In this document: one piece after another, positions 1 through 64,000 of the stretch
Numbering within the stretch: the stretch's first letter is position 1
How the letters are laid out: the number at the start of each line of letters is the position of its first letter
From: Anaeramoeba ignava BMAN
Lineage: Eukaryota; Protista; Anaeramoebae
NCBI GenBank assembly: GCA_028826165.1
Contig: JAPDFW010000025.1
Location: 1-64,000, forward strand
Direction of reading: 5' to 3'
Length of the DNA stretch: 64,000 nucleotides
Position numbers and translations under genes: made by a program
The notes under the pieces: model-generated
What the model saw: the letters and a program-made list of their open reading frames with translations, nothing else
What the model was told of the DNA's origin: nothing
The model's database searches: none

Positions 1-1082
1 ATAAGTAATAATTTTTAAACCTTTTTCTTCTTATAATTTTGGTAATTTGAGGATCATTTCTCAATTCATTTTGATTTCCAACAAGAATAAATGGAACATG
101 AGGGCAATTCTTTTTAATTTCAGGAACCCATTTAGAAATAACACTGTCGAAAGAAATGGAGTTTATAATTGAAAAACAAATTAAAACAAAATGAGTGTCA
201 GGATAAGTGAACTTTCTGAATTCTTCATATTCTTCTTTTCCTGTTGTATCAAATATATTCAAAACATATATTCTTTTTCTTGGGATTCAATTTCAACAAC
301 AAAATTCTCACAAATTTCTGGAATTTCTTGATCTGAAAATTCATCCACTTTAAAATTATATAACATTTCGGTTCTTTGAGAGTTATCATCACCAACAACA
401 ACACATTTGATTTTAAAATCTTTGCGATTCTTCTTTTATTTTTGTTTTTCTTCTTTTATTTTTTGCTTTTTTTTCTTTTTTTGGAATAAACCATTTTTGT
501 GATTTTTGGTAATTCAAACCAACTCGAACAGCTTGATCATCAAAAATTGTTTTGATACCTTTTTGGGTTTGGGAGAACATTCCAAATATTTAACTGCTTT
601 TTATTTTTGCCAGTTCAAGTCCCCTCTTCATGACTTATTAGATGAGTTCCTCTTTGTTTCAAATCCTTGATCATTTCTAGATCATCTCTTAATTCCACTC
701 GATTTCCAACAAGAATAACTGGAACACCTTCAATATAATGCCTCATTTCACCTGCCCATTTAGTGACAATATTAGTATATGAGGAATGATTATCAATCGA
801 AAAAAACATCAAAACTACACTCGAATTTGGATAAGATAAAGGCCTTAAACTATCATATTCTTCTAATCCTGATGTTTGAAATAGGGACAACTCAATTTCT
901 TCATTATCAACATTTAATTTCACAGAAAAATTCTCAAAAACTGTTTGAATGTATCCTTCTGGATATTTTTTTTCAAGATAACTTATTAAAATCTCATTTT
1001 GTCCAACTTTGGAATCACCAACAAGAACACACTTTACTACTGGTGTGTCTCTCTCCTTAACAACATCGTTTTGATTATTCAA
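1..1082 (-). pseudogene. Tandem (two-domain) Rho/Rac-like GTPase, frameshifted; runs off window start
   Basis: ORF 615-1082 has Rho motifs (KCVLVGD, Y.QTVFENF, EEYDSLRPLSYP, KW..E..HY..GVPVILVGN). A second Rho domain is readable at ~1-420 (KCVVVGD, IFDTTGKEEYEEFRKFTYPDT, KWVPEIKKNCPHVPFILVGN). Several frameshifts/stops and a TTG start: pseudogene or poor consensus. Confidence 0.7.
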
Positions 1083-1205
1083 AATGGAAAAATGAAAAAA
1101 AATTTTTTTGGATTTTGATTTTAATTTTAATTTTAATTTTGATTTTGATTTTAATTTATTTGAAAATAATTAATTCCAATTTGAATTTCATCAATAATTT
1201 CTTTT

Positions 1206-3014
1206 TTAAAAAATTAAACATTTTTCTTTCTTTTTTTGATTTTGATTTTGATTATTAAATTTCTTAATTAATAAATCTAATAAATTTGGATTTGTTTGAT
1301 TTAATTGAAAATAATCAATTCCAATTTGAATTTCATCAATTATTTCTTGTGTAATTTTAATTTCATCTTTAATTTGATTTGAATAAATCCAATATTCAAA
1401 TATTTGAAATGATTTATTACTTAATTCACTATAATCTGTAACTTTATTAGAAGTATCATTTATTACAGATAAAAACATTCCTCGATATAATTCACTTCTC
1501 ATTATTAATATTAATTTAGGAAATTTATATTGTTTTTCTTTTCTTTCGATAATAAAATCTTTTCCATTTTCATTTTCATTTTCATTTAAATAAATTCTTT
1601 TCATTGTTTCTTCAATTTTTTCATTTAAATTTATAATTTCTTTGATTTCGGAATATAATTTTGGATTTATTATTTTGTTTGAATAAATCATTTCAAATAT
1701 TTGATTTGATTCTTTAATTGATTTTTTTGAAATAATTTCTTGAAGTTTTTCATTTTGATTTTGATTTTGATTTAATCTATATTTCAATATTAATTTATGA
1801 GCTTTGATTATTTCTCCATTTTCTGTTTTAAATGAAATATCACAAAATTCTTTTCTTCTAAATAATTTTATCAAATCTTCTTCAAGATTGGAAAAAGAAG
1901 GAGGAGAATAATAAAGAAATGAATTATCATCACCACAAGAAATATGATAATTAGAAATATTTTCATTAAATCTTAATTTAGGAAGTTCAATTTGAATTGG
2001 AATTGATTGTGTTTTTGTATCTCCAGTTCCTAATTGACCATATAAATTTCCTCCAAATCCAATTAATTTTGAATTAGAAGTTAAAATCAAAGTATGATCA
2101 TATCCAACAGAAAAATCAAGAATATTATCATTTTCAAATAAAGATGATTTGATTTCAGTAAATTCATAAACATCTTCATATTTTCCAAGTCCATTACATT
2201 CACAAAATCCACATGAATAAAGTTTTCTTTTTGGATTTTCATTTTGATCTTCATCTTCAATCAACATTATTGAATGTTGATCTCCACATTGAATATCAAT
2301 TATTTCACCTTTTGGAATATTTTGGATTTTGGTTAATTTTTTGATTTTTCTTTCATTTCTTGATTCTCCTAATCCAAGTTGACCATATCTATTATCACCA
2401 CATCCAAATAATTCTTGATTTGAATTTAAAAGAAAAAATGATAATGAACAATTTCCTGAAAATATTTTAGAAACATTTTTCATCATTAAAATTGGTTTTT
2501 CTGTTTTATAAAGTGTTTCAGAATCAAAACCAAGTTGACCATATTCATTTGAGCCAATTCCATAAGCATTTTGATTTGAAGTTAATAAATAAATTGAATT
2601 ATCTCCAGAAACAATATCTTCAATTATTCTATCATTTGTATCTTCAATTAATGATGAAATATTGATGAATTCATTTGGATTTTTTGGATTAATATCTTCT
2701 CCTTTGGCAAATACATTTCCTTCTATTGTTAAAATAGCTTGACTTTCATTACCAACAGTTACTTTTTGAATATTTTCTTTAATTTGGATTTTTTCAGTAT
2801 TTTGTTTTAACCATTTTTCATTTAAATATTCTATTGCTTTTCCATTTTTAAAAAGGAAAATTTTTGAGTAATTTGACAATGAAATTTGTTTAATTTGTTT
2901 TTCATTTTCATTTTCATTTTCAAATTTAAATTGAATTGGTTTTGTTATTTTATCTGGTTCATTTTTTATAAGTTTTGGTGATTGATTCCAACCAAAAAAT
3001 AAAATTTCATTCAT
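1206..3014 (-). CDS. RCC1-repeat beta-propeller + two BTB/POZ-like domains, intronless
   Basis: RCC1 motifs (GSNEYGQLG, GDNRYGQLGLG, VGYDHTLIL, GGNLYGQLGTGD). C-terminal FCDISF...KAHKLILK and KDFII...KLILIMRSELYRGMF BTB signatures. Confidence 0.9.
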   Translation of the reverse strand: MNEILFFGWNQSPKLIKNEPDKITKPIQFKFENENENEKQIKQISLSNYSKIFLFKNGKAIEYLNEKWLKQNTEKIQIKENIQKVTVGNESQAILTIEGNVFAKGEDINPKNPNEFINISSLIEDTNDRIIEDIVSGDNSIYLLTSNQNAYGIGSNEYGQLGFDSETLYKTEKPILMMKNVSKIFSGNCSLSFFLLNSNQELFGCGDNRYGQLGLGESRNERKIKKLTKIQNIPKGEIIDIQCGDQHSIMLIEDEDQNENPKRKLYSCGFCECNGLGKYEDVYEFTEIKSSLFENDNILDFSVGYDHTLILTSNSKLIGFGGNLYGQLGTGDTKTQSIPIQIELPKLRFNENISNYHISCGDDNSFLYYSPPSFSNLEEDLIKLFRRKEFCDISFKTENGEIIKAHKLILKYRLNQNQNQNEKLQEIISKKSIKESNQIFEMIYSNKIINPKLYSEIKEIINLNEKIEETMKRIYLNENENENGKDFIIERKEKQYKFPKLILIMRSELYRGMFLSVINDTSNKVTDYSELSNKSFQIFEYWIYSNQIKDEIKITQEIIDEIQIGIDYFQLNQTNPNLLDLLIKKFNNQNQNQKKKEKCLIF

Positions 3015-3150
3015 TTTTGAAAAAGAAAAAAATGAAAAAATGATTTTTGGAATTTTAATTTTAATTTTAATTTTAATTTTAATTTTAATTTTAATTTTAA
3101 TTTTAATTTTAATTTTAATTTTAATTTTGATTTTGATTTTGATTTTAATT

Positions 3151-4902
3151 TTAATTATTAAATTTTTTAATTAATAAATCAAATAAATTTGGTTTTGTTT
3201 GATTTAATTGAAAATAATCAATTCCAATTTTAATTTCATCAATTATTTCTTGTGTAATTTGAATTCCTTTTTTAATTTGATTTGAATAAATCCAATATTC
3301 AAATATTTGAAATGATTCATTGCTTAATTCACTATAATCTGTAACTTTATTTGAAGTATCATTTGTAACAGATAAAAACATTCCTCGATATAATTCACTT
3401 CTCATTATTAATATTAATTTATGAAATTTATATTGTTTTTCTTTTCTTTCAATTATAAAATCTTTTTCATTTTCATTTAAATAAATTCTTTTCATTGTTT
3501 CTTCTATTTTTTCATTTGAATTTATAATTTCTTTAATTTCTGAATATAATTTTGGATTTACTTTCTTGTTTGAATAAATCATTTCAAATATTTGATTAGA
3601 TTCTTTAATTGATTTTTTTGAAATAATTTCTTGAAGTTTTTCAATTTCATTTTCATAATCTTTTAATCTATATTTCAATATTAATTTATGAGCTTCAATT
3701 ATTTCTCCATTTTCTGTTTTAAATGAAATATTACAAAATTCTTTTCTTCTAAATAATTTTATCAAGTCTTCTTCAAGTCTAGAAAACCATGACAAAAAGA
3801 GAAAAGATTTTTCATAACCACAAGAAAGATGATAATTGGAAATTTCTTCATTAAATTTTAATTTAGGAAGTTCGATTTGAATTGGTCTTAATTTATATCT
3901 AGCTTTTGCAGCATTTAATTGCCCATAAAAATTACTTCCAAAACCGATCATCTTTCCTTGTGATGTTAAAATCAAAGTATGAGCATGACCAACAGAAAAA
4001 TCAAGAATATCATCATTTTCAAATAAAGGTGATTTGATTTCAGTAAATTCATAAGTATGTTCATATTCGTCTCTTTTTCCAAGCCCGTTATACAATCGAT
4101 AACCTTGTGAATACACTTTTTTAACTGGATTTTGTTCGAAATCAAATTCTTCAATCAACATTACTGAGTGATAATTTCCAGATTGAATATCAATTATTTT
4201 GCCTTTTGGAATATTTTGTAGTTTCTTGAATTTGTCATCTATAGAACCCCAATGACTAGAATAACCTCCAAGGAAATCATATTCATTTCCAAATAATTCT
4301 TGATTTGAATCCAAAAGAAAAACACAATGTGAGAAATTTCCTGAAAATATTTTAGAAATATTTTTCATCATTAAAACTGGTTTTTGTGTTTGTTCAAAAG
4401 TTTTTGAATCAATTTGTCTATATTTCTTTGAATCAATTTCATAAGCATTATGATTTGAAGTTAATAAGTAAATTGAATTAGCTCCACCAACAATATCTTC
4501 AATTATTCTATCATTTGGATCATCAATTAATGATGAAATATTGATAAATTGATATGGATTTTCTGAATTTATATCTTTTCCTTTTGCAAATACAATTCCT
4601 TCTGATGTTAAAACAGATTCATTCTCTTCCCCATTAGTTATTTTTTGAATATTTGCAAATTCAATTTCTTCAGGATTTTGCTTTGAATTTTCTTCATTTA
4701 AATATTTAATTGCTTTTCCATTTTCAAAAAGGAAAATTGTTGAAAATTTTGATGTTGAAATTTGTTTAAGTTGATTTTGATTTTGATTTTGATTTTCATT
4801 TTCATTTTCAAATTGAATTTTCGTAAATGGTATTATTGATTTCAATTCACTTTTTAAAAGTTTTTGATTTTCATTTAAACCACAAAACCAAATTTCATTC
4901 AT
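3151..4902 (-). CDS. RCC1-repeat + BTB protein, more diverged paralogue
   Basis: Same architecture as 1206-3014. BTB half nearly identical, several RCC1 GQLG motifs eroded. Confidence 0.88.
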   Translation of the reverse strand: MNEIWFCGLNENQKLLKSELKSIIPFTKIQFENENENQNQNQNQLKQISTSKFSTIFLFENGKAIKYLNEENSKQNPEEIEFANIQKITNGEENESVLTSEGIVFAKGKDINSENPYQFINISSLIDDPNDRIIEDIVGGANSIYLLTSNHNAYEIDSKKYRQIDSKTFEQTQKPVLMMKNISKIFSGNFSHCVFLLDSNQELFGNEYDFLGGYSSHWGSIDDKFKKLQNIPKGKIIDIQSGNYHSVMLIEEFDFEQNPVKKVYSQGYRLYNGLGKRDEYEHTYEFTEIKSPLFENDDILDFSVGHAHTLILTSQGKMIGFGSNFYGQLNAAKARYKLRPIQIELPKLKFNEEISNYHLSCGYEKSFLFLSWFSRLEEDLIKLFRRKEFCNISFKTENGEIIEAHKLILKYRLKDYENEIEKLQEIISKKSIKESNQIFEMIYSNKKVNPKLYSEIKEIINSNEKIEETMKRIYLNENEKDFIIERKEKQYKFHKLILIMRSELYRGMFLSVTNDTSNKVTDYSELSNESFQIFEYWIYSNQIKKGIQITQEIIDEIKIGIDYFQLNQTKPNLFDLLIKKFNN

Positions 4903-4972
4903 TTTCTTTTTTTATTTTTTAATTTTTAATTTTTTGAAAAAGAAAAAAATGAAAAAAAAAATTATTGAAATT

Positions 4973-7900
4973 TTAATTTTTTGAAAAAGATTTGGAATAA
5001 AAATCAACTAAATAAGATCCTAAAATTGATTTTTGATTTAATTGATAAAAATCTTTTAAATCAGTAAATTCTTCAATATTTTCTTTGTTTAATTTTGTTT
5101 CATCAATTTTATCATTATAAAGAAAATAAATTAATTGTTGAATTGTTTCAAATGATTTTCCTGAATATTCATGAACTTGATTTGATGAATCATTAACACT
5201 TAAAAACATTCCTTTAAATAATTCACTTCTTATTTGTAATATTAATTTATGAACTTTAATTTCTTTTTCTTCAACAATTATTGTAAAATCTTTAGTTTCA
5301 TTTTGTTGATAAAATTGTTCAAAATCTTTTAATATTCCTTTTATTCCTTCTTTTTCTTTAATCCAATTTAAATCAAATCCTGTTTGTTCAAATAAATCAT
5401 AAATTAATCCTTTTTTAAATTCTTCTTTTTCATTTTCAATTTCATTTAAAAATAATTCTTGTTCTTTTTTTTGTTTTTCAAATTCAATTTGATTTGAAAA
5501 TAAAAATTGGAAATTTGAATCAATTTGTGAATTGTTTTGAATAAATTTTTGATTAAATTTTTGAATAAATTTATCAAAATCAATAAATCCTGTATAAAGA
5601 AAATTTAATGAAAATTGAATAATTTCTTTTGGTTTTCTTCTGCAAATATTGATAAATCTTGTTAAAGTTTTTTGATTATTATTAAATCTAATTAATAAAA
5701 TTTGTTTATGAACATTAATTATTTCACCATCATTACTTTTAATTTCAATATCTTTAAATTCATTTGATTTCAAAAAATTGTTTAAATCATCAATAAATGA
5801 ATAAATTTTTGGAAATAAATCAATTATTTCTTGATTAATTTCATTTTTTTTCAATTCAAAAATATTCAAATATCTCATTAATAGAATTATAATTTCTTTT
5901 GAATATTGGTTTTTCAAAGCAATATGTAAAGGTATTTCATTTAGATTATTTTTTGAATTAATATCAGATCCTTTGGAAATTAATAATTCAATAATTTCAT
6001 TTGAATATTTATTTTTCAAAGCAATATGTAAAGGTATTTCATTTTCATTATTTTTTGAATTAATATCAAAACCTTTGGAAATTAATAATTCAATAATTTC
6101 ATTTTTGCAATATGTACTTTGGAAAGGTATTTCATTCATTGAATTTGATTTTTCAAAGCAATATTTTGATTAATATTTTTTTGATTTTGAAAGCAATATT
6201 TAAAGGTATTTCATTCCATGTGTTTTTTGAATTAATATCAGAACCTTTGGAAATTAATTCAATAATTTCTTTTGAATATTTATTTTTCAAAGCAATATGT
6301 AAAGGTATTTCATTTTGATAATTTTTTGAATTAAGATCAGATCCTTTGGAAATTAATAATTCAATAATTTCTTTTGAATATTTATTTTTCAAAGCAATAT
6401 GTAAAGGTATTTCATTTTGATAATTTTTTGAATTAAGATCAGAACCTTTGGAAATTAATAATTTAATAATTTCTTTTGGATATTTATTTTTCAAAACAAT
6501 ATGTAAAGGTATTTCATTTTCATTATTTTTTGAATTAAGATCAGATCCTTTGGAAATTAATAATTCAATAATTTCTTTTGGATATTTATTTTTCAAAGCA
6601 ATATATAAAGGTATTTCTTTTTGATAATTTTTTGAATTAATATCAGAACCTTTGGAAATTAATTCAATAATTTCATTTGAATATTGATTTCTCAAAGCAA
6701 TATGTAAAGGTATTTCATTTTGATAATTTTTTGAATTAATATCAGAACCTTTGGAAATTAATAATTTAATAATTTCATTTGGATATTTATTTTTCAAAGC
6801 AAAATGTAAAGGTATTTCATTTTGATAATTTTTTGAATTAATATTAGAACCTTTGGAAATTAATAATTCAATAATTTTATTTGGATATTTATTTTTCAAA
6901 GCAATATGTAAAGGTATTTCATTTTCATTATTTTTTGAATTAATATCAGATCCTTTGGAAATTAATAATTTAATAATTTCATTTGGATATTTATTTTTCA
7001 AAGCAATATGTAAAGGTATTTCATTTTGATAATTTTTTGAATTAATATTAAAATCTTTGGAAATTAATAATTTAATAATTTCATTTGGATATTTATTTTT
7101 CAAAGCAATATGTAAATGTATTTCTATAATTTCATTTTGGATATTTATTTTTCAAAGCAATATGTAAATGTATTTCATTTTGATTATTTTTTGAATTAAT
7201 ATTAGAACCTTTTGAAATTAATAATTCAATAATTTTATTTGGATATTTATTTTTCAAAGCAAAATGTAAAGGTATTTCTTTTCCATCTATTTTTGAATTA
7301 ATATCAGATCCTTTGGAAATTAATAATTCAATAATTTCATTTGGATAGTTATTTTTCAAAGCAATATATAAAGGTATTTGATTTTGATTATTTTTTGAAT
7401 TAATATCAGATCCTTTGGAAATTAATAATTTAATAATTTCATTTGGATTTTGGTTTTTCAAAGCAATATGTAAAGGTATTTCATTCTGATTATTTTTTGA
7501 ATTAATATCAGATCCTTTGGAAATTAATAATTCAATAATTTCATTTGGATTTTGGTTTCTCAAAGCAATATGTAAAGGTATTTCATTCCAATCATTTTTT
7601 GAATTAATATTAGAACCTTTGGAAATTAATAATTCAATAATTTCATTTGGATATTTATTTTTCAAAGCAATATGTAAAGGTATTTCATTCCAATAATTTT
7701 TTGAATTAATATTAGAACCTTTGGAAATTAATGATTCAATAATTTCATTTGAATAATTGTTTTTCAAAGCAATATGTAAAGGTATTTCATTTTCATAATT
7801 TTGTGAATTAATATCAGATCCTTTGGAAATTAATAATTTAATAATTTCATTTGGATATTTATTTTTCAAAGCAAAATGTAAAGGTATTTCATTTTGATTA

Positions 7901-9741
7901 TTTTTTGAATTAATATCAAAATCTTTGGAAATTAATAATTCAATAATTTCATTTGGATTTTGGTTTCTCAAAGCAATATGTAAAGGTATTTCTTTTTGAT
8001 TATTTTTTGAATTAATATTAGAACCTTTGGAAATTAATAATTCAATAATTTCATTTGGATATTTATTTTTCAAAGCAATATGTAAAGGTATTTCATTTTG
8101 ATTATTTTTTGAATTAATATCAGAACCTTTGGAAATTAATAATTCAATAATTTCATTTGGATGTTTATTTTTCAAAGCAATATGTAAAGGTATTTCATTT
8201 TAATAATTTTTTGAATTAATATTAGAACCTTTGGAAATTAATAATTCAATAATTTCATTTGGATTTTTATTTTTCAAAGCAATATGTAAAGGTATTTCAT
8301 TTTGATAATTTTTTGAATTAATATTAGAACCTTTGGAAATTAATAATTCAATAATTTCATTTGGATATTTATTTTTCAAAGCAATATGTAAAGGTATTTC
8401 ATTTTCATTATTTTTTGAATTAATATTAGAACCTTTGGAAATTAATAATTCAATAATTTTATTTGAATATTTATTTTTCAAAGCAATATGTAAAGGTATT
8501 TCATTCCATTTATTTTTTGAATTAATATCAGATCCTTTAGAAATTAATAATTCAATAATTTCATTTGGATATTTATTTTCCAAAGCAATATGTAAAGGTA
8601 TTTTATTTTCATAATTTTTTGAATTAATATCAGAATCTTTGGAAATTAATAATTTAATAATTTCATTTGAATATTGATTTTCCAAAGCAATATGTAAAGG
8701 TATTTTATCCAGATAATTTTTTAAATTAATATCAAAATCTTTGGAAATTAATAATTCAATAATTTTATTTGGATATTTATTTTTCAAAGCAATATGTAAA
8801 GGTATTTCATTTTCATAATTTTTTGAATTAATATTAGATCCTTTGGAAATTAATAATTCAATAATTTTATTTGAATATTTATTTTCCAAAGCGATATGTA
8901 AAGGTATTTCTTTTTCATTATTTTTTGAATTAATATTAGAACCTTTGGAAATTAATAATTCAATAATTTCATTTGGATTTTTATTTTTCAAAGCAATATG
9001 TAAAGGTATTTCATTTTCATAATTTTTTGAATTAATATTAGAACCTTTGGAAATTAATAATTCAATAATTTTATTTGAATATTTATTTTTCAAAGCAATA
9101 TGTAAAGGTATTTCATTCAGATAATTTTTTGAATTAATATCAGAACCTTTGGAAATTAATAATTCAATAATTTTATTTGAATATTTATTTTTCAAAGCAA
9201 TATGTAAAGGTATTTTATCCAGATAATTTTTTAAATTAATATCAAAATCTTTGGAAATTAATAATTCAATAATTTCTTTTGGATATTTATTTTTCAAAGC
9301 AATATGTAAAGGTATTTCATTTTCATTATTTTTTGAATTAATATCAGAATCTTTTGAAATTAATAATTCAATAATTTCATTTGAATAATTGTTTTTCAAA
9401 GCAATATGTAAAGGTATTTCATTCCATTTATTTTTTGAATTAATATCAGATCCTTTAGAAATTAATAATTCAATAATTTCTTTTGAATAATTGTTTTCCA
9501 AAGCAATATGTAAAGAATTGTTTCCATATTTATCAACCCAATTTAAATTTGTTTCTTTTTCAATAAGTTTTTGAATAATTTCTTTTTTTGATTTATGTTC
9601 AAAAGCATAATTTAGAAAAGGTTCATTTTCTTTTTCAATTTGTTTTGTTGTTTTCAAAGTTTGAATTGAATCAAAGAATTCAGTGTTATTTGTTTTAATT
9701 GCTTCATAAACTTGTTCTAATTGATATTTTTTGTCAATCAT
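4973..9741 (-). CDS. Ankyrin-repeat (~37 x 99 bp) + two BTB domains; interrupted by an in-frame TAA and frameshifts
   Basis: Four collinear ORFs (8200-9741, 7132-8175, 6153-7103, 4973-6139) of the repeat INSKNxxNEIPLHIALKNKYPNEIIELLISKGSD, ending in BTB motifs (INVHKQILLIR; KDFTIIV..KVHKLILQIRSELFKGMF). In-frame TAA at 8200-8202; frameshift/deletion near 7105-7140 and 6100-6180. Pseudogene or assembly error cannot be distinguished. Confidence 0.8.
5880..9540 (-). repeat. 99-bp coding tandem repeat array (ankyrin), ~37 copies
   Basis: Near-identical caaagcaatatgtaaaggtatttc...ttggaaattaataattc units at 99-bp period. Confidence 0.95.
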
Positions 9742-9814
9742 TATTTTAATTTTTTGAAAAAGAAAAAAATGAAAATTTATTTTTTCATTTTTTTTTCATT
9801 TTTTTTTTATTAAA

Positions 9815-11508
9815 ATGCAAAATTCAAATTCAAGTAAAAAGAAAAAATCTTCAATAATTTTAGAAGATGAAACAAGAATCAAACGAATTCGAAATAAAAA
9901 TGAAATTCCAAATGAAAAGAAAACAAATCCAAATGAAATTAAAATTAAAATTAAAATTCCAAATGAAAATGAAAATGAAAATTTAATTCAAAATCAAATT
10001 CAAAATTTTGTTGAAAATTTAATTCCAAATGGAAATAGAAATGAGAATTCAAATGAAAATTTAATTCAAATTCAAGATTTATTTCCAAATGGAAATGGAA
10101 ATGGAAATGGAAATGAAAATAACCAAATTCAAATATTAAATCAAATTGAAAATGAAATTCAAATTGAAAATGGAAAATATAAAGAAAAAATTATTCAAGA
10201 AAATAACGAATTTCAAAAGAAAAAAGAAATTCAATCATTTAAACCAAAAATCGATTCACAAAGAGATTTACAATTTTTTGGAAATGAATATTCAGATTCC
10301 AATGGTAGTAATTTATTAAATTTGCTTTGAATAAATGAAATCAAAATTTAAACAAAAATCAAAATTTTAAATTTGAACACAAGAATCACTTGAAGATTCA
10401 ATCAAATCTATGAAAAGATTTCCAACAAAGAAAGGAATTCAAAAAAATTCATTGTTTCTTTTACAAAAATTAACAAAAAAAAATGAAAGTAAACAAAAAT
10501 GTTTCTTAATCTCATTGTTTCTTTTAAGAAATAATTCTCAAAATCAACAAAAATTCAATTTTATTCCAAAAAAAATAATTTAAAATAGCAAATACCAAAA
10601 AAATCAATAAATTGTTTGGAATTGAAACAATTATCAGATCGATGCATAACTTTCCAAATAATCAAAATATTCAAAAATATGGATGTGGAGTTTTATCTAA
10701 TATTGCCATTTATCATGGTAATAAAAAAAAAGCAATTCAAGTCTATTTAATCTGATTTAATAATAAATAAAAAATAGAAAATCGAGAAAAAATCAGAAAT
10801 TTTGATGGAATTGATATAATTCTCAAATCAATGAATAATTTTCCAAATAATAAAGATATTCAAAAATATGGATGTAAAGCTTTATCTAATATTGCTATTG
10901 ATTCATGTAAATCAAAAAATCCAAAACCAAAAAATTATTCAAAAAATTAATCAAAAAATTTAAAATCAAAAGTGAATCAAAAAGAGATTAGAATATTGAA
11001 AGGTATTGAAACTATAATAACAGCAATGAATAATTTTTCAAATGATATAGTTATTCAACATCAAGGTTTTAGAGCTTTAATAAATATTGCTTTTGATAAT
11101 GAAAGTAATAAACTCAACAGAATTCAATTCAATTTAAAAAATTTAAATTCATCTAAAAATTAAAAATTAAAAAAAAAAAAAGAAAACCAAAACGAGATTA
11201 GAATTTTACAAGGAATTCAAACCATTCTTAAAATAATGAATAATTTCCCAAATAACCAAAATATCCAATATCGAGGATGTTTGATTTTATGGAATATGTC
11301 TTTTGATCATCGTAAAAAAAAACAATCAAATTATTTTTTTGATAATAATTTTTTGTAATTTAAATTCTTAAAAAAACAAAAAGAAAATAAGCACGAAATC
11401 AAAAGATTTAATGGGATTAATCTTATAAAAAAAGCACTTGAAAATTTTCCAAATGATCATGATATCCAAGAACAAGGAAAATCTGCTCTTGAAAATTTAA
11501 AAAAATAA
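9815..11508 (+). CDS. Armadillo-repeat protein (LRRK2-ARM/aardvark-like repeats), multi-exon
   Basis: After the N/E/Q-rich ORF 9815-10330, spliced exons encode repeats GIETIIRSMHNFPNNQNIQKYGCGVLSNIA, GIDIILKSMNNFPNNKDIQKYGCKALSNIA, etc. Stop TAA 11506-11508. Confidence 0.8.
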
Positions 11509-11633
11509 ATCAGAATTATTTATTTTAATTTTAATTTTAATTTTATAAATGAATTTTAATTTGGATTTTAATTTTAATTTTATTTTTGATTTGAATTTTA
11601 ATTTTAATTTTAATTTTAATTTTAATTTTAATT

Positions 11634-13406
11634 TTAATTTTGATTATTAAATTTTTTAATTAATAAATCAAATAAATTTGGATTTGTTTGATTTAATTGA
11701 AAATAATCAATTCCTGTTTTAATTTCATCAATGATTTCTTGTGTAATTTCAATTTCTTCTTTAATTTGATTTGAATAAATCCAATATTCAAATATTTGAA
11801 ATGATTTATTATTTAATTCACTATAATCTGTAACTTTATTAGAAGTATCATTTATTACAGATAAAAACATTCCTCGATATAATTCACTTCTCATTATTAA
11901 TATTAATTTAGGAAATTTATATTGTTTTTCTTTTCTTTCAATAATAAAATCTTTTTTATTTTCATTTTCATTTAAATAAATTCTTTTCATTGTTTCTTCA
12001 ATTTTTTCATTTGAATTTATAATTTCTTTAATTTCAGAATATAATTTTGGATTTATTTTAGAATTGTTTGAATAAATCATTTCAAATATTTGATTTGATT
12101 CTTTAATTGATTTTTTTGAAATAATTTCTTGAAGTTTTTCAATTTCATTTTCATCTTTTAATCTATATTTCAATATTAATTTATGAGCTTCAATTATTTC
12201 TCCATTTTTGGTTTTAAATGAAATATTACAAAATTCTTTTCTTTTAAATAATTTTATCAAATCTTCTTCAAGATTAGAAAAAGAAAAAGGAGAATAATAA
12301 AGAAAAGATTTTGAACTACCACAAGAAAGATGATAATTGGAAATATTTTCATTAAATCTTAATTTAGGAAGTTCAATTTGAATTGGAATTGATTGATATT
12401 TTGTATCTCCAGTTCCTAATTCACCTAAATTATTTAAACCAAATCCGATCAATTTCCCTTTGGAAGTTAAAATCAAAGTATGAAGATCTCCACAAGAGAT
12501 ATCAAGAATATTATCACCATTTTCAAATAAAGATGATTTGATTTCAGTAAATTCATAAGTTTCTTGATATTTGCCAAGTCCATTATATATCCAACTTCCA
12601 CATGAATAAAGTTTTCTTTTTGGATTTTCATTTTGATCTTCATCTTCAATCAACATTATTGAATGAAATTCTCCACATTGAATATCAATTATTTTACCTT
12701 TTGGAATATTTTGGATTTTGGTTAATTTTTGGATTTTTGTTTCTTCTTTTCTTGATTCTCCTAATCCAAGTTGGCCAGAATAATTATTTCCGCATCCAAA
12801 TAATTCTTGGTTTGAATTCAAAAGAAAAACATGATGTGAAGTATTTCCTGAAAATATTTTAGAAACATTTTTCATCATTAAAATTGGTTTTTCTGTTTCT
12901 TTAAATGTTTTATAATCAAAACCAAGTTGACCACTATCATTTGAACCAATTCCATAAGCATTTTGATTTGAAGTTAATAAGTAAATTGAATTGTGTCCAG
13001 AACCAATATCTTGAATTATTCTATCATTTGTATCTTCAATTAATGATGAAATATTGATAAATTTATTTGGATTTTCTGGATTAATATCAATTCCTTTGGC
13101 AAATACATTTCCTTCTATTGTTAAAATAGCTTCATTTCGAATACCAACAGTTACTTTTTGAATATTTTCTTCAATTTGGATTTTTGAAGGATTTTCATTT
13201 GAATCTCTTTGATATTCTATTGCTTTTCCATTTTTAAAAAGGAAAATTGTTGAAAAATAACTTGTTGAAATTTGTTTAATTTGTTTTTCATTTTCATTTT
13301 CATTTTCATTTTCAAATTTAAATTGAATTGGTTTTTTTATCATTTCTGGTTCATTTTTGAAAAGAATTGGATAACCATTTTGACCAAAAAATAAACAATC
13401 ATTCAT
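11634..13406 (-). CDS. RCC1-repeat + BTB protein
   Basis: Close paralogue of 1206-3014 (GSNDSGQLG, GNNYSGQLGLG, SCGDLHTLIL; same BTB motifs). Confidence 0.9.
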   Translation of the reverse strand: MNDCLFFGQNGYPILFKNEPEMIKKPIQFKFENENENENEKQIKQISTSYFSTIFLFKNGKAIEYQRDSNENPSKIQIEENIQKVTVGIRNEAILTIEGNVFAKGIDINPENPNKFINISSLIEDTNDRIIQDIGSGHNSIYLLTSNQNAYGIGSNDSGQLGFDYKTFKETEKPILMMKNVSKIFSGNTSHHVFLLNSNQELFGCGNNYSGQLGLGESRKEETKIQKLTKIQNIPKGKIIDIQCGEFHSIMLIEDEDQNENPKRKLYSCGSWIYNGLGKYQETYEFTEIKSSLFENGDNILDISCGDLHTLILTSKGKLIGFGLNNLGELGTGDTKYQSIPIQIELPKLRFNENISNYHLSCGSSKSFLYYSPFSFSNLEEDLIKLFKRKEFCNISFKTKNGEIIEAHKLILKYRLKDENEIEKLQEIISKKSIKESNQIFEMIYSNNSKINPKLYSEIKEIINSNEKIEETMKRIYLNENENKKDFIIERKEKQYKFPKLILIMRSELYRGMFLSVINDTSNKVTDYSELNNKSFQIFEYWIYSNQIKEEIEITQEIIDEIKTGIDYFQLNQTNPNLFDLLIKKFNNQN

Positions 13407-14283
13407 TTTTTAAAAAGAAGAAAATGAAAAAATGAAAAATGAGTAATTTTGATTTGAAATTATTTTTTTCCTTTTATTTAAAAAATTTTTTTTTTCTTTT
13501 TTCATTTTTTTTCATTTTTCTCTTTTAACAAAAGTAAGTAAAAATAATTGATAATTTGAATAAAAATTATAAACAAAAAAAAACATTTAAAAAAATTTTT
13601 TTTTCAATTTTTAATTTATTATTTAAATTTATTATTGTTAATGTGATTGTTTTTTTTCCACATTAAACTTTTTAAGGCAAATTTTTTTTTTTTGCCTTTT
13701 TTTTATTAAAATTAATTTAACAATTAAAATTCATTTATAAATTAAATTCAAATTAAAATTAAAATTAAAATTTAAATTGAAAATTGAAAATTAAAATTAA
13801 AATTAAAATTAAAATCAAAAATAAATTCAAAATCAAAATTAAAATTAAAATCAAAAATAAAATTAAAATTAAAATTAAAATTAAAATCAAAATTAAATTA
13901 AAATTAAAATTAAAATTAAAATTAAAATTAAAATTAAAATTAAAATTAAAATTAAAATTAAAATTCATTTAACAATTAAAATTAAAATTAAAATTCATTT
14001 AACAATTAAAATTATAATTAAAATTAAAATTAAAATTCATTTAAAATTTAAAATTAAAATTAAAATTAAAATCAAAAATAAATTCAAAATTAAAATTAAA
14101 ATTAAAATTAAAATTAAAATTAAAATTAAAATTCATTTATAAATTAACAATCAAAATCAAAATTAAAATTAAAATCAAAATTAAATCAAAATCAAAATTA
14201 AAATTAAAATTAAAATTAAAATTAAAATTAAAATTCATTTATAAATTTAAATTGAAAATTCATTTATAAAATTAAAAATGTAG

Positions 14284-15111
14284 ATGTCAAAAAACATTGA
14301 ACAACTCGAACAAGAAGAAGCAGTTTTAAAGAAAAAACTTATTCAAATCAAACGAAGATGTTCCAAAGCAGAAGGCTTACTTCCCAAAGTCCAAGAAATC
14401 AACGATCAATTTGCGAAACTTGGAGAAGAAAACGCCAAACTTAAACAGAAATTCCGTGTCACTGTCAATGACATTAAGACAGCAAGAAACATTTCCAAAA
14501 ACATTCAAAGTCAGATCGACTCATTTAAAGTGCAAATGGCACATTCAGAAAAATTACAGAAAGACGTTGAAAGCAAAAAACAAGAACTTGAAAAAATGGA
14601 CGAGAATCTTGAAGACAAATCAGAAAAATTACAAGAACTTGAAGCTGAAGTTCATAAAAAAGAAACACTTGTTTCTACTTTGGAAAGAAAATTGCAACTT
14701 GCTCAATCACAAAAAGGACAAGCTGATAAAAGAACAAAACAAAAAGACGGTCAATTATCAGATCTTGTCAAGCGAATTCAATCTGCTGATAAATCTATTC
14801 AAACCCTCACTGAGTCGTTAAAAACCGAAAGTGAAAATTATGATGATAATATCCAAAAATCACGTGATTTAAATGAAAATTTTCAATCCAAAAAACGAAA
14901 AGTTGAGGATATTCAAAGACTTATTCTTTCAGAAAGAGACGCCCTTCAAAAAGAAAAGAAACAACAAAAAGCTTCGAAAGATAAACTTTCCGACTTGGAA
15001 ATTAAACTTGCTAAAGCTAAGGCTAGAATCTCCATTTTGGAAATTGCTGATGATTTAGGTGATGATTTGGGTGATGATGGTTCTGATGATAATGCTGATC
15101 TTGATTTGTAG
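14284..15111 (+). CDS. Coiled-coil protein (275 aa) with acidic tail
   Basis: Continuous K/E/Q/L heptad-rich ORF with coding-like GC; no recognisable family motif. Confidence 0.8.
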   Translation: MSKNIEQLEQEEAVLKKKLIQIKRRCSKAEGLLPKVQEINDQFAKLGEENAKLKQKFRVTVNDIKTARNISKNIQSQIDSFKVQMAHSEKLQKDVESKKQELEKMDENLEDKSEKLQELEAEVHKKETLVSTLERKLQLAQSQKGQADKRTKQKDGQLSDLVKRIQSADKSIQTLTESLKTESENYDDNIQKSRDLNENFQSKKRKVEDIQRLILSERDALQKEKKQQKASKDKLSDLEIKLAKAKARISILEIADDLGDDLGDDGSDDNADLDL

Positions 15112-15379
15112 ATCCGCTTTTTTTTCTCCACTTTTTTTCTTTCATTTTCTTCTTTTTTTTTTCTTCTTCATTCTTCTTCATCCATTTTAATTTCAATTTC
15201 CATTTTCATTTTCATTTCCTTTTTCATTTCCTTTTTCATTTCCTTTTTTTCATTTTTGTTTCGTTTTTTGGAACGAATTAACTAAGAAAATTTCTCAACT
15301 AAACTTTTTAACTTTTTCATTTTCCATTTTAAATCAAATTTCAATCAAAAAACAAATCAAAAAAACAAATCAAAATTAA

Positions 15380-18300
15380 ATCAAAAAAAAGTGGAATAAA
15401 AATATTTTAATTTAAATTTAAATAAAAAATTGAATATAAATATTAATTATTAATTATAGATATTTATTTATATTAATTATTTAAATATTATTTAAATTTA
15501 ATTATAAATATTTCTAATTAAATTTCATTTTAAAAATTAAATCAAAAAAAAAGTGGAATAAAAATATTTTAATTTAAATTTAAATAAAAAATTAAATATA
15601 AATATTAATTATTAATTATAGATATTTATTTATATTTATTATTTAAATATTATTTAAATTTAATTATAAATATTTCTAAATAAATTTCATTTTAAAAATT
15701 AAATCAAAAAAAAAGTGGAATAAAAATATTTTAATTTAAAATTAAATAAAAAATTAAATATAAATATTAATTATTAATTATAAATATTTATTTATATTAA
15801 TTATTTAAATATAATTATAAATATTTCTAAATAAATTTCATTTTAAAAATTAAATCAAAAAAAAGTGGAATAAAAATATTTTAATTTAAATTTAAATAAA
15901 AATTAAATATAAATATTAAATATTTCTTATAAATATTTATTTATATTAATTATTTAAATATTATTTAAATTTAATTATAAATATTTCTAAATAAATTTCA
16001 TTTTAAAAATTAAATCAAAAAGTGGAATAAAAATATTTTAATTTAAAATTAAATAAAAATTAAATATAAATATTAATTATTAATTATAAATATTTATTTA
16101 TATTAATTATTTAAATATTATTTAAATTTAATTATAAATATTTTTAAATAAATTTCATTTTAAAAATTAAATCAAAAAGTGGAATAAAAATATTTTAATT
16201 TAAATTTAAATAAAAATTGAATATAAATATTAAATATTAATTAGAGATATTTATTTATATTTATTATTTAAATATTATTTAAATTTAATTATAAATATTT
16301 CTAATTAAATTTCATTTTAAAAATTAAATCAAAAAAAAGTGGAATAAAAATATTTTAATTTAAATTTAAATTTAAATAAAAAAATTAAATATAAATATTA
16401 ATTATTAATTATAGATATTTATTTATATTAATTATTTAAATATTATTTATATTTAATTATAAATATTTCTAATTAAATTTCATTTTAAAAATTAAATCAA
16501 AAAAAAAAGTGGAATAAAAATATTTTAATTTAAATTTAAATAAAAATTAAATATAAATATTAATTATTAATTATAGATATTTATTTATATTTATTATTTA
16601 AATATAATTATAAATATTTCTAAATAAATTTCATTTTAAAAATTAAATCAAAAAGTGGAATAAAAATATTTTAATTTAAATTTAAATAAAAATTAAATAT
16701 AAATATTAAATATTTCTTATAAATATTTATTTATATTTATTATTTAAATATTATTTAAATTTAATTATAAATATTTCTAAATAAATTTCATTTTAAAAAT
16801 TAAATCAAAAAAAAAAGTGGAATAAAAATATTTTAATTTAAATTTAAATAAAAATTAAATATAAATATTAATTATTAATTATAAATATTTTTATTTATAT
16901 TAATTATTTAAATATAATTATAAATATTTCTAAATAAATTTCATTTTAAAAATTAAATCAAAAAAAAGTGGAATAAAAATATTTTTAATTTAAATTTTTA
17001 AATAAAAATTAAATATAAATATTAAATATTTCTTATAAATATTTATTTATATTTATTATTTAAATATTATTTAAATTTAATTATAAATATTTTCTAAATA
17101 AATTTCATTTTAAAAATTAAATCAAAAAAAAGTGGAATAAAAATATTTTAATTTAAATTTAAATAAAAATTAAATATAAATATTAAATATTTCTTATAAA
17201 TATTTATTTATATTTATTATTTAAATATTATTTTAAATTTAATTATAAATATTTCTAAATAAATTTCATTTTAAAAATTAAATCAAAAAAAAAGTGGAAT
17301 AAAAATATTTTAATTTAAATTTAAATAAAAATTAAATATAAATATTAATTATTAATTATAAATATTTATTTATACTAATTATTTAAATATTATTTATATT
17401 TAATTATAAATATTTTAAATAAATTTCATTTTAAAAATTAAATCAAAAAAAAGTGGAATAAAAATATTTTAATTTAAATTTAAATAAAAATTGAATATAA
17501 ATATTAAATATTAATTAGAGATATTTATTTATATTTATTATTTAAATATTATTTAAATTTAATTATAAATATTTCTAAATAAATTTCATTTTAAAAATTA
17601 AATCAAAAAGTGGAATAAAAAATATTTTAATTTAAATTTAAATAAAAATTAAATATAAATATTAATTATTAATTATAGATATTTATTTATATTAATTATT
17701 TAAATATTATTTATATTTAATTATAAATATTTCTAAATAAATTTAATTATAGAAATTAAATCAAAAAGTGGAATAAAAATATTTTTAATTTAAATTTAAA
17801 TAAAAATTAAATATAAATATTAATTATTAATTATAAATATTTATTTATATTAATTATTTAAATATTATTTAAATTTAATTATAAATATTTCTAAATAAAT
17901 TTCATTTTAAAAATTAAATCAAAAAGTGGAATAAAAATATTTTAATTTAAAATTAAATAAAAATTAAATATAAATATTAAATATTACTTATAGATATTTA
18001 TTTATATTAATTATTTAAATATTATTTATATTTAATTATAAATATTTCTAATTAAATTTCATTTTTAAAAATTAAATCAAAAAGTGGAATAAAAATATTT
18101 TAATTTAAAATTTAAATAAAAATTAAATATAAATATTAAATATTTCTTATAAATATTTATTTATATTAATTATTTAAATATTATTTAAATTTAATTATAA
18201 ATATTTCTAAATAAATTTCATTTTAAAAATTAAATCAAAAAGTGGAATAAAAATATTTTAATTTAAATTTAAATAAAAAATTAAATATAAATATTAATTA

Positions 18301-18790
18301 TTAATTATAGATATTTATTTATATTTATTATTTAAATATTATTTAAATTTAATTATAAATATTTCTAATTAAATTTCATTTTAAAAATTAAATCAAAAAG
18401 TGGAATAAAAATATTTTAATTTAAATTTAAATAAAAATTAAATATAAATATTAATTATTAATTATAAATATTTATTTATATTTATTATTTAAATATTACT
18501 TATATTTAATTATAAATATTTCTAATTAAATTTCATTTTAAAAATTAAATCAAAAAAAAGTGGAATAAAAATATTTTAATTTAAATTTAAATAAAAAATT
18601 GAATATAAATATTAAATATTACTTATAGATATTTATTTATATTAATTATTTAAATATTATTTATATTTAATTATAAATATTTCTAATTAAATTTCATTTT
18701 AAAAATTAAATCAAAAAAAAGTGGAATAAAAATATTTTAATTTAAATTTAAATAAAAAATTAAATATAAATATTAAATATTTCTTATTTA
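15380..18790. repeat. AT-rich satellite, ~155-160 bp unit, ~22 copies, core aatcaaaaa(a)nGTGGAATAAAA
   Basis: gtggaataaaaatattttaatttaaa recurs about every 157 bp from ~15390 to ~18721. Confidence 0.95.
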
Positions 18791-18875
18791 AATAAATTAA
18801 AAAAAGTTGATTGAAATTTATTTCTTTTATTTCTTTTAAAAAAAATTTTTTTAGAAAATCAAAGAGAAAAAAAAT

Positions 18876-20659
18876 TTAATTTATTTGCCTTCTCTGCATA
18901 TCAATTATATTAATAAGTTTTCTTAAAGAACGGCAAATCAAATCATAAACTTTCCTCAATATCAAAGGAGCAAACCTTGAATTTAAAAAGGAATTTATCT
19001 TGATATTCATTGAATTAACAAACATTCTTGAATGAGTTGAAGTATAATATCTTAAAGCCAAAAAATAAAGATAAAAAAAGGTAATCAAAATATGATTCAA
19101 ATTCAAACTAAAAACACCTCGAAATAAATAGAAAAATATTGTGATTTCATTTGCTGCTAACATTATGCTTATTTGAGGATATTTTGATGAAATCCATGTG
19201 AAAATTCGTTCCACTTTTTGATAAATTGTTGGAACTAAAAGATTAAGATAATATTGTAAAGCTTTTGTAATAGAAATGAATGATATTAAAAATAATGATA
19301 TCACAAATGGAAGTATTTGCGTTTTATAAAGCATTACAACCACTAATAAATATTGCATATCCACATTATACATCATTTTTGTAAATTGTTCCCCTGATTT
19401 TGGGATCTATTTCAATTATTTTATTTCAATTATTTTATTTCAATTATTTTATTTCAATTATTTCAATTTAAATATTATATTTTAATTATTTCAATTATTT
19501 TAATTATTTTATTTATTTTTATTTAAATATTTTAATTTAAATATTTTAATTATTTTAATTATTTATTCTTCTTGGAACATACTCCAAAACTCCAATATAA
19601 TGAGATTCCAAAATTTAATATTGATCCTATATATATTCTTTTAAAATTGGGATGGAAAATTGAGGTTATAGCTAATATAATCACAGTGATATTTGATAGT
19701 AACCATAAAGGATATAAAGAGAAGAGTAAATTTTTAATAATTGTTTTCCTGTCTTGAAATTGATTTTGGTTTTGATTTTGGTTTTGATTTTGGTTTTGGT
19801 TTTCATTATTTTGATTTTGATTTTGATTTTGATTTTGATTTTGATTTTGATTTTGATTTTGATTTTGGTTTTGGTTTTGATTTTGGTTTTGGTTTTGATT
19901 TTGGTTTTGATTTTTTGGTTCTTCAATTTTATGTTTTGGATCCTATTAAATTTGAATTAAATTTATTTGAATTAAATTTATTTGAATTAAATTTATTTAG
20001 ATTAAAATTATTTGAATTAAATTTATTTGAATTAAATTTATTTGAATTAGGTTTATTTAGATTAAATTTATTTGGATTAAATTTATTTAAATTAAAATTA
20101 TTTGAATTAAATTTATTTGAATTAAATTTATTTAGATTAAATTTATTTGGATTAAATTTATTTGGATTAAATTTATTTGAATTAAAATTATTTGGATTAA
20201 TTTTATTTGGATTAAATTTATTTGAATTAAATTTATTTGGATTAAATTTATTTAAATTAAATTTATTGAATTAAATTTATTTGAATTAAAATTATTTGAA
20301 TTAAATTTATTTGGATTAAATTTATTTGAATTAAAAATTATTTGAATTAAATTTATTTGAATTAAAAATTATTTGAATTAAATTTATTTGAATTAAAATT
20401 TATTTGAATTAAATTTATTTGGATTAAAATTATTTGAATTAAATTTATTTGAATTAATTTTATTTGAATTAAAATTATTTGAATTAAATTTATTTGAATT
20501 GAATTAAAATAATTTTTTTACAACATGAGTTTGATAGTAAATATGCTTTTTCTTTTCAATAACTTTTTCTTTATCTATTCCATCAGGAATATATAAATTT
20601 AATTCAATTAATTTCCATTTTTCATCTTCATCAAAATTATAAGTATTAAACTTATCCAT
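18876..20659 (-). CDS. TMEM33/Pom33-like membrane protein, 3 exons
   Basis: ATG at 20659 (MDKFNTYNFDEDEKWK...KKKHIYYQTHV), NQ linker, TM helices, then QYL, AANEI and FFYLYFLALRYYTS.HSR motifs typical of TMEM33. Repeat-filled introns ~19943-20519 and ~19409-19560. Confidence 0.7.
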
Positions 20660-21273
20660 TTTATTATTATTTCTTTAAAAAGAAAGGAAAAAAATGAATT
20701 TGAAAAAAATGAAAAAAAAAATTTAATTTCTTTTTAATTTTTTTTTTAATTTCAAAACATTCAAAAAAAAAGAAAAAAATAAGACAATCCAAAAAAAAAA
20801 TTTTTTTCCGTTTTTTCCAATTCAAATTCCAATTCAAATTGAGTTTAATTTTGATTTTGATTTTGATTTTGATTTTAATTTTAATTTTGATTTTAATTTT
20901 AATTTTAATTTTAATTTTGATTTTGATTTTAATTTTGATTTTGATTTTGATTTTGATTTTGATTTTGATTTTGATTTTTTAATTTTCATTCTTAATTGAT
21001 TTGGTTTTCATTTGGAATTTCATTAATATTTTGGTTTTCATTTGGAATTTCATTAATATTTTGGTTTTCATTTTGATTTTGATTTTGATTTTGATTTTGA
21101 TTTTAATTTTAATTTTAAATTTGATTTTAAATTTGATTTTAAATTTGATTTTTATTTTGATTTTAATTTTAATTTTGATTTTAATTTTAAATTTGATTTT
21201 GATTTTGATTTTAATTTTAATTTTGATTTTAATTTTGATTTTGATTTTGATTTTGATTTTTTAATTTTCATTC

Positions 21274-23544
21274 TTAATTGATTTGGTTTTCATTTGGAAT
21301 TTCATTAATATTTTGATTTTGATTTTCGTTTTGAGTTTGATTTTGAATTTGAATTTGATTATCTTTTTCTTTTTCATGTTTATCCTTATCCTTATCTTCA
21401 TCATCATCATCATTTTCTGGATCTGAATCTGTTTTTTCATCTTTTTTGATTAAAGGTTCAGGGAAAAAATCATCACTTAAACTTGTTGAGAAATAATTTG
21501 GAGTTAATTTTTCCTTTAAACCATTTCCAAAATTCAACATTCCAATCAAAGAAATAACTAGTAATAAAGTTCTAACAAATAAAGAAATTGCAATCATAAC
21601 TTCTATTGTAATTATTGGTTTTTCTTTGTATTTTTTTCTTTCATCAGTATTAAAGAGAATTAGTTTTGCAATTAAATAAATTGGTTCAAGCAGTCCAAGA
21701 AAGAAGAATACTAAAATTAATTTTTTAACCTCTTTTTTATACTAATTTTTTTTCCGATTTGATTTCAATTATAATTTTTATTTTGATTTTAATTTTAATT
21801 TTAATTTTAATTTTAATTTTAATTTTAATTTTAATTTTGATTTCAATTATGATTTTGATTTTAATTTTAATATTGATTATAATTTTAATTTTGATTTTAA
21901 TTTTAATTTTGATTTTAATTTTAATTTTAATTTTGATTTTGATTTTGATTTTGATTTTAATTTCAATTTTAATTTTAATTTTAATTTTGATTTTAATTTT
22001 AATTTTGATTTTAATTTTAATTTTGATTATAATTTTAATTTTAATTTTAATTTTAATTTTAATTTTAATTTTAATTTTAATTTTAATTTTAATTTTAATT
22101 TTAATTTTAATTTTAATTTTAATTTTAATTTTAATTTTGATTTCAATTAAAGTATTTACAGCATGAAATCCTAAAAAAAACCAAAAAATTGTTATAATTA
22201 ATCCAACAATATCAAGATATCTTTCATAATCTGCTTCTCCAAATAAAAAATAAAGTGCGCCTATTAAAAGAGTGATATTAACAAGTAAATCTACTCCAAT
22301 CAAATTCAGGAAAAGATTCCAATATTTATACAACCCTTTTTTATTCAAATTCAAATTTTAAATCAAATTTTATATTTAATATTATATTTAATATTATATT
22401 TAATATTATATTTAATTTTATATTTAATATTATATTTAATATTATATTTAATATTATATTTAATATTATATTTAATATTATATTCAAATTTTATATTTAA
22501 TATTATATTCAAATTTTATATTTAATATTATATTTAATTTAAATTCAAATTTTATATTTAATTTTATATTCAAATTTTATATTTAATATTATATTTAATT
22601 TTAAATTCAAATTTTATATTTAATTTTTAAATTCAAATTTTATATTTAATATTATATTCAAATTTTATATTTAATATTATATCAAATTTTATATTTAATA
22701 TTATATCAAATTTTATATTTAATATTATATTTAATTTTTATATCAAATTTTATATTTAATATTATATTTAATTTTAACTCAAATTTTTATATTTAATTTT
22801 TATATTTAATTTTTATATTTAATTTTAATTCAAATTTTATATTCAAATATTATATTTAATATTATATTTAATTTTATATCAAATTTTATATTTAATTTTA
22901 TATTTAATTTTATATTTAATTTTATATTTAATATTATATTTAATATTATTTTTAATATTATATTTAATATTATATTTATTTTTATATTTAATTTTATATT
23001 TAATTTTAATTCAAATTTTATATTTAATATTATATTAAATTTTATATTTAATTTTATATTTATTTTAAATTCTAATTTTATATCAAATTTTATATTAAAT
23101 CCAATTACTTTGTATTGAAATAGAAGCACCAGCTTTATTCCAAAAATTCCATTGAAAATTATGATAAAGAATTTTCAAAATAAAAAAATAATAAATAAAA
23201 TAAGCACAATTAACAATTAAAAGAACATATAAACGAGCATTTTTTTCTCCAGTTGCAAATTCATAAATTGAATAAAAAACAAGCAAACAAATTGCAATTT
23301 GAAAAGAAAATAACTGGAAAATATTTTCTTGATAAATTATAATAAAAGCAAAAATTGCTCCAAAAAAAACAGATAAAAAAAATAGTATCGAATAAAATTT
23401 TATATAATTTGAATCAATTTCATCTTTATTTGAATATTCAACAATCCCAAATATTTCAATTGCTATAAGAAATAACCCATGAAACAATGTTGTAAATATA
23501 AACAATTTCGAAGATGGATTTAATTTGCGAAACCAAGAAACCAT
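21274..23544 (-). CDS. Multipass membrane protein (resembles UPF0658-type proteins), 3 exons
   Basis: Exons ~23108-23544, ~22157-22336 and 21274-~21735 encode several TM helices (ENIFQL, FQWNFWNKAGAS, LYKYWNLFLNLIGVDLL). Family call is from memory and tentative. Confidence 0.6.
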
Positions 23545-23647
23545 TTTTTTAAATAAGATTAAAGAAAAAAAAATGAATTCTTAAATTTTTGAAAAATTTT
23601 TTTCTTTTTATTTTTAATTTTTTTTTTTTCATTTTTTTATTTACAAA

Positions 23648-25910
23648 ATGGATTCTTTTCGTCACAAAAAAAGATCAAAAAACCAAAATAAACAAGAAAT
23701 AACGAATGAAACTGATTTAACGAAAACTAACCAAAAAAAATACAATCAAGATTTTTTATATTCAAATGAAATTTCAAATGAAATTTCAAAAGAAAATTTA
23801 AGTTATGATACAATTGATTTTTACTCAAAAGATTTGAAGAAAACTCCAGGACAATTTGCACGTTCGAGACAGCCATCGAAAAAGACAACACAAACAAACA
23901 AAACTTTCCAATCTCAATATTTATCAAAACAGGATCCAAAAAACATCCAATCAAGCCAACGCACTTTGTCACCACAAAACCAATTTCAAGATCAAGAATT
24001 CAACAAAATTCAACAGGAATATTCACCGCAAATCAATTCCCCCAAAACATCATTGGATGACCATCAATCAATTCAGGATCCGTTTCCGAAATTTTTGGAT
24101 CTTTTAAATAATTTCCAGAATCTCATCCAAAATCAAAATTTTTTGGATCAAATAAATATTTTATATCAACAAGTAATTGACACAAAAACCCAACCAAACT
24201 CAAAACAGAATCTTGTTTGCACGCAAATCCAACAAACATATGAACTAATTCAAATGCTCATTTCAGAAAAAATGCTTCAAATTGATGAGAAAAAAGAAAT
24301 ACAGTCTTTAAATAATACTGTCAAAATTTTAGTTGAAAAATATCAATCAGAAAAACAGAATATTTCCAAGAATTTTACTACAAGAAGAAATTATTGCGCA
24401 AATTATGCAAAAAAGTCTTTTATTGAAGAGAATCACTTTAATAATTGAATGGGTTGAAAAATTACCAAAAGAAAAAACTTTTTTAAATGAAAAGAAATTC
24501 CCTCAACTTGATCTAATTTTCATGGGATTGCGATCTCAATCAAATGCTGATCCAGATCAAGAAAAGCAGCTTTTTGAGTTTTACAAATTGATATGGAATT
24601 TATTAAGAAATGGAAAATTAGAAGAAGCAAATGAATTATGTGAAAATAACGGTTTATTTATATTTCAAGCAAGTTTCCTTAAAAAATACAATGAATTTCG
24701 ATCATTTAAAAATCAAAATCAAAATCAAAAAAATCAAAAAAATCAAAAAAATTCTCTTCTTGATTTAACCCGCAAATTATGGCTTAAATCATGCTATTAT
24801 TATTCAAGATTCCCCCAAAATAAATACCAAAGCGCTCTTTATTCTTTATTCACTCAAAATTTTCAATCAGCTTTCCAAGTTTGTAATGATTGGCAAGATT
24901 GCATTTGGGTTCATTTTGTCACCAAATTATTTTCCATTATAAATCAACAACTAAATCATTTTTTTGAATTGATTCAGAAAAACAAGAAAGAAAATCATCA
25001 AGAATCTCTATTTGAAAGATTTGAAATTTCGGGATTAAAAATATTGGACTCAAAGTTAAATCAAAAACAAGAACAAATTTTTTCAGCAAAATTCCAAAAT
25101 TTCGAACCAAAAAACACATACCAGAAAATTCAACATATGATTATAAAGGGAGATCTTGATCAATTATATCATAAAATATCAAAATGGATCGCAGATCCAG
25201 ATTATTATTTTGAACCCAATTTTTGGTTTTCAATCCCAAAAGAAATTGAGGATCAAAATCTTATTCCTTTTCAACAAAGAAAACCTGAATATCAACCGCT
25301 TTTCAGAATATCAGGCTTCCAAAAATCAGCTCATCAATACGAAGATTTTCTAATAACTTGTTTCGATCCAAAAAACAAATTACAAAAAGAAAAAATTCCC
25401 TTTTTTGAAAAACCTTTTGAAGAATTGAAAATTGCAATTTTACAAAATAATTTCCAAAAAGCATATCAAATTTATCATTTCATGCAACAAAATAAACAAC
25501 ATTTAAATGATTCAAATGAAGAAATTGGAATCTGGCAAATGCTTATTGAAGCTATGCTTGAATTTGGCCAATTAGTTTCTTTTTTACAAGAAATCATTAA
25601 AAAAGATCCAAATCAAAAAGAAATGGAAAAATTAGAAGAAAAATCAAATTATACTTTGAGCTTTTTTTACAAGATATTCCAATTTGAGGATTTTTGGATT
25701 TCTCCAGAAATGAATGAAGAAAGATTTGATTTAAAACAGAAAATATTTCCTTTATCAATTATTTTGATTCAAATTCTGTATTTATTTTTGAATAAATCAG
25801 AAGATTCATTCCAACTTGTCAATTTAGTTTGTGATGAAAAATACGAATTATATGTTTATTTTGATTCGATATCATTAGATTATTTTTTAAAGAACTTAGC
25901 TGAATTTTAG
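23648..25910 (+). CDS. NUP107: Nucleoporin Nup107/Nup84-like; two overlapping ORFs
   Basis: IWNLLRNGKLEEANELC, RKLWLKSC and YQSALYSLFTQNFQSAFQVCNDWQDCIWVHF match conserved Nup107 blocks. The frame change is explained by a possible phase-0 intron 24173-24332 or by an indel. Confidence 0.7.
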
Positions 25911-25977
25911 AAAGAATTTTTATTATTTTTATTATTTTTTTCTTCATCAAAAAAAAAAACAAAATTTTTCAATAAAT

Positions 25978-28900
25978 TTAAAAATCTTTCATTCTTCCAG
26001 TATTTAAATTTGCCAGTTCACTTAATAACATTGCTTCAAATGTTTCATAGTCATTGAATTCAGGACAATCTACATTATTGAAACAAGTATGCGCATTGAT
26101 TTGGTCTTGAGGAGAATAAAAAATGAAAATCCTCTTCTTAAAACCGCCAATAGGAATACTTGCTAATCCAGTGACATATCTTAAGAATCGCCTCAAGTTA
26201 TTTGGATTCTTGTCGTTTTCTTTCAGAAATCTGACAAAGAAATCCTTTGTTTTGTGTTGTGGTTTCCAATCCTTGAATTCAATCTCATTCAAAACGGAAG
26301 TTGAATCAATTTGGAAATTTCCGCAAATCAAAAGGTTTAATTCTGAAGGTGTAAATGAGTCCAAATTTTGTTGGATGCATTTCAAAGTTGAGTTATCATC
26401 CGATATTTCGTTTTTTCGGATATAATTTGAGATTTCGAATCCTTCGCGAATTTTTTCAAGTGCAGATCGACAGTTGTCAATCAGTATTTTTCGACACGAA
26501 GAAACAATGAATTCGCGTCGGTTATTGTTTGTCACAAGAATATCTTCACCGTTCTCGTTCTGGAATTCAAACCCAATAACAGAGGCGTCAGGCATCAAAA
26601 GAACTGTATGATATTGGTTTGCCAGTTCACCATCAACATGTCCAAGTTCGCTTAACCAATCTTCAAGTGATCTTTCTTCGTTCTCCTTTTTGAGAAGAAA
26701 AGCAAAAAAAATTGGGGGCATAGGTAAATTGATCGGTTTTTGTAGAATCATTGATTTCAAAATGGCTTTTCCAATCACAAAATATGTTTGAGCTTTGGTT
26801 CGATCAAGTGGATCTTCAACTGGCAAATAACAATCAGATTTTTCATCATTTTTGCGGAATAGTTTCTGGTCTGGATGGAAAGCAAAGTCGAAAAACATGC
26901 TGAATAAATCCTTAGTCAAACCGCCTGCATCAATTGCGGATTCCTGATCAAAAGTGGATCTAAATGGGGAGAACAAATTTTCTTGGTCTATCCATTGATT
27001 AAAGGCTTGCACGCTTTCATAGAACATGTTATTCCGATTCAGGTACAGCTTCTGTTCGTTGCGATTGCGTGTGCTTTGGGATAGAAGGGTTTTCATGGTT
27101 GAGATTCTTTTATCACTTTCCGAAATCATTTCTTGAAGACGATTCGGTGTGATTGTGAAAAAAGAGTGCAGAAGTGTTTCTTTTGCTGAGAGTCTCTTTT
27201 TCGGATCTGTATTTAGAAGTCGATTGAGAAGATTTTCGAGAGTTGGATTTGTGAATTTATCTGGGAATTCCAGTTTTTCTTTTGGAGAAACTTGTGGTTT
27301 TTTTTGAAACAAAATATTCTTTGTTTTTTCGGTTATGAAAATTGCATCATAAATAACAACCCCAAAGGAGTACATATCAGACTCTGTGTTTGATGGGTTT
27401 CCTTGGAGAACCTCAGGAGCAATATATCGCTCGTGGATTCTCTTCTGTTGTTCCGAGAAACCTGAATTGGTTGATTTGAAGCGAATATCCTCTGCAAATC
27501 CTATTAATTTTACAATTTGTTGATTTTCGAAGTTGATCAAAATATTGAATAGATTTAAGTTTCTGTGATAGATGCCTTCAGAGTGGAGATAATTCAATCC
27601 CATGAGTATTTGTGTAAATATTGCAATTAACTGGAAACATCTACTTATATAAGTGCTTGTGGTCGGGGATTTTTTTTCAGAAAGAAGAAATTGGTATAAA
27701 TTTCCTTTGTTGCAAAAAGGTAAAACTAAATGGATATATTGATTTTCCTGAAAAAACATTTTTGCATGAATAATATTTGGGTGATCATACACAACAAGAA
27801 TTGGCACCTCGCGATGAAGATGCTCAATTTCAATTAATGGGATTGCCTTCACTATCAACCATGATCCATCTCCTTTTTTCTTTTGAGCCTTAAACACTCG
27901 AATTTTTAAACTTGAATCCCCATCCTTTTCAATATTTTCATTTTCATTTTCATTTAAATAATTTTCGTTTCCAATTTCTTCAACGTTCTCAAAGTTTTTT
28001 TCCATACTTATTCCTTTTTCTAATAAATACGTCCATAAAAACGTCTTGTGATAACCCTTTTCTGAAAGCATTTCGGGATAAAATTGGTGCTTGATTTTGT
28101 TGATTGCTTTTTCTTTCTTTTGCATTTCAAGCTTGGTATTTTTATGTTGTTTTTTCAATATTGATAACCGATTTGAATCTGATTCTTCCAAATTCTCGAA
28201 ATGCTTTTCCTTTTTGATTTTCAGATTCAATTTTTCCACTTTAATTTTTTTCTTTTCCTTTTCAAGCTGAACAATTTCCGAGTTGATTCTCTCCATTTCT
28301 ATTTTTTTCTCGGTAAATAGCCTTGCCTTTTGGCTCAGCATTTTGATCCATTTGTTTGTGTTTTGAGATTTTTTGAGGGATTTGCGGAAATCAACGATAA
28401 AATATCTTAGCATCCACATCAAATTATAAACAACTTCAAAATATATCCCAATCTGTATTTTGTTCTTGAAATTGATCATTTTCAAATAGCTTTCCTTGAG
28501 TTGTTTGTTTGTTTCTTGCCAATCATTGATATTTCCTGTTGATATTTTTTTTGCAGATTCTTCCTGCAAAGTTGAATATCCTTCCACTATTTTTTTGCAT
28601 TCAGAACCATAAATGGTGCTGAAACAACTAAACACTTCAAATGCATTGCATATTTCTCTTGTGTTTATTGGCGTTTTCTTTGATATTTCCGCCAATTTTT
28701 TGTTGATTTCCTTTTGTTTATGATCAATAGCTATTTTTGTTCTTATTGAAATTAGTCTTGTTTTTTCAAACACAATTTTCATTTCTTCCAACAAAATTTT
28801 TTCTAGCTCTTTTAATTGAGTCTTCTTTTCCATTTGCTTTGATATTAAATTCGCATTTTCTGCGACTTCTTTTTGCAAATCTATTATTAATCCATTTCTT

Positions 28901-30864
28901 TTTTGGATCAAATCAGAAAAATTTTCCTTTTTCTCTTTGATTTGCTCCAAAATTTGTTTGTTAATTTCTTCAATTTGCTTGAGTTTGTTTTTTGCTGATT
29001 TTATTTCAATTTCTTTTTGTGGAATATTCTCGATAATCCCCATTACTTTTTTGATTTGAGTTGAAAATGCTGATTCTTCATTTTGAAATGTTGCCAAATA
29101 AAGAATGTATTTATTTTCATTTTGTTCCTTTTTGGTTTGATATTTCATCATTTCTTCTTTTTTGATTAGATAATTTTTGTATTTATTTTCAAGGAAATTT
29201 AAAGGATCTTTTTTCTACATAATTTTAAACACACACTTATTTTTTTTGTATTAAATAAATCTATAAGAAATATTTTTTTTACTTCCTAAATTAAATTTTA
29301 GATTTTTATATTTAAATTTTATATTTAAATTTTATTATTTACTGCATTTTTCTTGAAATTTGCTCCATTTGCAACTAATAATTTAGCAATTTCGAAATGA
29401 TTATATTTACATGCTAGAAAAAATGGAGTTTCTTTTTTCTAATTGAAGGAAAATGATAAAAAATAAAAGAAGAACAAAATTTTTATTTTTATTTTACTTT
29501 CTAAAAAAAAAAGGATAAATTATTTTAATTGGATTGAATTGTTTTTTTTTTTACATTTCGTAAATTCACAGAAGCTCCTCTATCGATTAAATATTGAATT
29601 TCTATGTATGATTGTCTTATAACAAAATCATGTAGAGGAGTATTTCCCTTTTAAATTTAAACAAAAAGATTTTTAGAAAAATTATTCATTTGATAAAGTT
29701 TTTTAAAACTCAATTTACTTCCTAAAAAAAAGTGTTAAAAAAAAATTGAAAAAAACAATTTGGATAATTTTTGATTTACATTCTAAATTCCACAAAGAAT
29801 AAAATGAATTCAAATTAAAATTTCTTTTCATTTTATTATTTACATCCATAATATTTGGATCAACTAAATTTGAATCAAGAATATTTTTGATTTGTAAACA
29901 AGTATTTGCATAATGAAGTGAGATTTTTCCCTAAATTGATTAAGAAAATTAGCAAAAGAGAAGTATTTCAAATTTAAAAATTACCCACTTTTATTTTGTT
30001 TATGAATTATTTAAAAAAAAAATGAATAAAATTGTTTTGAAAAAATCAATAATTTACAATCTAAAAAAAATTTGGTTAAAATGAATAAAAAAAATAAACA
30101 GAATTTTTAAAATGAATTAATTATGAACATCTTTAATAGATGTATCTGCACCATTTTTGAGCAATAAAATTACAACTTCATCTGTTGATTTTTCTTTTAA
30201 AGCCATATGAAGTGGAGTCATTAACTAAATTGAATTAAAAAAGGATATATTTTGTTTGATTTTCTGAATGAGAAGAATATAATTTTTACAAACTTTTTTG
30301 GGATAAGAATAAGTAATTAGAAACATTTTGAATTTTCTATGTATATTTTTTTTTGATTTACTTTCTAAAAAAAAGTCAAATAAATAAAAGGGTTTTTTTT
30401 TCATAGAAAATTTTAAATTAACATTTTGTATATTTAAATCAGGTTTTCTAGAAATGAGAGCTTGAATAAACTGTATAGGAGCTTTTAAACTTAAAGCTGC
30501 ATGTAAAGGTGTAATTTTCTTATTAAAAGAAAAGGAAGTTATTAAATTTTTCTAATCAAAAAAAAAATTATAAGAAATTACTTTCTAAAAATTACAATTA
30601 TAAGAAACTACACTTTTTTTTTTATTATATTTTTTTTTACTGACTAAATTTTAGTGATTAATTAAATGTAAAAAAAAAAAAAACTAAAATTATTTTACAT
30701 TTTGAATATTTATATTTTGGTTATTTATTATTTTGATTGCTTCTTCAAATTGTCTATTTTTAATAAATCTGAATAAATCTTTAATCTACAAACACAAAAT
30801 TAAATAAAACACAAAATAAATAAAACACAAAATAAAACAAATTTTTTACATTTTTGTTTGACAT
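25978..30864 (-). CDS. Ankyrin repeats + coiled coil + pseudokinase + HECT E3 ligase, 18 exons, ~1278 aa
   Basis: Exons 30850-30864, 30699-30785, 30423-30518, 30129-30224, 29844-29930, 29555-29647, 29343-29438 and 25978-29214, plus ten 3-nt exons. All introns are GT-AG and phase 0, and the model joins in frame to ORF 25978-29151. HECT motifs AIDAGGLTKDLF, FLRYVTG and AHTCFN (catalytic Cys). Confidence 0.88.
29283..30643 (-). other. Array of ten single-codon micro-exons
   Basis: AG|NNN|GTAA at 30641-43 (S), 30582-84 (K), 30362-64 (K), 30290-92 (F), 30058-60 (I), 29985-87 (W), 29780-82 (N), 29719-21 (E), 29498-500 (K) and 29283-85 (E). Confidence 0.8.
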
Positions 30865-30919
30865 TTTTTAAAAAAAGAAAAAAGAAAGAAAAAAAATGAA
30901 ATCGGAAAAAATTTTTTCA

Positions 30920-33075
30920 AATAATTTTTTAATTAAAATTAATAAAATGAATTTAATTAAAATTAATAAAATAAATTTAATTAAAATTAATAAAATGAAT
31001 TTAATTAAAATTAATAAAATGAATTTAATTAAAATTATTTAAATAAATTTAATTAAAATTAATTAAAAATATTTAAATAAAATTAATTAAAAATATCTAA
31101 ATAAAATCGGATAAAAATATTTAAATAAATTTAATTAAAAATATTTAAATAAATTTAATTAAAATTAATAAAATAAATTTAATTAAAAATAATTAAATAA
31201 AATTAATTAAAATTAATAAAATAAATTTAATTAAAAATATTTAAATAAAATTAATTAAAAATAATTAAATAAAATTAATTAAAAATATTTAAATAAAATC
31301 GGATAAAAATATTAAAATAAATTTAATTAAAAATATTTAAATAAAATTAATTAAAAGTATTTAAACAAAATTAATTAAAAATATTAAAATAAAATCGGAT
31401 AAAATTAATAAAAATAAATTTAATTAAAAATATTAAATAAATTTAATTAAAAATATTTAAATAAATCTAATTGAAAATATTAAAATAAAACTAATTAAAA
31501 ATATTAAAATAAAATTAATTAAAAATATTTAAATAAAATTAATTAAAAATATTAAAATAAAAATTAATTAAAATTAATAAAATAAATTTAATTAAAAATA
31601 TTTAAATAAAATTAATTAAAAATATTTAAATAAATTTAATTAAAATTATTTAAATAAAATTAATTAAAAATATTTAAATAAAATCGGATAAAAATATTTA
31701 AATAAATCTAATTAAAAATATTTAAAATAAATTAATTAAAAATATTAAAAATAAATTTAATTAAAAATATTTTAAATAAATTTAATTAAAATTAATAAAA
31801 TAAATTTAATTAAAAATATTTAAATAAATTTAATTAAAAATATTAAAATAAATTTAATTAAAAATATTTAAATAAAATCGGATAAAAATATTTAAATAAA
31901 ATTAATTAAAAATATTTAAATAAATTTAATTAAAAATAATTAAATAAAATTAATTAAATATATTAAAATAAAATTAATTAAAAATATTTAAATAAATTTA
32001 ATTAAAAATATTAAAATAAATTTAATTAAAAATATTTAAATAAAATTAATTAAAAATAATAAAATAAATTTAATTAAAAATATTTAAATAAAATTTAATT
32101 AAAAATATTTAAATAAAATTAATTAAAAATATATTAAAATAAAATTAATTAAAAATATTTAAATAAAATTAATTAAAAATAATAAAAATAAATTTAATAA
32201 AAATATTTAAATAAAATTAATTAAAAATATTTAAATAAATTTAATTAAAAATATTAAAATAAAATTAATTAAAAATATTTAAATAAAATTAATTAAATAT
32301 ATTAAAAATAAAATTAATTAAAAATATTTAAAATAAAAATTAATTAAAAATAATAAAATAAATTTAATTAAAAATAATTAAATAAAATTTAATTAAAAAT
32401 ATTTAAATAAATTTAATTAAAAATATTAAAATAAAATTAATTAAAAATATTTAAATAAATTTAATTAAAAATATTTAAATAAATCTAATTAAAAATATTT
32501 AAATAAAATTAATTAAAAATATTTAAATAAATTTAATTAAAATATTTAAATAAATTTAATTAAAAATATTTAAATAAATTTAATTAAAAATATTTAAATA
32601 AAATCGGATAAAAATATTTAAATAAATTTAATTAAAAATAATAAAATAAATTTAATTAAAAATATTTAAATAAATTTAATTAAAAATATTAAAATAAAAT
32701 CGGATAAAAATATTAAATAAAATTAAATAAAAATATTTAAATAAAATCGGAAAATATTAAAATAAATTAAATAAATTTAATTAAAAATATTTAAAATAAA
32801 TTTAATTAAAAATATTTAAATAAATTTAATTAAAAATATTTAAATAAATTTAATTAAAAATATTTAAATAAATTTAATTAAAAAATATTTAAATAAAAAT
32901 CGGATAAAAATATTAAAATAAATCTAATTAGAAATAATTAAATAAAATTAATTAAAAATATTAAAATAAAATCGGATAAAAATATTTAAATAAAATTAAT
33001 TAAATATATTTAAATAAATTTAATTAAATATATTTAAATAAAATCGGATAAAAGTATTTAAATAAATCTAATTAA
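30920..33075. repeat. AT-only minisatellite (~24-bp unit aaaaatatttaaataaatttaatt, variants with aaatcggataaaa)
   Basis: Lies between the divergently oriented HECT and kinesin genes. Confidence 0.9.
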
Positions 33076-33381
33076 AAAGTTTTTTTTTTCTGACTGTTAA
33101 ATTATTATTTTTTTAAATAAAAAAAATTAATTAAAAAATTCGTTAAAAAAAAAAATAAAAATAAATTTGAATAAAATTGTTTTTCTAACGAATATTAAAT
33201 TTTAATTTCTAAATTAAACAAAATAAATCTCATTTTTTCTTTTCTTTGTTCTTTTCTTTGTTCTTTTCTTTTTAATTTTATTATTTTTAAAAAAAAATTA
33301 AATTATTTTGAAAAAATTTTTTAATCCAAATTTTTTTTAATCAATCAAAAAAATAAATAATTTAAAATTTAATTATTTAAA

Positions 33382-36300
33382 ATGAGTTCAAAAAATGAAT
33401 CAAATTCACTTGGAGTTGCAATAAGGTTTGTAATTTTTAATTTTTAATTTTAATTTTTAATTTTTAAATTTTTATTTTTAATTTTAAAAAGACTTAGACC
33501 TTTAATGGGAAATGAAAAAAATAATCCCAAAATTGTTGAAATTCTTAATGATCAAATTGTTTTATTTGATCCTCCAACAGAAAAAGAGAATGAACTTAAT
33601 TCTCATTCAAATGGACATCGTGTAAGAATCAATTTCCAAATCAATTTTTAAATCTAAATCTAAATCTAAATCTAAATCTAAATCAATTTCTAAATCTAAA
33701 TCAATTTCTAAATCTAAATCAATTTCTAAATCTAAATCAATTTCTAAATCTAAATCAATTTCTAAATCTAAATCAATTTCCAAATCTAAATCAATTTTAA
33801 TTTCTAAATCTAAATCAATTTCCAAATCCAAATCAATTTCCAAATCTAAATCAATTTTAATTTCTAAATCAATTTCCAAATCTAAATCAATTTCCAAATC
33901 CAAATCAATTTTAATTTCTAAATCAATTTTAATTTCCAAATCTAAATCAATTTCTAAATCTAAATCCAAATCAATTTCAAAATCTAAATATAAATCAATT
34001 TCTAAATATAAATCAATTTCTAAATATAAATCAATTTCTAAATCTAAATCAATTTCCAAATCTAAATCTAAATCAATTTCCAAATCTAAATCAATTTCCA
34101 AATCTAAATCAATTTCAATTTCCAAATCTAAATCAATTTCCAAATCTAAATCAATTTCTAAATCTAAATTAATTTCCAAATCCAAATCAATTTCTAAATC
34201 TAAATCCAAATCAATTTCCAAATCAATTCCAAATCTAAATCTAAATCAATTTCTAAATCTAAATCAATTTCCAAATCTAAATCTAAATCAATTTTAATTT
34301 CCAAATCTAAATAAATTTCAAAATCTAAATCAATTTCCAAATCCAAATCAATTTCCAAATCTAAATCTAAATCAATTTCCAAATCTAAATCAATTTCCAA
34401 ATCCAAATCAATTTCTAAATAAATTTCAAAATCTAAATCTAAATCAATTTCCAAATCTAAATCTATTTCCAAATCTAAATCTAAATCAATTTCCAAATCC
34501 AAATCAATTTCTAAATAAATTTCAAAATCTAAATCTAAATCAATTTCCAAATCTAAATCAATTTCCAAATCTAAATCAATTTCCAAATCTAAATCTAAAT
34601 CTAAATCAATTTCTAAATCAATTTCCAAATCTAAATCAATTTCCAAATCTAAATCAATTTCCAAATCTAAATCAATTTCTAAATCTAAATCTAAATCAAT
34701 TTCCAAATCTAAATCTATTTCCAAATCTAAATCTAAATCAATTTTAAAAAAAAATAATAAAAAGAGAGGATGCAGAGACAAAAAATTCTACTTTGATTAC
34801 GCCGCTCATGAACACATCTCCCAAATGGAATTTTACGAAAAAACAGCGAAAAAAATGATTGAAGAAGATGGAGGACTTTTTGATGGATTTAACGTAACAA
34901 TATTTGCATATGGAGCAACAGGAGCGGGAAAAAGCTTACGAAACAACGCCACAGTATACACACCAAGCGGACCCAAAAAGAACGGGGAACTCAAAGCCGG
35001 AGAACTCATATGCACACCGTTTGGGAAAACAAGTCGGATTGTGGAAGTCTTCCCGCAAGGCAAACTTGATATATACCGAATCCACTTCCAAAATGGTGAT
35101 TTCGTGGATTGTAGTGAAGACCATTTGTGGAACATCAACGACCATAAGTTCTCCCATAAAGATGTTCTCGTTGATACACGTTACATCATCGATAATATAG
35201 AACCAAACCGCTTTTCTGTTTCTGTTCCTGATCCTGTCCAATTTTATCACTCAAATGTTTCAGTTGATCCTCTTTTATTGATTTTTTTCTTGCTTTTTGG
35301 ATCTTCTAATGATTCTAATATTTCCTTCAATTTTGATGGCAAATTCTTGTTTTTATTCGAGCAAATTTACCACAAAAATGTCAATCAAATCAAAAATGAT
35401 TTTCAAATTTCAAAATTGATTAATCAAGAAAATCAAGCATGCACTTTTTCTCTCAATCCACGAAAAATACATGGATTACAAAAAACAGCCTTTTTTCAAG
35501 CCCTATCTCAACTCTCATTGGCAGGAAAGAAGCGCCAAGAAATGTTTATTCCTTCTGATTATTTGTACAACTCCATCGATATCCGATTGTCTCTTTTAAA
35601 AAGTTTATTAGAAATTTTCAGAAAAAAAGAAAATCAAATTGAATCAGATTTTGAGCACAAAATCACTTTGAAATCTCATCAATTCGCAAATGATTTCAAG
35701 ACAATGATCCAATCATTGGGGGGTATTTGCAGGATACACAGAAAGGAAGAAGAAGAAAAATTTGAATGTGTTTTTTGGATTAGTAAGACATTGTGTGAAG
35801 AGAAGGAAGGAGATGGTGGGAGAGTAGTTGCAGAAGCGAATAAGAGGAAGAGAGAAGTTGTAAGAAGAATTGTGCGCGTGGAGCATGTTGGGAAGGATGA
35901 TTGTCAGTGTATTCTGATCGATGATCCAAAACATTTATATTTAACTGATAATTTCATAGCAACTCATAATACATACACGATGATGGGGTGCAGAGCGAAC
36001 GAGAAGCCTGGGATCATGTATCTTGCGATGAAAAGCCTGTATGAGAAAATCGCGATGAAGAAAGAAAACTGCAATTTCAAAGTGACTGTATCATATCTTG
36101 AGATTTACAAGGAGCGAATCCGAGATCTTCTGAATCCTGAAACGGAATCAAGTTTACTGGATATTCGGGAAGACAGTGTGAAGGGTGTAACGGTCGTGAA
36201 TCTGAAGGAAGAAAAACCTGAATCTGTTGATGAGGTGATGGAGATCTTGAACCGGGGTAACAAGAACCGGACACAATCACGCACTGAAGCAAACGAGGTT

Positions 36301-37791
36301 TCCTCACGTTCACACGCCGTTTTGCAAATAGTAGTGGAGATGGCTGCCCAGAAATCGGACGGGTTCACAACAAATGTAAAAACCGCCAAGTTGTGTTTGA
36401 TTGATTTGGCTGGATCTGAGCGCAGTTCCAAAAACAAAGGAGATCGTCTTATCGAAGGAGCAAAAATCAACAAGTCGCTTCTTTCTCTTGGAAATTGCAT
36501 CAACGCACTTGCTTCTTCCAAAGGGAACGGTTTTGTTCCTTATCGAGACTCCAAGTTGACGCGGCTGCTTAAGGACTCTCTTGGCGGAAATTGCAAGACG
36601 CTGATGATTGCTAATATAAGTGGATCTTTTTTGCATTATGATGACACTTTCAATACTCTTGTTTATGCTTCTCGAGCCTCGAAGATTAGAACTACTCCTA
36701 GCTGCAATACCTCGAGTGTTACTGCGCATATCTCTGAGTTTATGGGAATGATTAATTCCTTGAGACAGGAGAATACTGAACTGAAGGAGAAAATTCGCAA
36801 GATGGAAAGTGGTGGAGATTCTCTTCAAACTACTCAAACTAAGAATCCAGTTATTATTGAACGAGGTAATTTTTATATTAAAAAAAAAAAAAGACATCAA
36901 CATGACATGAAGTAAATTTATCTTTTTTTCTTTTATTTTTTGATCCAAAAAAAAAAAACAAAACAATTAGATTTGTCAAAATTCTCAAATTTATTCTCTC
37001 GAATACTCCAATTCAAAAAACAAAAAGAAAAAACCAAAATGGATATTCTCTCGCTTCAAATTGATTCTCTCAAAAATCATAATTTGCAATACAATCAAAT
37101 CAACCAACTCAAGCTCAAACAATCCCAAATAAAATCCCAAATAAAAAACACTTACGAACAAATAGAAGAAGAAAAATCAAAACAAGAAGAAGATTTGGAA
37201 TCAGATCCATTTTTTTCTCAAAAATTGGAGTTTTTGGAAACTAAGAATAAACTAGATATCAAAAACGAGGTACTTTTAACACACAAAAAGCAAATCCAAG
37301 AATGCGAAACATTCAGGAAGTTGTTTTTTGATCAACTTGATTCTTTGTGTTCTGATTCACAAGTTTCTAAATCTATTCAACATAAAATCAACAATATCAA
37401 ATCTGAATGGCCAAAAATTTCTTTCATTTCGAAATCACCCAAAAAAGAGAAAACAGAGCAATCGGAACAAACTCAATTCAAAAAAATTGAAGAGAATTTT
37501 CTTAATTCTCCTCAAGTTTTATTTGGATCTAACAAATCAAATCGAAAAAGATTAAATGAATATAATTCAAATGATAAAGAAAATCAAAATCCAAATTTGA
37601 TTTCCAAAAAAAATAATATTTCATCAAAAAAATTTGAAATGAAACGTCCCAAATTCCGTTTACCTAAAAAAGGGAAAAATAAAATACAAGCACCAATGGG
37701 GCAACTTAAGTCATATAATCTTAAAACAAAAGGGAATGCGATATCAAACAGAAATAGTCAACCAACTCAAAAAATAAGTACAAAGAATTAA
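33382..37791 (+). CDS. Kinesin-8 family (KIF18/KIF19/Kip3-like) motor containing an intein, 4 exons
   Basis: Exons 33382-33425, 33492-33621, 34765-36865 and 36971-37791. Motifs VAIRLRPL, FYFDY, YGATGAGK[intein]TYTM, SYLEIY, SSRSHAVLQI, IDLAGSER, EGAKINKSLLSLGNCINAL, PYRDSKLTRLLKDSLGGNCKT. Confidence 0.93.
33622..34764 (+). repeat. Kinesin intron 2 filled with an 18-bp-based repeat (aaatctaaatcaatttcc)
   Basis: GTAAG at 33622, AAAG at 34764, phase 0. Source of the spurious (LEIDLD)n ORFs. Confidence 0.9.
34933..35970 (+). mobile_element. Intein (346 aa) with degenerate LAGLIDADG homing endonuclease domain
   Basis: Starts Ser (SLRNNATVYTPSG, block A), block B DCSEDHLW, ends DCQCILIDDPKHLYLTDNFIATHN followed by Thr+1. 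Removal restores the P-loop GATGAGK/TYTM. Confidence 0.96.
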
Positions 37792-37859
37792 CTTAAAAAT
37801 TAAATTAAATTAAATTAAATCTTTTTCTTTCTTTCTGTTTTAAATAAATAAATAAAAAA

Positions 37860-40140
37860 ATAAAAAAATAAAAAGTGGAACAAATAATTTTAAATTGAAT
37901 TAAATTGAATTAAATATAAATTAAAATAAATTAAATTCTTGTTATTTTTTAAATAAATAAAAAGTGGAACAAATAATTTTAAATTAAATTGAATAATTAA
38001 ATTAAATTAAATTGAATTAAATTAAATTAAATTAAATTCTAGTTATTTTTTAAATAAATAAAAAGTGGAACAAATAATTTTGAATTAAATTAAAATAAGA
38101 ATTAAATTAAATTCTTGTTATTTTTTAAATAAATAAAAAGTGGAACAAATAATTTTGAATTAAATTAAATATAAATAAATTAAATTCTTGTTATTTTTTA
38201 AATAAATAAAAAGTGGAACAAATAATTTTGAATTAAATTAAATATAAATAAATTAAAATCTAGTTATTTTTTAAATAAATAAAAAGTGGAACAAATAATT
38301 TTGAATTAAATTGAATTGAAATAAATTAAATTATTGTTATGTTTTAAATAAATAAAAAGTGGAACAAATAATTTTGAATTAAATTAAATTAAATTAAATT
38401 GAATAATTAAATTAAATTAAATTAAATTAAATTAAATTTAAAGTTTTAAAATAAATAAAAAAGTGGAACAAATAATTTTGAATTAAATTAAATTAAATTA
38501 AATTAAAATATAAAAATATATTAAATTCTTGTTATTTTTTAAATAAATAAAAAGTGGAACAAATAATTTTGAATTAAATTAAATATAAATAATAAATTAA
38601 ATTAAATTGAATTAAATTAAATATAAATAATAAATTAAATTAAATTGAATTAAATTCTAGTTATGTTTTAAATAAATAAAAAGTGGAACAAATAATTTTG
38701 AATTAAATTGAATTAAATTAAAATAAATAAATTAAAATCTAGTTATTTTTAAATAAAAATAAAAAGTGGAACAAATAATTTTAAATTAAATATAAATTAA
38801 ATTAAATTAAAATCTAGTTATTTTTTAAATAAATAAAAAGTGGAACAAATAATTTTAAATTAAATATAAATTAAATTAAATTAAAATCTAGTTATTTTTT
38901 AAATAAATAAAAAGTGGAACAAATAATTTTGAATTAAATTGAATTAAAATAAATTAAATTCTTGTTATTTTTTAAATAAATAAAAAGTGGAACAAATAAT
39001 TTTTAAATTAAATTAAATTGAATTAAATTGAATTAAATTAAATTAAATATAAATTAAATTAAATTCTTGTTATTTTTTAAATAAATAAAAAGTGGAACAA
39101 ATAATTTTGAATTAAATTAAATTGAATAATTAAATTAAATTAAAATCTAGTTATTTTTTAAATAAATAAAAAGTGGAACAAATAATATTAAATTAAATTA
39201 AATATAAATAATAAATTGAATTAAATTGAATTAAATTAAATTAAATTGAATTAAATTCTAGTTATGTTTTAAATAAATAAAAAATGGAACAAATAATTTT
39301 GAATTAAATATAAATTGAAATAAATTAAATTCTTTTTATTTTTTAAATAAATAAAAAGTGGAACAAATAATTTTGAATTAAATTGAATTAAATTGAATTA
39401 AAATCTAGTTATTTTTTAAATAAATAAAAAGTGGAACAAATAATTTTGAATTAAATATAAATTAAATTGAATTAAAAATTAAATTAAATTAAATTCTTGT
39501 TATTTTTTAAATAAATAAAAAGTGGAACAAATAATTTTGAATTAAATTAAATTGAATAATTAAATTGAATTAAATTCTTGTTATTTTTTAAATAAATAAA
39601 AAGTGGAACAAATAATTTTAAATTAAATTAAATTGAATTAAATTAAATTAAATTAAATTAAATTCTAGTTATTTTTAAATAAATAAATAAATAAAAAGTG
39701 GAACAAATAATTTTGAATTAAATTAAATATAATTAAATTAAAATCTAGTTATGTTTTAAATAAATAAAAAGTGGAACAAATAATTTTTGAATTAAATTAA
39801 ATTGAATAATTAAATTAAATTAAAATCTTGTTATGTTTTAAATAAATAAAAAGTGGAACAAATAATTTTAAATTAAATTAAATTAAATTAAATTAAATTC
39901 TTGTTATGTTTTAAATAAATAAAAAGTGGAATAAATAATTTTAAATTAAATTAAATATAAATAATAAATTAAATTAAATTAAATTAAATTAAAATATAAA
40001 AATATATTAAAATCTTGTTATTTTTTAAATAAATAAAAAGTGGAACAAATAATTTTGAATTAAATTAAATTAAAATAAATTAAATTCTTGTTATTTTTTA
40101 AATAAATAAAAAGTGGAACAAATAATTTTAAATTAAAATA
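37860..40140. repeat. Satellite: conserved ~45-bp block (gttattttttaaataaataaaaaGTGGAACaaataatttt) separated by variable (aaatt/gaatt)n tracts, ~27 copies
   Basis: The block recurs every ~60-130 bp. Confidence 0.95.
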
Positions 40141-40318
40141 TAAATTAGTAATTATTTTAAAAATTTAATATATAATTACTCATGATGATTCACTTTTTTT
40201 AATAATGATGAGTCAATTTTTTTAATTAAAAAAAAAAAAAAAATAAAAATAAAATAAAAAAATAAAAATAAAAAAAATTTTTTTTTTAATTAATTTCATT
40301 TTTCTAAAATTTTCTTTA

Positions 40319-41904
40319 ATGATTTCGAGTTTAATTAAAAAACAACAAACAAAACCAAAACCAATTCCATTAACAAAAACACTTTTGAAAGCATTTAGTG
40401 TAAGATCAAAAGAAAATAAGAAAGAAAATAATAAAATTAAATAATAAAATAAAAGAAAAGAAAATATAAAAGAAAATATCAAAAAAGAATTCATAAACAA
40501 TTCCAACACAACAAAATAATAAAAGAATAGAAAGAAAAAGATTTAAAAATATAATTAAAAAAATGATAAAAATAATAATAATAAAAAAAAATTTTTTTTT
40601 ATAATTGAATAACAAGTTGACATTAACAAATTGATTTAATAATTATTTTAAAAAATACTTTTTATTTTTTTGACATAATTTAAATTTTAATTTTAAATTT
40701 TTAATTTTAATTTGATTTTTGATTTTTATTTATAAAAAAAAAGACCCAAACAAACTTTGATACAATCATTATTGGAGCTGGTTCAATCGGTGTTCCAACT
40801 GCAATGGAACTCCAAGAAGCAGGACTCAAAGTTCTTGTTCTTGATAAACGAGCATCACCAGGTCAAGGAGACAACAAATGCGCAATTGGAGGAATTCGAG
40901 CAACACATTCAAACGCATCAAAAATACTTTCAGGATTAAGATCATTAAAAATATTCTCACAATGGAAAGAAAAACACGGATTTGAAATAGAATGGAAAAA
41001 GGGAGGATATTTATTTCCAGTTTATCGAGAAGCGGAAGAAAAAGCGTTGAAATCAATTTTGCCGATTCAACAATCATTTGGGATGGAAATAGACTTTGTA
41101 AGTGCGGATCGAGTGAAAGAATTAGTACCAGGAATTAACGAAAACGGATTACGAGGAGGAACATGGTCACCAAACGATGGTTCAGCATCACCAATGCTTT
41201 CATCATTAGGATTTTATAAATATGCAACCGAACTTGGAGCACAATTTCATTTCAAAGAAGAAGTGATTGAGTTTATAAGAGACAGTCACGGGGCGTTAAC
41301 AGGAGTTAAAACAGCACTTGGAACATATCACGCACCAATCATCATTGACGCAGCAGGAGCTGCATCACCAAAACTAATGAAACAAATTGGATTGAACCTT
41401 CCTGTCGAACCAGATTCGCACGAGGCTGGGATCACAGAACCCACCGAGAAATTCTTCTCCCCAATGGTTGTGGACATGCGACCAGGCAAGGGATCCAAAA
41501 ATTACTACTTCTACCAGAACATCCATGGTCAGGTCATCTTCTGCATAACACCCGATCCTGCTATAAAAGGTTTGGATCGCGAAGAAACTTCGGTCTTCCT
41601 TCCTCAGGTCTCTAAGCGAATCATCGATCTCCTCCCTCGTCTCGCTAATGTCCGTGTTCGTCGTACTTGGAGAGGATTATATCCTATGACCCCTGATGGT
41701 AACCCCCTTCTTGGTTGGAATAAAGAAGTCAAAGGTCTCTTTACTGCTACTGGTATGTGCGGTCAAGGCTATATGCTTGGCCCAGGTTATGCTACTGCTA
41801 TCAGAAGCGCTATTACTAAGAAGGAAATGAGCAAGGATGATAATACTATTCTTTCTGCTGCTGACCCCCATAGAACCTTCCAGGGAACTGAAATTTTCAA
41901 ATAA
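40319..41904 (+). CDS. FAD-dependent oxidoreductase (DAO/sarcosine oxidase beta-like), copy 1, with N-terminal presequence exon
   Basis: Exon 1 40319-40399 (MISSLIKKQQTKPKPIPLTKTLLKAFS); intron to 40743; then TQTNFDTIIIGAGSIG (Rossmann GxGxxG), RTWRGLYPMTPDGNPLLG and ATGMCGQGYMLGPG. Confidence 0.9.
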
Positions 41905-42149
41905 TTTTTTTGTTCCTCTTTTTTTTTTGCTTTTTTCTCTTTTCTCTTTTTCATTTTCGCCTTTTTAGTTCTTTTTTTAACTCTTGGGTGACATTGACTT
42001 TTCTCAATTACATTCAATTTAATTCCTATTTTTTTTTTCTTTTTCTTTTCTTTTTCTTTTTCTTTTTCTTTAAAATTTCTTTGATAAAACGTCTTGATAA
42101 ACCGGAAATTTTTCAATTCAATTTTTTTTTTCATTTAAAACTCAATTCC

Positions 42150-45130
42150 ATTTAATAATCAATTTAATAATCAATTTAATAATTAATTTAATAATCAATT
42201 TAATAATAAATTTAATAATCAATTTCAAATCAAGTTAATAATCAATTTAATAATTAATTTAATAATCAATTTAATAATCAATTTAATAATCAATTTAATA
42301 ATCAATTTAATAATTAATTTAATAATTAATTTAATAAGTAAGTTAACAATCCAAATTTAAATATCAGTTTAACATTAATACAATAATAAATTTAATAATC
42401 AATTTAATAATTAATTTAATAATCAATTTAATAATTAATTTAATAATTAATTTAATAATAAATTTAATAATCAATTTAATAATAAATTTAATAATAAATT
42501 TAATAATCAATTTTAATAATCAATTTAATAATCAATTTAATAATCAATTTAATTTAATAATTAATTTTCTAAAATTTAAATCAATTAATATCAATTTAAT
42601 AATCAATTTAATAATCAATTTATTAATAATTTTTAAAATCAATTTAATAATCAATTTAATAATAAAAAATTTTAATCAATTTAATAATCAATTTAATAAT
42701 AATCAATTTTAATAATCAATTTAATAATCATTTTTAATTTAATAATCAATTTTAATAATTTAATTTAATTTAATAATCAATTTTAATTAATTTAATCAAA
42801 TTTAATAATAAATTTAATAATCAATTTAATAATAAATTTAATAATTAATTTAATAATTAATTTTAATAATTTATTCTAAAATCATTTAAAAATCAATTTC
42901 TAAATCAATTCTAAATCAATTAATAAATCAATTTATAAATAAATTTCTAAATCAATTATAAATCAATTATAAATCAATTTAACCAAATCAGAAATAAAAT
43001 ATAAATCAATCCAAATCAATTCTAAAATCAATTATAAATCAATTCTAAATTTCTAAATCAATTTCAAATCAATTTAAATCAATTCTAAATCAATTTTAAA
43101 AGTAATTAATTTAATAATTAATTTAATAATCAATTTAATAATTTAATAATTAATTTAATAATCAAATTTAATAATCAATTTAATAATCAATTTTAATAAT
43201 CAATTTAATAATCAATTACCGTATAAATTTAATAATCAATTTTAATCAATTTTAATTAATCAATTAATAATTAATTTAATAATCAATTTTAATAATCAAT
43301 TTAATAATCAATTTAATAATCAATTTAATAATCAATTTAATAATCAATTTAATAATTAATTTAATAATCAAATTTAATAATCAATTTAATAATTCAATTT
43401 AATAATCAATTTAATAATCAATTTAATAATCAATTTAATAATTAATTTAATAATCAATTCAAAATCAATTTAATAATAAATTTAATAATTAATTTAATAA
43501 TTAACTAATAAATTTAATAATAAATTTAATAATCAATTTAATAATCAATTTAATAATCAATTTTAATAATCAATTTTAATAATAATTTAATTTAATAAAT
43601 CAATTTAATAATTAATTTAATAATAAAATTTAATTTAAAATTAATTTAATAATTAATTTAATAATCAATTTAATAATCAATTTAATAATAAATTTTAATA
43701 ATCAATTCAATAATCAATTTTTAATAATCAATTCCAAATAATCAATTTCAAATAATCAATTTTAATAATCAATTTAAAATCAATTTTACAATAAATTTTA
43801 ATAATCAATTTAATAAAAAATTTAACAATTCAATTTAATAATCAATTTAATAATCAATTTAATAATCAATTTTAATAATCAATTTTAATCAATTTAATAA
43901 AATTTAATAAATAAATTTAACCAATAATTAATTTAATAAAAATTTAATAATCAATTTAATAATCAATTTAATAATCAATTTAATAATCAATTTAATAATC
44001 AATTTAATAATCAATTTAATAATCAATTTAATAATCAATTATAATAATCAATTTAATTTAATCAAATTTAATCAATTTAAATTAATTTAATTTAATCAAT
44101 TTAATAATTAATTTAATCAATTTAATAATTAATTTAATAATCAATTTAATAATCAATTTAATAATCAATTTTTAATAATCAATTTAATAATCAATTTAAT
44201 AATCAATTTAATAATCAATTTAATAATCAAGTTAATAATCAATTTAATAATCAAAATTTTAATAATCAATTTTAATAATCAATTTAATAATCAATTTAAT
44301 AATCAATTTAATAAATCAATTTAATAATCAATTTAATAATTAATTTAATAATCAATTTAATAATAAATTTAATAATCAATTTAATAATTAATTTAATAAT
44401 TAATTTAATAATTAATTTAATAATTAATTTAATAATTAATTTAATAATCGAATTTAATAATTAATTTAATAATTAAATTTAAAAATCAATTTAATAATCA
44501 ATTTAATAATCAATTTATTAATTAATTTTAATAATCAATTTAATAATCAATTATAAATCAATTTTATAAATCAATTTATAAATCAATTTATAAATCAATT
44601 ATAAATCAATTATAAATCAATTCTAAATCAATTCTAAATCAATTTATAAATCAATTTATAAATCAATTATAAATCAATTAAATCATTATAAATCAATTTT
44701 AAAATCAATTTTAATAATTAAATTTAATAATTAATTTAATAATAAATTTAATAAGTAAGTTAATAAGTAATTTAACAATCCAAATTTAATAATCAATTTT
44801 AATAATCAATTTAATAATAAATTTAATAATCAATTCAATAATAAATTTAATAATTAATTTAATAATCAATTTAATAATTAATTTAATAATTAAGTTAACA
44901 ATCCAAATTTAATAATTAATTTAATAATTAATTTAATAATCAATTTAATAATTAATTTAATAATCAATTTAATAATTAATTTCATAATAAATTTAATAAT
45001 CAATTTAATAATCAATTTAATAATCAATTTAATAATCAATTCCAAATAAATTTAATAATTAATTTAATAATTAATTTAATAATTAATTTAATAAGTAAGT
45101 TAACAATCCAAATTTAAATATCATTTTAAC
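42150..45130. repeat. ~12-bp minisatellite (aatcaatttaat)n between the oxidoreductase paralogues
   Basis: Direct reading; degenerate in the middle. Confidence 0.92.
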
Positions 45131-45588
45131 ATTAATAAATAATTAAAATATTTACCTTTTCAATTCAAATGATAATGATAATAATAATGGAAATAATGAT
45201 GGCAAAAAATATTAATAGAAAAAATTAAATAGAAAAAATAAATTAATAAAAAGAATTTGGAATTGAAAGAAAATAAAATTTTTTTATTTGAGACTCCCCC
45301 AATTTAATTAAAAAAAAACAAAATCAAACCAAAAATAAGTAAAATCCAAACAAAAACTCAAAAAAAAGAATTGAAAAGTTTTTTTTATTTTTTGGAACAC
45401 TAAATTAACTTTCTTTTAATTATTTCAAAACAAAAAAATATTATATCAGTTCAATTACAAATCTCTTTTAAAAAAATGTTGGATAATTGTTACTCCCCCA
45501 TTTATAAAAAAAAAAGTTTAAAAGCAATCCAAAAAAAAAAAATTTTGATTCATTTCTTTTTTTTTTTTTTTTGTTTAAATTTATATCA

Positions 45589-47036
45589 ATGTTTCCAAAT
45601 TTAATTAACAAACTAAAACCACAAACCAAAACAATTCAATTAGCACGAACCTTTTTGAAATCATTTAAAGTAAGATATAAAGGAAATAAGAAAAACAATT
45701 TAAAATAAAAATTAAAAATTTTTAAATAAAAAGATCAATTAAAAAAGAAGAAACAAAAAATTTTTTTTTTTAAAAAGATCAATAAAAAAAATACTCTTTA
45801 TTTTTTTAACATAATTTAATCTTTTAATTTAAATTTTTTTAATTTGATTTTTGATTTTTATTTAAAAAAAAAAAGACCCAAACAAACTTTGATACAATCA
45901 TTATTGGAGCTGGTTCAATCGGTGTTCCGACTGCAATGGAACTCCAAGAAGCAGGACTCAAAGTTCTTGTTCTTGATAAACGAGCATCACCAGGTCAAGG
46001 AGACAACAAACGAGCACTTGGGGGAATTCGAGCAACACATTCAAACGCATCAAAAATAATTTCAGGATTAAGATCATTAAAAATATTCTCACAATGGAAA
46101 GAAAAACACGGATTTGATATAGAATGGAAAAAGGGAGGATATTTATTTCCAGTTTATCGAGAAGCGGAAGAAAAAGCGTTGAAATCAATTTTGCCGTTTC
46201 AGAAATCATTTGGGATGGAAATAGACTTTATAAGTGCGGATCGAGTGAAAGAATTAGTACCAGGAATTAGCGAAGAAGGATTACGAGGAGGAACATGGTC
46301 ACCAAACGATGGTTCAGCATCACCAATGCTTTCATCATTAGGATTTTATAAATATGCAACCGAACTTGGAGCACAATTTCATTTCAAAGAAGAAGTGATT
46401 GAGTTTATAAGAGATAGTCATGGAACATTAACAGGAGTTAAAACAACACAAGGGAAATATCACGCACCAATCATCATTGACGCAGCAGGAGCTGCATCAC
46501 CAAAACTAATGAAACAAATTGGATTAGAGCTTCCTGTCGAACCAGATTCACACGAGGCTGGGATCACAGCACCCGTTCAGAGACTGTTTTCCCCAATGGT
46601 TATTGACATGCGACCAACTAAGGGATCCAAAAATTGTTACTTCTACCAGAATTATCACGGTCAGATAATCTTCTGTTATACTCCAGATCCTGTTATCAAA
46701 GGTTTGGATCGCGAAGAAACTTCTACTTTCCTTCCTCACGTCGCTAAGCGGATGATTAAAGTCCTCCCACGTCTCGCTAATCTTCGTGTTCGTCGTACTT
46801 GGAGAGGATTATATCCTATGACCCCTGATGGTCATCCCCTTCTTGGTTGGAATAAAGAAGTCAAAGGTCTCTTTACTGCTACTGGTATGTGCGGTCAAGG
46901 CTTTTTGCTTGGCCCAGGTTATGCTACTGCTATCAGAAGCGCTATTACACAAAATGAAATTGAAAAAGATGATGATGTAATTCTTTCTGCTGCTGACCCC
47001 CATAGAACCTTCAAGGGAACTGAAATTTTCAAATAA
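45589..47036 (+). CDS. FAD-dependent oxidoreductase, copy 2
   Basis: Exon 1 45589-45669 (MFPNLINKLKPQTKTIQLARTFLKSFK); intron to 45875; exon 2 highly similar to copy 1. Confidence 0.9.
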
Positions 47037-47118
47037 TTTTTTTGTTCCACTTTTTTTTTTCAATTCATTTTTTTTTTTAAAATCATTTTTTTCATTTTTT
47101 TTTTTTCATTTTAAAATT

Positions 47119-49444
47119 ATGAATTTCCTTTCTTTTTTATTCTTTACTTTTCTTTTTATATTCATTACTTCTTCTAAATCAGATTCTTTAAATAATTTTG
47201 AAATTGAAGGAAAAGTAATAATTCCAGGAACATCTCGAATTCCTCAATTTAAAATTATATTAAATGGAGGAAAATATGTTTCTTTTACAGCTTTAAATGG
47301 AAAATTTAATTTGTAAAAAATTTAAATAAAAATTTAAATAAAAATTTAAATAAAAAATTTAATTAAAAAATTTAATTCATAAAAAAAAAAAGTCATGGTT
47401 TGCAAAAAGGTGTTTATTATCTTGAGGTAGTTTCTTCAGATTATATTTTTTCTCCAGTAATTTTTTTAACTCAAAAAAATTTTTTTTTCTTTATAAAATA
47501 AAAAATAAAATAAAATAAAATAAATAATAAAAAATAAATTAAAAAGGTTGTTATTGATGTTCATATGAGAAAAGAAGGAGAAATTAGAATTCAAACTGCA
47601 GATGAAACTAATAAAAAATTAAAATATCCTTTAAAATTAATTCCTCTTAAACAAGTTTATTTTTCTGTTCAAAAACCTCCTTTTCAATTTGCAAATCTTT
47701 TAAAAAATCCAATGATTTTAATGCTTGGTTCTTCACTTATATTTATGTTTATTGTTCCGAAAATGATGAAAAATATTGGTATTCAAATCTATTATTTAAT
47801 ATAATATTTAATATAATATTTAATATAATATTTAATATAATATTTAATATAATATTTAATATAATATTTAATATAATATTTAATATAATATTTAATATAA
47901 TATTTAATATAATATTTATTTCAATATTTAATATAATATTTAATTTAATATTTAATATAATATTTAATATAATATTTAATATAATATTTAATATAATATT
48001 CTTTTAATATAATATAATTTAATATTTAATATTTAATATAATATAATATTTAATTTAATATTTTATTTAATATTTTATTTTTTATTTTTTTAATTAATAT
48101 TTAATATTTAATATAATATTTAATATAATATTTAATTTAATATTTAATACTTTTTTAATATTTAATATAATATTTAATATATATAATTATTTATAATATA
48201 TATAATATTTAATTATTTATTTTAATATTTAATAAAAGCTATTTTATTTAATTATTTAATATATTTAATATAATATTTATTATAATATTTAATTTAATAT
48301 TTAATATAATATTTAATATAATATTTTAATATTTAATATTTAATATTTAATTTTTTAATATTTATTATATAATATTTTTAATTTAATATTTAATATTTAA
48401 TTATTAATATAATATTTTATATAATATTTAATATATATTTTTTATATTTAATTTAATATTTAATATAATATTTAATATAATATTTAATATAATATTTAAT
48501 ATATTTTAATATAATATTTAATATAATATTTATTTTAATATTTAATATAATATTTAATATAATTTAATTTAATATTAAATATTTATAATATTTAATATTT
48601 AATTATAATATTTAATATTTATATAATATATATATTTAATTTTTAATGTATAATATTTTATTTTTTTAATATTTAATATAATATTTATTTTAATATTTAA
48701 TATAATATTTAATTTAATATTTAATATTTATTTTTAATATTTAATATAATATTTAATTTAATATTTAATATAATATTTAATTTAATATTTAATTTAATAT
48801 TTAATTTAATATTTAATTTTAATATTTAATTTAATATTTAATATAATATTTAATTATTTAATATAATATTTTAATTTAATATTTAATTTAATATTTAATT
48901 TAATATTTAATATAATATTTAATATAATATTTAATTTATAATATTTAATATAATATTTAATATTTAATATTTAATATAATATTTATTTTTATTTATTTTA
49001 ATATAATATTTATTTTTAATATTTAATATTTAATATAATATTTAATATAATATTTAATATATTATTTAATATAATATTTAATATAATATTTAATTTAATA
49101 TTTAATATAATATTTAATATAATATTTAATTTAATATTTAATATAATATTTAATATAATATTTAATTTAATATTTAATATAATATTTAATATAATATTTA
49201 ATATAATATTTAATATAATATTTATTATAATATTTAATATTTAATATAATATTTAATATAATATTTAATTTAATATTTAATAACTATAGATCCAAATGAT
49301 TTACCTCAACTCAACCAAAGAGATGACAAAGGAAATCCTGTTGGTTTATTGTCTCAAATGTCACAACTACTAAATCAACAAATGGAAAAAAGTCAACCAA
49401 TGAAAAAAAGCACAGCAAAAAAAAACAAAAAAAAACAAAAATAA
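47119..49444 (+). CDS. EMC7: ER membrane protein complex subunit 7
   Basis: Signal peptide, IEGKV, GVYYLEVVSSDYIFSPVVIDV, YF..KPPFQFANLLKNPMILML..PKMMKNIDP. Exons 47119-47312, 47393-47456, 47547-47778, 49290-49444. Confidence 0.85.
47779..49289 (+). repeat. EMC7 intron filled with (aatataatattt)n
   Basis: A/T-only 12-bp repeat between GT and TAG. Confidence 0.9.
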
Positions 49445-49663
49445 ATCTCGAAAATAATCAAATAGAATTCTGATTAATTCAAAAGAAAAGAAAAAAAAAA
49501 AGAAAATTTACTTCAAAATCTTTTTTTTTCTGAATTAATCAAGTTTTACTTTTACTTAAATTGAAATCAAACAAAAGCAAAATAAAATAAAAATAATCCA
49601 AATATTCCACTTTTATTTCTGAAATGAATTTAAAAAAAAAAAATCAATTTAAAGAAAATGAAC

Positions 49664-51163
49664 TTAAAAACGTTTTATCAATTCAGCAAGTGGAGCAAAA
49701 TCTGATTTTTTCATTAATCCAAATTCTCCAACAAAATAATAGAAATGTTTAAAAGTCTAAAAAACAAAGAAAAAAAACAAAGAAAAAAAAGAAAGAAAGA
49801 AATTTTATTAGAAATCTTTTTGTTTTGTCTTTTAATACTGTATTCAAATGTGCTTCAGCTCCAATATCAATAACCGCTTGGAAATGACAAAGAAAAATAT
49901 GAGCAAAAATTCGAAATAATCTATTCAAAAAAAATCAAAACAAAAAGAATCAAATTTTCATTATTTTTCTTTATAAAAAAAAACCTTCTAAAAATATTTG
50001 AAACAATTGATTTAAAATTTTTTGGAAAAGGTTGATCAGGATCTTTTGGGAATGAATCTAAAAAAACAATTTTATTTTTTCCAAATAATTTAATGATTTA
50101 AAGAAAATAAGGAAATTTATAAATTAAGATTACCTTCATCATCAAGTTGTTCTTCAATCCAATTAAGTAATTTTTGGATATATTCAGGAGCACTTTTTTT
50201 TCAACATTTTTTTGAAGATTTTTTGAAGATTTAGATTTATATTTATATTTATATTTAGATTTATATTTATATTTATATTTATATTTATATTTATATTTAT
50301 ATTTATATTTATATTTATATTTATATTTATATTTATATTTATATTTATATTTATATTTAGATTTATATTTATATTTATATTTATATTTAGATTTATATTT
50401 ATATTTATATTTATATTTATATTTATATTTATATTTATATTTAGATTTAGATTTAGATTTATATTTAGATTTAGATTTAGATTTTAATTCACCTTAATCT
50501 AATAATTTTTTTCTTTTCTTGCCAAAGATATTCAAATCTAAAAAGAAAAAATTTAATTTAATTTAATTTAATTTAATTTGTGTTTAATTCCTTATTCTTA
50601 CGATGGTCCTGCATTCATTACTGGACAGGTTTCTTGAGTACAGCATGGTTCAATTGCTCCAAATAATAGGTTTGCTTTATTATAAAAATCAACAACAGCA
50701 ACAGCAAGCCAACTTTTTTAATCAAATAAATAAAAATTAAAAAAAAAAAAGTGGAATTAATTTTTTTATTCTTTTTTTTATTCTTTTTCTTTTTACTCTC
50801 CTAATGACTTGAAAATAAAAATAAAAATAAGTTTAAATCTTTAATTAATTTTGTTTTTGTTTTATTGTTGTTTTTATTTTACTGTTTCTTTTGGTAATTT
50901 AACAGATTGTTTTAAATTATGAGCTCCTAAAGTTGCAACTGATTCTTTATATAAAGAATATCTTTTTGTTCCAGGATCAATTTTTTTCTTTTTTCTAACA
51001 GTTTTATTTTTACTGAAAATAATTCAAAAAAAAAAGAAAGAAAAGAAAAGAAAAAAATAAGAAAGAATTTTAATTGATCAGATGATCAACTTTGATCTAA
51101 ATATAAAAAAAATCAATTTTTAATTATTAATAAAATCATTTACAAAAAACCAAAAAAACTCAT
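49664..51163 (-). CDS. MOB kinase activator family protein (MOB1/MOB3-like), many small exons; absent from ORF track
   Basis: Spliced translation gives [33 protein letters not shown]...[13 protein letters not shown]...[30 protein letters not shown]...[12 protein letters not shown]...[20 protein letters not shown]. Confidence 0.9.
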
Positions 51164-51470
51164 TTCCTTTCAAGTTTTGTTTTTAATTTTTAGTTTATAA
51201 TTTTAAATTTTAAATTTTATTAAAAAAAATTGGAAAGAAAAAAAATGAAAAAAATGGATTAAAAAAAAAAATAAAAAATTGATTAAAAAATTTTATGTAA
51301 AGTCTAAACCCAATTTGGTTTTTATTATCTTGAGAGTGAGAGTGAGTTATTAAAAAGAAAAAAGAAAGAAAAAAAAATCAAAAACTTGAACTTGAAAATG
51401 ATCAAAGAAATTCAAATCAGAAAAAAAAAAGGTGAAAAAAGAAAAAAATTTTTTTTGATTTCTTATTTTT

Positions 51471-52887
51471 TTAGACTTTTTCTTGTTTTAAACCATCTTT
51501 AAAGTACCAGAAATCTTGAGAAAGACCATCATCACCAAATTTGGAAAGAATTAAAGCTCCATCAGGATTTGAACTTTCACCAAGATAGAAACTATATTCA
51601 TCGAAATCTTTCATAACGGTTTTGACAAATTCTTGTGCACCTTTCATAAAAGCATCTAATCTTGATGGATTAGCTTTTTCAAGATGTCCTTTGATTTTTT
51701 TCATATATTCTTTAATTAAAGGAACAAAACTTTTTTTATTCAAGTCAATGGCTAAAAAATAACAAATAAATTTTAATTTTTAAATTTTAATTTTTAATTT
51801 TAATTATAATTTTAATTCTAATTCTAATTTTAATTTTAAATTTAATTTTAATTCTAATTTTAATTCTAATTTTAATTTTAATTTAATTTTAATTTTAATT
51901 TTAATTTTAATTTTAATTTTAATTTTTAATTCTAATTTTAATTCTAAATTTAATTTTAATTTTAATTTTAATTTTTAAAAAGAATTTTAATTTTAATTTG
52001 AATTTTAATTTTAATTTTAATTTTAATTCTAATTTTAATTTTAATTTTAATTTTAATTTTAATTTTAATTTTAATTTTTAATTTTAATTTTAATTTTAAT
52101 TTTAATTTTAATTTTAATTTTAATTTAAATTTTTAATTTTAATTTAAAATTTTAATTTTAATTTTTAATTTTAATATTAATTTTAATTTTAATTTTAATT
52201 TTAATTTTAATTTTAATTTTAATTTTAATTTTAATTTTAAATTTTAATTTTAATTTTAATTTTAATTTTAATTTTAATTTTAATTTTAATTTTAATTTTA
52301 ATTTTAATTCTAATTTTAATTTTTATTTAAATTTTAATTTGAATTATAATTTTAATTCTAATTTTAATTTTAATTTTAAATTTAATTTTAATTTTATAAA
52401 TGAATTTAAATTTAATTTTAATTTTAATTTTTATTTAAATTTTAATTTTAATTTTATAAATGAATTTTAATTTTAATTTTAATTTTAATTTTTATTCTAA
52501 TTTTATTTTTATTTTTAATTTTAATTTTTATTTTAAATTTTAATTTTAATTCTAATTTTAATTTTAAATTTTATTAATTGATAACGAACGCTTTAAATTA
52601 AATGCATCAATAATATCAATAATTGATTCTGTTCCATCATCTAATTGTTGTTCATCATTTGAAGGAATTCCAAGATCATTTGATTTTGTAATTAACTTTT
52701 TTTTTTTATTATGATTAAAAAAAAATTTTTTTTATTAAATTTTTCTATTTTTGTTTTTATTTGTCTTAAAATTTTATTTCTATTTTACTTTTCCATGAGC
52801 TTCAATTAAAATATCACCAACTTCTTTTACTCCAAATGCACTTGAAATTACTTCTTCTCCTGTAAAAACACACTTATAAATATTCAT
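51471..52887 (-). CDS. TCTP: Translationally controlled tumour protein (TCTP), 3 exons
   Basis: MNIYKCVFTGEEVISSAF..., IDIIDAFNL, KKSFVPLIKEYMKKIK, FYLGES.NPDG, YFKDGLKQEKV. Confidence 0.92.
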
Positions 52888-53131
52888 TTCTCTATTATTA
52901 TTATAATTATTATTATTTTTTTTTCAATAAAATAAAATGAAAAAAATGAAAAAAAAATTTTTTTTCTTTTTTTATTTTTTAAATTAAAAAAAAAAAGGAG
53001 AAAAATAATTAATTAAAAAATAAAAATAGAGAAAAAAAATCTTTTTTTTATTTTTTTTTCTTTTTCATTTTTTTTCTTTTTCTTTTTTCTTTTTTCCAAT
53101 TTTTTTTTTTAAAATAAATACAAAAAATAAA

Positions 53132-56100
53132 ATGCAGAATCAATTAGAAAAAATAAATGGAGTCATAACAAAATATCGAAATAGAAAAAAATATACTGAA
53201 TACAAACTTGTTCTTACAAGAGATACTGAAAAATGGAAAATTTATAAAAGATATTCCGATTTTCATACTCTTCATAAAAAAGTAAACAATTTCCACTATC
53301 CCAATTATAATTATAATATTAATTATAATTTTAATTTTAAATATAATTTGAATTTTAATTCTAATTTTAATATTAATTTTAATTTTAATATTAATATTAA
53401 TATTAATTTTAATTCTAATTCTAATTCTAATTCTAATATTAATTTTAATTTTAATATTAATATTAATATTAATTATAATATTAATTTTTTAAATATAATT
53501 TGAATTTTAATTATAATTTTAATATTAATTATAATTTTAATATTAATTCTAATTTTAATTCTAATTTTAATATTAATTTTAATTTTAATATTAATATTAA
53601 TATTAATTTTTAATTTTAATTTTAATATTAATTCTAATTCTAATTCTAATTCTAATTCTAATTCTAATTCTAATTTTAAATATAATTTTTTAAATATAAT
53701 TTTAAATATAATTTGAATTTTAATTCTAATTTTAATATTTATTTTATTTTTACCCATTTTAATTTTTTTTATTTTAATTCAATTAATTCTAATTCTAATT
53801 CTAATTCTAATTCTAATTTCTAATTCTAATTCTAATTCTAATTATTAATTTTTAATTTTTAATTTTAATATTAATTTTTAATTTTAATTTTAATTTTAAT
53901 TTTAATTTAATTTTAATTTTAATTTTAATTTTAATTCTAATTCTAATTCTAATTCTAATTCTAATTCAATTCTAATTCTAATTTTAATTTTAATTTTAAT
54001 TTTAATTTTAATTTTAATTCTAATTCCAATTCTAATTCTAATTTAATTTTAATTCTAATTCTAATTCTAATTTTTAATTTTTAATTTTAATTCAATTCTA
54101 ATTCTAATTTTAATTTTAATATTCTAATTAATTCTAATTCTAATATTAATTTTAATTTTAATTTTTTTAATTCTAATATTAATTTTTAATTTTTTTAATT
54201 TTAATTTTAATTTTAATTTTACCCCACCCCAATTCTAATTCCAATTCTAATTCTAATTTTAATTTTTTAATTTTAATATTAATTCTAATTATAATTCTTT
54301 AATTAATTCTAATTCTAATTCTAATTCTAATTCTAATTCTAAATTCTAATTTAATTTTAATTTTAATTTTAATTTTAATTTTAATTTTAATTTTAATTTT
54401 AATTTTAATTTTAATTCTAATTCTAATTTAATTTTAATTTTAATTTTAATTCTAATTTTAATTCTAATTTTAATTCTAATTTTAATTCTAATTTTAATTT
54501 TAATTTTAATTTTAATTTTAATTTTAATTTTAATTTTAATTTTAATTCAAAATAAAGCTTGAAGAAAGATTTCCAGTAGAATCTTTAAAATTTACAATGC
54601 CTCCAAAAAAGGTATTTGGAAAAATGAAAGAGAAAGTTGTGAGCAATCGAGTATCACAATTCAACACATATTTACAACAAATTTTATCATCAGAAACAGT
54701 TAGGCAATCAAGTTTAGTTTTAAATTTTATTGGATATGTAAAAATTTTTTTTTCAATTTTTTATTGAAAGTCAACTAACAAAAAAAACTTATTTCAAAAT
54801 AATTATAGTGTCCTAGAATCTCAGGAAGTAATTTTTTATAGGAATTAAAACAATTATTTCATATATTTAGTTTGCAATTAATTAGTATTTTATTAATTTA
54901 AATTATTTTGTGATTGAAATTTTTTTTTTCAAATTAGAATGGACAAAAATTCAACATAAAGGAGATATTCCACCTCCAAGAACTTTTTCAAATATTTTTA
55001 TTTATGAAAAATTATTATATTTATTTGGTGGTTCATCATTAAAATCAGAGAGTTTTAATGATCTTTATTCATATGATTTTGGTATATTTATTTAAATTAA
55101 TTTATTAAAATTTATTTATTTAAATTAATTTATTTAAATTTATTTATTAAAATTTATTTATTAAAATTTATTAATTTAAATTTATTTATTTAAATTTATT
55201 TATTTAAATTTATTTATTTAAATTTATTTATTTAAATTTATTTATTTAAATTTATTTATTTAAATTTATTTATTAAAATAGAAGCAAATATTTGGAAACA
55301 AGAAGAAATTGGAGGAGAAGCGCCAGATACTAAAAATAATACTATTGTTTTTGCAAATGGATTGATTTATTTATTAGGAGGATTCAGAGGAGAAATTGAA
55401 ACTGAATCTTTTTCACAAAATTTAAATGAATTTTATATATTAGATATAAGTAAATCAAATTATAATTATAATCAAAATTAAAATTAAAATGAAAATGAAA
55501 ATTAAAATTAAAATCAAAATTAAAATTAAAATTAAAATGAAAATTAAAATTGAAATTAAAATTAAAATCAAAATGAAAATGAAAATGAAAATGAAAATTA
55601 AAATTAAAATTAAAATCAAAATATTTATATTTTTATTTATATTAAAATTAAAATGAAATTCAAAATTAAAATTAAAATTAAAATATTTATATTTTTATTT
55701 ATATTTATATTTATATTAAATTTAAAATATTTATATCTGTATTTATATCAAAATTAAAATTCAAAAAAATAAGTTAAAAAACAATGGTCAAAAATCGAAG
55801 CAAAAGGTGAAACTATCACAGAACAAATACAAGCAGCTATATATCACAAAGACAAAATTTTCTGCTTCAGCTATTTTGTAACACCACATCCAACAATCTA
55901 CATTTTAGATTTAGCAGAGAACAGCGTGAAAAAAACAGAGACAAAAAATACATGCGAAGCAACTTCACTTTTGAATTTCATCGGAGTCGGAGAAAATGCA
56001 TTGATTTTTGGGGGTAAATCCCTGATGACAACAGAAAACTTTGGAAACCTTTTAATACTAAATCTAGGGGAATTGCGCTTCAGGGAAATTCACCCTCTTA

Positions 56101-56549
56101 ATACATTCACTGATCTTGCAAGACATTCGGGATCTTTGACATTTGTCCCTAAAAGAATATCGTCTTTAAACTCACTAAATATTGAGGAAGAAAACATACA
56201 ATCTCTCCCAGAAAATGAGCGCAATCCAACAGTAAAATCACCGCTTGTTGGAGGGCTTATTATCATGGGAGGATACCAAGATAGTCACCAATTGCATTCT
56301 TTCGAAACCTTTTTTTGGTTCGATTTATCCGAACAGAAATTCTTCAAAATTCTAAATGCAAAACTCCAGTCAAATTCAAACAATCTTGAAGACCTGAATC
56401 AAGAAAAATATCTTAATGTCCCCGCTGATAGATACGGTCAATCAGCTATTTATCATAATAATAAAATCTTTCTTTTTGGTGGTGGTGGTGTTGATGAATA
56501 TCATAATAAGAAATTCTTTAATGATTTATGGGTTTTTCAATTCGATTAA
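53132..56549 (+). CDS. PX domain + Kelch-repeat protein, multi-exon
   Basis: PX motifs KRYSDFHTLHKK and PPKKVFG...R...FNTYLQQIL. Kelch motifs GDIPPPR..LYLFGG..FNDLY and RYGQSAIYHNNKIFLFGG..FNDLW. Includes a 19-nt exon near 54809-54827. Confidence 0.85.
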
Positions 56550-57422
56550 TTTTTTGCTTTTTTCTTATTTTTTTTCTTTCTTATTTTTTTTGATTTTATT
56601 TTTCATATTATTTTTAGCTATTTGTTTTTGAAGGTTTTGGGTTGAAATAAATTAAGTAACTTTTTCAATTTTCAATTTTAATTTTCAATTTATAATTTTT
56701 ATAAGTTTTGCTTGTCGAATATTAACTTGATTTTTTCTTTTGTATTTGATCTCTTTATCTTATTTTTCTGTAAATTCGAAATTTGTTGTTTCTATTTTTA
56801 TTATATAAATGAATTAATTTCGAATTAAAATTTTGATCAACTTTTTTTATTTGAATTTTCTTTGTTGTTTTTCTAATTGAATTTTATTTCAAATTGAATT
56901 TAAAGTTTAGCTGTTTTATTGTCGAGTTGTTATTTTTATTGATTTAATCTTTCTGCTTTATTTGTTTTATTGGGATCTTTTTTATTTTTAATTTTTATTT
57001 ATTTTTTATTGATTTATTTAAATAATTTTAAAATGCGAACAAGTTATTTTTCTTATTTTTTTCTTTTTTGTTTTATAAAAAATGATCAAAATAAATTGTA
57101 ATTGAAATAAATTAAAAAGAAAAAGAGGGATTATTTAATTCCTTTCAATTTAATTTCAATTATTTATTTATTAATTATTTTAAAAAGAAATATTAATACT
57201 TACTTTCTCCATTTTTAGTTTAGAATTAATAAAAAAGAATAAGAAAAAAAAAAAAAAAATTTTTTTATTATTTTTAGAGATCAGTTTATTTTAAATTTTT
57301 ATTTTATTTTTATTTTTATTTATTTTGTGAAAAAAATTTTCTTGTTATTTGTCATTCATTTTTTTACTTTTACTTTTAATTTTACTTTTACTTTTGTTTT
57401 ATTTTTTTTTATTACAGTTTAA

Positions 57423-59533
57423 ATGGGAAATCAACAAGTAAATCCAAACATAAAAGAGCTTAAATCTTCAACGTATTCAAAACTAATTCACAATTCAACT
57501 GAACCAATTCTTTGTATTGACACTGAAGGTAATTTAACTCAAGCAAACCAAGCATTAGCTAGATTAATTAAAACAAAGTCAAGAAAAACTCTTTTAAAAA
57601 TGTCAATTTGGTCCATTTCTCCAAAAGTTCAACCAAATATTGATACAACTTCTGGGGGAATATTAAGATATTATTCTCAAAAAATGCTTGAGTAAGTTAA
57701 TTAAAAAACCAAAAAAAAAAATTTTTTTTCAATAGCGATCTTTTAAGAAAAATTTTTATTTAATTCTAATTATAATTTTTATTTAAATTTACTTATTCAA
57801 TTAATTTTATTTTTTAATTTTAAATTCAATTTTAATATAAATAAAAAATAAATTTCAAACTGATCAATTATTGAAATTGTTCCAAATCATTACAACTTTT
57901 ATTTCAATTTAATATTCAATTTAATATTTAATTTAATATTCAATTTAATTTGATCAACTTATTAATTCAATATTTAATTCAAATCAACTTATTAATTCAA
58001 TTTAATTCAAATCAATTTAATTTAATTCAATTCAATATTCAATTCAATTTAATTCAATATTTAATTCAATATTTAATATTCAATTCAATATTTAATATTC
58101 AATTCAATATTTAATATTCAATATTCAATATTCAATTCAATATTCAATTCAATATTTAATTCAATATTCAATTCAATATTTAATTCAATTTAATTCAATA
58201 TTCAATTCAATATTCAATTCAATATTAATTCAAATCAATTTAATTCAATTCAATATTCAATTCAATATTCAATTCAATTCAATTCAATTCAATTCAATTT
58301 AATTCAATATTCAATATCCAATATTCAATATTCAATATTCAATTCAATATTCAATTCAATATTCAATTCAATATTCAATTCAATATTCAATATTCAATTC
58401 AATATTCAATATTCAATTCAATATTCAATTCAATATTCAATTTAATATTCAAATCAATTTATTAATTCAAATCAATATTTAATATTTAATATTTAATTCA
58501 AATCAATATTCAATATTCAATTTAATATTCAATTCAATATTCAATTTAATATTCAATTTAATATTCAATATTCAATATTTAATATTCAATATTTAATTCA
58601 ATTCAATATTTAATTCAATATTTAATTCAATATTCAATATTCAATATTTAATTTAATATTCAATTTAATATTCAATTCAATTCAATATTAAATTCATTTT
58701 AATTCATTGATTGATTTAGGAGCCCAAATTCAGCAATCGATTTCGACTTCCAAATTAAAACTTTGCATGGAGAGCTTATTTGGACTCACATTTGGGCTAC
58801 ACCATTGATACTAAACTCAAAATACACAATCCAATTAATCATCCGAGAAAAAACCGCACTAACATCAAACACATCTTCAAGACTCTCAGAAACTATCATT
58901 TCACAAGAATACACCCAAAGCTCAGACCACACAGATTACTCGGAAAACGAAAAAACAGGAGAAAGTATCGACAAAGACATGATGAGCGATATCTCCAATC
59001 ACAGTGAACAAACCAAATCCAAAAATGAAATTATTCCAACAAATCAAATTCAAATAAACTCAAACAGTCCCTCAATTTCTCCAATGCTAAAACGGTTCGC
59101 AATCTCAAATTCACAGAATCAATCACAAAAACAAAGTATGATGTCTATTGAACCAATTGATCTGGATCAAATGATGCAAAAAATCGAAGATCAAATTGAA
59201 GAACTTTCAAACCAAAAATTCTTAATAATGCAACTTAAAATCGCAAACGATAAACTACTTAAAGTTACAAACGAAAGAAACAAAGAAAGAGATGAATTGA
59301 AAAAATTAAAGATGGAATTAGATGATGCTAAAAAATCTATTACTGATTTGGAATCTAAAATTGAAGAAAAAGATGCTCATTTAACTAAAGTTGTTGAAAA
59401 GAAAAAAAGCGCAGTTTCTCAATTGAAAATTTTAAAAACTGATTTGGAAAAACAAAAAAATGAAGTTGTCCGTTTATCTAATCGATTAAAAATAACTGAA
59501 GAAGCTAAACAAAATTTGGAGAAATTGATTTGA
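57423..59533 (+). CDS. PAS-domain protein with C-terminal coiled coil, MG N-terminus
   Basis: STEPILCIDTEGNLTQANQAL...SISPKVQP...DFDFQIKTLHGELIWTHIWAT (PAS/PAC pattern). Intron ~57691-58719 is filled with (aattc/aatattc)n. Confidence 0.8.
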
Positions 59534-60453
59534 TTTGATTTCCTTTTTTTTTCTTACTTGTTTTCGTTTTCCTTTTCTTTTTCTTTTTCCACTTTTTTTT
59601 TTTTGAAAGAAATTTAATTAAAAAAAAAAATTTTTTTTTATTTTTTTTTCATAAAGAAGTTTATTCAAAAATAAGTACATAATTAATTTATAAGCCTATT
59701 ACTTTAAATTGATCTAAGTAATATTTTAAATTTTAAAAGAAAAAGAAAAACAAAAAAAAGATCTAAAATTAAATTATTTACAAAGGGGATTTTAATTAAA
59801 AATTTAAATTAAAAATTTTAAGTTAAAAATTGAAATTTTAAATAAGATGATGTGTTGGAAGTTTATTGTTTATTTAAAAAGCAAAAAATTTATTTTAATT
59901 TAAAAAATAATTCTGGCAAAGAAAAAGAAAATTTTAAAATTAGAAATAAAAGAAAATAAAACTAAATAAAACAAATTTAAATTTAATAAGAAAATAGAAA
60001 TGATCATTTTGAATTTTTTTTTTCTTTTTATTTTGAATTTTTTCTTTTTATTTTAAATTTTTTCTTTTTATTTTAAATTGAAAATGGCAAAATTTGGATT
60101 TTTTTTTCTTCTTTTTAAATCCAATTTTAAACAAAAAACCATTTAAAATTAAGTAAATAGAATAAATTCTTTTAAAGGGAATTGTTTTAATTTAAAATTT
60201 TTAAATTAAAAAAAAATTTTTTTTTCTTCTTTTTGTTTATTTATTTTTATTTTATTTTTATTTATTTTATTTTTATTTGTGGGGGCATTATTTAAAATTT
60301 AATTAAATTTTTTTTTTTTTAAGATCTTTCTTTTTTATTTTTTTTTTTGTTTTTTTTTCTCATTCATTTTTCTCTTTTTATTTTTATTTTTATTTTTATT
60401 ATTTTTTTATTATTTTTATTTTTTTTCTTTTTTTAATTTAAAACAAAAACAAC

Positions 60454-60839
60454 ATGCAAGTTTTTTTAACACCTTCACAATTAAACAACATTAAACATTT
60501 TCAACAAGTTACAAAATGCACAGATTTTGAAGAATGTATCAGATTTTTAAACTCAGCTGATTGGTTTGTTGATGTAAATTTATTTTATTTTTTTATTTTT
60601 ATTTTTATTTTATTTATTTTTATTTTGCTTTTTTTTTTTATTTATTTTTTTTTATTGTTGAATTTTCCTTTTCGATCAATGATCAAATTAATAATAATTT
60701 AATTTGAATTTAATTTGAATTTAATTTGAATTTAATTTATATTTATTGAGATTTACAATTTTCCCCTTTTTTTATTTTATTTTTAATTTTTTATAAATAA
60801 GAAAAAAAATAAGAAAAAATTTTTGATTAATTTTTTTAA

Positions 60840-60870
<31 letters not shown>

Positions 60871-61732
60871 GCAAGCAATCGCTCTTCAAGCTTTATGTAC
60901 TCTAACTTCAATTCCTGTTCATCCCATAAACCAAGATCAAATCCAATCCAAAATCCAACAAGAAACTCACACCCAAATCAGTCAACCAACAACAGATACA
61001 GAACAAAAAGAAACAAGAAGAAGACTTCTTTTACGAACAAAAAGAAAATGCCAAGATTTATCTATCGACACGACATCAACAACAACACCATCAACATCAC
61101 CAGCACCATCAACACCAAACGGCGCCACAACAAAGAACACACTCACCTTAGAACAAGCACGCAAGCTGACAACTAACAAAACCCCCAATTCGGATTCAGA
61201 TGCCGATTCGGACCTTGAAATGCTTAAGAAATCACGCACAAAACCTCGTTGTTCAAGATCTCTTGAAGAAATTCTCAACGGTCAACCCTTATCGATCCGT
61301 CCGCTCCAAATCTTTCTTTCTCAGAAACCCACTCCGAGATGGGATGTCCGTCTTGATGCCTTGAAACGCTTCCGTCCAGATCTTATTCGCGGATATCCAG
61401 AGCTTCTTGAGAAATCAAAACAACTTGAAAATGATGAGCAAAATTCCCAACAAAATTCCCAATTCCATCAATGTCAAAATCCAACTCAATGTCAAGCTCA
61501 ATGCCAAAATTCTTTTCCTGATCCTTCTGCTTGTCATGTTGACAGCCAAAAAAAATTAACTCTCAAAATTAAAGTTCTTAAAGATATCTTCCAATATTTC
61601 CCTCAAGTCAAACAGAATAAGAAGTACAGAAGAAATCTCCAACGTGGTTTGATCAAGCATTTTGATAATCTTGGTTTCCGTTATTCTCCAATTATGCATG
61701 GCAACAAACTTGTCTTTGTTCGTGAAATTTAA
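60454..61732 (+). CDS. Protein with N-terminal UBA-like domain, low-complexity linker and unknown C-terminal domain
   Basis: IKHFQQVTKCTDFEECIRFLNSADWFVD|QAI matches the UBA-like pattern. Intron 60574-60871 joins in frame with ORF 61220-61732. Confidence 0.7.
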
Positions 61733-62003
61733 TCTTTACTTTTATTTTTCACAAATTCCTTTTATTTCGTAAATTAGCTTTTTTTTCTTTTTCCTTTTTT
61801 CTTTTCTTTTCTTTTCTTTTTTCGTAAATTAGCTTTTATTTTTTTCCTTTTTTCTTTTTCCGTATATTATCATTTATTTTTATCCTTTTTTTTTTACTTC
61901 GTTCATTAGCTTTTTTTTTATCCTTTTTTTAAATAAAAAAAATTTTTTAAATTTTTTCATTTTTTCATTTTTTCTTTTTTCTTTTTATTATTTTTTCTTT
62001 AAA

Positions 62004-62195
62004 ATGAAAATTACTTTGTTTTGTGATGGTTTTGATCCTTTAATTGTTGAAGTTGAAAAAAGTCTTCCTGTTAGTTTTTATATTTCAATTTTTTTTTTTT
62101 TTAATTTTTTTTCCTTTTTAATTTTCTTTTTTTTTTTCTTAAAACAATTAAAAAAAAAAAAGGTTTCTCAAATTCAAAAACAAGTTGCTGATTTT
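62004..62195 (+). CDS. First two exons of a gene continuing beyond the window (possibly ubiquitin-like N-terminus)
   Basis: MKITLFCDGFDPLIVEVEKSLP|VSQIQKQVADF, preceded by TTTTCATTTT and followed by GTAAT and a long hexamer-repeat intron. Confidence 0.5.
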
Positions 62196-64000
62196 GTAAT
62201 ATTCCTTTTACAATTTCAAATTCAAATTCAAATTCAATTTCAATTTCAATTTCGAAATTAAAATTCAAAATCAATTTAAAATCAAATTCTAAATCAATTT
62301 AAAATTAAATTCTAAATCAAATTCAAAATCAAAATTCAAATTCAAATTAAAATTAAAATCAAAATCAAAATCGAAATTAAAATTCAAATTCAATTTTAAA
62401 TTCAAAATCAAAATCAAAATCAATTTCAAATTCAAAATTAAAATCAAATTCAATTTCAAAATCAAAATCAAATTCAAAATCAAAATCAAAATTCAAAATC
62501 AAAATTAAAATCAAAATCAAATTCAAATTCAAATTAAAAATTCAAATTAAAATTCAAAATCAAATCAAAATCAAAATCAAATTCAAAATTAAAATCAAAA
62601 TCAAAATCAAATTCAAAATCAAAATCAAATTCAAATTCAAATTCAAATTCAAATTCAAAATCAAAATCAAATTCAAATTCAAATTCAAATTCAAATTTCA
62701 AATTAAAATCAAAATTCAAATTCAAATTCAAATTCAAATTCAAAATCAAAATCAAAAAAAATCAAAATCAAAATCAAAATCAAAAATTCAATTTCAAAAA
62801 TTTCAAATTCAAAAAATTCAAATTCAAATCAAAAATCAAAATCAAAATCAAAATCAAATTCAAATTTCAATTAAAATTTCAAATTCAAAAATTCAAAATC
62901 AAACTCAAATTCAAATTCAAAATCAAAATCAAAAATCAAAATCAAAATCAAATTCAATTTCAATTTCAAATTCAAAATTAAAATCAAATCAAATTCAAAA
63001 TCAAATTCAAAAAATCAAAATTCAAATTCAAAATCAAAATCAAAATCAAATTCAAAAAAATCAAATTCAAAATCAAAATTAAAAATCAAAATCAAAATTC
63101 AAAATCAAAATCAAATTCAAAATCAAAATCAAATTCAAAATCAAAATTAAAATTAAAATCAAAATCAAAATCAAAATCAAAATCAAAATCAAAATCAAAA
63201 TCAAAATTCAAAATCAAATTCAAATTCAAAATTCCAAATTCAAAATTCAAATTCAAAATTAAAAAATTTCAAAATTAAAAATTAAAAAAAAATTTAAAAT
63301 CAAAATCAAAATCAAATTTTCAAATTCAAAATCAAATTCAAAATCAAATTCAAATTTAAAATAAAAATCAAAATAAAAATCAAAATCAAATTCAAATTCA
63401 AATTAAATTAAAAATCAAATAAATTAAAATCAAAATCAAAATTAAAAAAAAATCAAAATCAAAATCAAAATCAAATTAAAATCAAAATCAAAAAATCAAA
63501 ATCAAAATTCAAAAATCAAAATCAAAATCAAAATCAAAATTAAATTCAAAATCAAAATAAAAATCAAAATCAAAATCAAATTAAATTCAAATTCAAAATC
63601 AAAATCAAAATCAAAATCAAAATCAAATTCAAAATTAAAATCAAAATCAAAATCAAATTCAAAATCAAAATCAAAATCAAAATCAAAATCAAAATCAAAA
63701 TCAAAATCAAAATTAAAATCAAATTTAAAATCAAAATTTTAATATGAAATTCAAATTCAAATTTAAAATTCAAATGGAAATTCAAATTTAAAACAAAATT
63801 CAAATTATAAAATTCAAAAAGACAAATTGAAAAAAAAACAATGTAAATTTGAAAAATCAAATCAAAATTCAATTTCAAATTCAAATTCAAAATCAAATTC
63901 AAAATCAAAATCAAAATCAAAATCAAAATCAAAATCAAATCCAAATTAAAATCAAAATCAAAATCAAAATCAAATTAAAAATTTAAAATCAAATTAAAAT
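62196..64000. repeat. (aaaatc/aaattc)n hexamer tract, probably intronic
   Basis: Direct reading. Confidence 0.9.

What the first reader, a model, noticed from the sequence alone, without database searches (positions are those of the whole stretch)
29215..30864. Ankyrin domain built from one-repeat exons interleaved with ten single-codon micro-exons encoding the hairpin tip residues
Seen: each ankyrin repeat is a phase-0 exon (87-96 nt). Between them lie one or two AG|NNN|GTAA units, spaced by uniform ~50-70 nt introns. Including them gives NIQN-S-K-KITPLH, NIQN-K-F-LMTPLH, SIKD-I-W-GKISLH, NIMD-N-E-GNTPLH, NLRN-K-KKETPF and KNA-E-KKDPL. Every junction recovers the canonical D/N-x-x-x-x-TPLH spacing, and only one micro-exon occurs exactly where the flanking exon already supplies the other residue. 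Established: these hairpin positions are variable target-contacting residues of ankyrin repeats (randomised in DARPins). Inference: isolating each specificity codon as its own exon could allow frame-preserving combinatorial splicing, or independent recombination of binding residues, on an E3 ligase, i.e. a receptor-diversification system. I know of no description of this, and gene predictors would miss it.
Basis: partly seen in the sequence, partly recalled or inferred. Interest (0 to 1): 0.95.

Follow-up and report, generated by a model that had tools for sequence, protein, structure and literature searches.

The report
Single-codon exons in ankyrin hairpins
In the amoeba Anaeramoeba ignava, an ankyrin-HECT ubiquitin-ligase gene carries ten three-base exons that each seem to encode one loop residue. 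This layout recurs across the genome, current annotation misses it, and no RNA data could be reached to confirm it.

Summary
On the minus strand, 30864-25978, lies a gene for an ankyrin / coiled-coil / kinase-like / HECT protein of Anaeramoeba ignava. Six one-repeat ankyrin exons (87-96 nt) are separated by ten AG|NNN|GTAA units, and all 17 introns measured are 54-71 nt.

Indirect evidence says the units are real single-codon exons:
- Each exon covers Pfam Ank positions 2-32 of 33.
- With the units the hairpin has the canonical length; without them the repeat period is one never seen in intronless ankyrin arrays of the same genome.
- No unit is a stop codon.
- Tandem units occur 502 times genome-wide for a 3-nt spacer, against 26 for 2 nt and 6 for 4 nt.
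- Units in a phase-1 host gene are stop-free in phase 1.

The layout is not specific to ankyrin repeats. It also occurs in a BTB-TLDc loop and in a C-terminal tail, sometimes with near-identical introns in arrays.

Two earlier first-reader notes of this scan describe the same thing on other DNA of this genome. I found no published description.

The parts
30850..30864 (-). Exon 1: start codon plus four codons (MSNKN), followed by a GTAA donor
   Evidence: Read. It is shared with the NCBI model P0001.
30699..30785 (-). Exon 2, 87 nt, phase 0: N-terminal capping half-repeat ending NIQN
   Evidence: It is absent from the NCBI model. It has no Pfam hit on its own.
30641..30643 (-). Single-codon exon m1, TCA (Ser)
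   Evidence: A TAG acceptor lies before it and a GTAA donor after it. The flanking introns are 55 and 56 nt.
30582..30584 (-). Single-codon exon m2, AAA (Lys)
   Evidence: flanking introns 56 and 63 nt. A local 24-nt direct repeat (83% identical) flanks it (family D6).
30423..30518 (-). Exon 3, 96 nt: ankyrin repeat starting KITPLH
   Evidence: Pfam Ank: residues 3-32 match profile positions 4-32 of 33.
30362..30364 (-). Single-codon exon m3, AAA (Lys)
   Evidence: the acceptor follows a run of T; flanking introns 58 and 69 nt.
30290..30292 (-). Single-codon exon m4, TTT (Phe)
   Evidence: AAG acceptor, GTAA donor; flanking introns 69 and 65 nt.
30129..30224 (-). Exon 4, 96 nt: ankyrin repeat starting LMTPLH, with donor GTTCAT
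   Evidence: Pfam Ank E=3.9e-6: residues 2-32 match profile positions 3-32 of 33.
30058..30060 (-). Single-codon exon m5, ATT (Ile)
   Evidence: flanking introns 68 and 70 nt.
29985..29987 (-). Single-codon exon m6, TGG (Trp)
   Evidence: AAG acceptor; flanking introns 70 and 54 nt.
29844..29930 (-). Exon 5, 87 nt: degenerate ankyrin repeat starting GKISLH
   Evidence: It has no Ank hit on its own; its place in the array is by register only.
29780..29782 (-). Single-codon exon m7, AAT (Asn)
   Evidence: flanking introns 61 and 58 nt.
29719..29721 (-). Single-codon exon m8, GAA (Glu)
   Evidence: flanking introns 58 and 71 nt. Together with m7 it gives D-N-E-G-N-TPLH.
29555..29647 (-). Exon 6, 93 nt: ankyrin repeat starting GNTPLH
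   Evidence: Pfam Ank E=3.6e-5: residues 1-31 match profile positions 2-32 of 33.
29498..29500 (-). Single-codon exon m9, AAA (Lys), the only unit at this junction
   Evidence: flanking introns 54 and 59 nt. The next exon already begins at profile position 1-2.
29343..29438 (-). Exon 7, 96 nt: ankyrin repeat starting KKETPF
   Evidence: Pfam Ank_3 E=1.5e-6: residues 2-28 match profile positions 2-28.
29283..29285 (-). Single-codon exon m10, GAA (Glu)
   Evidence: flanking introns 57 and 68 nt.
25978..29214 (-). Exon 8, 3237 nt including the stop codon: C-terminal half-repeat, coiled coil, kinase-like domain and HECT domain
   Evidence: ORF. Pkinase E=4e-37 and HECT E=8e-35. It is 100% identical to residues 237-1293 of NCBI protein P0001.

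Best explanation
The ten units are genuine, most likely constitutively spliced, single-codon exons of an Anaeramoeba ignava gene for an ankyrin / coiled-coil / pseudokinase-like / HECT ubiquitin ligase.

Each ankyrin repeat is one exon covering profile positions 2-32. The one or two residues at the tip of the beta-hairpin are each flanked by a complete short intron (54-71 nt) with its own GTAA donor, T-rich tract and AG.

Inferred mechanism: the introns are recognised one by one (intron definition) and removed in sequence, because a 3-nt exon leaves no room for two spliceosomes at once. After the first cut the codon is part of a normal-sized exon.

Inferred origin: extra introns were gained 3 and 6 nt upstream of an older intron that sits two codons before TPLH. 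That older intron position is seen in the A. flamelloides orthologue. The architecture then spread with the repeats and their paralogues. The same process acts genome-wide in loops and tails that tolerate it. In some families it continues as arrays of near-identical introns with one codon between them.

Nothing indicates a special diversifying role in this gene.
For: Shown by tool results:
- All ten units and the 54-71 nt introns are present; the published modal intron length is 76 nt (PMC11550330 supplement).
- The exons match Pfam Ank positions 2-32 of 33, so two positions are missing per junction, or one where the next exon starts at position 1.
- In 19 locus-strands, most of them chosen by Pfam hit rather than by the unit pattern, junctions carry 1 unit (35 cases) or 2 units (34 cases), and rarely none (2 cases).
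- With units the TPLH-to-TPLH period is 33 or 34 in 43 of 58 junctions, as in intronless arrays of the same genome (33: 58, 34: 29, never below 33). Without units it is 32 in 43 of 58.
- The loop from GAxxN to T is 7 residues in 69 of 71 intronless repeats. In split genes it is 7 in 17 of 19 with the units and 5-6 without them.
- There are no stop codons in 130 units, although about 10% of triplets in the same introns translate to stops.
- Genome-wide tandem units: 3-nt spacer 502 (control 134), 2-nt 26 (control 411), 4-nt 6 (control 55), 6-nt 8 (control 39). Of the 502 first units none is TAA, TAG or TGA.
- Units in phase-0 hosts would give 12 stops in 56 units if read in phase 1. The 94 units in the phase-1 BTB-TLDc hosts give none in phase 1.
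- The A. flamelloides orthologue P0007 has full-length hairpins. One is encoded contiguously; the other has a single intron two codons before TPLE.
Against: - There is no transcript evidence.
- The annotators' model, built with RNA-seq hints, lacks the units. It is visibly faulty, however, since it retains an intron and skips an exon.
- The residue preference at the position just before G-x-T does not match the intronless arrays (log-likelihood -12.7 bits).
- About a quarter of the genome-wide tandem hits could be chance or satellite-like arrays (control 134 of 502).
- The constitutive character of the splicing and the proposed origin are both inferences.
Confidence: 0.8

Rival explanations
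1. The units are not used. Each cluster is one long intron (116-198 nt) removed in a single step, and the internal AG|NNN|GTAA sites are relics of intron duplication. The protein would then have hairpins two residues shorter.
For: The NCBI model joins four of the junctions directly. Skipping keeps the frame. In the BTB-TLDc family, skipping the whole chain gives a sensible GPSFG-S-DIEL join.
Against: A period of 32 and a 5-6 residue loop are absent from 110 and 71 intronless repeats of the same genome. Unused relics would accumulate stop triplets and lengths other than 3 nt, and neither is seen. The internal sites are at least as close to consensus as those of the large exons: 10 of 10 have a GTAA donor, and several acceptors follow long T runs.
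Confidence: 0.08
2. One reading: the units are included in a regulated or combinatorial way, or are shuffled by recombination. This would diversify the target-contacting hairpin residues of an E3-ligase receptor.
For: To my knowledge the unit residues fall on the positions randomised in designed ankyrin repeat proteins; this was not tested here. Any combination of skips is frame-preserving. Several host families are E3-ligase related: ankyrin-HECT, ankyrin-BTB and BTB-TLDc. In BTB-TLDc paralogues the number of units differs (7, 15, 16 and 25) and the introns are similar enough to recombine.
Against: No position has alternative cassettes, and a skip changes loop length rather than residue identity. 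The architecture also occurs in a C-terminal tail. In this gene the introns are diverged (median identity 0.58). One-unit versus two-unit junctions are fully explained by keeping the canonical hairpin length.
Confidence: 0.1
3. Chance pattern or assembly artefact in a very AT-rich sequence.
For: The genome is about 80% A+T, and short AT-rich motifs recur often.
Against: All nine hits of the 64-kb window lie in 1.4 kb on one strand, and none of 100 shuffles reached 9. The tighter pattern AATAG-NNN-GTAAATAAT has 591 sites genome-wide against 1 in the control. The same register is seen in about 20 independent genes.
Confidence: 0.01

Closest known systems
Micro-exons, including isolated 3-nt exons (Drosophila homothorax, PMC7392893; human MAP4K5, PMC8632122; plant micro-exons of 1-15 nt, PMC8831610)
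   Same: They are exons of a few bases flanked by canonical splice sites. They are frame-preserving, often encode surface-loop residues, and are routinely missed by annotation.
   Different: Known cases are single exons, or at most two or three, in long-intron genes, and many are alternatively spliced. Here one or two sit at every repeat junction, chains reach at least 25 consecutive units, the introns are about 60-75 nt, and the size is almost exclusively 3 nt (6 nt is rare).
Introners / introner-like elements (PMC9860276, PMC4457414)
   Same: One intron family found here has hundreds of near-identical copies at several loci on different contigs.
   Different: The copies are mostly head-to-tail arrays with exactly 3 nt between them, not dispersed single insertions. 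Terminal repeats and target-site duplications were not examined. The introns of the gene in this finding are not similar to each other.
Stwintrons and other complex introns removed by consecutive splicing (PMC8469720, PMC5587772)
   Same: Closely abutting introns must be removed in successive reactions.
   Different: In a stwintron the inner intron interrupts a splice signal of the outer one, and no exon remains between them. Here each intron is complete and a whole codon is left in the mRNA.
Intron gain by tandem genomic duplication (PMC4974935)
   Same: This is a candidate origin for the arrays with near-identical introns. It would also explain the runs of identical neighbouring codons seen in some chains.
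   Different: Simple duplication adds residues, whereas the ankyrin hairpins keep the canonical length. In young arrays the codons differ far more than the introns do.
Micro-exon genes (MEGs) of Schistosoma (from my own knowledge, not checked here)
   Same: Genes are built largely from very short symmetric exons, and this has been proposed as a source of protein variation.
   Different: MEG exons are 6-36 nt and encode secreted proteins. Here the exons are 3 nt, lie in intracellular domain proteins and are interleaved with normal exons.

Membership tests
Ankyrin repeat (Pfam PF00023) | A roughly 33-residue repeat with a TPLH-type motif that matches the profile | tested here: met
   Exons 3, 4, 6 and 7 match Ank or Ank_3 at E = 7e-3 to 1.5e-6, covering profile positions 2-32. 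Exons 2 and 5 do not score on their own.
Ankyrin repeat (Pfam PF00023) | Canonical hairpin length between successive repeats (7 residues from GAxxN to T) | tested here: met
   The feature is met only if the single-codon exons are counted: 5 of 6 junctions in this gene, and 17 of 19 in paralogues, against 69 of 71 in intronless arrays.
HECT ubiquitin ligase (PF00632) | HECT domain at the C-terminus with the catalytic cysteine | tested here: met
   HECT E=8.4e-35 over residues 757-1043 of exon 8. An HTCFN motif is present near the C-terminus (translation). No enzymatic activity was tested.
Active protein kinase (PF00069) | Catalytic HRD aspartate and DFG aspartate | tested here: not met
   The Pkinase fold matches at E=4e-37. 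The translation, however, reads HRN in place of HRD and GFA in place of DFG. The A. flamelloides orthologue also lacks both. The domain is probably a pseudokinase.
Micro-exon (real exon of 30 nt or less) | Canonical acceptor and donor directly flanking the segment | tested here: met
   All ten units have an AG before them and a GTAA after them.
Micro-exon (real exon of 30 nt or less) | Presence of the segment in mature mRNA | not testable with these tools
Introner-type mobile intron | Many near-identical intron copies at unrelated sites | tested here: not met
   For this gene the median pairwise intron identity is 0.58. For the intron family of locus L001 the feature is met in part: 362 matches at four or more array loci and 591 pattern sites against 1 in the control.
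Stwintron | An inner intron splits a splice signal of an outer intron | tested here: not met
   Each intron has its own complete donor and acceptor, and 3 nt of exon remain between neighbours.

The most novel reading that the evidence does not exclude
Anaeramoeba ignava may use 'codon-plus-intron' arrays as an in-frame generator of loop length and sequence. Unequal recombination between near-identical short introns, or regulated skipping, would add, remove or reshuffle single residues without any risk of frameshift. This would act preferentially in the substrate-binding loops of expanded E3-ligase adaptor families (ankyrin-HECT, ankyrin-BTB, BTB-TLDc). It would be a new route to receptor diversification, and it would demand a spliceosome able to process dozens of consecutive 3-nt exons.
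Probability: 0.12. Interest if true: 0.95.

Novelty: new variant of a known kind. Interest (0 to 1): 0.82.

Why it matters
If transcripts confirm it, this is by far the densest use of minimal exons known. One or two single-codon exons would sit at every repeat junction of many ankyrin genes, chains would reach at least 25 consecutive 3-nt exons, and one intron family alone would contribute hundreds of sites.

- Splicing: it would show how far intron-definition splicing can go and would force sequential splicing models.
- Intron origin: it gives a live system for studying intron gain next to existing introns and array expansion.
- Annotation: many public A. ignava protein models would be wrong, with hairpins too short, retained introns or truncated TLDc proteins. 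The published mean intron length of 300 nt against a mode of 76 nt may be inflated by merged clusters; this last point is my inference.

Tried and rejected
- RNA evidence. The look-up of sequencing runs (kind rna) returned a single run of unknown kind with 40 million letters, about 1x of the genome and so most likely DNA.
- Transcript-derived proteins. The collection does hold a Trinity transcriptome of A. ignava from EukProt (P0249), but that transcript comes from an intronless paralogue. Searches with the large exon and with P0001:1-330 found no transcript of this gene.
- Joined model. Searching or folding the joined model, with or without the units, was left out.
The very large arrays on C137, C87 and C57 and about 20 further loci were therefore not inspected, and I did not try to obtain them through another tool.
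- Residue preference at the position just before G-x-T was inconclusive.
- Intron similarity within this gene gave only splice-signal-level repeats, so no duplication history could be read here.
- Literature. No paper in the library links Anaeramoeba with micro-exons. The genome paper's intron section does not mention them.

Full report
**What is there**

The window is extremely AT-rich. The finding lies in a minus-strand gene. Its large last exon (29214-25978) encodes a coiled-coil region, a protein-kinase fold (E=4e-37) and a HECT domain (E=8e-35). That exon is 100% identical to an NCBI protein of Anaeramoeba ignava, P0001, which is 1293 aa long. The window is contig C27 of a 42.8-Mb assembly.

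Upstream of the large exon I rebuilt the model base by base:
- exon 1, 30864-30850;
- exon 2, 30785-30699;
- five further one-repeat ankyrin exons of 87-96 nt, all phase 0;
- between them, ten AG|NNN|GTAA units: TCA, AAA / AAA, TTT / ATT, TGG / AAT, GAA / AAA / GAA.

The 17 introns I measured are 54-71 nt. The genome paper gives a modal intron length of 76 nt and 8% G+C for this species (PMC11550330 supplement). If the units were ignored, the introns would be 116-198 nt.

**Is it more than chance?**

TAGNNNGTAA occurs 9 times in the 64-kb window against 2.6 expected, and no shuffle reached 9. All nine hits lie in 1.4 kb on the minus strand. Eight are the units and one lies inside an exon.

**Are the units coding?**

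No RNA could be examined, so the case rests on six independent indirect lines.

1. Profile register. Taken exon by exon, the ankyrin exons match Pfam Ank positions 2-32, 3-32 and 4-32 of 33. Two profile positions are therefore missing at each junction.

2. Internal control.
   - Most ankyrin genes of this genome are intronless arrays. In twelve such loci the T-to-T period is 33 (58 cases), 34 (29 cases) or longer, and never shorter. The loop from GAxxN to T is 7 residues in 69 of 71 cases.
   - In split genes, most of them chosen by Pfam hit in a short open frame rather than by the unit pattern, junctions carry one unit (35), two units (34), none (2) or three or more (4).
   - Counting the units gives periods of 33 (20) and 34 (23) and a 7-residue loop in 17 of 19. 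Ignoring them gives a period of 32 in 43 of 58 and loops of 5-6.
   - The remaining short periods come from my crude exon finder cutting some exons early.

3. Stop avoidance. None of the 130 units in these genes is a stop codon, yet about 10% of the triplets inside the same introns translate to stops.

4. Exact length. The table counts two units separated by 40-70 nt, genome-wide.

   | Spacer | Hits | Control |
   |---|---|---|
   | 3 nt | 502 | 134 |
   | 2 nt | 26 (24 from one satellite) | 411 |
   | 4 nt | 6 | 55 |
   | 6 nt, then a 3-nt unit | 8 | 39 |

   Of the 502 first units, six start with T followed by two purines, and all six are TGG.

5. Reading phase.
   - In a BTB-BACK-TLDc family (loci L002-L004), chains of 7, 15, 16 and 25 units follow an exon that ends one base after GPSFG, so the host is in phase 1.
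   - Read in phase 1, the units give acidic and aromatic loops and run in frame into the conserved DIELNSN... exon.
   - The 94 units of these hosts contain no stop in phase 1.
   - The 56 units of two phase-0 hosts would contain 12 stops if read in phase 1, and contain none in phase 0.
   - Units thus obey the frame of the gene they sit in.

6. Orthologue.
   - A. flamelloides P0007 (KAJ3432702.1) has the same ankyrin / kinase-like / HECT architecture.
   - At its locus L011, the first hairpin is encoded contiguously.
   - The second hairpin has one 142-nt intron two codons before TPLE. That is the position of the last intron of every cluster in A. ignava.
   - There are no units at L011, and both hairpins are full length.

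**What the public annotation does**

P0001 joins four junctions directly, reads through one intron cluster and skips exon 2. Models of the chain-bearing TLDc paralogues stop a few residues after GPSFG. The annotation is not evidence against them.

**Scope**

The architecture is not confined to ankyrin repeats.
- At C1:409300-413130 (L001), a coiled-coil gene ends in about 35 single-codon exons and then a last exon of two codons plus the stop. The introns there are near-identical, with a median pairwise identity of 0.89.
- That intron family gives 362 matches in arrays on C1, C137, C87 and C57, with neighbours 3 nt apart.
- The pattern AATAG-NNN-GTAAATAAT has 591 sites against 1 in the control. 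None of the units is TAA or TAG; five are TGG and six are TGA, and the host phase of the TGA units is unknown.
- In an ankyrin-like gene (L005), chains of 10, 10 and 4 units with dissimilar introns encode hydrophilic inter-repeat loops.
- In the gene of this finding the introns are diverged, with a median identity of 0.58. Only splice-signal-level repeats and one 24-nt local repeat were found. The architecture here is therefore old.

**Interpretation**

The best reading (confidence about 0.8) is that these are real single-codon exons, most likely constitutive. They would be spliced by sequential removal of self-sufficient short introns.

The origin is inferred. Introns were gained 3 and 6 nt upstream of an older intron in the hairpin without changing protein length, and the layout then spread with the repeats. 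Elsewhere, arrays of similar introns expand and add residues; the TLDc loops are 8-26 residues long, against 2-9 in intronless paralogues. Why the spacing is 3 nt and hardly ever 6 nt is unexplained. It points to a mechanism with a fixed offset rather than to selection for frame alone.

- there are no alternative cassettes;
- a skip would shorten the hairpin rather than change a residue;
- the introns are too diverged to recombine;
- the same layout occurs in a tail and in a TLDc loop.

It is not excluded for the young arrays, where unit number differs among paralogues. I give that reading about 0.1.

**Limits**

- No transcript evidence. The only run found is probably DNA.
- The collection holds an A. 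ignava transcriptome, but not this gene.
- Searching or folding the joined model was left out.
- The residue test at one hairpin position was inconclusive.

**Novelty**

Isolated 3-nt exons are known (PMC7392893, PMC8632122), and micro-exons are known to be under-annotated (PMC8831610). Introners (PMC9860276), stwintrons (PMC8469720) and intron gain by tandem duplication (PMC4974935) are the nearest known processes. I found no description of systematic or tandem single-codon exons, and no paper linking Anaeramoeba with micro-exons. The genome paper's intron section does not mention them.

Two earlier first-reader notes of this scan (s1-682794, s1-682795) report the same idea on other pieces of this genome, unchecked. 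I class the finding as a new variant of a known kind, with high interest pending RNA confirmation.

Noticed in passing
G000:C1:409300-413130 (locus L001, minus strand): A coiled-coil gene whose C-terminal tail is written as about 35 consecutive single-codon exons, separated by near-identical introns of about 75 nt. A few units have a decayed donor. One intron holds an (ATT)n tract of about 1.2 kb.
   Followed up: partly
G000:C1:1057900-1073200 and C1:942300-942800 (loci L002-L004): BTB-BACK-TLDc paralogues with 7-25 single-codon exons in phase 1 in the loop after GPSFG. The family has at least 297 proteins and most members are intronless. NCBI models of the chain-bearing members are truncated right after GPSFG.
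   Followed up: partly
G000:C137:610600-622500; C87:271500-277250; C57:593600-597600: Very large arrays of the same intron family with 3 nt between neighbours. The C137 array spans about 12 kb. The units listed for C57 and C87 contain no stop codon.
   Followed up: no
window 26900-27900 (kinase-like part of exon 8): The kinase fold reads HRN instead of HRD and GFA instead of DFG. The A. flamelloides orthologue also lacks both aspartates. The domain is probably a pseudokinase, despite the 'serine/threonine-protein kinase' name in the database.
   Followed up: partly
window 29215-30864 versus protein P0001: The NCBI gene model skips exon 2, reads through the intron cluster after exon 3, and joins the other ankyrin exons without the single codons. 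It gives 1293 aa, against about 1276 aa for the model derived here.
   Followed up: yes
G000:C35:359713, C112:120244, C137:749068, C137:749252, C137:805236, C147:98320: Six units of the repeated intron family read TGA. They may sit in phase-1 or phase-2 hosts, may be a stop codon carried on its own exon, or may be dead copies.
   Followed up: no
G000:C123:146885-148081: A satellite with a 27-nt unit that contains TAG-AA-GTAA. It accounts for nearly all tandem hits with a 2-nt spacer.
   Followed up: no
window 30930-31200: Upstream of the gene lies an AT-only tandem repeat with a unit of about 24 nt. Several 2-kb stretches of the window fall to 4-9% G+C.
   Followed up: no
locus L011 (A. flamelloides JANTQA010000047.1:10669958-10680311): The orthologue has only two or three ankyrin repeats and a long Lys/Glu/Gly low-complexity linker. 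It has a single hairpin intron at the position shared with A. ignava.
   Followed up: partly
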